This document shows, piece by piece, positions 1 through 64,000 of a stretch of 64,000 nucleotides of DNA (the stretch's first letter is position 1; each line of letters starts with the position of its first letter). Both the position numbers and the translations under genes were made by a program. Origin of the DNA: Macrostomum lignano (Eukaryota); the NCBI GenBank assembly GCA_002269645.1, contig NIVC01000544.1:481167-545166 (forward strand). Direction: 5' to 3'. Below the pieces are notes generated by a model. It searched no databases. It was given only the letters and a program-made list of their open reading frames with translations, and was not told the origin of the DNA.

Positions 1-198
1 GCCTGCAGAGCCATTCCACTTTTACCTGAACATCAGCCGCTAGCCATGGAAGAAACTGCTGAAAATGAAGCCGCACTGGCTGAAGACATCGCTGCTGGTC
101 GAGCAGAAAGGCAGCGGATCATGGAGTTAGCTCGTACTCCCACCAAATGCGAAGTTTTTGACTTAATGAAGTCGGCACAAGTGCATTTTCGCAACTAA
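1..198 (+). CDS. Possible 3' end of an upstream coding region, unknown product
   Basis: Frame 1 is open from base 1 to TAA at 196-198 (ACRAIPLLPEHQPLAMEETAENEAALAEDIAAGRAERQRIMELARTPTKCEVFDLMKSAQVHFRN*) and is GC-richer than the flank. No motif recognised. Confidence 0.3.
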   Translation, partial: ACRAIPLLPEHQPLAMEETAENEAALAEDIAAGRAERQRIMELARTPTKCEVFDLMKSAQVHFRN

Positions 199-857
199 AG
201 AGTGGCTTACGACAGGACCGACCTGTCCTAGATTTACGGCGGAACTTAAGAAGCCGAAGTGACTTACAAAAGTTTCACCGAACGCAAATTTACCGGTACG
301 ACACGGCGCCAACGTAAGTTAAAACTTAAGGATACCGTGACGCAAAAGCTTTATAGAACGGGCCCATGATTTATAAATTAGTGGAGTATAAATAGGTAGC
401 GGCAATGGGTAAAATAATAAAAATTAATTAAATAATAACAATTACTAATAGATACTAAACTATAAACTACTCAGAGTGAAACGCATAATTTTGGCCCTCA
501 TTTGGATTATAAATCGATATAATTAAGGTTGTGTAACAGAAATTTGTTGAATCAATAAATTTTTGAACAAAGCTTGAATAGTTATTAACCAATTAACTTA
601 TATTAAAATGGCAAATCACTTTGATTCCTAATAATCATTTTGCAATTAGGAATGTAGTTCGTCTTTAATATTAGCGTTGGAATTTCAAGACAGACTTTAC
701 CATAGCTAATGGAATGCACTTCCGGATATTTAAATTTAGTTATAATAGTGTTTTAAATACTGATTACTATACCGATTTCCTTATTAGCGGGAATTCGAAT
801 TAAATAGGTCCAGTTGAAATCCAGTGTACACTGTATATACTGTTTTGACACGATCAA

Positions 858-3800
858 TCAAAGACAGCGCGACAACCGAGGCAGTACGTAGCGCATAGCG
901 ACTGCCAGCAAAGGCGAGGCAGTTGGCGGCGTAGATTTCATTCGACCGGCGCTGCCAGCATTGTCGATGTGAGTGTAGGACAGAGGAATTTTAGAGTCCG
1001 TGCCGTGCTGAAATTTACAAGGTATAAATGATTGTAAACTTACAATTTCTCAGATTTTAAAATTAGCGAAACTATTTTATTTACCGGTATATGCACTTGT
1101 AGTAGGGCAGATATGCTTTTACACTACTGTCAGTAGTTCTAGCCAGGAAAAACATTTTGGTGGGGTTATATCGCGAATTGGGACTTCCCTGCCAATATCG
1201 AGCTTAACTATCGAGCAGTTAGAGCTCTGGGAGAGAAAACCCGTTGTTGCTTTCCAAGTTGATTTTAGTCTTGAAACCAACTTCTAATTTCGAAGAATAA
1301 GAGGTAAGATAGGGCGATAAAGTTGGGGAATATCCTTTTAGTAAATAAATTTTTGGTTTCCTTCTTTTATTCTTTGATCGCTAAATACTAGAATTAGAGA
1401 AAATCAGGGACCTGGAGGCAGCCACTATCTAAATCAAACCAGTTAAATCCACTAGGCATAATTATAATAAAACCATAGCTTGAACGGCAGGACCACGACT
1501 GCACGTAATATAATATATATTAATATTTGCAACACTTGCAACCAAAGTACACGAGGTATTTATTACCAATTTCTAAGTTTAACAATAAACACATCTGATA
1601 TACGCCCACTTACGTCAATTACCCAATTTAAAAACGTCTCGCTTAAGCGTACGGTCAAGCGAGTACACGAAGTACTGGAATTCCGACCGTAGCTTCATGT
1701 ATACATTCAAATTATAATTCAAGATTTTGCAACTATAGAACTACAATACTGTCGAAACAATTCAGTTATTACGCTAATCAATATCTGTACCTTATCTAAA
1801 CCGGAAGCTGCGGCTAAGAATGCGGCCGGAAATTGATGGCCACGCGGGGTGGCTGCACTGGGTTGCGGATTGCACTGCAGTAGCTCCTCGTATGGACCTG
1901 ATGACCGAACAAAGTCCCAGTCTTCGCGTCTGACAGTGGAAATCTAAATAGCGAGGGTTCATAAAGTAGTCAAATATAGCTCTGTTGTCAGCCAATTAGC
2001 GATCAGTTTTCCTCTCAACCAATCAGCGATCAGTTCTCTTCTCAACCAATCAGCGATCAGTTTTCCTCTCAACCAATCAGCGATCAGTTCTCTTCTCAAC
2101 CAATCAGCGATCAGTTCTCTTCTCAACCAATCAGCGATCAGTTCTCTTCTCAATCAATCAGCGATCAGTTCTCTTCTTAACCAATCAGCGATCAGTTATC
2201 TTCTTAACCAATCAGCGATCAGTTCTCTTCTTAACCAATCAGCGATCAGTTCTCTTCTTAACCAATCAGCTATCAGTTCTCTTCTTAACCAATCAGCGAT
2301 CAGTTATCTTCTTAACAAATCAGCGAGCAGTTTCTCTAATAGAAAAAATTAACGAATAAAAAATTGACATTGCATTTCCACCTCAAACGGATCGGCAATT
2401 AGATCGCCAGCAGCTTGTAACTTTGCGGCCACTCCCAGCCTTCTTGCCGGCCCATTGTCCATCGCTATGGAATATCCCTGGCCGTAGGCTAGCACAGCGT
2501 GGCCAGTGAGGGTCGCCACGGTAAACAGCCTGGCTCTGCTCGGTTCCGCAAGCTCCAACGCTCGCTCACGCTGCAGACACAGCAGATCAGCTAGAATCAT
2601 TCTGCCTTCGGCGTCGGTGTTCACCACGCGAACTCGACGACCGGCCCGGCTGACGATGACCTCGTCGGGCGAGTAGCTCCCTGATCCGATGGAGTTTCGC
2701 ACCAGGCCGAGGCTGCAGCGAGCCGTCAGATTTGGCGGACGCAGCTGGGCAAGCAGGCTGAACAAGCCGGCAACCGCTGCTGCGCCACACTTGTCCCGGT
2801 GCATGCCGACCATGCTGCCACCGGTTTTTAGGCTCAGTCCACCAGAGTCGAACGTGACGCCTTTGCCAGCTAGAAGGAGTGTCACGTGCGAGCGGTCAGC
2901 GGCATCGGCCTGTGGGATGGTTGCGAGGAGCAGGGAGCTGCTTCCGAATCATTTCTGACGGACTGAGATAGGGTAGAAGCTGACCAAGAGAGGGTAGAAG
3001 CTGACTGGGAGAGGGTAGAAGCTGACTGGGAGAGGGTAGAAGCTGACTGGGAGAGGGTAGAAGCTGACCAAGAGAGGGTAGAAGCTGACTGGGAGAAGGT
3101 AGAAGCTGACTGGGAGAGGGTAGAAGCTGACTGGGAGAGGGTAGAAGCTGAAGTACCATATCAGCTCCCACTGCAACGCAAGTAAGAAAGCAGATTTAAC
3201 AGCCAAACTTATAAGACAGCAGAAATTTTTTGTTGCTATGAAAAGATTGTATTGTAATTAATAATTTACCCGACTATTCAGCTCGCCCTCATAGGTGAGG
3301 TGTACCACCTTTCCACGGTGCCTCTCAACGCTGCCTCTGTCTACAGCCGCCATTAACGGATATTTCTCCGGCTTAATTGATTCTTCAATCTCCATGACAA
3401 CTGGACCGTTGCTAACGACGCCAAATTCCGACGCAAGTCGATCCGCAATGCGACCAGGCGACATTCGTTCCGGATCTGAGCCGCCGATGTCTCTGGCAAG
3501 TTGGCGGCCGGACTCCAGAGCCCGGATGAAGTTGAATCGCTGAGCCACCAATGCTGCAGTGGCATCGTCTTCTTGATTAACCAGGTAGCCAAGTCTGCCA
3601 ACCAGGGCCGCATTTCTGTTGCCTGTTTAAATACGTGTGTTTTGAATCTCTACATATAAATTACACCATTCGCTTTGTTTGCTTTTCTTGATGTTTTGCT
3701 CACGAAGATTGAATCAAAGAGCGCAATACCAGTTGGAAAGTTATTCTTCCTATATACTAAAAATGAGTTGTCTGTATGTATGTATGTATATGGGTATGCG

Positions 3801-6800
3801 ATTGATTTCAGAAAAAATGGCTCAACCGATTTTCTTCAAACTTGCACCATTTGATCAGAAATTTTCCTGGGACAGTACATGCATCTTGGCTAAAAAATTG
3901 CTCATTTTTAAAGGGATTAAATATTCGAAAAACATGCTTTTTTGCAAAGGTCAAGCAGCTCTTTCGACCTAAAATTCATTGTAAGAATGCTAGAGAAAAA
4001 ACTGACTGGCTGAATTCCGATTGTGATAAAGATTGCATCACAACAAGTTGAAAACAGTGCCGAAGAAATGCACACACGACTTGATTTAAATTGCGTAACC
4101 ATATTGCTAACTTAAATTGAGACTGATACTGGCTGACTGAGAAATTGATTATGTCATAACTTTTTACTTCAATTGACTTGCTGTAAGAATTGAATTATAA
4201 GGGCCACAATTCACGTTCTCCAATTGAAAAGAGATAGCCAAGATGCGAACAGACTGGAATGCTAATGTAGCGACCTGGGTTCGAATCTTAGTAGTGCAAA
4301 AAGATTTTTTTTATCAAAACACCTTAAAAACACAAAACTTCTAAACATAAAAGAAGCGCAATGTCAAACATAGAAGAGCCACCATGTCGAACATTAAGGA
4401 GCCAACATTTCGAATATAAAAGAGTTACCATGTCAAACATAAAATAAGCACTATGTCAAACATATACGTGACTCCATGTCAACGATTAAAAAGCCACCAT
4501 TTCAAACATAGAAGAGCCACCATGTCAAACCTAAACAAGCCACCATGTCCAACATTTAAGAGCCACCATGTCAAACCTAAACAAGCCACCATGTCAAACA
4601 TTTAAGAGCCACCATGTCAAACATTTAAGAGCCACCATGTCAAACATATATGTGACTTTATGTCAAACTGTAAAGAGCCACCATTTCGAACATTAAACAG
4701 CCACTTTGTCAAACATTAGAGAGCCGCCGTGTCAAACATAAAAGAGCCACCAGGTTAAACATTAAAGAGCCACCATGTCAAACATAAAAGAGCCACCATG
4801 TCAAACATTAAAAAGCCACCATGTCGAACATAAAAGAGCCACCATGTAGAATATTAAAGAGCCACCATGAAGAACATTAAAGAGCCACCATGTCAAACAT
4901 TTAAGAGCCACCATGAAGAACATTTAAGAGCCACCATCTCAAACATATATGTGACTTTATGTCAAACTTAAAAGAGCCACCATTTCGAACATTAAATAGC
5001 CACTTTGTCAAACACTAGAGAGCCGCCGTGTCAAACATAAAAGAGCCACCAGGTTAAACATTAAAGAGCCACCATGTCAAACAATAAAGAGCCACCATGG
5101 CGAACATTAAAGAGTTACCATGTCGAACATAAAAGAGCCACCATGGCGAACATTAAAGAGCTACCATGTCAAACATTAAAAAGCTATCATGTCAAACACA
5201 AAATAGCCACCATGTCAAACATAGAAGAGACACTATGTCAAACGTATACGTGACTCCATGTCAAACATAAAAGTGCCACCATGTCAAACATTAAAGAGCC
5301 ACCATGTCGAACATTAAAGAGCCACCATGTCAAACATTAAAGAGCCACCATGGCGAACATTAAAGAGCCACCATGTAAAACATAAAAGAGCCACCATGTC
5401 AAACATTAAAGAGCCACCATTGCAAACATTAAAGGGCCACCATGTCAAACATAAAAGAGCCACCATGTCAAACATAAAAGAGCCACCATGTCAAACATAA
5501 AAGAGCCACCATGTCAAACAATAAAGAGCCACCATGGCGAACATTAAAGAGCCACCATGTCAAACATTAAAGAGCCACCATGTCAAACATTAAAGAGCCA
5601 CCATGCCAAATATAAAAGAGCCACCATGCCAAACATTTAAGAGCCACCATGTCGAACATTTAAGAGCCACCATGCCAAACATAAAAGAGCAACGATGTCA
5701 AACATAAAAGTGCCATTATGTCAAAAATATACGTGATTCCATGTCAAACATTAAAGAGCCACCATGTCAAACATTAAAGAGCTATCATGTCAAACACAGA
5801 ATAGCCACCATGTAAAACATTAAAGAACCACCTTTTTAAACAAAAAAGAGACCCCATTTCAAACATAAAAGAAGTGTCATGCCAAACAAAATGGAACCAT
5901 TATAAAGCTAAGGAAATTGTTGCACTAGCAACTTGTTCTCTGGTGGATGCTTGCCTTTTAAGGATGGATACTTGCTTACAGGGGGATGCTTGCTCTTGTG
6001 GGTGGAGGGTACTTGCTATCTGAGAGGGGGTTGCTAGATATCTATACGGTATCTTTGTATCCAGGTTATGCTTGCTATCAGGGGTTGCTTGCTGTCTGGG
6101 GGATGCTTGCGATCTGGGGGATGCTTGCGAACTGGGGGATGCTTGCTATATGGGGTCTGAGGGAATGCTTGCTATCTGCGGGATGCTTGCTATCTGGCGG
6201 TGCTTGCTATCGGGGGGATGCTTGCTATCTGGGGAATGCTTGCTATCTGGGGTCTGGGGGAATGCTTGCTATCTGGGGATGCTTGCTATCTGGGGTTGCT
6301 TGCTATCGGGGGGATGCTTGCTACCTGGGTATCGATGTTTGAATGCTGTCTGAGGATGCTTGCTGTCTTGGGATGTTTTGTTTTTAGAGGGAATGTCTAT
6401 TGTTGTTTTTTGAAGGTTTTATTTCGCTGTCTATTTGTTATTTGTAAAGAACAAGGATTCTATCCAGATGTCCCCCATCGGGGGGCGAAGATAGCTAGTC
6501 CAATATACTAAAAATCAAAATCCTATATACTAAAAATGGTCTGTCTGTGTCTATGTGATCGATTAGAGAAAAAATGGCTGGACCGATTTTGTTCGAACTT
6601 GCACTGTTCGATCAGAAATTTTCCCGTGACGGTACATGCATCGTGGCTAAGAAATTGCTCGATGCTAAAGGCATTAAATATTCGAAAAACATGCTTTTTT
6701 GCAAAGGTCAAGCAAACTTTTCGACTTGAAATGCATTGTAAGAATGCTAGAGAAAAAACTGACTGGTTGAATTCTGATTCTGAAATAGATTGCATCATAA

Positions 6801-9800
6801 CTGAATTGTAACTCCGACTTGAATTGAAAATGCAGTGTGGAAGCGTAGCACCAGACTTGATTTAGATTGCGTAACCATATTGTTAACTGATACTGACTGA
6901 CTGAGAAACTGATTATGTCATAACTGCTTCGTGTGATTTACTCTATGCTTGGATTTTAAAGTGTTGAATTATATAAGTGCAAAATTTGATGTTATCAAAA
7001 CGATGAGAGCTAGCCTAGAGGTGAACAAACTGAACTGTTAAATGCAGCGACGATGGTTCGAATTTTCATAGAGTATAATTTTTTAATTAAAGCTTTTCAA
7101 CGTCAGGAAAACTAAAAGACTTTTTAAAAAGAATCGTCATGTAAAAATCATAGAAGCGTCATGTAAAAAATCATAGAAGCGTCATGTAAACAATCATAGA
7201 AGCGTCATGTAAAAAATCATAGAAGCGTCATGTAAACAATCATAGAAGCGTCATGTAAAAAATCATAGAAGCGTCATGTAAACAATCATAGAAGCGTCAT
7301 TTAAACAATCATAGAAGCGTCATGTAAACAATCATAGAAGCGTCATGTAAACAATCATAGAAGCGTCATATAAAAATCATAGAAGCGTCATGTAAACAAT
7401 CATAGAAGCGTCATGTAAACAATCATAGAAGCGTCATGTAAACAATCATAGAAGCGTCATGTAAACAATCATTGAAGCGTCATGTAAAAAATCATGGAAG
7501 CGTCATGTAAACAATCATAGAAGCGTCATGTAAACAATCATAGAAGCGTCATGTAAACAATCATAGAAGCGTCATGTAAACAATCATAGAAGCGTCATGT
7601 AAAAATCATAAAAGCGTCATGTAAAAATCATTGAAGCGTCCTGCAGAAATCGTAGAAGCGTCATGAAATAATCATAGAAGCGTCATGTAAAAAGCATAGA
7701 AGCGTCATGTAAACAATCATAGAAGCGTCATGTAAACAATCATAGAAGCGTCATGTAAACAATCATGGAAGCGTTATGTAAACAATCATAGAAGCGTCAT
7801 GTAAAAAGCATAGAAGCGTCATATAAACAATCATAGAAGCGTCATATAAAAAATCATAGAAGTGTCATGTAAAAATCATAGAAGCGTCATGAAAAAATCA
7901 TAGGAGCCTCATTTAAAAACTAATGAAAGTGTCATTTAAAAAATTAAGAAGCATCATGGTAGAATAAAAGAAGCGTCATGTCAGACATGAAGGGTGTCAT
8001 GTAAAAATTAAATGCAGCTATAATGCTGTGCTGGGGAGAAAAACTGAGACGTAAAGGCTCTCAGAGAATAACTGAGATTACGGGGGGGGGTTCTGAGATG
8101 TCAAAGCAAAAGTCAGAAGCTACTTCAAAGTTCATGTACTTTACTCAATTTTTTTATTGCATTATTTGTTGGCTCGCCACGGGGGGGGCGCTGATAGAAG
8201 AAGAGTCATGTAAAAAATAAAAGTAGCACTACGTATACATAAAAGAAAAGTCATGTCGAAGTTAAAAGATTCATTTGGGAATTGCTACGATGTCAAAGCT
8301 TGGTGGAAATCGTTATAGTGCTGTGATTCTTAAAGAAGGAATCACTAAAATGTCAAGGCTTAGGGGAGAAGAATTGCTGAGATTTCAAGGCTTTAGGTTG
8401 GGTTAAAGTTAGGTTTAGGTCAGGTGTGGGTTGAGGGTTATATTTTATCGGATTTCAAGGTTAACAGAATAACAGGGGATTTTTTAGATTTCAAGGTTTA
8501 TGGGGGCCATCGCTGACATGTTAAGACTTACGGGGGGAATATCTGAGATGTCAAGGTTCACGGGGGTATAAATGAGATTTCAAGGCTAAAGTCAGAAGCT
8601 ACATGTAGTTTATTGAAAACTTTTTATTACATTATTTGATGCCTCCTCTGGGGAGGGATCGCTGATAAAAAAAGCGTAATGTAAAAAATAAAATAAGCTT
8701 CATGTCGAAGTTAAGAGATTCATTTGGGAATCTCTACGATGTCGAGGCTTGCAGGGAATCGCTATAATGCTGTAGTAGTGCTATAATGACTCTTAGAGAG
8801 AATTACTGAAATTTCAATGCTTTAGGGTTAGGTTAGGGTTAGGGTTAGGGTTAGGGTTAGGGTTAGGCTAGGGTTAGGGTTAGAAGGTTGAAAGATATTT
8901 TTAGATTTCCAAGGCTTATTTGGGGCATTGCTGAGATGTCAAGGGGGGAAGTTGATATGTTAAAGCTTGTGGGGGGGGAATTACTGACATGTCAAGGCTT
9001 ACAAGGTTTGACAGGAGATTTTTTAAGATTTCAAGGATACATGTAGTTTATTAAAAAAACGTGTATTGCATTTCTTTGGCTCCCCAACGGGGGGCGTAGA
9101 TTGCTAGTCTCTTTCTAAAAATCATTTGGAGTTCACACCCAATCACCAATGCACTGAGTGTGTGGTTCACACCCAACCACCAAGGCACAGAGTGTGCGGT
9201 TCACACCCAATCACCAATGCACTGAGTGTGGGGTTCAAACCCAATCACCAAGGCACAGAGTGTGCGGTTCACACCCAATCACCAATGCACTGAGTGTGCG
9301 GTTCACACCCAACCAACAAGGCACAGAGCGTGCGGTTCACACCCAACCACCAAGGCACAGTGTGCGGTTCACACCCAATCACCAATGCTCTGAGTGTGCG
9401 GTTCACACCCAATCACCAATGCACTGAGTGTGCGGTTCACACCCAATCACCAAGGCACAGAGTGTGCGGTTCACACCCAACCACCAAGGCACTGAGTGTG
9501 CGGTTCACACCCAATCACCAATGCACTGAGTGTGCGGTTCACACCCAATCACCAATGCACTGAGTGTGGGGTTCAAACCCAATCACCAAGGCACAGAGTG
9601 TGCGGTTCACACCCAATCACCAATGCACTGAGTGTGCGGTTCACACCCAATCACCAATGCACTGAGTGTGCGGTTCACACCCAATCACCAATGCACTGAG
9701 TGTGCGGTTCACACCCAATCACCAATGCACTGAGTGTGCGGTTCACACCCAACCAACAAGGCGCAGAGTGTGCGGTTCACACCCAATCACTAAGGCACAG

Positions 9801-11212
9801 AGTGTGCGGTTCACACCCAACCACCAAGGCACTGATTGAAAATGAGATAGACAGAACACTGTAACAAGTTAACATTAACAAGCAAGCCATATGCAACTGT
9901 GAGCTCATGGAATATTTATTAGCCTTTTAATAATTATGAAAGCCACGAATCGTAGAATATGATGTAGAGAAGCAAGTAAACAATTTAATCATTGTTGGAA
10001 AACAAAAACAAGCAGTAAGTAGGGCGCAGAGCCTAAATGGGTATATTTATAAGATGTTAACTAACGGAAGGGGATTGAGTGCAAGTGTAAAAGAGGGGTT
10101 GGAAATTTGGAATGCGCGTCTTAGTAAAGAGGCGCCATTATTGAAGAGCCTATCGACATGAAGCAATACATTTTGGCCCAGAAAGTTCCCATACAGTTTG
10201 AATGCATTTCCAGCCAATCAATGCGTTCCGATTCAAGCAAAAGCAGAGGACACAACGCCAACCTTAGCCAATGAGAAATAGTAATGTACCTTTAGGGACA
10301 ACCGATCGCCTTCTTACAACAGAGATCGAACCTATCAGTTCGCCCGAACAATCCTATATACTAACAAAATAGTAAAAAATAAGTACGAATTTGTCGAATC
10401 CGCTGTCTCAGTTATTTGGCTCTCACACTGATAATCGAAGTTATTATACAGCCTTACAGTAGTGACAGTGAGATGAGAGTCCAGAAGACCAAGGACACCT
10501 CAACACTAATCAAATATTTCAAGAAGGCGGCCAGGAAGAGAGATAAAATAACAAGACAACAGAATAGAGAGAGACAGGCAGGTGCAGATGAACCAAGAAC
10601 CAAGAAAGTCGCGACTTAATGTAGTTCTGTTGTAATTTACCTGGAAATATATGTAGAAATTTCCAACCGTTAACTCCACGCTTACCTGTAGCTTCCCGCA
10701 CCTCCAACGGGCAATAGACAGCCTGCAAAGCGCCAAGTGCAATGCAGCGATCCAAGTTATTTAAATCCATCGACCATTGATCGCTAGGCAGGCTGCCAAG
10801 CCAAGCTCGGCACAGGAGGGGCGAACGCGACCCAGCCGATATGGCCAGTTCAATGCCGCGCTGGGCCGCATCATAGAGACTGCGACTGTCATCAAAGTCT
10901 CGATTCAAAGGCCCAGTGTGGGCGAACACCAGCCGGCCTGCTGGAGCGACCGACTCGCTGCAGGGCACAAAGGTTGTCGATTTTGGCGACATAATTGAAC
11001 AATTTTTCTACAACAGGGTGTTTAATATATAATACGATTTTTAGTCATGAAAATAGAGTAATGTAACTGGTTTTACTTACAGCACAATAATGTTGAATTG
11101 TCTTGGAAAATGCTGACAAATTCTGGCCAAGATGCAATGGATTGTCGCCAACTATTATTATGCAATCATAATTGGACTGTTGCAATAAGGAGCATGGTTC
11201 TATGGAGCACAT
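858..11212 (-). CDS. M17-family leucyl aminopeptidase (cytosol aminopeptidase), 6 coding exons, ~545 aa
   Basis: Exons in transcript order: 11212-11081, 11007-10686, 3622-3270, 2909-2382, 1943-1791, 1007-858. All junctions are GT-AG with consistent phases (total 1638 nt). Motifs: GKGVTFDSGGLSLK, MHRDKCGAA, NTDAEGR, ARDIGGSDPERM, DPFE|ISTVRRED, RGHQFPAAFL, YTHIDNAGS. The ATG at 11212 directly follows an acceptor-like ttaccag. Confidence 0.93.
1995..2335. repeat. 27-bp minisatellite (AACCAATCAGCGATCAGTTCTCTTCTY), ~12 copies, in a LAP intron
   Basis: Direct tandem copies fill most of intron 1944-2381. Confidence 0.95.
2970..3150. repeat. 21-bp minisatellite (GGGTAGAAGCTGACTGGGAGA), ~8 copies, in a LAP intron
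   Basis: Direct tandem copies inside intron 2910-3269. Confidence 0.95.
4234..4297 (+). other. Degenerate tRNA-derived module (A-box/B-box) inside Helitron-like element A
   Basis: TAGCCAAGATG ... GCGACCTGGGTTCGAATC. No intact cloverleaf. Confidence 0.5.
4340..5880. repeat. 21-22-bp minisatellite (AAAGAGCCACCATGTCAAACAT), ~70 variably diverged copies
   Basis: Tandem array internal to element A. Confidence 0.95.
5960..6365. repeat. ~17-18-bp degenerate minisatellite (GGGGATGCTTGCTATCT)
   Basis: Tandem array near the 3' end of element A; the same unit family recurs at 38755-39690. Confidence 0.9.
7135..7900. repeat. 23-bp minisatellite (AATCATAGAAGCGTCATGTAAAC), ~33 copies
   Basis: Tandem array internal to element B. 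Confidence 0.95.
8822..8884 (+). repeat. Interstitial telomeric-type (TTAGGG)n tract, ~9 units
   Basis: ttagggttaggttagggttagggttagggttagggttagggttaggctagggttagggttag. Confidence 0.85.
9130..9835. repeat. 34-bp minisatellite (GAGTGTGCGGTTCACACCCAATCACCAATGCACT), ~21 copies
   Basis: Tandem array starting ~20 bp after the element B 3' end. Confidence 0.95.
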
Positions 11213-14200
11213 TCTGGTAAGTGATGACTCAATTATAAAGCATGAATCAAAATTCAAATATCAAAGTATATATTGCAATACTATCTTAAAATTGCCAACC
11301 TCTAATTTTATTTTCATGTTTAGTAGATTTTAATAGCTCAATATGTCAATCAAAAACTTACTAAAATTATGGTAAGTAAAAGTGTAATGGCAATGGCATA
11401 GTAAATATTTGTAGCTAATTATACTTCATGAGTTAAAATTACTACAATATACATCATTGCAGTACTTTCCAACAAGTGATAGTCATAATATTTTTTAACA
11501 TTTGATATTACAGTAAAGATTCTCTAATTTCTAATTTTAGCCACCCAGTCAGAAATGTCATGCGTTATGCTGACTTTAGCTCACGAAAACAATAATATTT
11601 TCAATAATAATGGTATAAACTTTGGTACGTCTGTGGTCTATATAGTTAAAAATTTACAAAAATAAAGTTTATTTTAAAACGTAAATCTTAAATTTATGAA
11701 AATGAAATTGTTCGTTCACTTAACCTTTAAATACTAGTTAAATGAATAATCACCCAGGAATAAAATCATGGCCAAATCTTTGATTCTACGAAAATCATGA
11801 AGTTAAATTTTTTCGAGACACGTATATTTAGCCTATGCTAAAGCATCAAACCGTACATCAATATAAAGGTAAAGACGTTAATTACTATAAAAAATTTTAA
11901 TACCTTCTTGTTGAAAAAAAAATTTCTGCTTTGTTATTTTGTGAAAGTATCGGAATATTATCTGGCACGTGGGTGGGTTCAACATCATGAATTCGCCGTC
12001 ATCTATCCCGCAGCGACGCCAAGTACACTGAGTACACTGGGTAGAGTAGGCCTACTATTTTGTATTATTTACAGCTCACTAACTTCAACTATAGTCTACA
12101 CCAAGGATACTTAATGCTAATTAAGATAGTAAAAGGCAGAGGGGTACAGACCAACATGCAACATATTTATTTTACTCATCAGGCGTAATATGGTTTTTAA
12201 TCTTTTTTTTGCTAGAAATCCACCCGCCAAGTTAGCCAAGGCCTAGCTCATCATCAGGATCACATCGACATCAGTCTCAAAGGCAAAATTCAGTGGCCAT
12301 TAGTAGTTCTGTGTCATTTCGTTGTCACCAATTTTGTTGTCTAGGTAGGCCTAGTCTATCATTAGAATATCACCCCATTGGCATTGGCTAGGCCTAGGCC
12401 TAGGCCTATCCCTAAGCTATCCCATCATTCCCCACTGGCCACCACCTGTTTTTTGTACAATGTGTATCACATCATCAGCACTCACTTACTCAGCATTGCC
12501 ATAGGGGTCCCAAACATTCTAAAATTTAAAATTTAAAATTGCACCCTGATGGCCTGATTGAAATTAAAAAAGTGGGTGTGGAAGTGTGGTTTAGATATAG
12601 TCTTATGATATATTTTCCATTTTAATCTCATTTTCATCATTTGCACTGCCTTTAAATAAAATCTAGAAAATAAGAGAAGCAGTCAAGCAAAGTGTCAATG
12701 TTAATATATTCTTTAAACACAAAAAAATGTGTAAACCTATTAATGTGTCTATATTTCTAGTTTTCTAAAGTAAAAAATGCATTCTAAGCATGAAAATGAG
12801 TCCATGTGATAGGGTTTACATATCTATTGGGCTTGCTAAATTTTGAGTTTGTGATATTTGAGTGCTTAATCATAGTAATATTGATAATTTTTAAGACTTT
12901 CTAATTTTAGTAGCATAATTCAAACATACAAACAAACCTTAATTATTTAAAATTTTAATATATTTGGATTAGTAGCATATAAGGAGTCAGGGAACACTTG
13001 TGTAGCCCTGTGCCCCTTTTGCTATATGCTTGATATCTCTCGTTCCCTAAAATTACTCTAGGCCTATACCCTTAATTGTTTGTCTCTAATAAAAAACCTA
13101 GCTAAGCTAAGCTTATTAGGCGGGTTATTCCATGATAGGGTCATCAAAGGTATAGAAATTTTTTTAAAAATTATTTGCAAATGTGAATATTTCATTTTGC
13201 ATATAATTATGTATAGTTTCATTTTTATGTAGTTTCATACACATTTATCTACCTCTAGGTATATATATTTTGTTTTGATCATGGTACCCTTGCAAGATTT
13301 TAAATGTCCCGCAGGACATTATAAAAAGTTTAATCTAGTTTTCAATAAGAAAAAAAGTTAATAAACATAATGCATCAAGTGCATAAATAATAAAAATCTT
13401 TCTTTCTTATATCTAAAGATCGAAATTATAAAATTTTATGATCTAATATAGTTCTATCTATCATAATTTTTTATTTCAAAAAGTTTGACTTCCCTTTTTT
13501 AAGTGTTAAAAACGACCATCATTTTTTTACAAAAAGTTGTTGTACTAATTTTCAATGGGTTTATAAGTTGATAATCCAATATCCTAAAAATGTGATGTTT
13601 GTTTGTTTTTTTTGCTAAAATATTTTCTGAGCCTATATTTAAGTTTATAGTCATTTTTGTTAGTTTATGATAAGTGTACCATGGTAAAAAAACCCTGCAA
13701 AGTTACCTAACAACCATCATTTTCTGGTATTCTGAAATTTGTTGATCTTCATAAAACTTGAATTACTATCATTTATTCCTAAATTTTATAGGGCCTACAA
13801 AAAACTGAATTTACTGATATTCTAAAATCATGTCTTTTTTAATGTGAATTACTTATTTAATTTCTCTTTCAAAGTTTTTACAGTTTTGATTGTAAAGAAA
13901 AATATAGTGGAATTCAAGTCTTTTATTAAAAATGTATACTGTCAATTACTTGTTTGATACCTTAAAATCATTTTCAACCTGCACTATTAAAAAGGTTGTT
14001 CCAATTACTAACCATGCACCTAGAACTCTCCACTTTAGTTTGCAATGCATCTTAACACATGCCCCAATCTTCAGCATAAGTAGTCTAACTAGACTCAAGT
14101 TTTTACTATCCATTGGTGCTACTGCTTATTGCCTAACAAATAATCTGTATTTGCCTTTGGTTTTATTAATTGTTATATTCTATTCTTTGAATTCTTGAAT

Positions 14201-15804
14201 AGATTAGGACTGTCCATCTTTATAATCATATGTTGAGTTGTGCAATCATGAAGTGATGTTTTTGTTGAAGGTGCATAAGTACATTTGATCTGAAATGTGA
14301 AACAGGTATAATAAATTTTATGGTTAGACAAGCAAGTTATAGTTTTTATATGAACAACTATGGATTATAAACAATCTTTTAACCAAGATTGTATCTAAAA
14401 ATAGAGAATCCTAATACACTTTTTAAAACTGAAGGTCATTTTTTTGAAACAAATGACCGTCAGTCAACGACCGTCATTTAAGAAAAATGTTCAACACAGT
14501 TAAAGTTATCTACTAAAATGTAACAATTGTTTGTAACCATTCATCTAGCTATTGTTTACTACAATTAATGATCAATTGAGACAAAAACTTGCCTGATTCG
14601 CAGAAATCTTAAACTTAAGTTATAAAGTTGGATACATAAACTTTCACCAAAAACAACCGTCATCAAAAGTTTCTCTCTGCTAAATCAACACAGTAAGACA
14701 AATGACTTTAAAATGTATCTCATCTTAATCTAGAGGTCACGCCCATAAATATAGAACTCACAAAGTCTCAATTTAGTTTGTCTTTTGTATGATTACTGAT
14801 TAATATTTGCTCCAACCCAACAACTGTCATCTCGTGGAATTACCCAGGCCTAGTATCATGATTCTAAAATTTACTATACTAACAACAATCATATAGGCCT
14901 AGCTTGAATAGAAGAAATAATATAAAGCCTAAAGGTTGGATAATAGGGCCTATTATATTTTCAAGATTTTTGAGACTTGAGATCTATAGACCCTTACTTT
15001 TGAGATATTAAGATTTGATTAAGATTTAAGATTAAGGCCTAAATTAGGTCTATTAGCATTTAGATATAGTGGCCTTATTTATATTATTCTAGGCCTATCT
15101 ATCAATGTAAATATTATTTTTTTTGTTAAATTTATACAATGTCAAAGATGATAATAGAAAGAAAATTATTAATATTATCATAATTAGCTTATTAATATTA
15201 GTAACTTAATAATATATTTGTAACTATGTCAAATATAAATATAATAACCTGAATGTATTCATAGTTATAAATATAAATCTTAACTTTTTTGAGATCTCTA
15301 AACTAGGATCAAGATTTAAAAAATGCCAAGATTTTAATGATCAACATTGAGATCTAGATCTTGTCTAACCCTTAAAATAATGGGAATATATAAAAAATAA
15401 TGAATGGAAAACTAACAATGAATAATAATTAGAAATGCCAATGGAAATAGATAATTTTTTATATTATTATTAAGCCTTTAAAATGTACTATAGTCTTTAA
15501 TATAAAGTATAAAATTATTTGCAATAAGAAACATTGTCAAATGTCAATTTTTTTGTTAGCCTAGGTTTATTCAAGGCAAGGAGATAGGCAATAAGGCCTA
15601 ATATCTCTTATTTGGTTACCCTATTATAGCTGAGGTCTAAACTATTGTAGATATTTCCTTTCTTATATCAGACAATATCAAAATATTAGACTATGCCTGT
15701 ATTGCCAAAGGCCAATTTGCATTAGATGCTATTAGCAATAATATCTATTAGGCATTGGCTATAGTAGAGTCTAGGCTATAGCTATATATTATAATGATAT
15801 ATAC

Positions 15805-16060
15805 TTAGCAACATGTTAAAGTTTCCACCCCAAAGCTAGTGGTCAACTGATAAATTGTCATTAGTTTTAATGAATGAATGAATTAATTAATTCTTAATAT
15901 TATGATTGACAATACACTAATATTAGTTTATTTTTTTCATATTAGCTTGATTGTGAAATCAGCCTATATAAGCCTGCATGTATGAATTATGTCACTTAGA
16001 GCTGAGATCTAAAGAAAGTTGACCACTGGTGTTGGGATAGAAACTTTAATATGTTACTAA
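15805..16060. mobile_element. MITE-like element with 44-bp imperfect inverted arms
   Basis: 15805-15848 versus the reverse complement of 16017-16060 match at 37/44 positions. No TSD resolved. Confidence 0.55.
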
Positions 16061-16366
16061 CTATGCTAGGTATATATCATCCTTAATCCTTCTCCGTATA
16101 CCACTATTACTAAACTATAATATAGGGTGGCCTACATAATGTGCCTGATTTATTTTTGTCATTTGAAACCAATGTTGACAAAATTTTAACACAATGTTGC
16201 CATAAGTATAGCATTATATTTACAAAATTTATGCTTGCAAGCATTCACCTATATATACACACATATGTACAAAGCAAATTGAATGTAGCATGCTAATAGT
16301 TGATAGTTAATACTTTTTTTAACATTCAACTTTATATCTCCACTTGTATATATGTGCATAAGTGCT

Positions 16367-17040
16367 TGTTTCACAGGGTTATTTTATTATAGCTTAATCC
16401 TAGACCATTTGTCACTAATTTGTTACAGGGGTGTTTATTTACGATGGTTTGATCCTATTGCTTAGCTACCAATTTGTTGCAGGCCTTGCATTGCTGCTAC
16501 CAAATTTGTTGTAGGGGTTGGAAGATTATGTTGGGACTTTTTTAGAATGAGAATAATGTTCAGTTTTATTACTATAAGGAGTAAGCCTAGGGTTGTTCCT
16601 AGTAACATTGTGTCCAAGCAGCAAGACACTGTCTACTCAGTCTGGGGAAATAATAGAAAGGGGGGAAGGTAAGTAAGGGCTTCGCAGTGGATTAGAGTTG
16701 CCCTAGAGAATTTAGCGCACTAGGGGAATTCTAGTGGCTAATAGGGAATGCTGGTATGAAGGATTGATTGCTTCATTGGGAATTAGGTAAAAGAGATAGG
16801 GCGCCTAAGATTTAGGGACAATCTGAAGGAATTGGGCAGTGACGTGGCAGTCTCTTCATTGTGGGGAAGGGAGCGGGGCAGCTCAGTGGGTGGTTGTACG
16901 TTCACAAGGGAAAGGGTGGAATGGTTTGGGACAAGCCTGAGTCTTCTGGGGAAGTGCTTGCGGGGAAAGGAAAAGGGGGGATGACTGTGTGTCTCTATTG
17001 TACAGCTCGCCTCAAAGAAAAAAAGGGGGAAGGACTAACA
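16367..17040 (-). mobile_element. Diverged LTR remnant (solo-LTR-like) related to the Gypsy LTR at 50994/60149; right boundary uncertain
   Basis: Co-linear motifs shared with the Gypsy LTR: TGT..AGGG..TTTTATTAT..AATCC..TCACYAA.TTGT, GTAAGSCTA.GG, CCAAGCRGCAAGACACTGT and AGGGGGATGACT. No TSD identified. Confidence 0.55.
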
Positions 17041-17471
17041 AACTCTAATATCTATTTTTAGAATAGCTGTTCATTGGGGCTCAAGAACAGGACAGAAGCT
17101 TGATTAGACCAAGGCCACCAAGAAGGATGCTTTTCTACTGTATATTTAGCTTGCTTTTATAGTAATTTTTATCAAAATGGTGTATGCGTTATAACAATGA
17201 TATTTAGTTTTAAGCAATATAGACATGATTATATATAAAAATAGTATTTAATGCTGACTAATTGTATTTTAGGAAAGTAATTGCATAGACTAAGTAAGAA
17301 TAAAAAGAGATAATGCGTGTAATTTACGTAAGCACGAACTAGGGCTGCTACACTTGCATACATAAATTTTGCAAATATGTTGTTATACTTGTGTCTCATA
17401 TTATCTGCAAATTTTTTTAACTATTGACAATCATACTATCAAACCTTTTCCAGTCTAGCCACATAGCCACA

Positions 17472-20400
17472 ATGGAATCAAAAGGGCAGCAAGAAAAATT
17501 CAGACATCCAATATTACCTATCATTGAATTTTATCTTGGACAGAATTACAACCTACTTATTATCTTGAGAGGCTTGCCTGGTAGTGGAAAATCAACACTT
17601 GCAAAGTAAGAAAGTTTAAAATAGATTTATATTTTTTGCATTAGTTAACAATCTGAAATTGATATCTATATGATTAATATGATTGTATAATAATTTAATT
17701 TTAGATCTATTTTGGCTGCATTTGGCAACAATGCATGTTGCATATGTAGTGCAGATGATTTTTTCTATAGTCCAACAGGAGAGTATGACTACAACCCAAC
17801 ATTCATCTCAAATGCTCATGTTCAATGTAGAAAGAAAGGTAAGCAATGTTTTTCTAAAGTTTCTAATTTATCTATTTTTTAAGTAGAGATTGATGTGAGC
17901 ATATGCTCACTTATATTAAGCAATAAGTAGTAACCAGTTCAATGAGCATCGCATTCAAAATGTTAACGTGACTAGAATTGTTAAAGAGTCATTGCAAACA
18001 ACTCACCATTGACTCTAGCGACTCTAGGGTCGCGAAAAAAGTCGTATAATAGTTGTTCTGCTGGCGCTCAACTTTCTACTGACTTAAGTAGACTAAATAG
18101 AGTAGAGTCGCAGACAACAAATCGAACTCTTAGGCGACTCTTTGACAACTTTTTGCCGACTTGTACCGTGACATTTCGGTAGTCCCTTCTTTCCTATTTT
18201 ACCTGTGCTACCTGCAACGACTCTGGGGCGACGCAAGTGACTCTGGGATGCTTCTTGGCCTGGGTCACTGTTTTTATTCGATTAGACAAGGTATTGCAGT
18301 AGTATCCAGTTCAATGAGCAATGAGTATCTAACTAGTTTCGAGTTATTTCAACCATTTTTACAATGCCAAATAAATAGCCAGCCAATTATATGACGCTAT
18401 TGCTCACCTACTACCAATTTTAGTAAGCAGTTGCATGTTGGATTGCAAGCCCGTTGTCATTATCGACAATACAAATATTAAAACGAGCGAGTTTGTATCA
18501 TATTTACCTCTGGCCGCTACTCATAATTATCTGAGCATAGTAACTGAACCGAATACGTATTGGAAATTCGATGTTGTCCAATTAGCCCAACGCAATGTGC
18601 ACTCTGTGCCTAAAAAGAAGCTGCAAGAACTGCGCAAAAATTTTGAACAATTGCGTTTAGTTGATGACGAAGATGGCGTTGAGCAGCTGCCCAACGAAGT
18701 CTGCAATGTCGGAGCTAAATTGGCCAACGCGCTGGTTAACGATTCGCGCCATGGTAATACGGTGTATTGCCTAAAAGTTTTACAATTGCCAAAGGTTAAC
18801 AGCGTTCATACTAGATCTCAGGTGGGTCACCATGTGTTTGTGTGGTAGAGGGTTTATTTGAAGCTATGCTATTTATATCTATTAGTTTTATTAGCCCTGT
18901 TTATCAGAAAGTTAATACGTTTGGCAATGTTAATGATTCCGGCAAATTTTAGCAAATAAGAAAGTTGAGGTTCCCCCTTGTTGGAGAGGAATATTGATTG
19001 CATGCATATGATCAAAGACATGATCATGCATATGATCAAAGACATGATCATGCACATGATCAAAGACATGATCATGCATATGATCAAAGACATGATCATG
19101 CATATGATCAAAGACATGATCATGCATATGATCAAAGACATGATCATGCATATGATCAGACATGATCATGCATATGATCAAAGACATGATCATGAATATG
19201 ATCAAAGACATGATCATGCATATGATCAGACATGATCATGCATATGATCAAAGACATGATCATGCATATGATCAGACATGATCATGCATATGATCAAAGA
19301 CATGATCATGCATATGATCAGACATGATCATGCATATGATCAAAGACATGATCATGCATATGATCAAAGACATGATCATGCATATGATCAAGGACATGAT
19401 CATGTATATGATCAAAGACATGATCATGCATATGATCAAAGACATGATCATGCATATGATCAAAGACATGATCATGAATATGATTAAAGACATGATCATG
19501 CATATAATGATGGTATTTGAACATGAAGATCAAAAAAGTTTGCTCTTGTTATTTACTGATATTTTCTATTAAAAAATAACACTGCAGGCAAGACACCAGC
19601 CAATGGATCAATATCGTCAGCCTGAAATGGTTCAATCATTTAACGATTGCCTTCGAAGCGTTGCTCACGTCAACGAATGGCGCAGTCTGTTCGAGACTCG
19701 GCCTCAACAGACTCCAAGCAATAGTGTCGGTGTAGATGCTGATCTAGCTGCTTCATCATTGTGCTCGAATGAGGTCGTTGCCGACGCTCAGGTCTGTTTA
19801 GTCGCGGATCGCGTCGCAGCCATAGAAGAGGACGACAATTCCGCTTATCTAGCTAGCATATTTCCCGACTTTGATGCCGAAGTGCTGATTGAAATGTATC
19901 GAGCTAATGAGAACGATTTGACGGCCACTATCGAACAGTTGAATCAGTTATCTGAGGCTTACAAAGGCGATGCTAAGCTACCAGTTGAAGATGATGGTGC
20001 TGGCATGGCTCCGCTTCCAGTCTCTAATGAATGCTCTCCGTCATTATTGGTGTCTGAACTTGTGGAACAGCAACAATCTGGTGTGGAATTCTCTGTAGGA
20101 CTCGAAGAAAGTCCTAAGTATGTAGCTAATAGGGCTTCTAAAAGTCCAGTTGCTGCCGAGGTTAAGAATATGTATAGCGATGATCAGGTAAAAGCTTTAA
20201 TTAAAACTCTAACATTTTTCTACCTGATCGTCAATAACAAAAAGTGTCTAAGGTTGTGAATGCGCTTTGTGACTGTTGTGTCTGGTGTTACCTGGTGAAT
20301 GCGCTTTTTGCCTGTTGTGTCTTGTGTCACCTGTGACTCACTTGTGGCTATTGTCCCTTATCATCAGGTAAAGTCGCTGTTAGAGACAGCTTAAAAAACC

Positions 20401-21427
20401 TGGATATTTCGCTACAAAACATTTGCAGGCACTATCAGGATTTATTACTAAGACCAACTTAATGGCTTTGCATGAACGATTTGGTAAAAAATTGAACTCC
20501 AAAAACAATGCAACTGTTGGCAATTTATTATCTGAAGTTGGCGAAGATTTCTTAGCCGATTGGACTCCGCCAGATGAAGTTTTGTCGCTGATTTATTTGG
20601 CCTTTCTTGACCATATTGGCGTGTCTGCGCAGCAGCAGCAGAAGCAGCGCCAACCCGTATCGTCTTACTCTTCGCCAGCCCTATCAGACAGCCGGTGGAG
20701 AGCAAGCGATCCATTATCGAGTCGGATTAATCTTGACCGACTGTTTAGAGCTTTTCCAGGCCTATCTGAGGACGCGGCCGCTTCTCTACTAGCTGACTGT
20801 GGCAATAGCTATGAAGCCGCCTTTGCCACTTTGTTAGAGTGCGGCCTTGAGCCGGCCACAGAGCCTGACGGCGCGGCTGCTGCTAGCTCCGCGGTATTCA
20901 AGAAGTCTCCATCACCGATTGCAGCCGCAGCCTCCTCATCTACGTCTTCTGATGAAGCTACTAAATTAGGAGGCCTATTCGATCAGTTGAACCTAGTTAG
21001 CGCTGATTATCGTGCTCAAAGACGCGATTATCTAACTAAAGCCGCTTACGCTAAAGATCCACGAGCTCAGGGCCATTATATGCGTCAGGCTGGCTCGTTA
21101 GCTCAACAGGAGCGACAGGAACGGGCTGAGTTGGTTGGCATGGCAACTAGAAGCAGCGGCAATAACCTCGGAATCCGACTGTTCGGGTCCAGGGAGAAAC
21201 AGTTGGATTTGCACGGCATGAACGCTAGCGAAGCTATACAAGCTTTAAAGACTACTATGAATAGTAGTTCAAGCAGCGGATTAAAGACTATTAAAGTGAT
21301 TACTGGACACGGGAAGCACTCTAATAGCGGTCCAGTATTGAGGCCTGTTGTTAGAAATTTTCTCCAGCAAAAGTGTATCCAATTTGAAGAGCCGCATCTC
21401 GGCTGTTTTGAGTTGCGTCTCACTTAG
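17472..21427 (+). CDS. N4BP2: NEDD4-binding protein 2-like (P-loop polynucleotide kinase + 2 CUE-like + DUF1771 + Smr nuclease domain), 5 exons, ~754 aa
   Basis: Exons 17472-17605, 17705-17838, 18424-18821, 19588-20187, 20429-21427 with consistent GT-AG phases (2265 nt). Motifs: LRGLPGSGKSTLAK, CSADDFF, VIIDNTN, CUE-like LASIFPDFD and LFRAFPGLS, Smr LDLHGM...VITGHGKHS. AATAAA at ~21435 and ~21451. Confidence 0.9.
19005..19505. repeat. 24-bp palindrome-rich minisatellite (ATGATCAAAGACATGATCATGCAT), ~21 copies, N4BP2 intron 3
   Basis: Direct tandem copies with occasional 3-nt-shorter units. Confidence 0.95.
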
Positions 21428-21499
21428 TTGTCAATCAATAAATTATTAATTAATAAACTAAAGGTCGTTAGAAAAGTACATTCTGGACTAAAATTGACA

Positions 21500-21557
21500 T
21501 TTCATCGCATACATGCGCAACACCCGGCCGGCTGGCGAGGGGCCAGCCAAGGTAAGT
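21500..21557 (+). promoter_or_regulatory. Candidate Raptor promoter / non-coding first exon with consensus donor
   Basis: GC-rich patch with CATGCGCA, ending CAAG|GTAAGT (donor at 21552). An acceptor-like GAGCAG| lies at 23901, 7 nt before the Raptor ATG. Confidence 0.4.
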
Positions 21558-22559
21558 CGCAAAAATGCCCACTCGAAACAACCGAAGTAGTACTAATTAG
21601 ACGACGAGGCATTTAGCCTACAAATTACAATCGTAGTTATTCCTGCCGTTTACCTTTGATAAGTATGTTAATTTTTGTTTGTTTCTTTTATGAGTAAGAC
21701 TCGGCCAGTGTAAATCAGAGGGGTTGCGCATGTGTGTTTCATTGCTCTCTTTCTTTTGCTCTGGTACAGTGTTATTTTTTATTTAAAATTTTCACCGAAA
21801 TGAAATGAAATTTTTTCAAGATTTTTTTGTATTACTTGCAGTAGCCAATTTTCCACAAAGTACTTTGCTACCGTCGCGGGACAATATTTTTGTTAATTGT
21901 ATTTTTTCATTGGTTTTGGTTTCATCAGAACTGCACTATCTTTTCCATTAGCTTCTGTTTGCTTACATCTTTTTAAAAATGAATTTGTTAACTTCGTGAT
22001 TCTATTGATTGGTTTTTATGAAACTATGCGCTATGCTTTTCTATTTAATACCCTATTTCTTTATCTCACCATTTTTGTAGCTGCACTATTCACTACACTG
22101 CTAACCCCTGTTTTTCATAACATATTCTGTGTCCATTTGCTTGATCCCTAAGCGTCATTTATAGCTATGAGCAGAAGGTCCTGAAGCATTGCTTATAGCT
22201 ATGAGCAGATGGTCCTGAAGACACTGCTCGTCAAAATCAGTACAGTACTCGTAGTATTTGATTCAATATTTTGCCACCGCTCGACTCGCAGTAACTGCTG
22301 TTCCTGTTTTTTGTCTTTATTATTATTTATAACGCTTACTGACAACTCTTTGTTTTGACTGTGTGTCTTTGTTTAACTTGTTTGTTTTGTTTTTTTTCTT
22401 TGTTTTGAATGCCTACACTACCCTATTGGTTGACCTCCTTTTCACATTTTCTTCAGGAACAGAAAATAGGAAGAACTGTTTGTATATTTTGTATTGTATT
22501 TTCTCCATGATATGTTGACTTTTTTCGAATTTAAATTCTTTCAAAACTATTTGATTTAG

Positions 22560-23765
22560 GTTCATAGCCATTTAGTTTGGATCATAGCCATTTAGTTTGG
22601 ATCATGGCTAGTTAGTTTGGATCATAGCAAGTTAGTTTGGATCATAGCAAGTTAGTTTGGATCATAGCCAGTTAGTTTGGATCATAGCCAGTTAGTTTAG
22701 ATCATAGCCAGTTAGTTTGGATCATAGCCAGTTAGTTTGGATCATGGCTAGTTAGTTTGGATCATAGCCAGTTAGTTTGGATCATGGCTAGTTAGTTTGG
22801 ATCATAGCCAGTTAGTTTGGATCATAGTCAGTTAGTTTGAATCATAGCCAGTTAGTTTGGATCATAGTCAGTTAGTTTGGATCATAGCCAGTTAGTTTGG
22901 ATCATAGCCAGTTAGTTTGAATCATAGCCAGTTAGTTTGAATCATAGCCATTTAGTTTGGATCATGGCTAGTTAGTTTGGATCATAGCCAGTTAGTTTGG
23001 ATCATAGCCAGTTAGTTTGGATCATAGCCAGTTAGTTTAGATCATAGCCAGTTAGTTTGGATCATAGCCAGTTAGTTTGGATCATGGCTAGTTAGTTTGG
23101 ATCATAGCCAGTTAGTTTGGATCATGGCTAGTTAGTTTGGATCATAGCCAGTTAGTTTGGATCATAGTCAGTTAGTTTGAATCATAGCCAGTTAGTTTGG
23201 ATCATAGTCAGTTAGTTTGGATCATAGCCAGTTAGTTTGGATCATAGCCAGTTAGTTTGAATCATAGCCAGTTAGTTTGGATCATAGCCAGTTAGTTTGA
23301 ATCATAGCCAGTTAGTTTGGATCATAGTCAGTTAGTTTGAATCATAGCCAGTTAGTTTGGATCATAGCCAGTTAGTTTGGATCATGGCTAGTTAGTTTGG
23401 ATCATAGCCAGTTAGTTTGGATCATAGCCAGTTAGTTTGGATCATAGCCATTTAGTTTGAATCATAGCCAGTTAGTTTGGATCATAGTCAGTTAGTTTGA
23501 ATCATAGCCAGTTAGTTTGGATCATAGTCAGTTAGTTTGAATCATAGCCAGTTAGTTTGGATCATAGCCATTTAGTTTGAATCATAGCCAGTTAGTTTGG
23601 ATCATAGCCAGTTAGTTTGAATCATAGCCAGTTAGTTTGGATCATAGCCAGTTAGTTTGGATCATAGCCAGTTAGTTTGGATCATAGCCAGTTAGTTTGA
23701 ATCATAGCCAGTTAGTTTGGATTATAGCCAGTTATTTTGAATCATAGCGAAGTATTTTAATTCAT
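22560..23765. repeat. 20-bp minisatellite (ATCATAGCCAGTTAGTTTGG), ~60 copies, with a 340-bp higher-order duplication
   Basis: Variant CATGGCTA units recur 340 bp apart (22743/23083, 22783/23123). Confidence 0.95.
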
Positions 23766-23908
23766 AGCCAGTGATTTTGGGTCTTTGCCAGGGATTCTAG
23801 GGAGTTGGCATCATATTTTAATAATTGGGGTCATATGTGATAGGTCTGTCTAAATACATTCTCGTCACAAATAGTTAATCCCCATTTCCCGCCCCGAGCA
23901 GTACCCGC

Positions 23909-26900
23909 ATGCACTTGTACGAAGAAGACGCCAAACGAGTGGACGAAGCGGAATTGGCCTGCTATCCCATTGGCTTGGCCCGCAGCCTGCCAGAGTGGAA
24001 TATTCCCTTAGCCTTTGCGTCGCCCCATTTGCACGAAGAAACCAACGGCGTAGAAGGCATAGCGGAGAGTTGGCGTTACGGGACTAAGGTTAGCGTCTAC
24101 AACTCTTAAGAAATTTTAGTTCGTTTCTACATTGATAATTTCTTAGAGGCATTTCTGACTCGTTTATAATAATTATCTGTAACTTAAGCACAGTCGGAAA
24201 TTATTTGGACTATATTCTGCTCAGGAATCACGTTCACAACTTCTGGAAAGAATCGCCTTCACACCTCAAAAGAATTATCTTCACACCCTCTGGAAGAATC
24301 GCCTTCACACCTCAAAAGAATTATCTTCACACCCTCTGGAAGAATCGCCTTCATACCTCAAAAGAATTATCTTCACACCCCAGAAGAATCATCTTCACAC
24401 CCTCTGGAAGAATCGCCTTCATACCTCAAAAGAATTATCTTCACACCCCAGAAGAATCATCTTCACACCCTCTGGAAGAATCGCCTTCATACCTCAAAAG
24501 AATTATCTTCACACCCCAGAAGAATCATCTTCACACCCTCTGGAAGAATCGCCTTCACAATCCCCAGAAGAATCGCCTTCATAATCCCCAGAAGAATCGC
24601 CTTCACAATCCCCAGAGGAATCGCCTTCACAATCCCCAGAGGAATCGCCTTCACAATCCCCAGAGGAATCGCCTTCACAATTCCCAGAGGAATCGCCTTC
24701 ACAATCCCCAGAAGAATCGCCTTCATAATCCCCAGAAGAATCGCCTTCATAATCCCCAGAAGGATCGCCTTCACAATCCCCAGAAGAATCGCCTTCATAA
24801 TCCCCAGAAGAATCGCCTTCATAATCCCCAGAAGGATCGCCTTCACAATCCCCAGAAGAATCGCCTTCATAATCCCCAGAAGAATCGCCTTCACAATCCC
24901 CAGAAGAATCGCCTTCATAATCCCCAGAAGGATCGCCTTCACAATCCCCAGAAGAATCGCCTTCATAATCCCCAGAAGGATCGCCTTCACAATCCCCAGA
25001 GGAATCGCCTTCACAATCCCCAGAGGAATCGCCTTCACAATCCCCAGAGGAATCGCCTTCACACCCCTATTTAGCAAGAGTCATCTTCAGGGGCCCTTAA
25101 TATTATTGATTTCCCCTATTGTCGCAAACATTTGGACCCAGGTTCGAATCACCAACGTACTGCTAGTCCTGTGCCTGAACGTTGACACGGACCCCCCGGA
25201 CGTGCAAAAGCCGGTACCAAGCGCTGTTCAACACTGCTGGTACGATCCTTCGGGCAAGAATCCTAACAAAGCGGTTGAAGAAATTTCCACCTTATTAGTT
25301 AATCAATATAAACGGTGGAATTCTAAGATTCGTTATAAAACTTGCAACGATCCAACTGTCGACGAAGTGAAAAAGCAGTGTTTGAGTTTGCGTAGAACCG
25401 CCAGACAGGACAGGATACTGTTCCATTTCAATGGCCACGGAGTGCCCAGGCCTACTAAGAATGGCGAGACTTGGGTATTTAATCGAAACTTTACCCAGTA
25501 CATACCGTTGTCCTTGTACGACCTGCAGTCCTGGCTTGGCTCGCCTTCCGTCTACGTTATCGACTGTCACAATGCAGGGCAGGTGCGTTTAGCTTACCTT
25601 CCTGTGTACCTTTTTTAAATCTGTACATCCGGGTAATAAAGTTAATTATCTCACTTGCACATTCAGGTAATAAAACTAATTATCTCACCTGTAAATCAGG
25701 GTAATAAAGCTAATTATCTCACTTGTACATCTGGGTAATAAAGCTAATTATCTCACCTCTACATCTGGGTAATAAAGCTAATTATCTCATCTGTACATCC
25801 GGGTAATAAAGCTAATTATCTCACCTCTACATCCGGGTAATAAAGCTAATTATCGCACCTCTACATCCAAGATAATAAAGCTAATTATCTCACTTGCACA
25901 TTCAGGTAATAAAACTAATTATCTCACCTGTAAATCAGGGTAATAAAGCTAATTATCTGACGTGTACATCTGGGTAATAAAGCTAATTATCTCACTTGTA
26001 CACCTGGGTAATAAAGCTAATTATCTCACTTGTACACCTGGGTAATAAAGCTAATTATCTCACCTCTACATACGGGTAATAAAGCTAATTATCTCATCTG
26101 TACATCCGGGTAATAAAGCTAATTATCTCATCTGTACATCCGGGTAATAAAGCTAATTATCTCACCTCTACATCCGGGTAATAAAGCTAATTATCTCACC
26201 TCTACATCCGGGTAATAAAGCTAATTATCTCACCTGTAAATCAGGGTAATAAAGCTAATTATCTCACGTGTACATCTGGGTAATAAAGCTAATTATCTCA
26301 CTTGTACACCTGGGTAATAAAGCTAATTATCTCACTTGTACACCTGGGTAATAAAGCTAATTATCTCACCTCTACATACGGGTAATAAAGCTAATTATCT
26401 CATCTGTACATCCGGGTAATAAAGCTAATTATCTCATCTGTACATCCGGGTAATAAAGCTAATTATCTCACCTCTACATCCGGGTAATAAAGCTAATTAT
26501 CTCACCTCTACATCCGGGTAATAAAGCTAATTATCGCACCTCTACATCCAAGATAATAAAGCTAATTATCTCACGTGTACATCTGGGTAATAAAGCTAAT
26601 ATTGTCATCTGCAAGTCAAAATAATCTCACCTGTTCCTCATACCAATAATCTCCCCAAACGCAGGTATTGAAATCCTACGAAGCGTTCTGCGAGCGACGC
26701 CGCCAAGATTGGGAACAATCTGAACAATATCAGCAGCAGAAATCCAGCGGCGGCAGTTCGTGCGCCTATTCAACTGGTAGCGAAGTTACCATGGAGAATT
26801 CTATATTATTGTGCTCGTGCGGTGTTGACGAATTTTTGCCAATGAATCCGGACTTACCTGCTGATTTGTTTACTGCCTGCCTGACTACGCCTATTAAGGC

Positions 26901-29900
26901 GGCTCTGCATTGGTACTGGATTCGCTACAGTAATAGGCTATCTCCAGATCTAACTCTGGCTATGCTGTCTAATATACCCGGCAAGTTGTCTGAGCGAAAA
27001 TCTATGCTGGGAGAATTGAATTGGATTTTCACTGCCGTCACGGATACTATCGCTTATAATTCTATTCCTAGGTGAGGCTGTTGGAATGTTACAAACTAAT
27101 TTTCTTTTTTTAAATCGACATTCAATTATGTAAGAAATCGACATTCAATTATGTAAGAAATTGGCATTCAATTATGTAAGAAATTGGCATTCAATTATGT
27201 AAGAAATTGGCATTCAATTATGTAAGAAATTGGCATTCAATTATGTAAGAAATTGGCATTCAATTATGTAAGAAATTGGCATTCAATTATGTAAGAAATC
27301 GACATTCGATTATGTAAGAAATCGACATTCAATTATGTAAAAATCGGCTTTCTATTGTGTAAAAATAAGCTTTTTAATATGTGAAAAATCGGCTCTCAAT
27401 TAGGTAAAAAAATCGGCCCTCATTTATGTAAGAATCGGTCTTCAATTAGGTAATAAATTGGCCTTTAATTATTTAGAATCGGCCTTTAATTATGTGAGAA
27501 ATCGGCCTTCAATTTTGTGAGAAGTCGGCCTTCCATTGTGTAAAAATCGGCCTTTAATTATGTAAAAAATCAGCCCTGGATTATGTAAAACCGACCTTTA
27601 ATTATGTAGAATCGGCCCTCAATTATGTAAAAATCGATCTTCAATTATGTAAGAAAATCAGCCTTCAAATATGTAAGAAATCGGCCTTCAAATATGGACA
27701 TAATCGGCCTTCAAATATGTAAGAAATCGGCCTTCAAATATGGAAAAAATCGGCCTTCAAATGTGGAAAAATCGACCTTCAATTATATAAGAAATCGGCC
27801 CTCGATTATGTAAGAAATCGGCCTTCAATTATATAAAAAATCGCCCTTCAATTATATAAGAAATCGGCCTTCAATTATATAAGAAATCGGCCTTCAATTA
27901 TATAAGAAATCGGCCTTCAATTAAATAAGAAATCGGTCTTCAATTATATAAGAAATCGGCCTTCAATTATATAAGAAATCGGCCTTCAGTTATGTAAGAA
28001 ATCAGCCTTCAAAAAGGTAAAATCGGCTTTAAAGACATTTTTCAAAAATCTGCTTCAGTAGTTGTCTAAGAATTGGCGTTTTAACTGACTTATTTTTCAG
28101 AATTCAAATCAGCATTTTAAGAATTCGCTGTCGATCAATAATTTTCTAAGAAGGGTCTTATGAACGCTTCTTACTCACAATTACCCTATCCATCCGCACA
28201 GAGACCTGTTCCACCGGCTGTTCCGTTACGACACCCTATTGGCGTCATTGTTTCGCAACTTCCTACTAGCCGAACGAGTTCTCGTCAGCTACGGCTGCAC
28301 CCCAGTGACTCATCCGCTGCTGCCGCCCATGCACAAGCATCCGCTGTGGTCGGCTTGGGATCACGTTGTAGACGATTTTATGCGCCAATTACCGGACGTG
28401 CACCGATGGATTAGCAATCACGAGGCTCAGGCGCAACAGCAGCAACAGCAGCAGCACCATCACCACCAGTATCATCATCATCAGCAGCATCTGCATCAAT
28501 CGACTATGCCAGATCCGGAGTCTGGCCCGCTGCTTCAGGTGCCCTACAAAACTTGCTCGTTTTTTGCCGATCATTTGGCTAGCTTTGAAGTCTGGCTCAA
28601 ATCTGCCGGCAGCAAGACGCCAGCTGACGCCTGGCATCTGCCCATTGTGCTGCAGGTTAGTTTGTGCATTGTTTAGTGCATTCATGTAGATAGATGTGTG
28701 TATTTATATAGAACTGAGTTTGATTGATTTTTAGCCTTTGTTCAACTCAATAGAATGGTAGTCTTGGTTTATCTATATTGGTAGTCTTGGTTTGGCAGAT
28801 TGATCACTTTGGTTAAGCTGTATTGGTAGTCTTTTTTGAGTAGATAGTAGTTCCTGTTTGGCTAGATTAGTAGTCTTTGTTTGGCTACATTTTTAATCTT
28901 GTTGGGCTATATTAAAATTCTTTGTTTAGCCAGATCGGTAGTCTTTGTTTGGCTGTATTAAAAGTGTTTGTTTAGCTAGATAAGTAGTCTTTGTTCAAGT
29001 AGATTGGTAGTTTCTGTTTGGCTAGCTTAGTAGTCTTTGTTTGGCTAGATTGGTAGTCTGTTTGGCTACATTTTTGTCTTTGTTTGGCTAGATTGCTAGT
29101 CTTTATTTGGCTATATTAAACTTCTTTGTTTAGCTAGATTGAGAGTCTTTTTGACTAGATTTAGAGTTTTGGTTTGTTTCTAAGAAATCATGATCTGCTT
29201 TATTCTATAACCCTTCGCAGGTGCTGCTATCCCAGTACTACAGGCCCAAAGCGCTGAAGCTTCTGTGCTCCTACCTGGATCTGGGTCCCGATGCGGTGTA
29301 TCAGACCCTATCAGTAGGCACCTTTCCCTACATCTTGAAGCTGCTGAACGGAGGCAAAGATATGAAAGAGGAACTAGTATTCATCTGGGCTAAGATAGTA
29401 GCGGTTGAGCATTCCACTAATCTAGTGCTTGACCTAGTCAAAGAGGACAATATTCGCTATTTTATCAACGTACTACAAGATCCTGCTCCTTTAACAACGC
29501 CGAAATCTTTGTCAATAAGAGGCATGGCCGCGTTCGTACTAGCTAGATTAATGAATCGATCTGTTGAAGCTAAGGAGATCTGCATTCGCAGCAATCTGAT
29601 CTGCACTATACTGGAGCACCTTGACGATCCAGCTGTCCGGCTGGACCAAGCCCTGCCGGCTGTCACCTATCGCCTGTTTCTAGTGTTCTGCCTAGCCAAG
29701 ATCTGGGCCAACCATGAGCCGGGCAGATCGCACGGAGCCCGCAGTTCGGCCTACGAAGCTCTGTACTCGTCCAGCGCCGCCTACGGCTACGAGCCTCTTC
29801 TAGACGATCGACAACCGAAAGTTCGAGCGGCTTGCGTTCACGCTTTAGCAGCTTATATGGACAATGTCAATAACAGTGCTAATGCTTCTGCGCAACAACA

Positions 29901-32900
29901 GTCTTCTGCTTCTAGTGGCAGCAATAGCGCCGAACAGCAGAGTCTGCGCGCTTCGGATCTAAGCGGTAGCAATGATCAGACTATTGTACTCAGACTGCTT
30001 CAGCGGTCTCTGTCAGATTGCTCGGCTTTGGTTCGCTGCGAATTAGTCTGCGCTTTGGCCGCTTTTACCCGACTATTCGAGAACGAAATGATTGCAGTGG
30101 TTATCCAACAGATTGAGGATACGGAGCGGTGGCGCAGGTTGAAACGCCCAACCACTGCTCAACCGTTTGCCGGCCTGCTCAAATCTGGCAACGTCTATCA
30201 GCAGGTCTGGCGATCTCTCTGCTTCCTGCATCGGGACCCGGCGCCGCAGGTTTGTAGCTTGGGTGCTTAGCAACTGGCTGTTTACATTGGATACGGGCTG
30301 TTTATGTTGGATGCGAGTCTGTTTACCCGTAGATACGGACTTTTACCCGTAGATACGGCTTGTTTACATTGGATACGGCCTGTCTACCTATAGATACGGA
30401 CTGTTTACCTATAGATACAGACTGTTTACCTGTAGATACAGACTGTTTACCTATAGATACGGACTGTTTACATTGGATACACACTGTTTACCCATAGATA
30501 CAGCGGTCTGTTTACATTGGATACACACTGTTTACCCATAGATACAATCTGTTTACATTGGATACACGCTGTTAACCCATAGATACAGCGGTCTGTTTAC
30601 ATTGGATACACGCTGTTAACCCATAGATACAGCGGTCTGTTTACATTGGATACACGCTGTTAACCCATAGATACAGCGGTCTGTTTACATTAGATACACA
30701 CTGTTTACATTGGATACACACTTTTTACCCATAGATACAGACTGTTTACATTGGATACACACTTTTTACCCATAGATATAGACTGTTTACATTGGATACA
30801 CACTGTTAACCCATAGATACATTCTGTTTACATTGAATACACACTGTTTACCCATAGATACAGTCTGTTTACATTGGATAAACGCTGTTTACCCATAGAT
30901 ACAGACTGTTTACATTGGATACACACTGTTTACCCATAGATACGGTCTGTTTACATTGGATACACACTGTTTACCCATAGATACAGTCTGTTTACATTGG
31001 ATACACGCTGTTTACCTATAGATAATGCTTATACCTAGTTCTTAAAACTATAAAAAAGTCAACCCATATGAATGAAACAATGTACAGGTACAGTCGATGG
31101 CCGGCACTCTAGTCCAGAGTGTCTATTCTCGTGTATCTGAAAAACTGCGCAAAGATCAACGCATTCTGGAGCAATACGCCAAGCCTGGACAGCAGCAGCA
31201 GAGCCAGCAGCAGCAGCAGCAACAGCAGACTCATGCCAAACTGTCAAACAATGGCACATTTCCTAGAGTATCCTCTGCAGCAGTATTGAGTTCGAGTCGG
31301 CCAGCAGAGGATTCCACCTCTGGCAGCGTGCCTGGCAGTCCTAAATTACAGCGACATCTAGGCCTGCAGCATCATCAGCATCATCATCATTTGAGCAGTA
31401 GGAGTCCGCCAACTCCGCTAACCGGAGCAATTTCTACTAATCGGTTTGCTACCCGGATACTACTGGGCATGATGGATAATTTAGACAGTCGACGACGCTC
31501 CCCGTCGCCAGGGGCAACCGGCGGCAATCGACGCTCTGGCCTAGTCGGTTTAGTTCGTCGTCAAAGCGACAGCGCCGGGGCCGCTAACGAGGCGACGACA
31601 AGTTATTCAACTGCCGACTGGAGTTCAAGAAGCGCCGCGGCTGCGTCAGTTGTATCGAACGAGCCCTTGACAACTAAACTATTCGAATATTGTTGCGCAC
31701 AATTTGCTAGGCCGATGGCTTCTCAAGCTCAAGCTGACTTGTCAACGGAATCCGATCCTTTGTCTGCTAATTTTCAAAGCCGCGAGCTCAGCTGCCTGCT
31801 ATTGCATAGTCTGCATCGGCTGGCCGCTCAGGACGCTGTCGCCTTGGCAACCGCTGGTAGCGGCGGTCGCTCAGTACAATTCGCTTTGCGAAGCACCCGA
31901 ACCGTGCAGTCCCCGGCTGTTAGCCTGCATTTCCATCCTTTGTTGGCTCAGTTATTGCTGTGCGACGATTCTAGCGTACAAGTGCTGGACCCTGATCTGT
32001 GTAGGTTGGCCTCTTTCAATGCCGAGTCAGGCGTCAACTTGCTGGCCTTTGGCGGCGGCTCCGCCGGCGGCAGTCGTCGGTCTAGCGGCGGCCTAACTGC
32101 TGGAAGTGAGTTTCTTACGGAGCTGTTTAGATTGGTCATTGTGGAGCTAATTAGATTAGTCATTGTGGAGCTAGTTAGATTGGTCATTGTGGAGCTAATT
32201 AGATTAGTCATAGTGAATTTACCTAGATTGGTCATTGTGGAGCTAATTAGATTGGTCATTGTGGAGCTGTTTAGATTGATCATTGTAAATTTAATTAGAT
32301 TGGTCATTGTGGAGCAAGTTAGATTGGTCATTGTGGAGCAAGTTAGATTGGTCATTGTGAAGCTAGTTAGATTGGTCATTGTGGAGCAAGTTAGATTGGT
32401 CATTGTGGAGCAAGTTAGATTGGTCATTGTGAAGCTAGTTAGATTGGTCATTGTGGAGCTAATTTGATTGGTCATTGTGGTTCTAATTAGATTGGTCATT
32501 GTGGAGCTAGTTAGATTGGTCATTGTGGAGTTAATTTGATTGGTCATTGTGGAGCTAATTAGATTGGTCATTGTGGAGCAAGTTAGATTGGTCATTGTGG
32601 AGCAAGTTAGATTGGTCATTGTGAAGCTAGTTAGATTGGTCATTGTGGAGCTAATTAGATTAGTCATAGTGAATTTAACTAGATTGGTCATTATGGAGCT
32701 AATTAGATTGGTCATTGTGGAGCTGTTTAGATTGATCATTGTAAATTTAATTAGATTGGTCATTGTGGAGCAAGTTAGATTGGTCATTGTGGAGCAAGTT
32801 AGATTGGTCATTGTGAAGCTAGTTAGATTGGTCATTGTGGAGCAAGTTAGATTGGTCATTGTGGAGCAAGTTAGATTGGTCATTGTGAAGCTAGTTAGAT

Positions 32901-35812
32901 TGGTCATTGTGGAGCTAATTTGATTGGTCATTGTGGTTCTAATTAGATTGGTCATTGTGGAGCTAGTTAGATTGGTCATTGTGGAGTTAATTTGATTGGT
33001 CATTGTGGTGCTAATTAAATTGGTCATTGTGGAGCTGTTTAGATTGGTCATTGTGAAGCTAATTAGATTGGTCATTGTGAATTTAATTAGATTGGTCATT
33101 GTGGACATAATTAGATTGGTCATTGTGGAGCTAGTTAGATTGGTCATTGTAAAGCTAATTAGATTGGTCATTGTAAATTTGATTAGATTGGTCATTGTGG
33201 TGCTAGTTAGATTGGTCATTGTGGAGCTAATTTGATTGGTCATTGTGATTTTGATTAGATTGGTCAAATCATTGTGGAGCTAATTTGATTGGTCATTGTG
33301 ATTTTGATTAGATTGGTCATTGTAGAGCTAATTAGATTGGTCATTGTGGAGCTAGTTAGATTGGTCATTGTGAAGCAAGTTAGATTGGTCATTGTGGAGC
33401 TAATTAGATTGGTCATTGTGGAGCTAATTAGATTGGTCATTGTGGAGCTAGTTAGATTGGTCATTGGCTAATCTATAATAGATTTGTCATTAGTTATTGG
33501 CTAATCTATAATAGAATGGTCATTGGTCATTGGCTAATCTATAATAGAATGGTCATTGGTCATTGGCTAATCTATAATAGAATGGTCATTGGTCATTGGC
33601 TAATCTATAATAGAATGGTCATTGGTCATTAGCTAATCTATAATAGAATGGTCATTGGTCATTGGCTAATCTATAATAGAATGGTCATTGGTCATTGGCT
33701 AATCTATAATAGAATGGTCATTGGTCATTGGCTAATCTATTAATAGAATGGTCATTGGTCATTGGCTAATCTATAATAGAATGGTCATTGGTCATTGTCT
33801 AATCTATAATAGAATGGTCATTGGTCATTGGCTAATCTATAATAGAATGGTCATTGGTCATTAGCTAATCTATAATAGAATTGTCATTGGTGATTGGCTA
33901 ATCTATAATAGAATGGTCATTGGTCATTAGCTAATCTATAATAGAATGGTCATTGGTGATTGGCTAATCTATAATAGAATGGTCATTGGTCATTGGCTAA
34001 TCTATAATAGAATGGTCATTGGTCATTGTCTAATCTATAATAGAATGGTCATTGGTCATTAGCTAATCTATAATAGAATGGTCATTGGTCATTGGCTAAT
34101 CTATAATAGAATGGTCATTGGTCATTGGCTAATCTATAATAGAATGGTCATTGGTCATTGGCTAATCTATAATAGAATGGTCATTGGTCATTAGCTAATC
34201 TATAATAGAATGGTCATTGGTCATTGGCTAATCTATAATAGAATGGTCATTGGTCATTGGCTAATCTATAATAGAATGGTCATTGGTCATTGGCTAATCT
34301 ATAATAGAATGGTCATTGGTCATTAGCTAATCTATAATAGAATGGTCATTGGTCATTGGCTAATCTATAATTATCTCCCTCAATTTCAACAGCTAGCGGC
34401 AGTCTCGGTGGCCACACCAGGCAGCACCAGGGCTCGCTGCAGCATCAGCATCATTCGCGTCAGACCAGCTCCCCGGCGCATCATTCGCACTCGTTCGGCG
34501 CCCACGGCGGCATGGTCGGCGGCGGCAGCGGCGGCAATTTCCTAGTAGATATTCAGCTAGTAAACTGGCATACGGAAGATTCTTTACTGGCCTGCGCCTG
34601 GTCAGACGGCTGCGTTCGTCTATGGCGCAACTATGCCTGCCCCTACAATAGCAGTCCGCAGTTGATCTCGGCTTTCGTTGGCCTGCCAGATCGGCTTAGA
34701 GCGATGGCTTGGAATCAACAACAGCAGGCCGGCTTGGCGTTCGGCGGTCACGCCAGATTTCTGCGATTAATTGACGCCCACGCCGAGCGTCGGTGCGTCG
34801 ATCTGCCGTGCGAGTCGGCCGCCTGCACTCATCTGGCTTATTCGGACGAGTCGGCCGGGCGAGGTCGGCTGATTGCCGGGTTCGACGATGGAATTGTGAA
34901 ATGCTTCGATCCGTTGGCGCCGGCTAATCAGTGCTGCGTCTGCAGCGTGCAGGCCGACGCTGTGCCCGTTGGAGGGGGTAAGTAGGGAGAGTAGGTAGGG
35001 AGAGTAGGTAGGGAGAGTAGGTAGGGAGAGTAGGTAGGGATAGTAGGTAGGGAGAGTAGGTAGGGAGAGTAGGTAGGGAGAGTAGGTAGGGAGAGTAGGC
35101 AGGGAGAGTAGGTAGGGAGAGTAGGTAGGGAGAGTAGGCAGGGAGAGTAGGCAGAGAGTAGGTAGGTAGAGTAGGTAGGGAGAGAAGGCAGGGAGAGAAG
35201 GCAGGGAGATTAGTTAGGGAGAGTAGGTAGGAGAGTAGACAGAGAGTAGGTAGGTAGAGTAGATAGGGAGAGTTGGTAGGGCGAGTCGATATGGAGAGTA
35301 GATAGGAGAGAATATCAATTGACGCAGTAAACACTTTAAACTGTTACTTTTCGCAATTTTACCCAACAGTCTCTAACAGCGGTGCAGCAGCAATGAGCAG
35401 TCCAGCAGGCGATCTGGTACTTGGCGCCTGTCTGAACCCGAGCAACCCTGATCAGCTGCTAACCTGCACAGCTAGCGGCTTGGTTCGACTTTGGGACCTT
35501 CGCCGAGCTGGTCAGCAATTCCTAGAAAGCCACCAGCCGCCTCAGCAGCAGCAACCGCCGCAGCAGGTCACGTGCTTCGCCGCTCATCCGCGCTGTCCAG
35601 TTTACGCTGTCGGTACAGCCGACTGCACTTTATCGGTCAGATCGTTTACCGGCGGCTTTCAACTGGCCGCAGTTCGAGCTAACGAAGCTCTGCTGCAGCA
35701 GATTGCCAGGCCATTCTCTGTAGCTTTTCATCCGTTGAAACCCATGCTAGCGTTGAGCACTACGGATAGCTGCTTGTCGCTGTACTCCGCGCATTCATCT
35801 GTAGGTCTGTAG
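23909..35812 (+). CDS. RPTOR: Raptor (regulatory-associated protein of mTOR), 8 coding exons, ~1518 aa
   Basis: Exons 23909-24088, 25142-25582, 26665-27071, 28202-28655, 29221-30249, 31088-32105, 34393-34977, 35370-35812 with consistent GT-AG phases (4557 nt). Motifs: WNIPLAF, LVLCLNVDTDPPDV, DPTVDEVKK, LFHFNGHGVPRPT, FTACLTTPIK, LGELNWIFTAVTDTIA, RDLFHRLFR..LASLFRNFLLAER, HLPIVLQVLLSQ, HEAT/ARM repeats and C-terminal WD40 (DGCVRLWRNY, VRLWDLR). Confidence 0.96.
24240..25065. repeat. 24-bp minisatellite (AATCGCCTTCACAATCCCCAGAAG), Raptor intron 1
   Basis: A composite older part (24240-24545) grades into a homogeneous 24-mer. Confidence 0.95.
25625..26600. repeat. 34-bp minisatellite (GGGTAATAAAGCTAATTATCTCACCTCTACATCC), ~29 copies, Raptor intron 2
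   Basis: Direct tandem copies. Confidence 0.95.
27110..28015. repeat. 23-bp minisatellite (AAGAAATCGGCCTTCAATTATGT), Raptor intron 3
   Basis: Direct tandem copies with drifting variants. Confidence 0.93.
28745..29165. repeat. Degenerate ~22-bp minisatellite (TTGGCTAGATTGGTAGTCTTTG), Raptor intron 4
   Basis: Diverged tandem copies. Confidence 0.8.
30285..31025. repeat. ~20-bp alternating minisatellite (CTGTTTACATTGGATACACA / CTGTTTACCCATAGATACAG), Raptor intron 5
   Basis: Direct tandem copies of two alternating variants. Confidence 0.92.
32125..33465. repeat. 24-bp minisatellite (TAGATTGGTCATTGTGGAGCTAAT), ~56 copies with a 456-bp higher-order duplication, Raptor intron 6
   Basis: Marker variants ATTGAT (32275/32731) and GGTTCT (32481/32937) recur 456 bp apart. 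Confidence 0.95.
33465..34370. repeat. 33-bp minisatellite (AGAATGGTCATTGGTCATTGGCTAATCTATAAT), ~27 copies, Raptor intron 6
   Basis: Homogeneous array abutting the 24-mer array. Confidence 0.95.
34982..35310. repeat. 13-bp purine-rich repeat (GGGAGAGTAGGTA), Raptor intron 7
   Basis: Direct tandem copies beginning right after the donor. Confidence 0.93.
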
Positions 35813-35929
35813 GCTGAGCACTGCTGCTGCTATGTTGGTTTATTTCTTTTAAGATAATGCTTGAGCTTTTTATTTTCAGTTTTTTGCGTCAATCAACGAG
35901 TCAATCGACTAGCAAATTACTGTTTCCTT

Positions 35930-36525
35930 TGATTCTAAAGTGCGCGCTTATCCCAAACTCTTGATTTTGAAGTGCGCGTTTATCACAAACTCATGATTCT
36001 AAAGTGCGCGCTTATCCCAAACTCTTGATTTTGAAGTGCGCGTTTATCACAAACTCATGATTCTAAAGTGCGCGCTTATCCCAAACTCTTGATTTTGAAG
36101 TGCGCGCTTATCCCAAATCATGATTCTAAGGTGCGCGCTTATCCCAAACTCTTGATTTTGAAGTGCGCGCTTATCCCAAATCATGATTCTAAAGTGCGCG
36201 CTTATCCCAAACTCTTGATTTTGAAGTGCGCGCTTATCCCAAACTCTTGATTTTGAAGTGCGCGCTTATCCCAAACTCATGATTCTAAAGTGCGCGCTTA
36301 TCCCAAACTCTAGATTCTAAAGTGCGCGCTTATCCCAAACTCTTTATTCTAAAGTGCGCGCTTATCCAAACTCTTGATTCTAAAGTGAGCGCTTATCCCA
36401 AACTCTTGATTCTAAAGTGAGCGCTTATCCCAAACTCATGATTCTAAAGTGCGCGCTTATCCAAACTCATGATTCTAAACTGCGCGCTTATCCCAAACTC
36501 TTGATTTTGAAGTGCGCGCTTATCC
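35930..36525. repeat. 32-bp minisatellite (GATTCTAAAGTGCGCGCTTATCCCAAACTCTT), ~18 copies, 3' of Raptor
   Basis: Direct tandem copies. Confidence 0.95.
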
Positions 36526-37301
36526 TCTTATTCCTGACTCTGTAGTTCGCGCTTCACCGCTTTCCTGATTCTGTAGCTCGCGCTTGTCTTCTGTAACCTG
36601 GTTGTACTATTGCTATTAGTGTCCATGCCATTCTAAGTAAATTAATTATCGAAGAAGCAGTTATTTAAAATTTGCTATTTTTGTTATGCCGTTACACAGA
36701 GAGTTACAGTAGATTATTACTATTACTACTATTAGTCTTGCATGTACTGCTTGGCATATTCACTATTACTTAGAAAAGAAATGTAAAATCAGTTGCTTAC
36801 CATATGCCTGTCATATTAATTACACGAACATTACCATGCCTTTTACTGTGTAGATGTTTTCTGGAATATAATGTTCTACTATCTTTGGTTATTCGAGTTA
36901 TTTTGTTTGACTTAAAGTAATTTTCTCATTGTTTGTGTTTTATTTCATACTACTGTCAGTAATGTTTGTTTAATATTTGCTACTATATTATTAAATTGCT
37001 TAAATCAGTTTTTCATACATAAGTATTGTGAGATCTTGCCAATCATTTGTGCAAAAGATTCAATTTATCATACTCAAATTTTACTCAAAAATTTGCCTAT
37101 TTTATTCATAATCTACAATTGTGTGTTTATTGATATATGAAATTGCATATTTAACGTTTAATTATAATAATACTATTAATAATATTGTTATTATTCGGTA
37201 TATACAATATATATTACTCTTCCATTAGTGATGAATGCTTAAAATTATGTAACTTTGGATAAAATTCTAGAATTTATTGTAGCTTTTTCCACTTGTCAAA
37301 T

Positions 37302-37463
37302 TTTGTTGCACTATGTAGGATAAGTGAAACATATGCAAGGATTGAGACTTGGGGGTGCCGTAGCCCCCCAGTGGTCCATGTCAAATTTTGTTGCACTATG
37401 TAGGATAAGTGAAACATATGCAAGGGTTGAGACTTGGGGGTGCCGTAGCCCCCCAGTGGTCCA
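37302..37463. repeat. ~80-bp direct tandem duplication
   Basis: TTTTGTTGCACTATGTAGGATAAG...CCCCAGTGGTCCA is present twice (starts ~37302 and ~37386). Confidence 0.85.
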
Positions 37464-38754
37464 GCGCGGCGCTCTGACGTGCCAGTGGCCCAGGCTCGAT
37501 TCCAAGTGCAGTCGCATTAATTTGTGGCTAAATTGGAATTTGGAATCTCGGCTTGGCTCTGCTCGTGCAATCAACGCCCAGCTTGAGAGCCAACCCCCCA
37601 AGGCGCAGTGAAGTGTACATGCCTAACGATAAATACAGTTAGGGCCGCTGTACACTCCTGTGTGAGTGTGTGCCTGTGCGTATGACTGCGGAGGTATCCG
37701 CGCGCTTATGTGCCTGCTCAGGGGAGTCGGCTGAATGGGCAGTAATGCCTCTCGCCGGTTTTGTGCATCTACGAACGTATTATTAGGTCGAAGTGCGTTG
37801 CCATGGTTACACCAGGGAATACGAATCCGGCAGAGTCTTGGTTGCCCTTTTGAATATTTGGCATTCGGCACGCCAGGAATCCGAAAGTCTCGAAAATCTT
37901 TTTGAAAATCTGTAGATCTGAACTGTTATAGGCATAGCCTTATAGCTTTGTAAACTGAATTACCGGTGTATTACTCATTCACAAATTTTGGCGCAGCCAG
38001 ACGCCAGCGCAAAGCGGCATGAGGGAACTGGGGGGGGGGTGTTGCGCAACGCACTTCGCGCATTTTAACATTCGATCAAAGGCTCTCCAGACATGAACCC
38101 CATCGAGCCTGTCCGGGACTTCGTAAATTCATAATAAGAATGCTAATACTGTTATTGTACCATAGACATTTCTGCCTTCGCAATTAAGGCTGCAAGAGAA
38201 GGATTAGACACTTTCATTTGATCACAACTAAATCTCTTAGATCCGACCGGTATTTCAGTCTACAGTCTGAATGCCTGAACCGATTTTATTCCAAAATTGC
38301 TTTATTCAATTGCAAATTCTTGTGAGATTGTGTGAGTGTAATTGAATTTAAAAATTCGAATGGGAAGATGGTTAAATATTTGAAAAACTGTATTTTCCCT
38401 CTCTAATTAGTGTATTTTTTCGCAGTGAGGGCTCTAAATGTCTATGGCCATAGAGTATTCGAAAACACGCTTCTTTGCATAAGGGAGAGATCAGCCACTG
38501 CACTTTCAAAGTATTGAAGTATTGCGTAACTGTGTACAGGCCTCACTACTATATATCACTTACTGTGTATATCACTGCTATGTATTTGACTGCATTGCCG
38601 AAGGATATATGGCTGATGCTAAAAATAGTCTGTCTATGTGCCCCGGGTCTCGGGTGCTTGCTACGTCTGTTGGATGATTGCTGACTGGCGCCACTATATA
38701 CAGTAGTATATGCAAGGGATAGAAATATGCTCAGCGGCTGCGTGCTGTTTGGGT

Positions 38755-39690
38755 AATGCTTGCTATCTGGGGGATGCTTGCTGTCTAGAGGATTGCTTGC
38801 TGTCTGGGGGATGCTTTCTGTCTGAGAAATGATTGCTTATGCTTGCTGTCTGGGAGATGCTTTCTGTCTGGGGGATGCTTGCTGTCTAGAGGATTGCTTG
38901 CTGTCTGATGAATGATACTTGCTGTCTGGGAGATGCTTTCTGTCTGGGGGATGCTTGCTGTTTGGGGGATGCTTGCTGTCTGATGAATGCTTTCTGTCTA
39001 GGGGATTGCTTGCTGTCTGATGAATGCTTGCTGTCTAGGGGATTGCTTGCTGTCTGATGAATGCTTGCTGTCTGGGGGGATGTTAGCTCGTAGCTGTCTG
39101 AGAAATGATTGCTTATGCTTGCTGTCTGGGAGATGCTTTCTGTCTGGGGGATGCTTGCTGTTTGGGGGATGCTTGATGTTTGGGGGATGCTTGCTGTTTG
39201 GGGGATGCTTGCTGTCTGGGGGATGCTTTCTGTCTGATGACTGCTTGCTGTCTGGGGGATGCTTGCTGTCTAGGGAGTGCTTGCTGTCTGAGAAATGCTT
39301 GCTGCCTGGGGGATGCTTGCTGTCTGGGGGATGCTTGCTTATGCTTGCTGTCTGAGAAATGCTTGCTGTCTGGAGGATGCTTGCTGTCTAGGGAGTGCTT
39401 GCTGTCTGAGAAATGCTTGCTGCCTGGGGGATGCTTGCTGTCTGGGGGATGCTTGCTTATGCTTGCTGTCTGGAGGATGCTTGCTGTCTGGGGGATGCTT
39501 GCTGTCTGGGGGATGCTTGCTTATGCTTGCTGTCTGGAGGATGCTTGCTGTCTAGGGGGTGCTTGCTGTCTGAGGAATGCTTGCTGTCGGGGGGATTGCT
39601 TGCTGTTTGGGGGATGCTTGCTGTCTGATGAATGCTTTCTGTCTAGGGGATTGCTTGCTGTCTGATGAATGCTTGCTGTCATCATGCTTG
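38755..39690. repeat. ~17-bp minisatellite (GGGGATGCTTGCTGTCT), same family as 5960-6365
   Basis: Degenerate tandem array. It is preceded at ~38618 by CTAAAAATAGTCTGTCTATGTG, which resembles the Helitron A/B 5' region. Confidence 0.9.
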
Positions 39691-40505
39691 CTGAGGGAAC
39701 TGTTCTGACATGCTGAGGGAACTGTTCTGACATGCTGAGGGAACTGTTCTGACATGCTGAGGGAACTGTTCTGACATGCTGAGGGAACTGTTCTGACATG
39801 CTGAGGGAACTGTTCTGACATGCTGAGGGAACTGTTCTGACATGCTGAGGGAACTGTTCTGACATGCTGAGGGAACTGTTCTGACATGCTGAGGGAACTG
39901 TTCTGACATGCTGAGGGAACTGTTCTGACATGCTGAGGGAACTGTTCTGACATGCTGAGGGAACTGTTCTGACATGCTGAGGGAACTGTTCTGACATGCT
40001 GAGGGAACTGTTCTGACATGCTGAGGGAACTGTTCTGACATGCTGAGGGAACTGTTCTGACATGCTGAGGGAACTGTTCTGACATGCTGAGGGAACTGTT
40101 CTGACATGCTGAGGGAACTGTTCTGACATGCTGAGGGAACTGTTCTGACATGCTGAGGGAACTGTTCTGACATGCTGAGGGAACTGTTCTGACATGCTGA
40201 GGGAACTGTTCTGACATGCTGAGGGAACTGTTCTGACATGCTGAGGGAACTGTTCTGACATGCTGAGGGAACTGTTCTGACATGCTGAGGGAACTGTTCT
40301 GACATGCTGAGGGAACTGTTCTGACATGCTGAGGGAACTGTTCTGACATGCTGAGGGAACTGTTCTGACATGCTGAGGGAACTGTTCTGACATGCTGAGG
40401 GAACTGTTCTGACATGCTGAGGGAACTGTTCTGACATGCTGAGGGAACTGTTCTGACATGCTGAGGGAACTGTTCTGACATGCTGAGGAAACTGTTCTGA
40501 TATGC
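39691..40505. repeat. Near-perfect 22-bp minisatellite (CTGAGGGAACTGTTCTGACATG), ~37 copies
   Basis: Copies appear identical except the last one or two. Confidence 0.97.
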
Positions 40506-41664
40506 TGAAGGTATTGTATCGACATTAAGTTATCTGGGTTGTAAATGAGTTGATATTCAAATCTGCAGTATGTACGCTCGTAAATTGTAACTGAATACTT
40601 GCATGCAGAGTTTTGGGATTAGCTGCTGATGGGTATCTGCATGGCTAAAATTGGGATCAATCTTGACAGGAAGACACATTAAGTGAGTTGATAGTGGTTA
40701 ATTAACAGTTCACATAGCAGAGTAAAATACCCTCCTCACCTGGGCTTACCGCTGGAGCTGCATCAGGCTCAGCTGAAAAGTGGCAGGATTATCCTGAATG
40801 CAGCTGAGCATGAGCACGAGCAAGCTAAAGCGCAACTCAAAGGCAAAAAAGCTACTCACATTTCTTCTTTGAGGACGGGCAGCTCAGAGCGCCGTAGATG
40901 GCTGCGCTCATGCAGAACAGAACCAAAACCGTTCGGAACATGCTCAGGTAGACCAGGTAAAATCAGCTGATCCGCGAAACCTTTTGTTAAGCTTGTTAAG
41001 AAGTGTTTCTTGTTTCTCCTAGTGTTGTCTGGTCAAGTTTCGTGAAAAGTGCAAATTCAGCTTATCGAAGTTAAAAATGCTGAGGGTTTTTTTGAAATAG
41101 TCGCTCGGTTGAGCCACAGACACGACTGTATATTTCAGTCAGCTGGCTCTGGCCATAGACAATTTGATTCGCGGGAATTCAATGAGGCTGTTTTTTAATT
41201 CTCCCGCGCACCCTGACTGGCCATAGACTATAGGATTCTGATGAGAAAGGACTTTTAGCAACGCCTTGCTGGCATTTTGCGATGCGATGGACTTTTGCGG
41301 TATAAATTTACCATAGAATAGAAAACGAGGGAGTGGAAACTCAGTTTTAGCGAGTAAGAAATGAAGTGTACGTGTGTATTTGTAGTTGGAAAAGCTACAG
41401 TAGTTAGCGAGAGCATCTTACTACCATTGCGACACAGTGCATGGTTTTCGGCTGCTTAACACACTACGATTCCAATCCAGAAAGCAACGCGTCAGCGCTG
41501 GTTCAACTTCGACTTCAACTTCCACACAGTCCAACTTCTTTAATGGCAAAGTCGAAAATCTGGGGATCTGCAGACTTCATTGTCTTCCGGGAGCCAAAAT
41601 GGTCAAAAAGACAAGGCGACAACGTCCGGCTGATCCACCAACCGAGTTTTCTCAGTTGCCACTA

Positions 41665-42065
41665 CTAGTCAACTCCGTAAGGGTCGATTTTGCGAAGGTC
41701 CGTCGGGCTGATGTCGGCCTCTAGCACCGCGGCAAAGTGCTCCCTTGGGGTGTACCGCCCCCCCCGGGATGTACCTTCAGAGGGGTGGGCCTCCTGCGGG
41801 GAGGGTCTCCTGCGGGGTGTACCTCCTGAAGGGGATTCCCGCCCCTCCTCCAACCTCTCCTCCCGGGATTCCCGCCCCTCCTCCAACCCCTCCTCCCGGG
41901 ATTTCCGCCCCTCCCAGGATTCGAACCAAGGTCGTGCGCGTTCAAAAGCGAACGCGTTAACCACTAGGCCAACTACTCTTTATTTTAAAAAAATTGGTAT
42001 TTTCTTTATTTTAAACTTTTTTTTTCAAGTGACAGACCAATTTAACATGAAAAATCGATTAATGC
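41665..42065 (-). mobile_element. Helitron-like/tRNA-headed element C (3' part); 5' part lost or interrupted by the Gypsy remnant
   Basis: On the minus strand: ATCGATTTTT motif, a tRNA-like module (41908-41978: TGGCCTAGTGGTTAA...GACCTTGGTTCGAATCC), short GC-rich tandem repeats, then an imperfect hairpin ACCCTTACGGAGT and GACTAG|T. Confidence 0.5.
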
Positions 42066-42085
42066 GTCGTTAGAGCAGCATGTGA

Positions 42086-43774
42086 GTGAGGCGCAAAATC
42101 AGCAGAAGTCAGCAGAATGGGGAGAATCGCCGTCAGTGCTGGTTGTGTGACAATGTCACCGAAGGCGTTGTGCCAGGGTGGCCCGCAGCCCTAGCTCCTA
42201 CGAATGCTATAATTATTAAGCAGAAGCTACCAAGACAGTTCTCATCTGGCGAGGCTTTTGGAACGACCACCATACTTAAACTCCAGGCGCTTGGCCCCGT
42301 CACTCGCTCCAGGATGCCGGCTGCCAGTTGGTCCTTCAGCTCTTTTCCACGGCGGTTCGGAGATGCACCGGGACTCGAGATCGAGGGTGGCAAACTGGCA
42401 CCGCTTCTTCCTTCACCTGAATGCTGACTGAGACACCCTTAATGCAGTCGATTCTTTGGAAACCTGTCGCTGAACTCCTTCATGATCAAGGATCATGATC
42501 AATTATGCGGTCCGACCCTCAGCATCCCCATCTGCGTGCTTGTCTCGCGGCCTAGGATGGTGATGCAGTCCTCTCTGATGACGATAAAGCGCACTCTCTC
42601 CGAGTTGCCGTTGATCTTCGTGTGCAGAGTTATCTGACCAGCGGGTGTCAGGGGTCTCGCTGCTCCGAGAGGATAGACCCTTGTGTGTGTGGGCTGAAGC
42701 GCCCGCTCGGGTGCTCCCGTCTTTTGGCGAAGGGTCCGCTGGCTGAGCACGTTGCAGCTCGCGCCGCTGTCGATCAGGCCGAGTACGTTCGAGCCGTTGA
42801 TGACCGCTTTGAAGGTGGCGCTTTTGCAGCTGGGGTCGAGGCTGGAGAATACCGCCTCCGCCAGGTGCGCCACTGCTGGTCCGGCTGCCGAGCGCTCCAT
42901 GATGGCCGCCTGCTGGCTGGCTGCTTCGTTTGTTCTCGCCAGTTGAAGGGCCTCGGGGAGGCTGATGTTGGGCACGTTGAGCAGTCGCTTTCGGAGGGAT
43001 TCACTGCGGCAGCAGGCGACGATCTGGTCGCGGCTGAGGAACTGGCGCAGCTCTCCGAACTGGCAGGCCTCAGCCGCGTTGCACAGTCGGTGGATGGCTG
43101 TCGATGGCTTCCCCGTCCAGCTGCGTGCACTGGCGGAATTGGTACCGGGTGAACACCACATTGTCGCGTCCTTGAAAGTGCTGAGTTAGCGCCGCTATGA
43201 GTGAGTCGAGCGTTTGCTGCTCCGGCTGTTCAGTGGCGGGATGCGTCTGTGAGATCTCTTTAAAGATGTCTGTTTAACCTCTTTTCCCGCAGTATACAGA
43301 AGGATTTCCTGCTTCAGGGCGTCGTCCGAGATTCCTGATGCTGTCAAGAATCGCTTAAGTGTGGTGGCCCACTCTGTCCAGCGCTTGCTGACGGTGTGGG
43401 GATCCGCACTGATGCTGAATGCGGATGGCGGCTGTAGCTGTAGAAGCGCCATTGGGTTCCTGGCTTGCGACGCCAATGTAGCGAGCAACTACTCTAGCTG
43501 GTTGTTGCGAGTGTAAGTTAGCCACTCAAAAATGTGGAGAATCAGGTGTTTTGGCTGTGCCTGCATTGTCTGGCAGATCGAGCTCAGATTTCCGGTTCAT
43601 TGAGTGCGCGTTAGGATATGTGCTCGAGCAAAATGGGAAGCGGATAGGCTGAGTGGGGCCACGGAGTGCAAACTGGGTGTCCCGAACTGCCTGCCTGCGC
43701 ATGCTACATGTACATCCCTCGTCTGGATTGGAACCCGGGGTCCAAAACCCGGGGTTGGATTCAACATTGCTACA
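42086..43774 (-). mobile_element. Truncated Ty3/Gypsy LTR retrotransposon (5' LTR, PBS, frameshifted gag, protease, RT start)
   Basis: LTR 43477-43774 with TGTAGC...GCTACA ends; PBS TGGCGTCGCAAGCCAGG at 43459-43475; gag from ATG 43452 (WTEWATTLKRFLTASGI; CQFGEL..RDQIV..LRKRLL); protease LIDSGASCNVL; RT start QLAAGILERVTGPSAWSLSMVVVPK. No 3' LTR seen. Confidence 0.85.
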
Positions 43775-46700
43775 GTGCTACAGTGACAAGGTTCTGTCAT
43801 CAGTTCCTCAATGAGGAAGGAGCTCTGCCAGGAGTTTGATCAGATCGATTCCTGCGAACGCGATTATCTGAGGCTTTTCTATTCATCTCTTTGAAAGCAG
43901 GGTGGATCGAACATATTTTTTTACGCGCTTAAGTCCTCCTAATCAGCTGTTTTCTTGCTATCAGCAACTTACGATCCTTCGTTGTTTTTTGTTGTTTCGC
44001 GCCGTTGTCATGTTTCATTTTTTCTGTAGCTAAAAGCATTTGTTAATTTTCCAGTAACAATCTAAAGCAGCAGTAAAAATTGAAATGTTGCCGACAGAAC
44101 TTACTTCCGTTACAATTAGTCTCGTTTTCATGTTTGTAGTACATGTATAGTTCCCAAAGCCACGTGCACAATTGGTCTTCTGGGCATTGACTGCTTTGTT
44201 CGAAGCTTTAAAAACATCTTCGATTGCTTTCTTTTGTCGATGGTTCTAGGCAAGAATTTCCCGGCAGCAATTTTTTTGTTTGAAGCCGTTGTTTCAAACA
44301 CGACCAAAAAAAATGTGCATCCATTTACATGCATGTATTTGTGAATATATTGAACGCAAATAAAAGTGACGCATGAGTGCTAGTGAATGATGGGTTTTAA
44401 TTTCAATTTTTTTTCTTGATTCCTTAAAGACGTAAATCGCTTATGTTAAACCGTAACCTAGTAATAAAAACTCTGTCGTTTTAAACGATGTTATCTATTT
44501 TACGTACAATTTTAAGCTTTAACTTTTCGTATATTTTAACTTAATTGTCGGGTCGTTCTCAAAGCTAGGTCACAACTTTTTGTTATTGCAAAAAAAGTTT
44601 ATACATCGACCAATAATCGTACAAAAAAAATTCTTTTGACAATTTCTGTAAGAAGCTGCTACTAAAACCACAAGAAAACTTGAAATTGAGAAGAAATCAA
44701 GGCTATTTGTTATTCTTTGTTGCGGAAAATAAACGACAAAAATATTAAAGAGAAAATAAAATTTTCTTCCATTTTTATTTTAAATATGCAGTTAAATTTC
44801 TTTTGCAAAAATAAAAGAACAAGAAATTGACAAAGGAAATGTTTTTGAGCACAGCATTTTGTTACTCTGCTCTAAATCCCAGACATTTAAAATTATCGTG
44901 TGCGAAAAAGTGCGAAATTATTATAGCATGCACTCGAAAGAACTTCGATCAGTTTAACTAATCACTGAATTGAGAAGTCTAAATAAGTCTTGAAAGGTTG
45001 AATTAAAAATCAAGTTTTCACTATGTATCTTTTCAAAGGCAAGATGATTCGACAAATAAAGAATGTTCATTTTTACCTTGAATAGAATTGTTCATTTTTA
45101 CATTAAATATAATAAAATCTAACTAATAATAGAAAAAGTCAGGGAACTATCCTTGAACACCAAAAAGCACATTGTGGATTTAATATCGACTGCATGTTCC
45201 TTAATAAAGGAATTCAGATACTAGTATATATTTGATTATTTGTAGCATAATTTCTGAAAACTATAACTTGCTTGATTTTACTTTAAGTACTCATTACATT
45301 AATACTTATACCAAAGCTACATGTACTTAAAATAAAAAATCATAGTTACTTATTAGAAATTTTACTCCAATTAACTTAAAATAATTCAAATTTATTTTAA
45401 TTAATTCACTTTTTGAAACTTTTTGGAAAATAGACAAAATTGAATTATTTAATTACCAAAAACCTACTAGCTTAACTAAAATAGCAATTAGTCTTTAAGA
45501 AAAGATTTCACTTGTTAATTGAGAAAAATGAGGATGTGCGAGGTGTAAAAATGCGAAAGAGCATGCAGGAAACAGAGACAAACAAAAATGTAGGTAAAAG
45601 ACACTGCACATGCACATAATATGATAACCAGACATAATGCGCACACTGAAACACCGTAGCAATGACGCCCAAGCTTTTGATGATCACAAGCGAAAAGGCA
45701 AAACCCAGCCATCAATCAAAGAAGTAGACTATAGCACGCATCTTGAGTGCATCACGCATTTTTTGCAGAGAAGCTCGAAAATTAACATTGTATTCTGTGC
45801 ACAACCACCAACTGCGACAGGGTCTGCCGGGGGATTTGTGGGCACGCGGTCGCGGATACAAATCGGAGGAGTCGCTGACCATTCTGAAATTACTAGCTAG
45901 TACATGTAATTTTGTGTATTAATATATTTAGCCCGCTTTATTTCTATGCTCTCGTCTGCCTCTCGTTAATGCATCCCCAGACTCATGCAATAATCAAACT
46001 TATGATCGAACTATGCATGGCTTCCGTCCCTCGCTTTGAATCTCTCACCTCCCCATAGTTCCATCAACCTTACCGTAGTGGCTTCCTATGCAAAAATCAT
46101 CCCTCCGCATCTTACACAGGCTACTTCAGGCTGTAGACTGTACTACACTATTAATTAGTTGCGCTAAGGAATCTACATGTATTTGCTCGCAGCGCAGCGC
46201 GCTGCTCAAAGAAGTTTAGATCTGTCTAGATATTCTAGTAATTTCAGGTTTGTCCATAGACTGGAGCTCATGAGATGAGAATTCCATTAACTAGTACGTT
46301 TAATGTGAATGAACTGCGTGTGTGTGTGCTGTGCATACATAATGTATAATATACGAGTAGTTTATGGGCCAAATTATTGTGTGGCACAATTCTTGGCATC
46401 ACTCAGCAGGCACAAGATGCAGTTAAGCAGCGCACGAAAATTCTACAAAAGAAATTGAGCCTGGTTGAGGTGATGCGAGGAGGCAGATCCACACAATCTC
46501 AGTGAATACACCAGACTGCACCAGATACGAGTCCAGTCGAATGTGCGCACTGGTCTAAGCAGCACACGCATGTCCTCCTGACAATGACGGCACCTAGCTT
46601 CGTCCAAGCCTTTGCCAGTGTCACTGACAGCGTCAATACTACCATGCAGTGCCACCTGCAGCACCGACAACGGCAATTCCTCCAGTTAGCCTACAACAGT

Positions 46701-48888
46701 GGCTAAACTGAGGGACAGGGAACCTACCCGCAGAAGACACACACATACACACACAGCACCGGCAGCAGCACTCTGACAGCATAACCTAAAGCTCCATGAG
46801 CTCAGTTTTCAAGCATTGAAGAAGCAGAAGCAGTCATCTTGAATCCAGGGATCAGGAAGAGTGTTGCATGTCCGACATGTGCTGTTTCCGTGGCAAAAGG
46901 TGATGGAGCAAATTAATCAACACTTACTATCTAGCTCGTATTAAGACTAAAAAACTGAGGCAAGCTGGGATTAAACCAAAGAAAATTTTTTACTATACTT
47001 TTTTACCATATACTTTTACTATACTTCTATAGTATAGTAGAGAGGTACTCTATTTAAATGCAGTAAGAAGTGAAACAAATTTATATATTTAATTATTAAA
47101 TTAAATTAATTCAAGGTAAATAACTAATTTAACCAATTTATTAGGAGTATTTAATATTATAATAAATTGATTTTTATACCTTACACGAAATAAGCTCTAC
47201 ATTCATTTCTTAGCTTGGGGCCCATCTGTATAAGGTCAGTTTCTTCAAAATGCTGATTAATTAATTAAGGCCTGTTGTCTTTACTTAAATTTATAAGGGC
47301 ATCTTAGAAGTTAATATTACTATATAATACATGTATAATATTATTACTATATTATAATAATATAGTTGCAATTTTAATGACTATTGAATAAGTCTAAATG
47401 CTTCCCCTATTGACTCTAAATACATGGTATCTTTCCCTTCAGAAAAAATTAGCATAGAATGACTTGATGAAAACAAAAAAAATCATTTCGAGATACACAT
47501 TTGCTGATCATTCAGGTCAAATTTCAAGGTCCAGTTTTGCACATGTTTCTCTGTAGCTTGGTTACAAGGATTCTAATAAAAATATAATAAATATGTCCAA
47601 TGAACTAACTGATACATAGCCAAATTGAAGTATTTTCAAAAACAAAAAAAAATCATTTGCTCAGTTTACTTTACTGGATATCTGTGTAAAATTTCAGCTC
47701 AAAAGGTGCTCCATGGAGAATGCTAGTGTGGTTACAGGATATTTATTTTGTGCTTCAAAGTAGGAGTTTATTGCGATGCATGGTTGCTTTTAATTATTTT
47801 TATCAACAATAGTGCTCTATTTCATAACAATCTTTTACAAAAAGATATTAAGACATGTTTTTCTAATTATCTGCATCAAAATGTATCATTTTAAGCGCAT
47901 ATTCTAGACGTCAGCTGAAAAATACATTTTGTGAGACGCAAAGAGGCTATCCCACCGGAAATGCTAGGCGTACAGTTAAGCGTCTATAAAATCATTTATA
48001 GTGCAGTTTATTAAGCTTTAAAAAAATCTTAAATTAAATTTATATAAGCTTTCATTTTAAATGTAATATAGCAAGTTTTCAACTCAACAACAACTTTTTT
48101 TAGCTACAGACATCATAGTGTCAAAAATTAGGACATCGGTGAAGTGATTGAATTTGAATTTTTTCATCACCTAATATCGCCTAATACCGCAAGACAACTT
48201 AAAACACTTTTGCAACATAAATTTCAACCCAAAAATTATCTTTATTCACAGATGAAAGTGTCCTATTATTTTCAATACGGCAGTAACAATAGTAAATGTT
48301 CCGAAAATTGTTAAAATTTTCGCTCCTCCCAGAATTTGAGAACGACCCTGTCACGATCAGACTGAACAATATCATGGTCCATTGTTCTGTCCTGTCTGTC
48401 AACTACATCTGCTTAATGTAATGGGAATTAAATAAAGCGTAGCTACGAGGCCATTTACTTAAATTATTTAGTTGTGCGCTTCTTTCCTAACCTAAATTAT
48501 GGTTTCTAAATGAACGAAAAAGTAAAGAATCCAAGCCGAAAAATTATTATTTTTTAATAAGGCCTAGTTAATAGTAGATAAAGATAGCGTACTAGGCCTA
48601 GGAAGTAGGCCTAGCAGGCTATGAGTAGGCCTATCAGTCGCCCGCCCTGAGACTGAGTAGGCCTAATGAGTTCCTTGTTGTTGTTGAATATTGTTGCTTC
48701 TTGATCTTTTTTGTTAGGCCTAGTTTAGGCCTTCTTTGCCAATTATCTTTGTATGCCAAACTTTAGGCCTACTAGTCCCTACCTTTTTAGGCCTATATGT
48801 GGTCGTGGATTACCTTTTTGTATAATAGGATAGGGCCTATTTGTCATTTGATTTTTTTGCATTGGCCTTATACATATATATGAATAGG

Positions 48889-49454
48889 TGGCAATAGTGC
48901 AGTTTCGTTTGGGTTTGCGAAATTATTTTTTGTTTAAATTTGAAAGTTCGAAACCAGAAAACAATAACAACAATAAAAATTGATGTTTTAAACCATTCTA
49001 ACGATTGTGGCAAAGACCATGGCAGCCATCAGGTCGCGCACATCTAGCTCTAGTTGCGGTAGAGCATTTGCTGGCAGCACTTCATTTGGCGGAATTATTT
49101 ACAAGGGTCTTGGTTGTTGTCCAGCCATGATACAATATGTTGTCCAAATGAAAAAGCAGATATTAGCAGCTTCTCAGCTAAAGGGAAACAGTTCAAGCCC
49201 CCCCCACTTGAGCCCCTTTCAATTTTTTAAACTTTTTTCTATAGACAAATTGCATTTCAAGTAGCATTCGAGCGTGGCACAGATTTAATAAAAAAGTATA
49301 TTAATAGAGCGCCCATTTGCTTTAAAGTTCCGTGACCAGTGAGCTCTGGCATAGTCATTAGAATGGTTTAAAACATTGTTATTATTGTTTTCTAGTTTCA
49401 AACTTTCAAATTTAACCAAAAAATAATTTCGCGAACGAAACTGCACTATTGCCA
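48889..49454. mobile_element. Non-autonomous TIR DNA transposon (566 bp) with ~110-120-bp TIRs and a 6-bp TSD (AATAGG)
   Basis: Arms TGGCAATAGTGCAG...AAACCATTCTAA and the reverse complement ending at 49454. AATAGG flanks both sides (48883-48888, 49455-49460). Confidence 0.75.
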
Positions 49455-50993
49455 AATAGGCCTAGGCTTTAGTCTTGAGTCATAGAATAGGCCTATGGTA
49501 TAAAGTCAGTTTCTTACTCTTAATTAAGGGGCTTGTTTTCTAGATTCTTCTAGTACCTATTAATATGCATCTATATAGTATTATAGATATGCGGTCAGCA
49601 GTCCATGTGGAAACATTTTTTAGCTACCAGGGAAGCATGGCCCATGGCCAACAATCATGCTTTCTATGTAGGGCCCAATGCCTAGGCCTTTGAGGTGTTA
49701 GGATAATAGGCCTATAAAGGACCTTTTTACAATTCTGACAATAAAAAAGACCTTTTTTTGCAATTTCAATGGTAAAAAACCTGTTTTGTCGGCTACAGGT
49801 CAAAAGGTTGACAGTCAAAAGGGCAACAGTTACAGTGTATTTATATTGAAATTACGAGTTCCATGTACATTAGAAGTATTTGTTAAAAGCAGTAAAAATG
49901 TATTATACTTGTATTTGTTAAAACGTGTTGTTAAAAATGTATGAACAGTTAAAATGGGGTATGTATAAAAGCTGGACATGTATTGGACACACTAGGCCTA
50001 TAAAATGTTAAAATGTATTTAATGAGGTCCATTTATTTCACTTACGCCTTTAGTAAAGCATCTGCTAAGCAGTTGCCACGTTAATAGAATTGCATAGTCC
50101 TAGTTTGCTGCTAAAAACTGAAATAAATAAACCCTACTGATTTATGTTTCAATGTACATTAATATATATATACATGTATAATACCAACACGTACAATTCT
50201 AATATGTCTAATGTCTTAATACATCTTGTTATTGCTTTTGATAGAAGGCAGATTCTAAGATTTTCAACAAAACAAGGTTCTACTTACTGCCACTTAAATA
50301 GTTCTTGGTTTAATATCCTGTTGCCCTGTTGACTATCACCCTTTTGATTGGTTGCCTTTTTGCCATTCAAATGCAAAAATCAAATAGGATACACAAAATA
50401 TTTTAAATAACAAAACCTAACATAAAACAAAACAATACTTTTTTCCTTTCTATATTAGGCCTACTTTAATTTAATAAAATTTGCTACAGCTTCTTTTTTT
50501 TAAGAAAACTAAAAATATATCTTTATTACCAAGACAAGCAAGACTGTTAATTCTTTTTTGAGGATTTTCCAATTGGTTGTGACTTTTTCTAATTGTTGAC
50601 TTCCCTTAACCACACTAATTGTCCATTTTTATGCTATTGTAGTTGTAGTAGGCCCTATAGTAGTCTATTGACAGTGTATTGTGCTACATAGTAAAAAATA
50701 AAAAAGAATACAATAGCTTGCAATTTGCTTGCATACAAAGGCCTATACGCATGGCAATTTTCATCAAAAAAGGCCTCTAAGACCTATAGTTAGAAAGATG
50801 GCCTTTTTCATGGAAAATTCCGGCACAAAAGGGGGTTGGACATGTGCCATGCTAGTGCATTTTGGCGCAATAGCAGGCAATAGAGGAAATCTGGCACAGT
50901 ACTTTGCAAGACAAAAAAAATGGCACAATTTGGTGCAAGACAAAAACTTTCAACAAGACAATATTTTCACTGACAGAAAATTAAGTTAGCATA

Positions 50994-51790
50994 TGTGGTA
51001 GGGCACCTTTTATTATTCTCTAAATCCCACCGCAATCACCAAGTTGTGGGAGGTGGATTTAATTATTATAACTATCCCACCGATGCACCAAGTTGTTACC
51101 GGTCTCTACTGTTATTGAATTTTATCTCACTGTGCCACCAAGTTGTTGAAGGGGGGGGGGTTTGGCTGTAATTCTAGAATTTTATTATATTAGCTTATTG
51201 AATTCGTTATGAACTAAAATACGATGTTACTGAGGTAAGGCTATGGGCTTTCATGTAAGCACGGATTGCCCTGGTAGCGCGCAATGCCCAAGCGGCAAGA
51301 CACTGTTCAGCTAGGGGGGGAGGGGGATGACTAAGTCCTAAAGCAGCGTCCTCCAATGGATCGAGTTTGCCCGGTGAATTTCAATTTCCTCTTATGGATT
51401 TTCTTTTGTCATATACGACTTTCCATTGGTTGTTCAGTTCGAACAGTTTATTTGGATATTTCTCCCTTTTCAATTGGCTCTCTACGCCTTTACTGTTCGC
51501 GGTTCCACTATTGGCTTTTAGACTGTTTGTCTTTTGCTCTTGGTAATTTCTACCTCTTGTCCAATGAGCATTCGCTCTCAGCTTTTGGCAAATAAGGAAG
51601 ACTTTGAAAGATTCTTCAAATTTTGTTAGGCAAATCGCCTATGAACCTGAAAACTCGGTTGCCTCTCTGGGCGCTGAATTCCCTTCTATTTATACGAAAA
51701 TTGGGGTGGGGACGGGTGCATTCAAACAAAATTCTACAAACTTCATAGTTACTAAGAAAACGGCAGGGATTCAAAACTTGGCCTCTCTCA
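50994..51790 (-). repeat. 3' LTR of the Gypsy element (797 bp)
   Basis: Direct repeat of 60149-60944. Confidence 0.95.
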
Positions 51791-51803
51791 ACTGGCTTCC
51801 CTA
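51791..51803 (-). promoter_or_regulatory. Polypurine tract candidate
   Basis: Minus-strand AGGGAAGCCAGT immediately precedes the 3' LTR TG. Short and imperfect. Confidence 0.5.
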
Positions 51804-52458
51804 AGGATAATTTTCGAATAAGAGAAAATAAAAGTGAGAAAATTATTCTACTCATTACTATCAGTAGTAAAAAAGGTGCAATAAAGTAATTAATGATAGA
51901 GCTAGATAAACAGACACAAAAATAAAACTTGTTTAGAAATAGGTGCACATAAAGTGTAGGCATAATCGTAGATAGAATATGAAAGCATATAAAAATTAAG
52001 CGGTACTCGCAGTTTCGAAAATTAAGCAATAAATGTGATAGATTAATCGCCAAGCTAAGTATGAAGTTGCAAACTAGAATTTGTTGATACATGCTTAGGG
52101 ATTAAAATGAGTGTAAGATAAAATTTGTAAGCATAGGTGTGAAAGTGCATTTCTTTATGTAGGAGAGAGCATTTATGCTCATCTGGCGGATAAGTAGACA
52201 AAATCGTCGATGAGTACTAGTATACTAATTGAACAACTGTGCATAATTGCTTGCATAAAAATCAAACTATAAAAATGTAGCGCGTTGCAGGCATAAAGTC
52301 AACTAAGTATTATTTCAAAGCACCATAGAATAATAATTCAAGCAATTGAGTATTAAACTGACATAGATAAACATTAAGCTCACACGTCTATGAAATGATC
52401 TGTAATATTGTAAGTAAGTAAACCTATGCTAGCATCACTGGCATTAATAGTTCATATC

Positions 52459-54042
52459 TCACTCCATGTCGAACTCCTCCGGCAGCGGTCCTCCCCAGTC
52501 AAGAATCTTGGCCATCCACCTCACCTCAATTCGGAGAAGGGTGGCATAGTACGGCTGGCCAGCCGCACATAACGCCTGCAGCGCGTAGGCAACTGCCCGC
52601 CTCCAAGCGGCAATTGCCTACTCCTGCGAATAACTGTTGGTGAGCAGAGTTAGAACCGGCTGCACATGGGCTCTCTGTGGTAGAGCGCGATCCAATCTGA
52701 CGTTCGCAATGCGCATGAGGTATGCCTTAATCAGGGCAATCTTTTTCTTGAAATGGGCGTGCCGCTCTTCTGGCATCTCGCTCAGAATGCGGCTTAGGTT
52801 GGCGCCAAGCCCGTTCTCGTCGATGGGGCGCGGGAACTGTCTCCGCTCCGGTTGCTGTTGATATTGAGGCTGGCTCACGGCGCAAGCCCCTGTCTTCCAG
52901 TCATTTGCTTGCGGGTAGATCATTGTCTGACGCGGCGGATAGGAGGCCGATTGTGAAGCCTGCGGTTGTTGTTGCAGCAGAGGTAGCGACGCTTGCGGCT
53001 GCGCCTGTTGCGACCATACCAGCGGTTGTGGCTGTGGTTGCTGCTGCGGTTGCGGCGGCTGCGGCGGCTGCGGCTGCGTCAACGGCTGCGGCGGCTGCGG
53101 CTGCGGCTGCGTCAACAGCTGCGGCGGCGGCTGCGGTTGCGGCTGCGTCTGCAGCTGCGGCTGCGGCTGCGTCTGCGGCTTTGGCTGTCGCCGAGCCGGC
53201 TGCCGGCGGGGCGCTGATGATGACTTCCTCCGTGATGCCGTTGACTCCTGTCGAGCCGATCTCGCTTTCGGCGGGGATGTTCGCACCGGTCGTTGCTGCT
53301 GTGGTGGAGGCCTTGGCAAGATCCGCCGCACTGCGGGGCCAAGACGCAGCATTACCGTCGAATTTGCGGCCTCTGGGTGCCTCTTGGCAACATCAGGGCT
53401 GTCGATGACTCTGGCCGCCTGCCGTTGCAGGATGGCAGCACGATTCTCAACAGCCTGAGACACCGGGATTCGTGACGTAGCAGTCTTCTTGAACTGTACC
53501 GGGGCTCGCACTGGTGACCCGACTCGCTTGACCACCGACCGTAACCGGGCTCCGGGCTTAGTCGGCAGTGTGCGCTGTCTTTCGGGCACCTCTAAGTCTC
53601 GGTCACCTCAAATCGGTGGGCGTTTCGAAACAGTGCTCTGGTTGTCATTGGCCGCGTCGCCCTGCTTGCCTGCAATAGCGCCGGCTTCAGTGCCCGTTCT
53701 GGCTGGTGCCCACACAACAGTGCCAGCGTTGGCGGTTGCAATCGTGCCAGAGTCGGCCAGTACAGGGGTGCCAGATTCGGCAGATGCGGCTGTGCGAGGT
53801 TCGGCGGTTGCTGATGTGCCAGGTTTGGCAATTGTGCCAGATTCGGCGGTTGCTGATGTGCCAGGTTCGGCAATTGTGCCAGATTCGGCAATTGTGCCAG
53901 ATTCGGCAATTGTGCCAGATTCGGCGGTTGCTGATGTGCCAGGTTCGGCAGTCGCTACCACTACTTCCTCCTGGAGATCGAACGGGTCGTCCAAACTCAG
54001 GAGCTAGTTGAGCAAGAAAAATTCGTCTTCTTGATCACTCAT
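52459..54042 (-). pseudogene. Gypsy accessory ORF3 (~527 codons, one frame, three in-frame stops), not env-like
   Basis: ATG at 54042 (MSDQEDEFFLLN*LLSLDDPF); stops at 54004-6, 53608-10 and 52618-20; natural TGA at 52459. Contains acidic TAESG repeats, a basic/Ser-Arg segment, a Pro/Gln linker and a non-repetitive C-terminal ~130 aa. Confidence 0.7.
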
Positions 54043-54074
54043 AGCTGTTTCCGAAATTCTCGGTATCTCTGCAA

Positions 54075-54305
54075 ATATGTGAGGCTTCCGGGGCGTCAGG
54101 GGCCTCGCTTATATAGGCCTCTCCGGGGGGGTCCCAGGAAAGGGATCGTGGCCTCTGATTTGCTTAGACAGCCAATTTCCCAACGTGCTCTCATTGGCTC
54201 TCCGCACCCAACTTCTCTCTTCCAATGGGATTGCTTCCTCACGCCTTTGCGCCTGTGCGCGCCTTCCTTCTGCTTCCCGTCTCTCAATAGGTCAGATTGG
54301 GCAAT
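54075..54305 (-). promoter_or_regulatory. Candidate internal Pol II promoter upstream of ORF3
   Basis: Minus strand: CCAAT boxes (~54300, ~54197), CCTATATAAG (TATA at 54109-54115) and Inr-like CTCACAT ~30 nt downstream, ~40 nt before the ATG. Confidence 0.5.
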
Positions 54306-57300
54306 AGGCGCCACACTGTAATCAGCCTTTTCAGATAGCACAAGCATCTGTTCAGGGGCTTAATCTGACTACGAGTGTTGTACCTCTTCTCAGGTCTAGG
54401 CGCCTCTTCGGTAATCTTGTTTGCCTCTTGCTCAGGTTCGAGCTCTTCTCTTTCTTCCTCTTGCATTGGTTCTGCTTCTTCTACTTCACTGCCTTCTTCC
54501 TCAAAAATCTCACTATCAGACTCACTTGATACTTCATCCTTGCTTTCACTTTCTGGCTCTAAATTATCATTGTCTCGGAGATTGCATTGCCAATTCAGGC
54601 GGTCTTCATCTTCCGATTCTTCATATTCTTCTATCTCTTCCCTCCGGGGGTGGCATCCCTTAACTTTTGCTTCTGCGGTGCTGCGCTGGCTTCCCTTAAC
54701 TTTAGGTTCTCTCGCAATCGCAGTTTTGTCTAACTGGCTGGCGGCAATTTCTTTAACTGAATTTGGCACTACAGCTAAATTGTCCCTATGCACTAACAAC
54801 TCTTTCCCTTCTAGCTTTCCTTCTTCCTCCTTCTGCACCTTAAATACTACTTCTGAAATTTGCTTCAAAACTCGGTATGCTGATCTTCGCTGTCTATGGA
54901 ATTTATGCGACTCCTCGTTATCTAGCTGCGGGTTATTAATAAGCACTAAACTTCCTAACGGTACTTCCTTTGGCAGTTTGCTAGTTTCAGCAGCGGTCTG
55001 TCTTTGGTTTATCACCTTTTCCAATTTCTCTTTTACGAGTTTCTGGGCGACATTTAGTCTTTCGGCATGTTCGGCAACATAGGATGGATAGCCTGCGTAG
55101 TGCTTTGGGTCCTTGATCTGATTGTCCATAGGTAACACGGCTTCCCTTCCAAATAACAGGAAATGGGGTGTGAAACCTGTTGTCTGATTGATACTGGTTC
55201 GGACAGCAACTAGCGCAGCTGGAATCATTAGATCCCAGTTATTGTGGTCTTTCTTGATAAGGCAGGTAATAATAGACTTGATCTGCTTATTGAACCTTTC
55301 TACCAAGCCGTTGCTCTGGGCATGGTAGGGGGTAGTGAATGTCTGCTTGACATTATAGAGTTCACAGAAAGCCTTGAACTGTCTGCTGGGGAATGTTTTA
55401 CCATTATCGGTATGAATCCAGTGGCACTGTCCATACTCACTGAAGATTCTCTCCTGCAGGATTTTAATGACAGTGTCTGATTTCTGGTTGCGGATCGGAA
55501 AGGCAAAGGGGTATCGCGTGGTGCTATCAACCACTGTGAGCACATATCGATGCCCTCTTCTACTCTGCTTGGATATTGGCCCGATTATGTCAATATGGAG
55601 GCGGTGAAATGGCTCGCTGATAGGGAAGGACTGGATGGGGGCTTGGACCTTGTGTCCTCGTTTGCTTTCCAGGCAGGGTATACATTCAGAGATGTACTTC
55701 TCAACTGCCGTGTTCAGACCGGGTCTCCAAAATCTCTCGCGGACTTTCTGGATGGTCTTGTCTCTGCCTAAGTGTCCAGCTAGTGGGCTATCGTGGAGAT
55801 CGCCAAGAACTAGCCTGTCTAATGACTCTGGCAGGACAACCTTCCAATTTTCGTCCTCTTTCACGATTAACAATTCGTTTTCAATTCTCATAGCCTCATA
55901 GGCTTTGCACATTTGCTTTAACAGCGGGGGTTGGTTCTCTGGGGCACTGGGATTTCAACTTTCGCACATTTCCATTGCACGAGGGTTCGGATCGAGGGGT
56001 CCTCTCTCTGGGCATTAACAATTTGGTCACGCTTCAGCGGGACGGGGAGGTAGTCAGTCAAGAGCTTATCGACTCTTCGCACCTCGCTCTCTTGTTCGTG
56101 TTTGGACATTACAGGGATTTGGCTCGATTGCGCAAGGCTCAAGCTCAGTGGCTCCAAATTGTTATCCTGAACACAATTACAAGGGGGAGAGGGCTGGGGG
56201 ACTGAATGGCATGGGGGCTGGGCGGCTAAATGGTTCAGCGAGAGGGGGGTTGGAGCAGGACAGTCGGGTATTGAGTCCTCAACTGGCAGCTGGGCCTGGC
56301 TTGTACAGCTGTCCTCTGCCTTTGCCTTCTGACTCAGTTCGGCCAATTCGGCTCTGTTGGGGGAGGGAAATTCTGGGTTGGCATTATCGCCTTTAGTCAC
56401 CAATTCAGTGTTTGACTTATCACTCTGGCCTGTTTCGGCTGTCTCCGTGGGTCTCCTAGACAAGCTGTCCGCGTTGGTATGCTTGGCGCCACTTCTGTGT
56501 TCAATGTCAAACTGAAACTCAGTCAGGCGCTCAATCCAACGTCCTAAGATACCCTGGGCTTCAGTCTGCCATAGCAACCAGAGGATTGCTTTATGGTCAG
56601 TTCGGGCGAGAAATCTTTTTCCGATCAAATAGAAACGAAAATGTCTCATAGCGTCTACAAGTGCTAACAACTCCTTTCAAGTGATAGGGTAGCACTTTTC
56701 CGACTCTTTCATTGCGCGGCTAAAGTACGCAATAGGCCTTTCAATACCATCGGACTGGATCTGACCTAAACGGGCCCCAATCCGTCCTTCACTGGCATCG
56801 GTATCCAGAACCATTTTGACATTTTTGTCATCTACGAATTCAGGATACGCAAGCACCTCTGTTGACATCATGCGCTGTTTTAATGATTCAAAAGCCTTAT
56901 CATGCACATCTGTCCATTTTGCTGAGAAATTTTGCACTCCCTTTCGGGTGAGCTGGAACAGTGGGTGCGCGGCTTCAGCATAGTTTTTCACGAATCGACT
57001 GTAATAATTACACAGTCCTAAAAAGCTACGTAGCTCTTTCACCTCTTTCAGTTTAGGCCAGCTTTTGATCGCTTCGATCTTTGCTTCGTCACTTCGAATA
57101 CCATCTCTACCTATCACGTGGCCTAAATACTTCAGCTCTCTATGGAACAAATTGCACTTTTTCGCTCTAAGCTTCAATCCGGCATTGATTAGTCTCTGGA
57201 AAACTTCTTTCAAATGGGACAAATGGTCTTCGAACTGTTTTGAATAAGTGACAATATCGTCAATATAGGACATAGCAAACTTGTGCTGAATTCCAGCGAG

Positions 57301-58760
57301 TACTAAGTTCATTAGCCTCTGAAAGGTACCGGGAGCATTGGATAGTCCCTGCGCCATCACCTGGTACTCAAACTGTCCTCTAGTCAGGGTGGAGAAAGCT
57401 GTCATGAACTTATGTTCTTCCTTAATTGGGACCTGCCAATAGCCTGAGTTAAGATTGAGGCTACTGAAGAATTGGCTTCCTGTGAGATTAGAGAAGGTTT
57501 CTTGGATGTTTGGGAGAGGGTAGGGGAAATAGTTCACTCGCGAGTTTAACACTCGGAAATCGTTGACAATGCGAATGGTGCCATCTTTCTTTGGCACGAT
57601 GACTAGTGGGGTGGAATAGGTGGAATAGCAGGGACGGATGAGATTTTTCGCTAGCATATCGTCTAGCTGGGCGTCGACCTGCTTTTGGAGATGGGGAGGA
57701 ATTCGGCGAGTAGGGATTCTCACAAGGGGTCTCGTCTTTCAAAGAAATTTCTTGGGTCACTAAATGAGTTAGCCCCATATCGAGGTCATTTTGAGAGAAA
57801 GCTTCTCGATGCTCTTTTACTAATGCTACTACTGCTGCTCTCTGTTCAGTAGTCAAATCAGTACCAATGCTAATTTCACTCACCCTTTCTTCTTCAGTGG
57901 CTTGGACCTGATTGACACGGGCTGAGTCTTGTACTTCCGCTGATGGCTGCTGATCAGATGTCGGTGCTGACCAATAGAGCAGATCTTTGGCCTTCATGGG
58001 CTTAGCGAGCCCTACCAATGCAGATTTGGGCAACCTGACTTCAATGGGGTGCCAATTCACAATTTCGACGACTGCGGCGCCCTGCTGCATGGTGACCAGA
58101 GTCGGGATCATTTCATCGTTAGCTCTTTGGCTCTTACGCCATCACCAATTGTTTCTATGTCATTGGAGCGCCATAGTTAGCTTCGGCATTCTCCACCAGT
58201 CTAACTGGAATGCGCAGTGCGCTATTCGCAGGGATAATTGCCTTTTCTTGAGTGTACACTCTGCAGACTCGTACAGGCATGTGCGTGTACTGCATAGGTA
58301 TGCAGGCTCCTTCTTTTAGGATCAGCATCCCTTTTGTCAGATGAATGCTTTCGCACTGCTCAAGAAAGAATTCCATTCCCAAAATGTTGTCACATTCGTG
58401 GCCACATAATAGGAACATTATTTCAATTCGAATATCTCCAAACTCAACAGCAACGGAAATTTCTCCTTCTAGCTGTACTGTGGCTCCGTCAAAAGTAGAT
58501 ACTCTTCTACTTGTACTCTTGATTTGCTTAGGCTTGAAAATTTTAGACCAGACTGACTTACTCAGGAAATTATTGCTAGCTCCAGTATCTAGCAGGAAGT
58601 CAATCTCTTGGCGATTGATGTTGCCTACTACGATTGCTTCGTAGCTCTTGGGGCTGATTAGCTCGAGTTTGGCATTGGCTGGAGTCTTCTTGGATTTGCG
58701 GCGGCGGTTTCGACGCGACTTCTTGGGCTTGACAGTCATCGCGTGATGACTGAGGTCTCG
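54284..58760 (-). pseudogene. Gypsy pol (protease-RT-RNase H-integrase), broken by frameshifts and a stop
   Basis: PR FLLDTGASNNF; RT PLVIVPKKDGTIRIVNDFRVLN and YIDD; RH DTDASEGRIGARL and LALVDAMRHFRFYLIG; IN HDSPLAGHLG..C..C, HIDIIGP, TDNG, NGLVERFN. Breaks near 58150, 57720, 56672 and 55916. Confidence 0.95.
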
Positions 58761-60052
58761 GCGGTTGACACATTGGGCGAAGTAAGCAATTGGGATGCTG
58801 CGGCAGCAGATGCGGGTGCTGCAGCAGCGGGTGCTGATACTGTAGACATAGATGATGCAGGCATAGTAGACGCAGTTGGTGCAGACATAGTGGACGCAGT
58901 TGGTGCATTTCGCATAGATACAGGGTGCATTTTCGCATTGGGTGCATAAGCATTTCGCTTGCGCCTTTTTACAAGTTGCCATCCTCCGTTTGCTGTATCA
59001 CAAGCGGGTTGGCGGGGATTTTGGGAGGCCTGCATTTCGCTTGGGGTTCTGCTTGAGGGATATGGCCTCGACTTCCGACCCTCGCCATTCAGTTTCCCTG
59101 ATTCAGGTTTCTTGGAGGAAATCGGTGCTGGTTGGGTCTAGCTGATGGTGGCTGAGACTGCGCTGGGAACCTGGGATGCTGGTTCATTAGTGGGGGTGGC
59201 CGTGGCTGATACGCCCTCGGCTGATAGCGCACATGCTGGGGCTAAGAAGCCATTTGCTGATATCGTACAGGCTGAGGCTGTACTATAGCAGGCTGATAAT
59301 GCACTGGCTGAGTAGCCATTGGCTGATACACCTGCACCTTCTCTTTGTGGCTCTCCGCCTGTAGCTCCTGAATGAGTTTTCGCTGCTTTTCCAGCTCCTC
59401 TTTCTGCTTCTTGACGACTTCTGTCAGGCTCTCTTTCTCTCCTTCTTGTCTTTAATCACTCTTACTCCGTTCTTGTGGGACATGTGCCAAGCAGCTTCAA
59501 TGCGCCTCAACATGCGCCTAGCTTCCTGCAGGCTAGCTGGCTGCGCAAAAATCAGCTTCTCCCTTGTATCTGAGGGGATTCTGACACCTTTTATGAATTG
59601 TTCTACCACTTCTTCTTCTCTTTGCTTGGCATTCATGTTTGGGAATGCTCGGCTTGACAGCTCTATCAGGGCATCAGCGAACATGTCGGTCGCCTCATTT
59701 CTTCCCTGCATCCTTCCTCTAAATTCTTCATGAACTCGGAAGCACTTCCTAGCCTACCAAATCTTTCTACAAGCCTATCCTTAAACTCCTCATAGGTCAA
59801 CTCTTCTGGCAAATTCAATCGCTGAACTGCAGCGAAAGCAGTTGACAAGTCCAAATTAGCTACTAACTCAGTTTTCCTATTGGCTACGTCTATTCCTTTG
59901 GCGTCACATCGCTGATCAAAGGCTACCAGCCAGATTCAGATGTCTTGGCTGGGGGTATACTTCTGAATTTTAATATGTCTCATGGGCCCTAGTTCTAATC
60001 TATTCCTCAACTCTTCTGCTAATAGTCCAATAGTATCATTGATTGCTGCCAT
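58736..60052 (-). pseudogene. Gypsy gag, disrupted
   Basis: GCC ATG G at 60052, premature TGA at 59936-8, frameshifts near 59710 and 59430. Capsid-like LTYEEFKDRLVERF and EEVVEQFIKG..REKL..QPASLQEA, then coiled-coil and Gln/Pro-rich segments. Confidence 0.85.
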
Positions 60053-60133
60053 GGCTTATTCCAGTCTATAATTTCTCTTTGTCAATTCGACTTTTTCAGC
60101 AATATCGGTCTTTTCACTGGATCTCGATCCCTT

Positions 60134-60145
60134 CCGCTGCCACCA
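60134..60145 (-). promoter_or_regulatory. Primer-binding site, probably tRNA-Leu
   Basis: TGGTGGCAGCGG lies 3 nt inside the 5' LTR end and is complementary to a tRNA ending ...CCGCTGCCA-CCA, as eukaryotic tRNA-Leu(AAG/TAG) do. Assignment is from recall; the host tRNA set was not seen. Confidence 0.75.
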
Positions 60146-60148
60146 AGT

Positions 60149-60944
60149 TGTGGTAGGGCACCTTTTATTATTCTCTAAATCCCACCGCAATCACCAAGTT
60201 GTGGGAGGTGGATTTAATTATTATAACTATCCCACCGATGCACCAAGTTGTTACCGGTCTCTTTACTGTTATTGAATTTTATCTCACTGTGCACCAAGTT
60301 GTTGAAGGGGGGGGTTTGGCTGTAATTCTAGAATTTTATTATATTAGCTTATTGAATTCGTTATGAACTACTAAAATAAGATGTTACTGAGGTAAGGCTA
60401 TGGGCTTTCACGTAAGCACAGATTGCCCTGGTAGCGCGCAGTGCCCGAGCGGCAAGACACTGTTCAGCTAGGGGGGGAGGGGGATGACTAAGTCCTAAAG
60501 CAGCGTCCTCCAATGGATCGAGTTTGCCCAGTGAATTTCAATTTCTCTTACAGATTTTCTTTTGTCATATACGACTTTCCATTGGTTGTTCAGTTCGAAC
60601 AGTTTATTTGGATATTTCTCCCTCTTCAATTGGCTCTCTACGCCTTTACTGTTCGCAGTTCCGCTATTGGCTTTTAGACTGTTTGTCTTTTGCTCTTGGT
60701 AATTTCTACCTCTTGTCCAATGAGCATTCGCTCTCAGCTTTTGGCAAATAAGGAAGACTTTGAAAGATTCTTCAAATTTTGTTAGGCAAATCGCCTATGA
60801 ACCTGAAAACTCGGTTGCCTCTCTGGGCGCTGAATTCCCTTCTATTTATACGAAAATTGGGGTGGGGACGGGTGCATTCAAACAAAATTCTACAAACTTC
60901 AGTTACTAAGAAAACGGCAGGGATTCAAAACTTGGCCTCTCTCA
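60149..60944 (-). repeat. 5' LTR of the Gypsy element (796 bp)
   Basis: Direct repeat of 50994-51790, followed by the PBS. Confidence 0.95.
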
Positions 60945-62694
60945 CATATAATTTCTTTTTATTAGCACTTTTTGTTTGCTGATGTATTGATGGCTTTTTA
61001 ATTAATGAACCTTTATATTGTGTTTTCTATGAAACAGATCAAATACAAGTTTTACTAGTCTTTTTTAAATAGAAAATTACTGATTTTTGCATTTTTTCTA
61101 AAAGTTGTGGTATAGCCTATTAAAACTTTCTTGATAGGATTTATTCTAATGCAGGCATGTTATGATCTTGACTATGATATGAGACTATAATTGGGCATAT
61201 TTTCTTTGGCATTCTAGATTATTTTCTTGCATTTCTAGATTGACAATTTAGCAATTTGTTTCACTTTCCTGCTTTAGACTAGGCTACTATGCTGTATGGC
61301 TCATTGATTTTTTATTTTGACTTTTAGTTTTTTTCCTTATTATTTTTTTATTCTTTAGACCTACTGGTAAAGCAAAAAATCTAGAAAATAAGGCCTAATT
61401 TAGAGTGGGAAACTAAAGTTAAATAAAAAACAATATAGATAGCATAGGTCTATAGTTAGACTAATAGAATAAGTGCAGGTTGTTTTGGGGACAGACATTT
61501 TGGTAAAAAATATAAATAGTTGTTTTGATAACCTTTGTTTTTTAAAAGGCCATAGTTTGGAAGGCAACATGTATGCTAGGATTTCCTAGTGTATAACAAG
61601 GGTATTAGCCATTTTTAGTGTACATTAGCATATATCCTAGTATATATAACAGTGGAAACAGTTGTCAATAATATATTTGTTTAGTCCCAGTGTACAAACA
61701 AGGTCTCATATTTTTTCTAGCATTCAACCAATTGTATACTAATACACAATATGAACTATGGTAAAAAGGAAATATTTGGTTAATGTCAACTGGTCATTTT
61801 AAATGATAGGCATATAATAATTATAAAGTTAAAATTGATCCATCTAGCTTTGAAGGCTGTCCTGATTGTAGTACTACTTTTCATTATATCTCCTATTCTA
61901 ATGATCTAACTAATATCATTTTGCACAAAATTATAGCAGCAACTCTCTCTATATTAACTTTAATATCTTCAAAATCAGACAATTGAAAACATATAGAAGA
62001 GTTTGACTATAAACTTATAATAAGTCAACAAATCAACAAAAAGTAGGAGCAAAGCAAAAAGTAGCAAGATAAGCAACATATTATGACATGACAATTTAAA
62101 ATTAAGCTATTGTGTGGCAGTTTTTTCTATATTTTAAATAAAAACTTAAATGTAGATTTAGATAAAATAAATATAAATATAAATAAAAAATGATGAAACT
62201 AAGAAAATTGTATTTATACTATATAAACAATGAGTACTTTAGGAAACTTGCCTTAGTAATAAAATGATGCCCTAAAATTGGTATTAGTAAGTTCTTTTTC
62301 ACCACTCCCAAAAAGAAAAGGAAAAATGATGGGTTTTAAAAAAGTTTTTAAGGAAAAAAGGTTCAAGTTTTTAAAATGAAGCCATTTAATTTACTATATA
62401 TCCTTAACCTGGAACACCAGAGCCTGTGCTAGACCGCTGGGCTAGGCCCCCCTCGACTTACCTATGAAAGAAACCAAAGAAAAAGTTTTGGGTAAACATC
62501 AGAATTAATAATCAGTAAATTATTAAGGCTAAATGCCTCATTTACTTAGTACTATATGTGTTTTCTGGTTAGCATTTTTGTGACGTACCTTGGCCAGACT
62601 TCTCACTACCTAGCCAAAACGGCCAGGTTGGTGGGGTGTTGGGCATGCATGTATAAAGGGTAGGCTAGAGATTAGAGGTTAGATGGGAGAAGAA

Positions 62695-63260
62695 TCCCAA
62701 TTTTTGCTGGGACTTTAGATTATTATTGGGATCCCAATTTTGCTGGGATTTCACAAATTTGAGATTGAGATCCCAGTTTTGCTGGGACTTCAAGATTATA
62801 ATTGGATCCCAATTTTGCTAGGATTTCACAATTGAGATTGAGATCCCAATTTTGATGGGATTTCAAGATTATGGTTGGGATCCCAATTTTGCTGGGACTT
62901 CACAATTGAGATTGAGATCCCAATTTTGCTGGGACTTCAAGATTATGATTGGGATCCCAATTTTGATGGGATTTCACAATTGAGATTGAGATCCCAATTT
63001 TGCTGGGACTTCAAGATTATGATTGGGATCCCAATTTTGCTGGGATTTCACAATTGAGATTGAGATCCCAATTTGCTGGGACTTCAAGATTATTATTGGG
63101 ATCCCAATTTTGCTGGGATTTCACAATTGAGATTGAGATCCCAATTTGCTGGGACTTCAAGATTATTATTGGATCCCAATTTTGCTGGGATTTCACAATT
63201 GAGATTGAGATCCCAAATTTGATGGGATTTTATCATTGAGATTATAAATTTTTCTGGGAT
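62695..63260. repeat. Alternating A/B ~37-bp minisatellite (GATCCCAATTTTGCTGGGA + CTTCAAGATTATTATTGG or TTTCACAATTGAGATTGA), ~15 units
   Basis: Tandem units share a TCCCA...TGGGA hairpin core. Confidence 0.92.
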
Positions 63261-63391
63261 TTGAAGATTAGGATCATAATTTTTGCGGGGATTTCGGGAT
63301 CGGCATTGAGAGGAGCTCAATTTAGCCGTTTGGCACTTAGATTCTAATGTCAAGAGAACTAAACTAAAAACTGAAAGGTAATTTTAAAAAA

Positions 63392-63828
63392 ATTGCGCTG
63401 TCTTTTAAGGCGTCAGTTCGATTTCTACGCAGGCCACTAGCGTAGGAGCCATTCGCTTCGCTTGCTATCAGGCTCGCAGCTTTTGCTCCGGTGGTGGTGG
63501 ACTCAGTGCCGCCGCTGCTACTGCCACTGAATCTGCCGGGTCTAGCGGTGCTTCGCTTCAACAGCCGATCAAGGCGTTGAAGGCTGGCGGTATTTTAAAT
63601 GCAGCCAAATATGGCGGCCGACACCACGTGTCGCTGATTCCTGGCGACGGATCGGGCCGGAATTGATGGACTCGGTTAAAACCATAGTTAATGTAGCCGG
63701 ATCGCCCCATTGATTTCGAGGAGATACCGCTGTCTGCCGAGCGAGGCACAGACGAGGACATGCGCAGGGCTATACTGTCTATTAAACGAAATGGCGTGGG
63801 GCTGAAAGGAAATTAGAAACTTTTGAAG
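63392..63828 (+). CDS. IDH3G: First coding exon of NAD-dependent isocitrate dehydrogenase gamma-like subunit, with apparent frameshifts (assembly error or pseudogene)
   Basis: After correcting single-base indels it reads: targeting-peptide-like ALSFKASVRFLR..RFACYQARSFCS, then AKYGGRHHVSLIPGDG(I)GPELMDSVK..DFEEI..AILSIKRNGVGLKGN.ET. Donor GAAG|GTAAGT at 63828/9. The start codon is not resolved. Confidence 0.85.
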
Positions 63829-64000
63829 GTAAGTTTCAATAAATTGATAGTTTTAAGGCCTTAAGCTACTATTAGTAGAGTAGCATGCTTTCTAATGCGA
63901 GTGAAAAGTGAGTCAATTGATTATATAGGGTTATTGGTTCTTGTCAATTGAAATAATTAATCAGGGGTCGCCAAAATTTTTACATTGATGTGCAGATGAA

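Follow-up and report, generated by a model that had tools for sequence, protein, structure and literature searches.

A decayed copy of a clade-wide, non-envelope third gene in a Ty3/Gypsy LTR element of Macrostomum lignano, and the exchange of its versions between near-identical backbones

The window, a stretch of 64,000 nucleotides from the genome of Macrostomum lignano, carries an LTR element on its minus strand, to which all element coordinates below refer. The 5′ LTR (60149..60944) and the 3′ LTR (50994..51790) are identical in 777 of 788 aligned columns, and a 4-bp target-site duplication, TATG, is found on both flanks. The primer-binding site TGGTGGCAGCGG (60134..60145), recognized by its sequence, is presumably of the tRNA-Leu type. 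It is followed by gag (59089..60052), broken by a frameshift and stops and assigned through a weak Retrotrans_gag match in sister copies, and by pol (54284..59140, upstream end approximate), which contains stops and frameshifts and in which Pfam recognizes protease, RT, RNase H, and an integrase with an acidic tail. A third gene, ORF3 (52459..54042), precedes an AT-rich 3′ untranslated region with a polypurine tract (51791..52458), which by comparison with the sister copy L115 belongs to the exchanged block considered below. Since the LTR pair, primer-binding site, polypurine tract, and target-site duplication are all present, and the Pfam order in pol is protease-RT-RNase H-integrase, the window contains a Ty3/Gypsy LTR element of complete layout, with gag, pol, and ORF3 all broken in this copy. 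The first-pass annotation had overlooked the broken gag and pol, the promoter-like region before the ORF3 start codon, and the clade-wide occurrence of ORF3.

The RT motifs point, as our guess, to the Gmr1/Osvaldo cluster rather than to Mag or CsRN1. The survey of M. lignano elements lists the families Mag, CsRN1, Mdg3, and Gmr1/Osvaldo (PMC12801592); by term search, the word 'ORF' is absent from the text of this survey, and the identifiers of the database relatives of ORF3 are absent from its five supplements. Canonical heat-shock elements were found in 0 of 26 LTRs, which argues that these elements are not the heat-induced families of that survey. In the LTR (51213-51700 and 60370-60850), a TATA box lies ~95 nt from the start and several CCAAT boxes come after it; the bulk of the LTR is thus downstream of this box. 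At its 3′ end (60149-60310 and 50994-51150), three repeats resembling the primer-binding site, each preceded by a word resembling the LTR end, occur in every clade and give the impression of repeated duplication of the U5-PBS junction. The end of the integrase (54284-54700) consists of a long acidic tail and then a short conserved basic/Cys motif, also in the relatives.

The ORF3 frame extends over 527 codons from the ATG at 54042 to the TGA at 52459 and is interrupted by stops at codons 13, 145, and 475 (54004-54006, 53608-53610, and 52618-52620, respectively). The first-pass annotation had proposed a frame of about 527 codons hidden by three nonsense mutations, and both parts of this proposal held: translation recovered the same coordinates, and all three stop positions are sense codons in related copies. 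In dinucleotide shuffles a frame of this length contained 12.2 stops on average, and three or fewer in only 0.4% of 500 shuffles. A further copy, on contig C467, shares the second and third stops, lacks the first, and has one extra stop; since its flanks are 98.6% identical to those in the window, it represents one and the same insertion, duplicated along with its surroundings, and provides no independent evidence. ORF3 in the window is thus a decayed copy of a genuine third gene of a Ty3/Gypsy LTR element, as the translation and the unbroken relatives show.

The most conserved part of the protein is a five-helix C-terminal domain (CTD) of ~120 aa (52462..52821), which contains the third stop and is defined by alignment A1, the L115 model, and purifying selection. 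Six residues (D, P, E, W, W, and P) are invariant in an alignment of 30 natural CTDs, and the CTD model of L115 has five helices, with pLDDT 92.6 and pTM 0.87. The full-length L115 model is disordered except for the CTD, a helix at residues 8-13, and a helix at residues 161-173 (pLDDT ~79). The first of these helices lies in an acidic, hydrophobic N-terminal region (53953..54042) that, judging from its charge and the L115 model, may resemble an activation domain; in all 23 genomic ORF3s, the first 30 residues have a net charge of -7 to -11 and include 5-9 large hydrophobic ones. The disordered middle is net-basic in all 24 proteins and contains linear motifs (53300..53640, ends approximate; alignment A2 and L115 model), namely P-x-R-x-P-T-x-P-like, S-V-V-x-R, a short helix, and R-x-P-x-x-A, which are kept between clades with CTDs just 26-45% alike. 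The net charge of the CTD varies between +1 and +9 in 23 genomic copies. The layout described in the first-pass annotation, with an acidic start, AEPGTSATAESGTI-type repeats (family D4), a basic segment, a Pro/Gln linker, and a compact C-terminus, was confirmed, except that the AEPGTS repeats and the Pro/Gln tract are variable spacers in alignment A2 and not conserved features. An acidic start, a disordered motif-rich middle, and a small domain form the layout of many activators and adaptors.

This anatomy is unlike that of an envelope protein, in agreement with the earlier non-env claim. In the window protein and 24 relatives, no signal peptide or transmembrane anchor of the Env type was found, the maximal 19-residue Kyte-Doolittle hydropathy being 1.11; this verdict on membrane segments is based on hydropathy and the acidic N-termini. 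An Env fusion-protein domain or fold had no match in Pfam, PDB, or BFVD, and the model is a small helical bundle with disorder. It is therefore very improbable that ORF3 represents a degenerate env or a host fragment that was captured and is neutral: the position is that of env and the window copy is broken, but no transmembrane or signal-like segment and no env or host family match was found, including in the C-terminus, for which a match to an env or host gene fragment had been raised earlier as a check. The neutral variant is refuted by the purifying selection seen in all diverged pairs listed below.

Searches for a known relative of the CTD were likewise negative. Pfam gave no convincing match for pieces of the window, 30 CTDs, the longer proteins, or 12 sister-clade CTDs, and no match to DEDDy, GDSL, or J domains in 30 CTDs or four longer proteins; a PDB sequence search with the CTD and the sister-clade domain had no convincing match either. 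Foldseek searches of the CTD model against PDB and BFVD returned 0 matches at E<=0.001, and VIA-align a best Z of 7.6 (rmsd 3.3, 95 aligned), with none at Z>=8; the best structural rows are at a level common for helical bundles, and no known DNA-binding fold was matched. The top ESM Atlas scores (0.91 and 0.90, bacterial clusters with 127-129 shared features) were taken as noise, and the sister-clade domain had no usable match there. The CTD is therefore an orphan domain with no matched family or fold, the absence of matches being no proof of a new fold, and the earlier description of an uncharacterized accessory frame stands, for what is now a genuine gene.

The CTD is abundant in the genome. 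The CTD piece of the window retrieved 77 genome matches, and the CTD of a relative at least 150, all 150 scored having E<=5e-10 and 106 of them being free of stops. Open frames in other family copies, which the first-pass annotation had suggested looking for, were found: 26 of the 40 fetched loci, selected for a stop-free CTD and diversity, contain an unbroken ORF3 of 279-454 aa, and the LTR pairs of such elements are mostly 98-100% alike. Among the best 150 matches of an RT query, 112 have 76-100% identity and are separated by a gap from the next ones at 58-61%. The CTD was found in 5 of 12 further RT loci within this clade; of the remaining seven, six lack a substantial integrase match within the stretch, and L180 has most of the integrase and no CTD match. 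ORF3 is thus common to the element clade.

The sister clade (RT ~61%) has a third ORF of 240-290 aa with 75 matches (L186, L189, and L191-L235), the C-terminal domain of which is probably a remote homolog of the CTD, judging from cross-HMM searches (E 2.5e-5 and 8.8e-5, with reversed controls at 0.33 or worse) and from hhalign (E 3.7e-4, at a probability of just 36%). Another outgroup clade (RT 58-59%; L183:3382-4122, L185:3688-4212, L187, and L188) has one or two different orphan ORFs after the integrase, one of them, in the L183/L185 clade, being acidic and Pro-rich with a helical-looking end. A full HMMER protein search yielded nine matches, namely five proteins labeled M. lignano, one Logan protein, and three weak repeat proteins (E 1.8e-4 to 7.2e-4) that were rejected as relatives; the Logan protein is the sole convincing match of this search outside the M. 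lignano label. One database protein (P0004) is identical to the protein from locus L109. Word-indexed protein searches returned nothing, one protein, or the query alone. Contigs of four presumed RNA runs give thin, patchy coverage of the element.

The region between the pol stop and the ORF3 start codon (54043..54283) is a predicted internal promoter, as suggested by its motifs, a shuffle test, and 92% identity to L115. It contains CCAAT/ATTGG boxes at 54226, 54197, and 54176 and a TATATAA box at 54109-54115, i.e., at -73 from the ATG. A TATA box was observed at -72 to -106 in all seven loci of the group of the window (shuffle P 0.0025-0.058 in the five loci tested). A canonical TATA box is present in one of eight clade-B loci, where pyrimidine-rich stretches precede the ATG, and AG acceptor-like sites occur upstream of several ORF3 start codons in the group of the window; these features leave room for a spliced ORF3 message. 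All 13 clade-C elements contain a single copy of a 21-nt element, which in 12 of them lies 118-149 nt upstream of the ATG and which is absent from all 18 other elements. It has 447 exact genome matches, versus 0 for a control, many in tandem arrays away from ORF3 elements. Such arrays, with differing spacers, are seen at unrelated loci (L154-L156, L158-L160, L163, L165, and L169). At two loci (L161:3208-3233 and L167:3406-3431), a single copy immediately precedes the TATA-like box of a host gene for linker histone H1, so that the 21-nt element is probably a genuine promoter element read by a host factor, and likely the site of a host DNA-binding protein. A literature search found no paper describing this element of the H1 promoter. 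Taken from these sequence features, ORF3 is likely expressed from its own internal promoter. Local alignments of promoter and LTR scored above each of 30 shuffles in just 5 of 22 elements, largely owing to AT-rich words, and a Tas-like response element shared by LTR and internal promoter was not clearly found among these 22.

Selection on the CTD was assessed by pairwise Nei-Gojobori counts. The window and L115 CTDs are 72% identical with pN 0.20 and pS 0.81; the corresponding values are 85%, 0.08, and 0.74 for L079 and L081, and 80%, 0.11, and 0.73 for L105 and L106. The CTD is therefore under strong purifying selection in every diverged pair listed, and C-terminal dN/dS, which had been proposed earlier as a check, is not near 1.

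The RTs of the same elements are far closer. RT dS is 0.11 for the window and L115 (over part of RT) and 0.21 for L079 and L081; for L102 it is 0.02 with L110 and 0.03 with L113, at CTD identities of 44 and 65%, respectively. Over the same pairs, RT dS of 0.02-0.40 compares with CTD pS of 0.59-0.77. Within a clade, gag-pol bins are mostly 85-100% identical, versus mostly 0-77% for the bins of ORF3 and the 3′ UTR. Between the window and L115, identity is 92% in the promoter region and 89% over the 60 nt preceding the ATG, the coding part is saturated, and the 3′ UTR is at chance level (identity 0.51 versus 0.49 for the shuffled null). Near-identical RTs with synonymously saturated ORF3s identify ORF3 as an allelic series that is old and reshuffled. 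We considered local hypermutation of ORF3 and rejected it: in the young pairs window-C759, L082-L084, and L082-L085, ORF3 differences are about as few as in pol, which favors old versions reshuffled by recombination.

Trees of 33 CTD rows and 22 RT rows, with topologies compared without a formal test, both recover clades B and C and disagree within clades; for example, L110 and L113 are RT sisters and have CTDs in different supported groups. Since loci were selected for CTD diversity, the count of versions per backbone is biased upward. U3 tracks the ORF3 version, also when an autonomous element is compared with a pol-less one (81-100% identity for the same version and ~42-78% otherwise, with a null of ~50%). 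U3 adjoins ORF3 in the RNA, so linkage alone could explain this co-variation; the window and L115 LTRs are 76-97% alike in seven of eight bins though their ORF3s are saturated. The ORF3 coding region and 3′ UTR, loosely with U3, are exchanged as a block between near-identical gag-pol backbones.

This exchange extends to elements with no pol. The 14 pol-less LTR elements examined (L096, L105, L107, L109, L111, L112, L134-L136, L138, L139, and L142-L144) keep the primer-binding site and the ORF3 promoter element, and 13 of them contain a 110-197-aa piece of a diverged mini-Gag. ORF3 version and U3 are common to satellite and autonomous partner for L109/L138 and L137, L142/L143 and L110, and L144 and L114; satellites thus trade ORF3 versions and U3 with autonomous elements. 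These satellites are young and ~5 kb long; their mini-Gag of ~195 aa contains a Cys/His motif, and repeats of a hairpin-like AAAAGGGCCGTTTT word are found inside them. The clade-C leaders of L096, L102, L109, L110, L143, and L144 have tandem AGAAACGGC repeats, in 1-9 copies, after the primer-binding site; AGAAACGGC/AAAAGGGCCGTTTT-type repeats are listed for clade-C leaders, satellite interiors, and the region upstream of the host CTD-only gene described below. Repeated leader motifs were seen in clade C alone.

Retention of ORF3 by satellites bears on two other readings of its role. In the first, ORF3 is a post-transcriptional helper comparable to Rev or CERV, which binds element RNA and aids nuclear export, stability, or packaging of genomic RNA, the RNA signal possibly being the co-exchanged 3′ UTR. 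The net-basic middle and a 3′ UTR that is exchanged with the coding region, with similarity between versions not above chance, are consistent with such a helper, for which CERV of Cer1 is a precedent (PMC10309623); yet the conserved acidic N-terminal helix suits activation better, no RNA-binding fold was matched, and the 3′ UTRs have no common sequence in the one pair measured, so we regard this reading as unlikely. In the second, ORF3 versions are incompatibility or immunity types, which repress or exclude competitors or give carrier cells a transmission advantage. Many old versions on one backbone form the pattern of negative frequency-dependent selection, and pol-less elements keep the gene, but no partner gene or antidote frame was seen and the anatomy has no hint of toxicity, which leaves this reading with a small probability.

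A gene for the CTD alone is found in the host. It is intronless, encodes 118 aa, is ~40% like the nearest ORF3, and occupies three syntenic host loci (G000:C846:44212-44568, C3012:52820-53176, and C2203:58541-58897; L129-L131). The clade-C promoter element and a TATA box precede it, and no gag, pol, or LTR match was found in the 30 kb examined around one of these loci. The frame is open at all three loci with pN 0.004-0.008 versus pS 0.01-0.04, changes too small to prove selection. This gene is a candidate domesticated inhibitor. It could act as a decoy if ORF3 were a counter-defence adaptor, blocking or degrading a host restriction or small-RNA protein with no direct action on the LTR and diversifying in an arms race. 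The motif-studded disorder with a small helical domain and the deep allelic series also fit such an adaptor; however, the benefit of an adaptor acting on the host would reach every element in trans, whereas satellites retain an ORF3 of their own and U3 varies along with the version, and selection on the CTD in pairwise counts is purifying rather than positive. We give this possibility a rather low weight.

In foamy viruses, Tas activates the LTR and has an acidic activation region, of which the acidic N-terminus of ORF3 is reminiscent. ORF3 resembles Tas in being a 3′ accessory gene with its own promoter, predicted in the case of ORF3, for which LTR activation is only proposed (PMC7828637); it differs in having no sequence or fold match to Tas in Pfam, BFVD, or PDB, in residing in a retrotransposon with no env, and in that a response element common to LTR and internal promoter is not established for ORF3 elements. 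Other systems give further parallels. VANC of Arabidopsis VANDAL is likewise an element-encoded accessory that, with non-coding sequence, diverges fast between close relatives, but it belongs to plant DNA transposons, acts on DNA methylation, and has no domain match to ORF3 (PMC5735166). CERV of Caenorhabditis elegans Cer1 is, like ORF3, a novel non-env accessory of an animal Gypsy element, whereas it is made from a spliced mRNA and exports genomic RNA (PMC10309623). The third gene of Oikopleura Tor is expressed from an internal promoter, as predicted for ORF3, but its product is a membrane Env (PMC4402516). The TRP28 ORFs of plant Retand elements are lineage-wide orphan ORFs between pol and the 3′ LTR with a proposed regulatory role; unlike ORF3, they are antisense and occur in plants (PMC11963269). 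Bdelloid rotifer LTR retrotransposons have non-env ORF3s (DEDDy, GDSL, and coiled-coil) that share with the M. lignano gene the position between pol and the 3′ LTR, the non-envelope character, an invertebrate host, and retention in a non-autonomous family; they are, however, recognizable captured enzymes or membrane proteins and typically spliced (PMC5408684), in contrast to the orphan domain, promoter-like region, and exchanged allelic series reported here. Non-env third ORFs (PMC5408684, PMC10309623, PMC11963269) and internal promoters for a third gene (PMC4402516) are thus already known. A literature search that included a term search of PMC13524379 and covered few subscription journals found no description of ORF3, the CTD, or such an allelic series, and no invertebrate LTR accessory protein described as the transcription activator of its own element.

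The explanation that we favor, tentatively and at somewhat less than an even chance, is that ORF3 has its own expression and acts in the nucleus to activate its element or relieve it from silencing, its versions being maintained by frequency-dependent selection; we infer nuclear location, target, and activation from the anatomy and from analogy with Tas and VANC. The first-pass annotation had likewise proposed a possibly nuclear factor with a transactivating or anti-silencing role, a proposal with which the anatomy and the promoter-like region are compatible. Host factors would read the CCAAT/TATA boxes or the H1-type element and produce a short ORF3 mRNA independent of the LTR. The CTD would dock on the DNA or RNA of the element, or on a host chromatin factor, and the acidic N-terminal helix and middle motifs would recruit co-activators, so that the LTR is turned on. 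Rare versions may be favored if they evade a host antagonist or a silencing of the ORF3 message that relies on its sequence, or if they are private to one U3, and old versions would persist while template switching homogenizes gag-pol. The acidic hydrophobic N-terminus, basic middle, promoter-like region, block exchange, and tracking of the version by U3 support activation by ORF3; it is weakened by the lack of a DNA-binding fold match for the CTD and of a clear LTR/promoter response element, and by the linkage of U3. Acidic helices serve other protein contacts too. A bolder form, in which ORF3 is an early-acting activator of transcription that has a new fold and a promoter borrowed from a histone gene, in which its ancient, MHC-like alleles are kept on a common gag-pol backbone and traded by satellites, and in which the host CTD-only version is a dominant-negative brake, seems to us improbable, if conceivable.

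A role is known for few of the accessory proteins in animal LTR retrotransposons. With ORF3, a genetically tractable animal offers an orphan domain that is found throughout a clade and strongly selected, together with natural variants, a candidate promoter, and a truncated host copy, which makes testable how such elements restart from silence. Under any mechanism, a gene saturated at synonymous sites on backbones that are nearly identical speaks for balancing selection within a transposon family.

Tandem elements spaced ~8-8.6 kb apart were observed on contigs C1098 (G000; L151 and L152), C241, and C2404, the C1098 pair having a common LTR. Outside the element, the window contains at 62694-63293 and 48913-49436 a 37-bp tandem array and a 520-bp, MITE-like element with 62-nt inverted arms, respectively.
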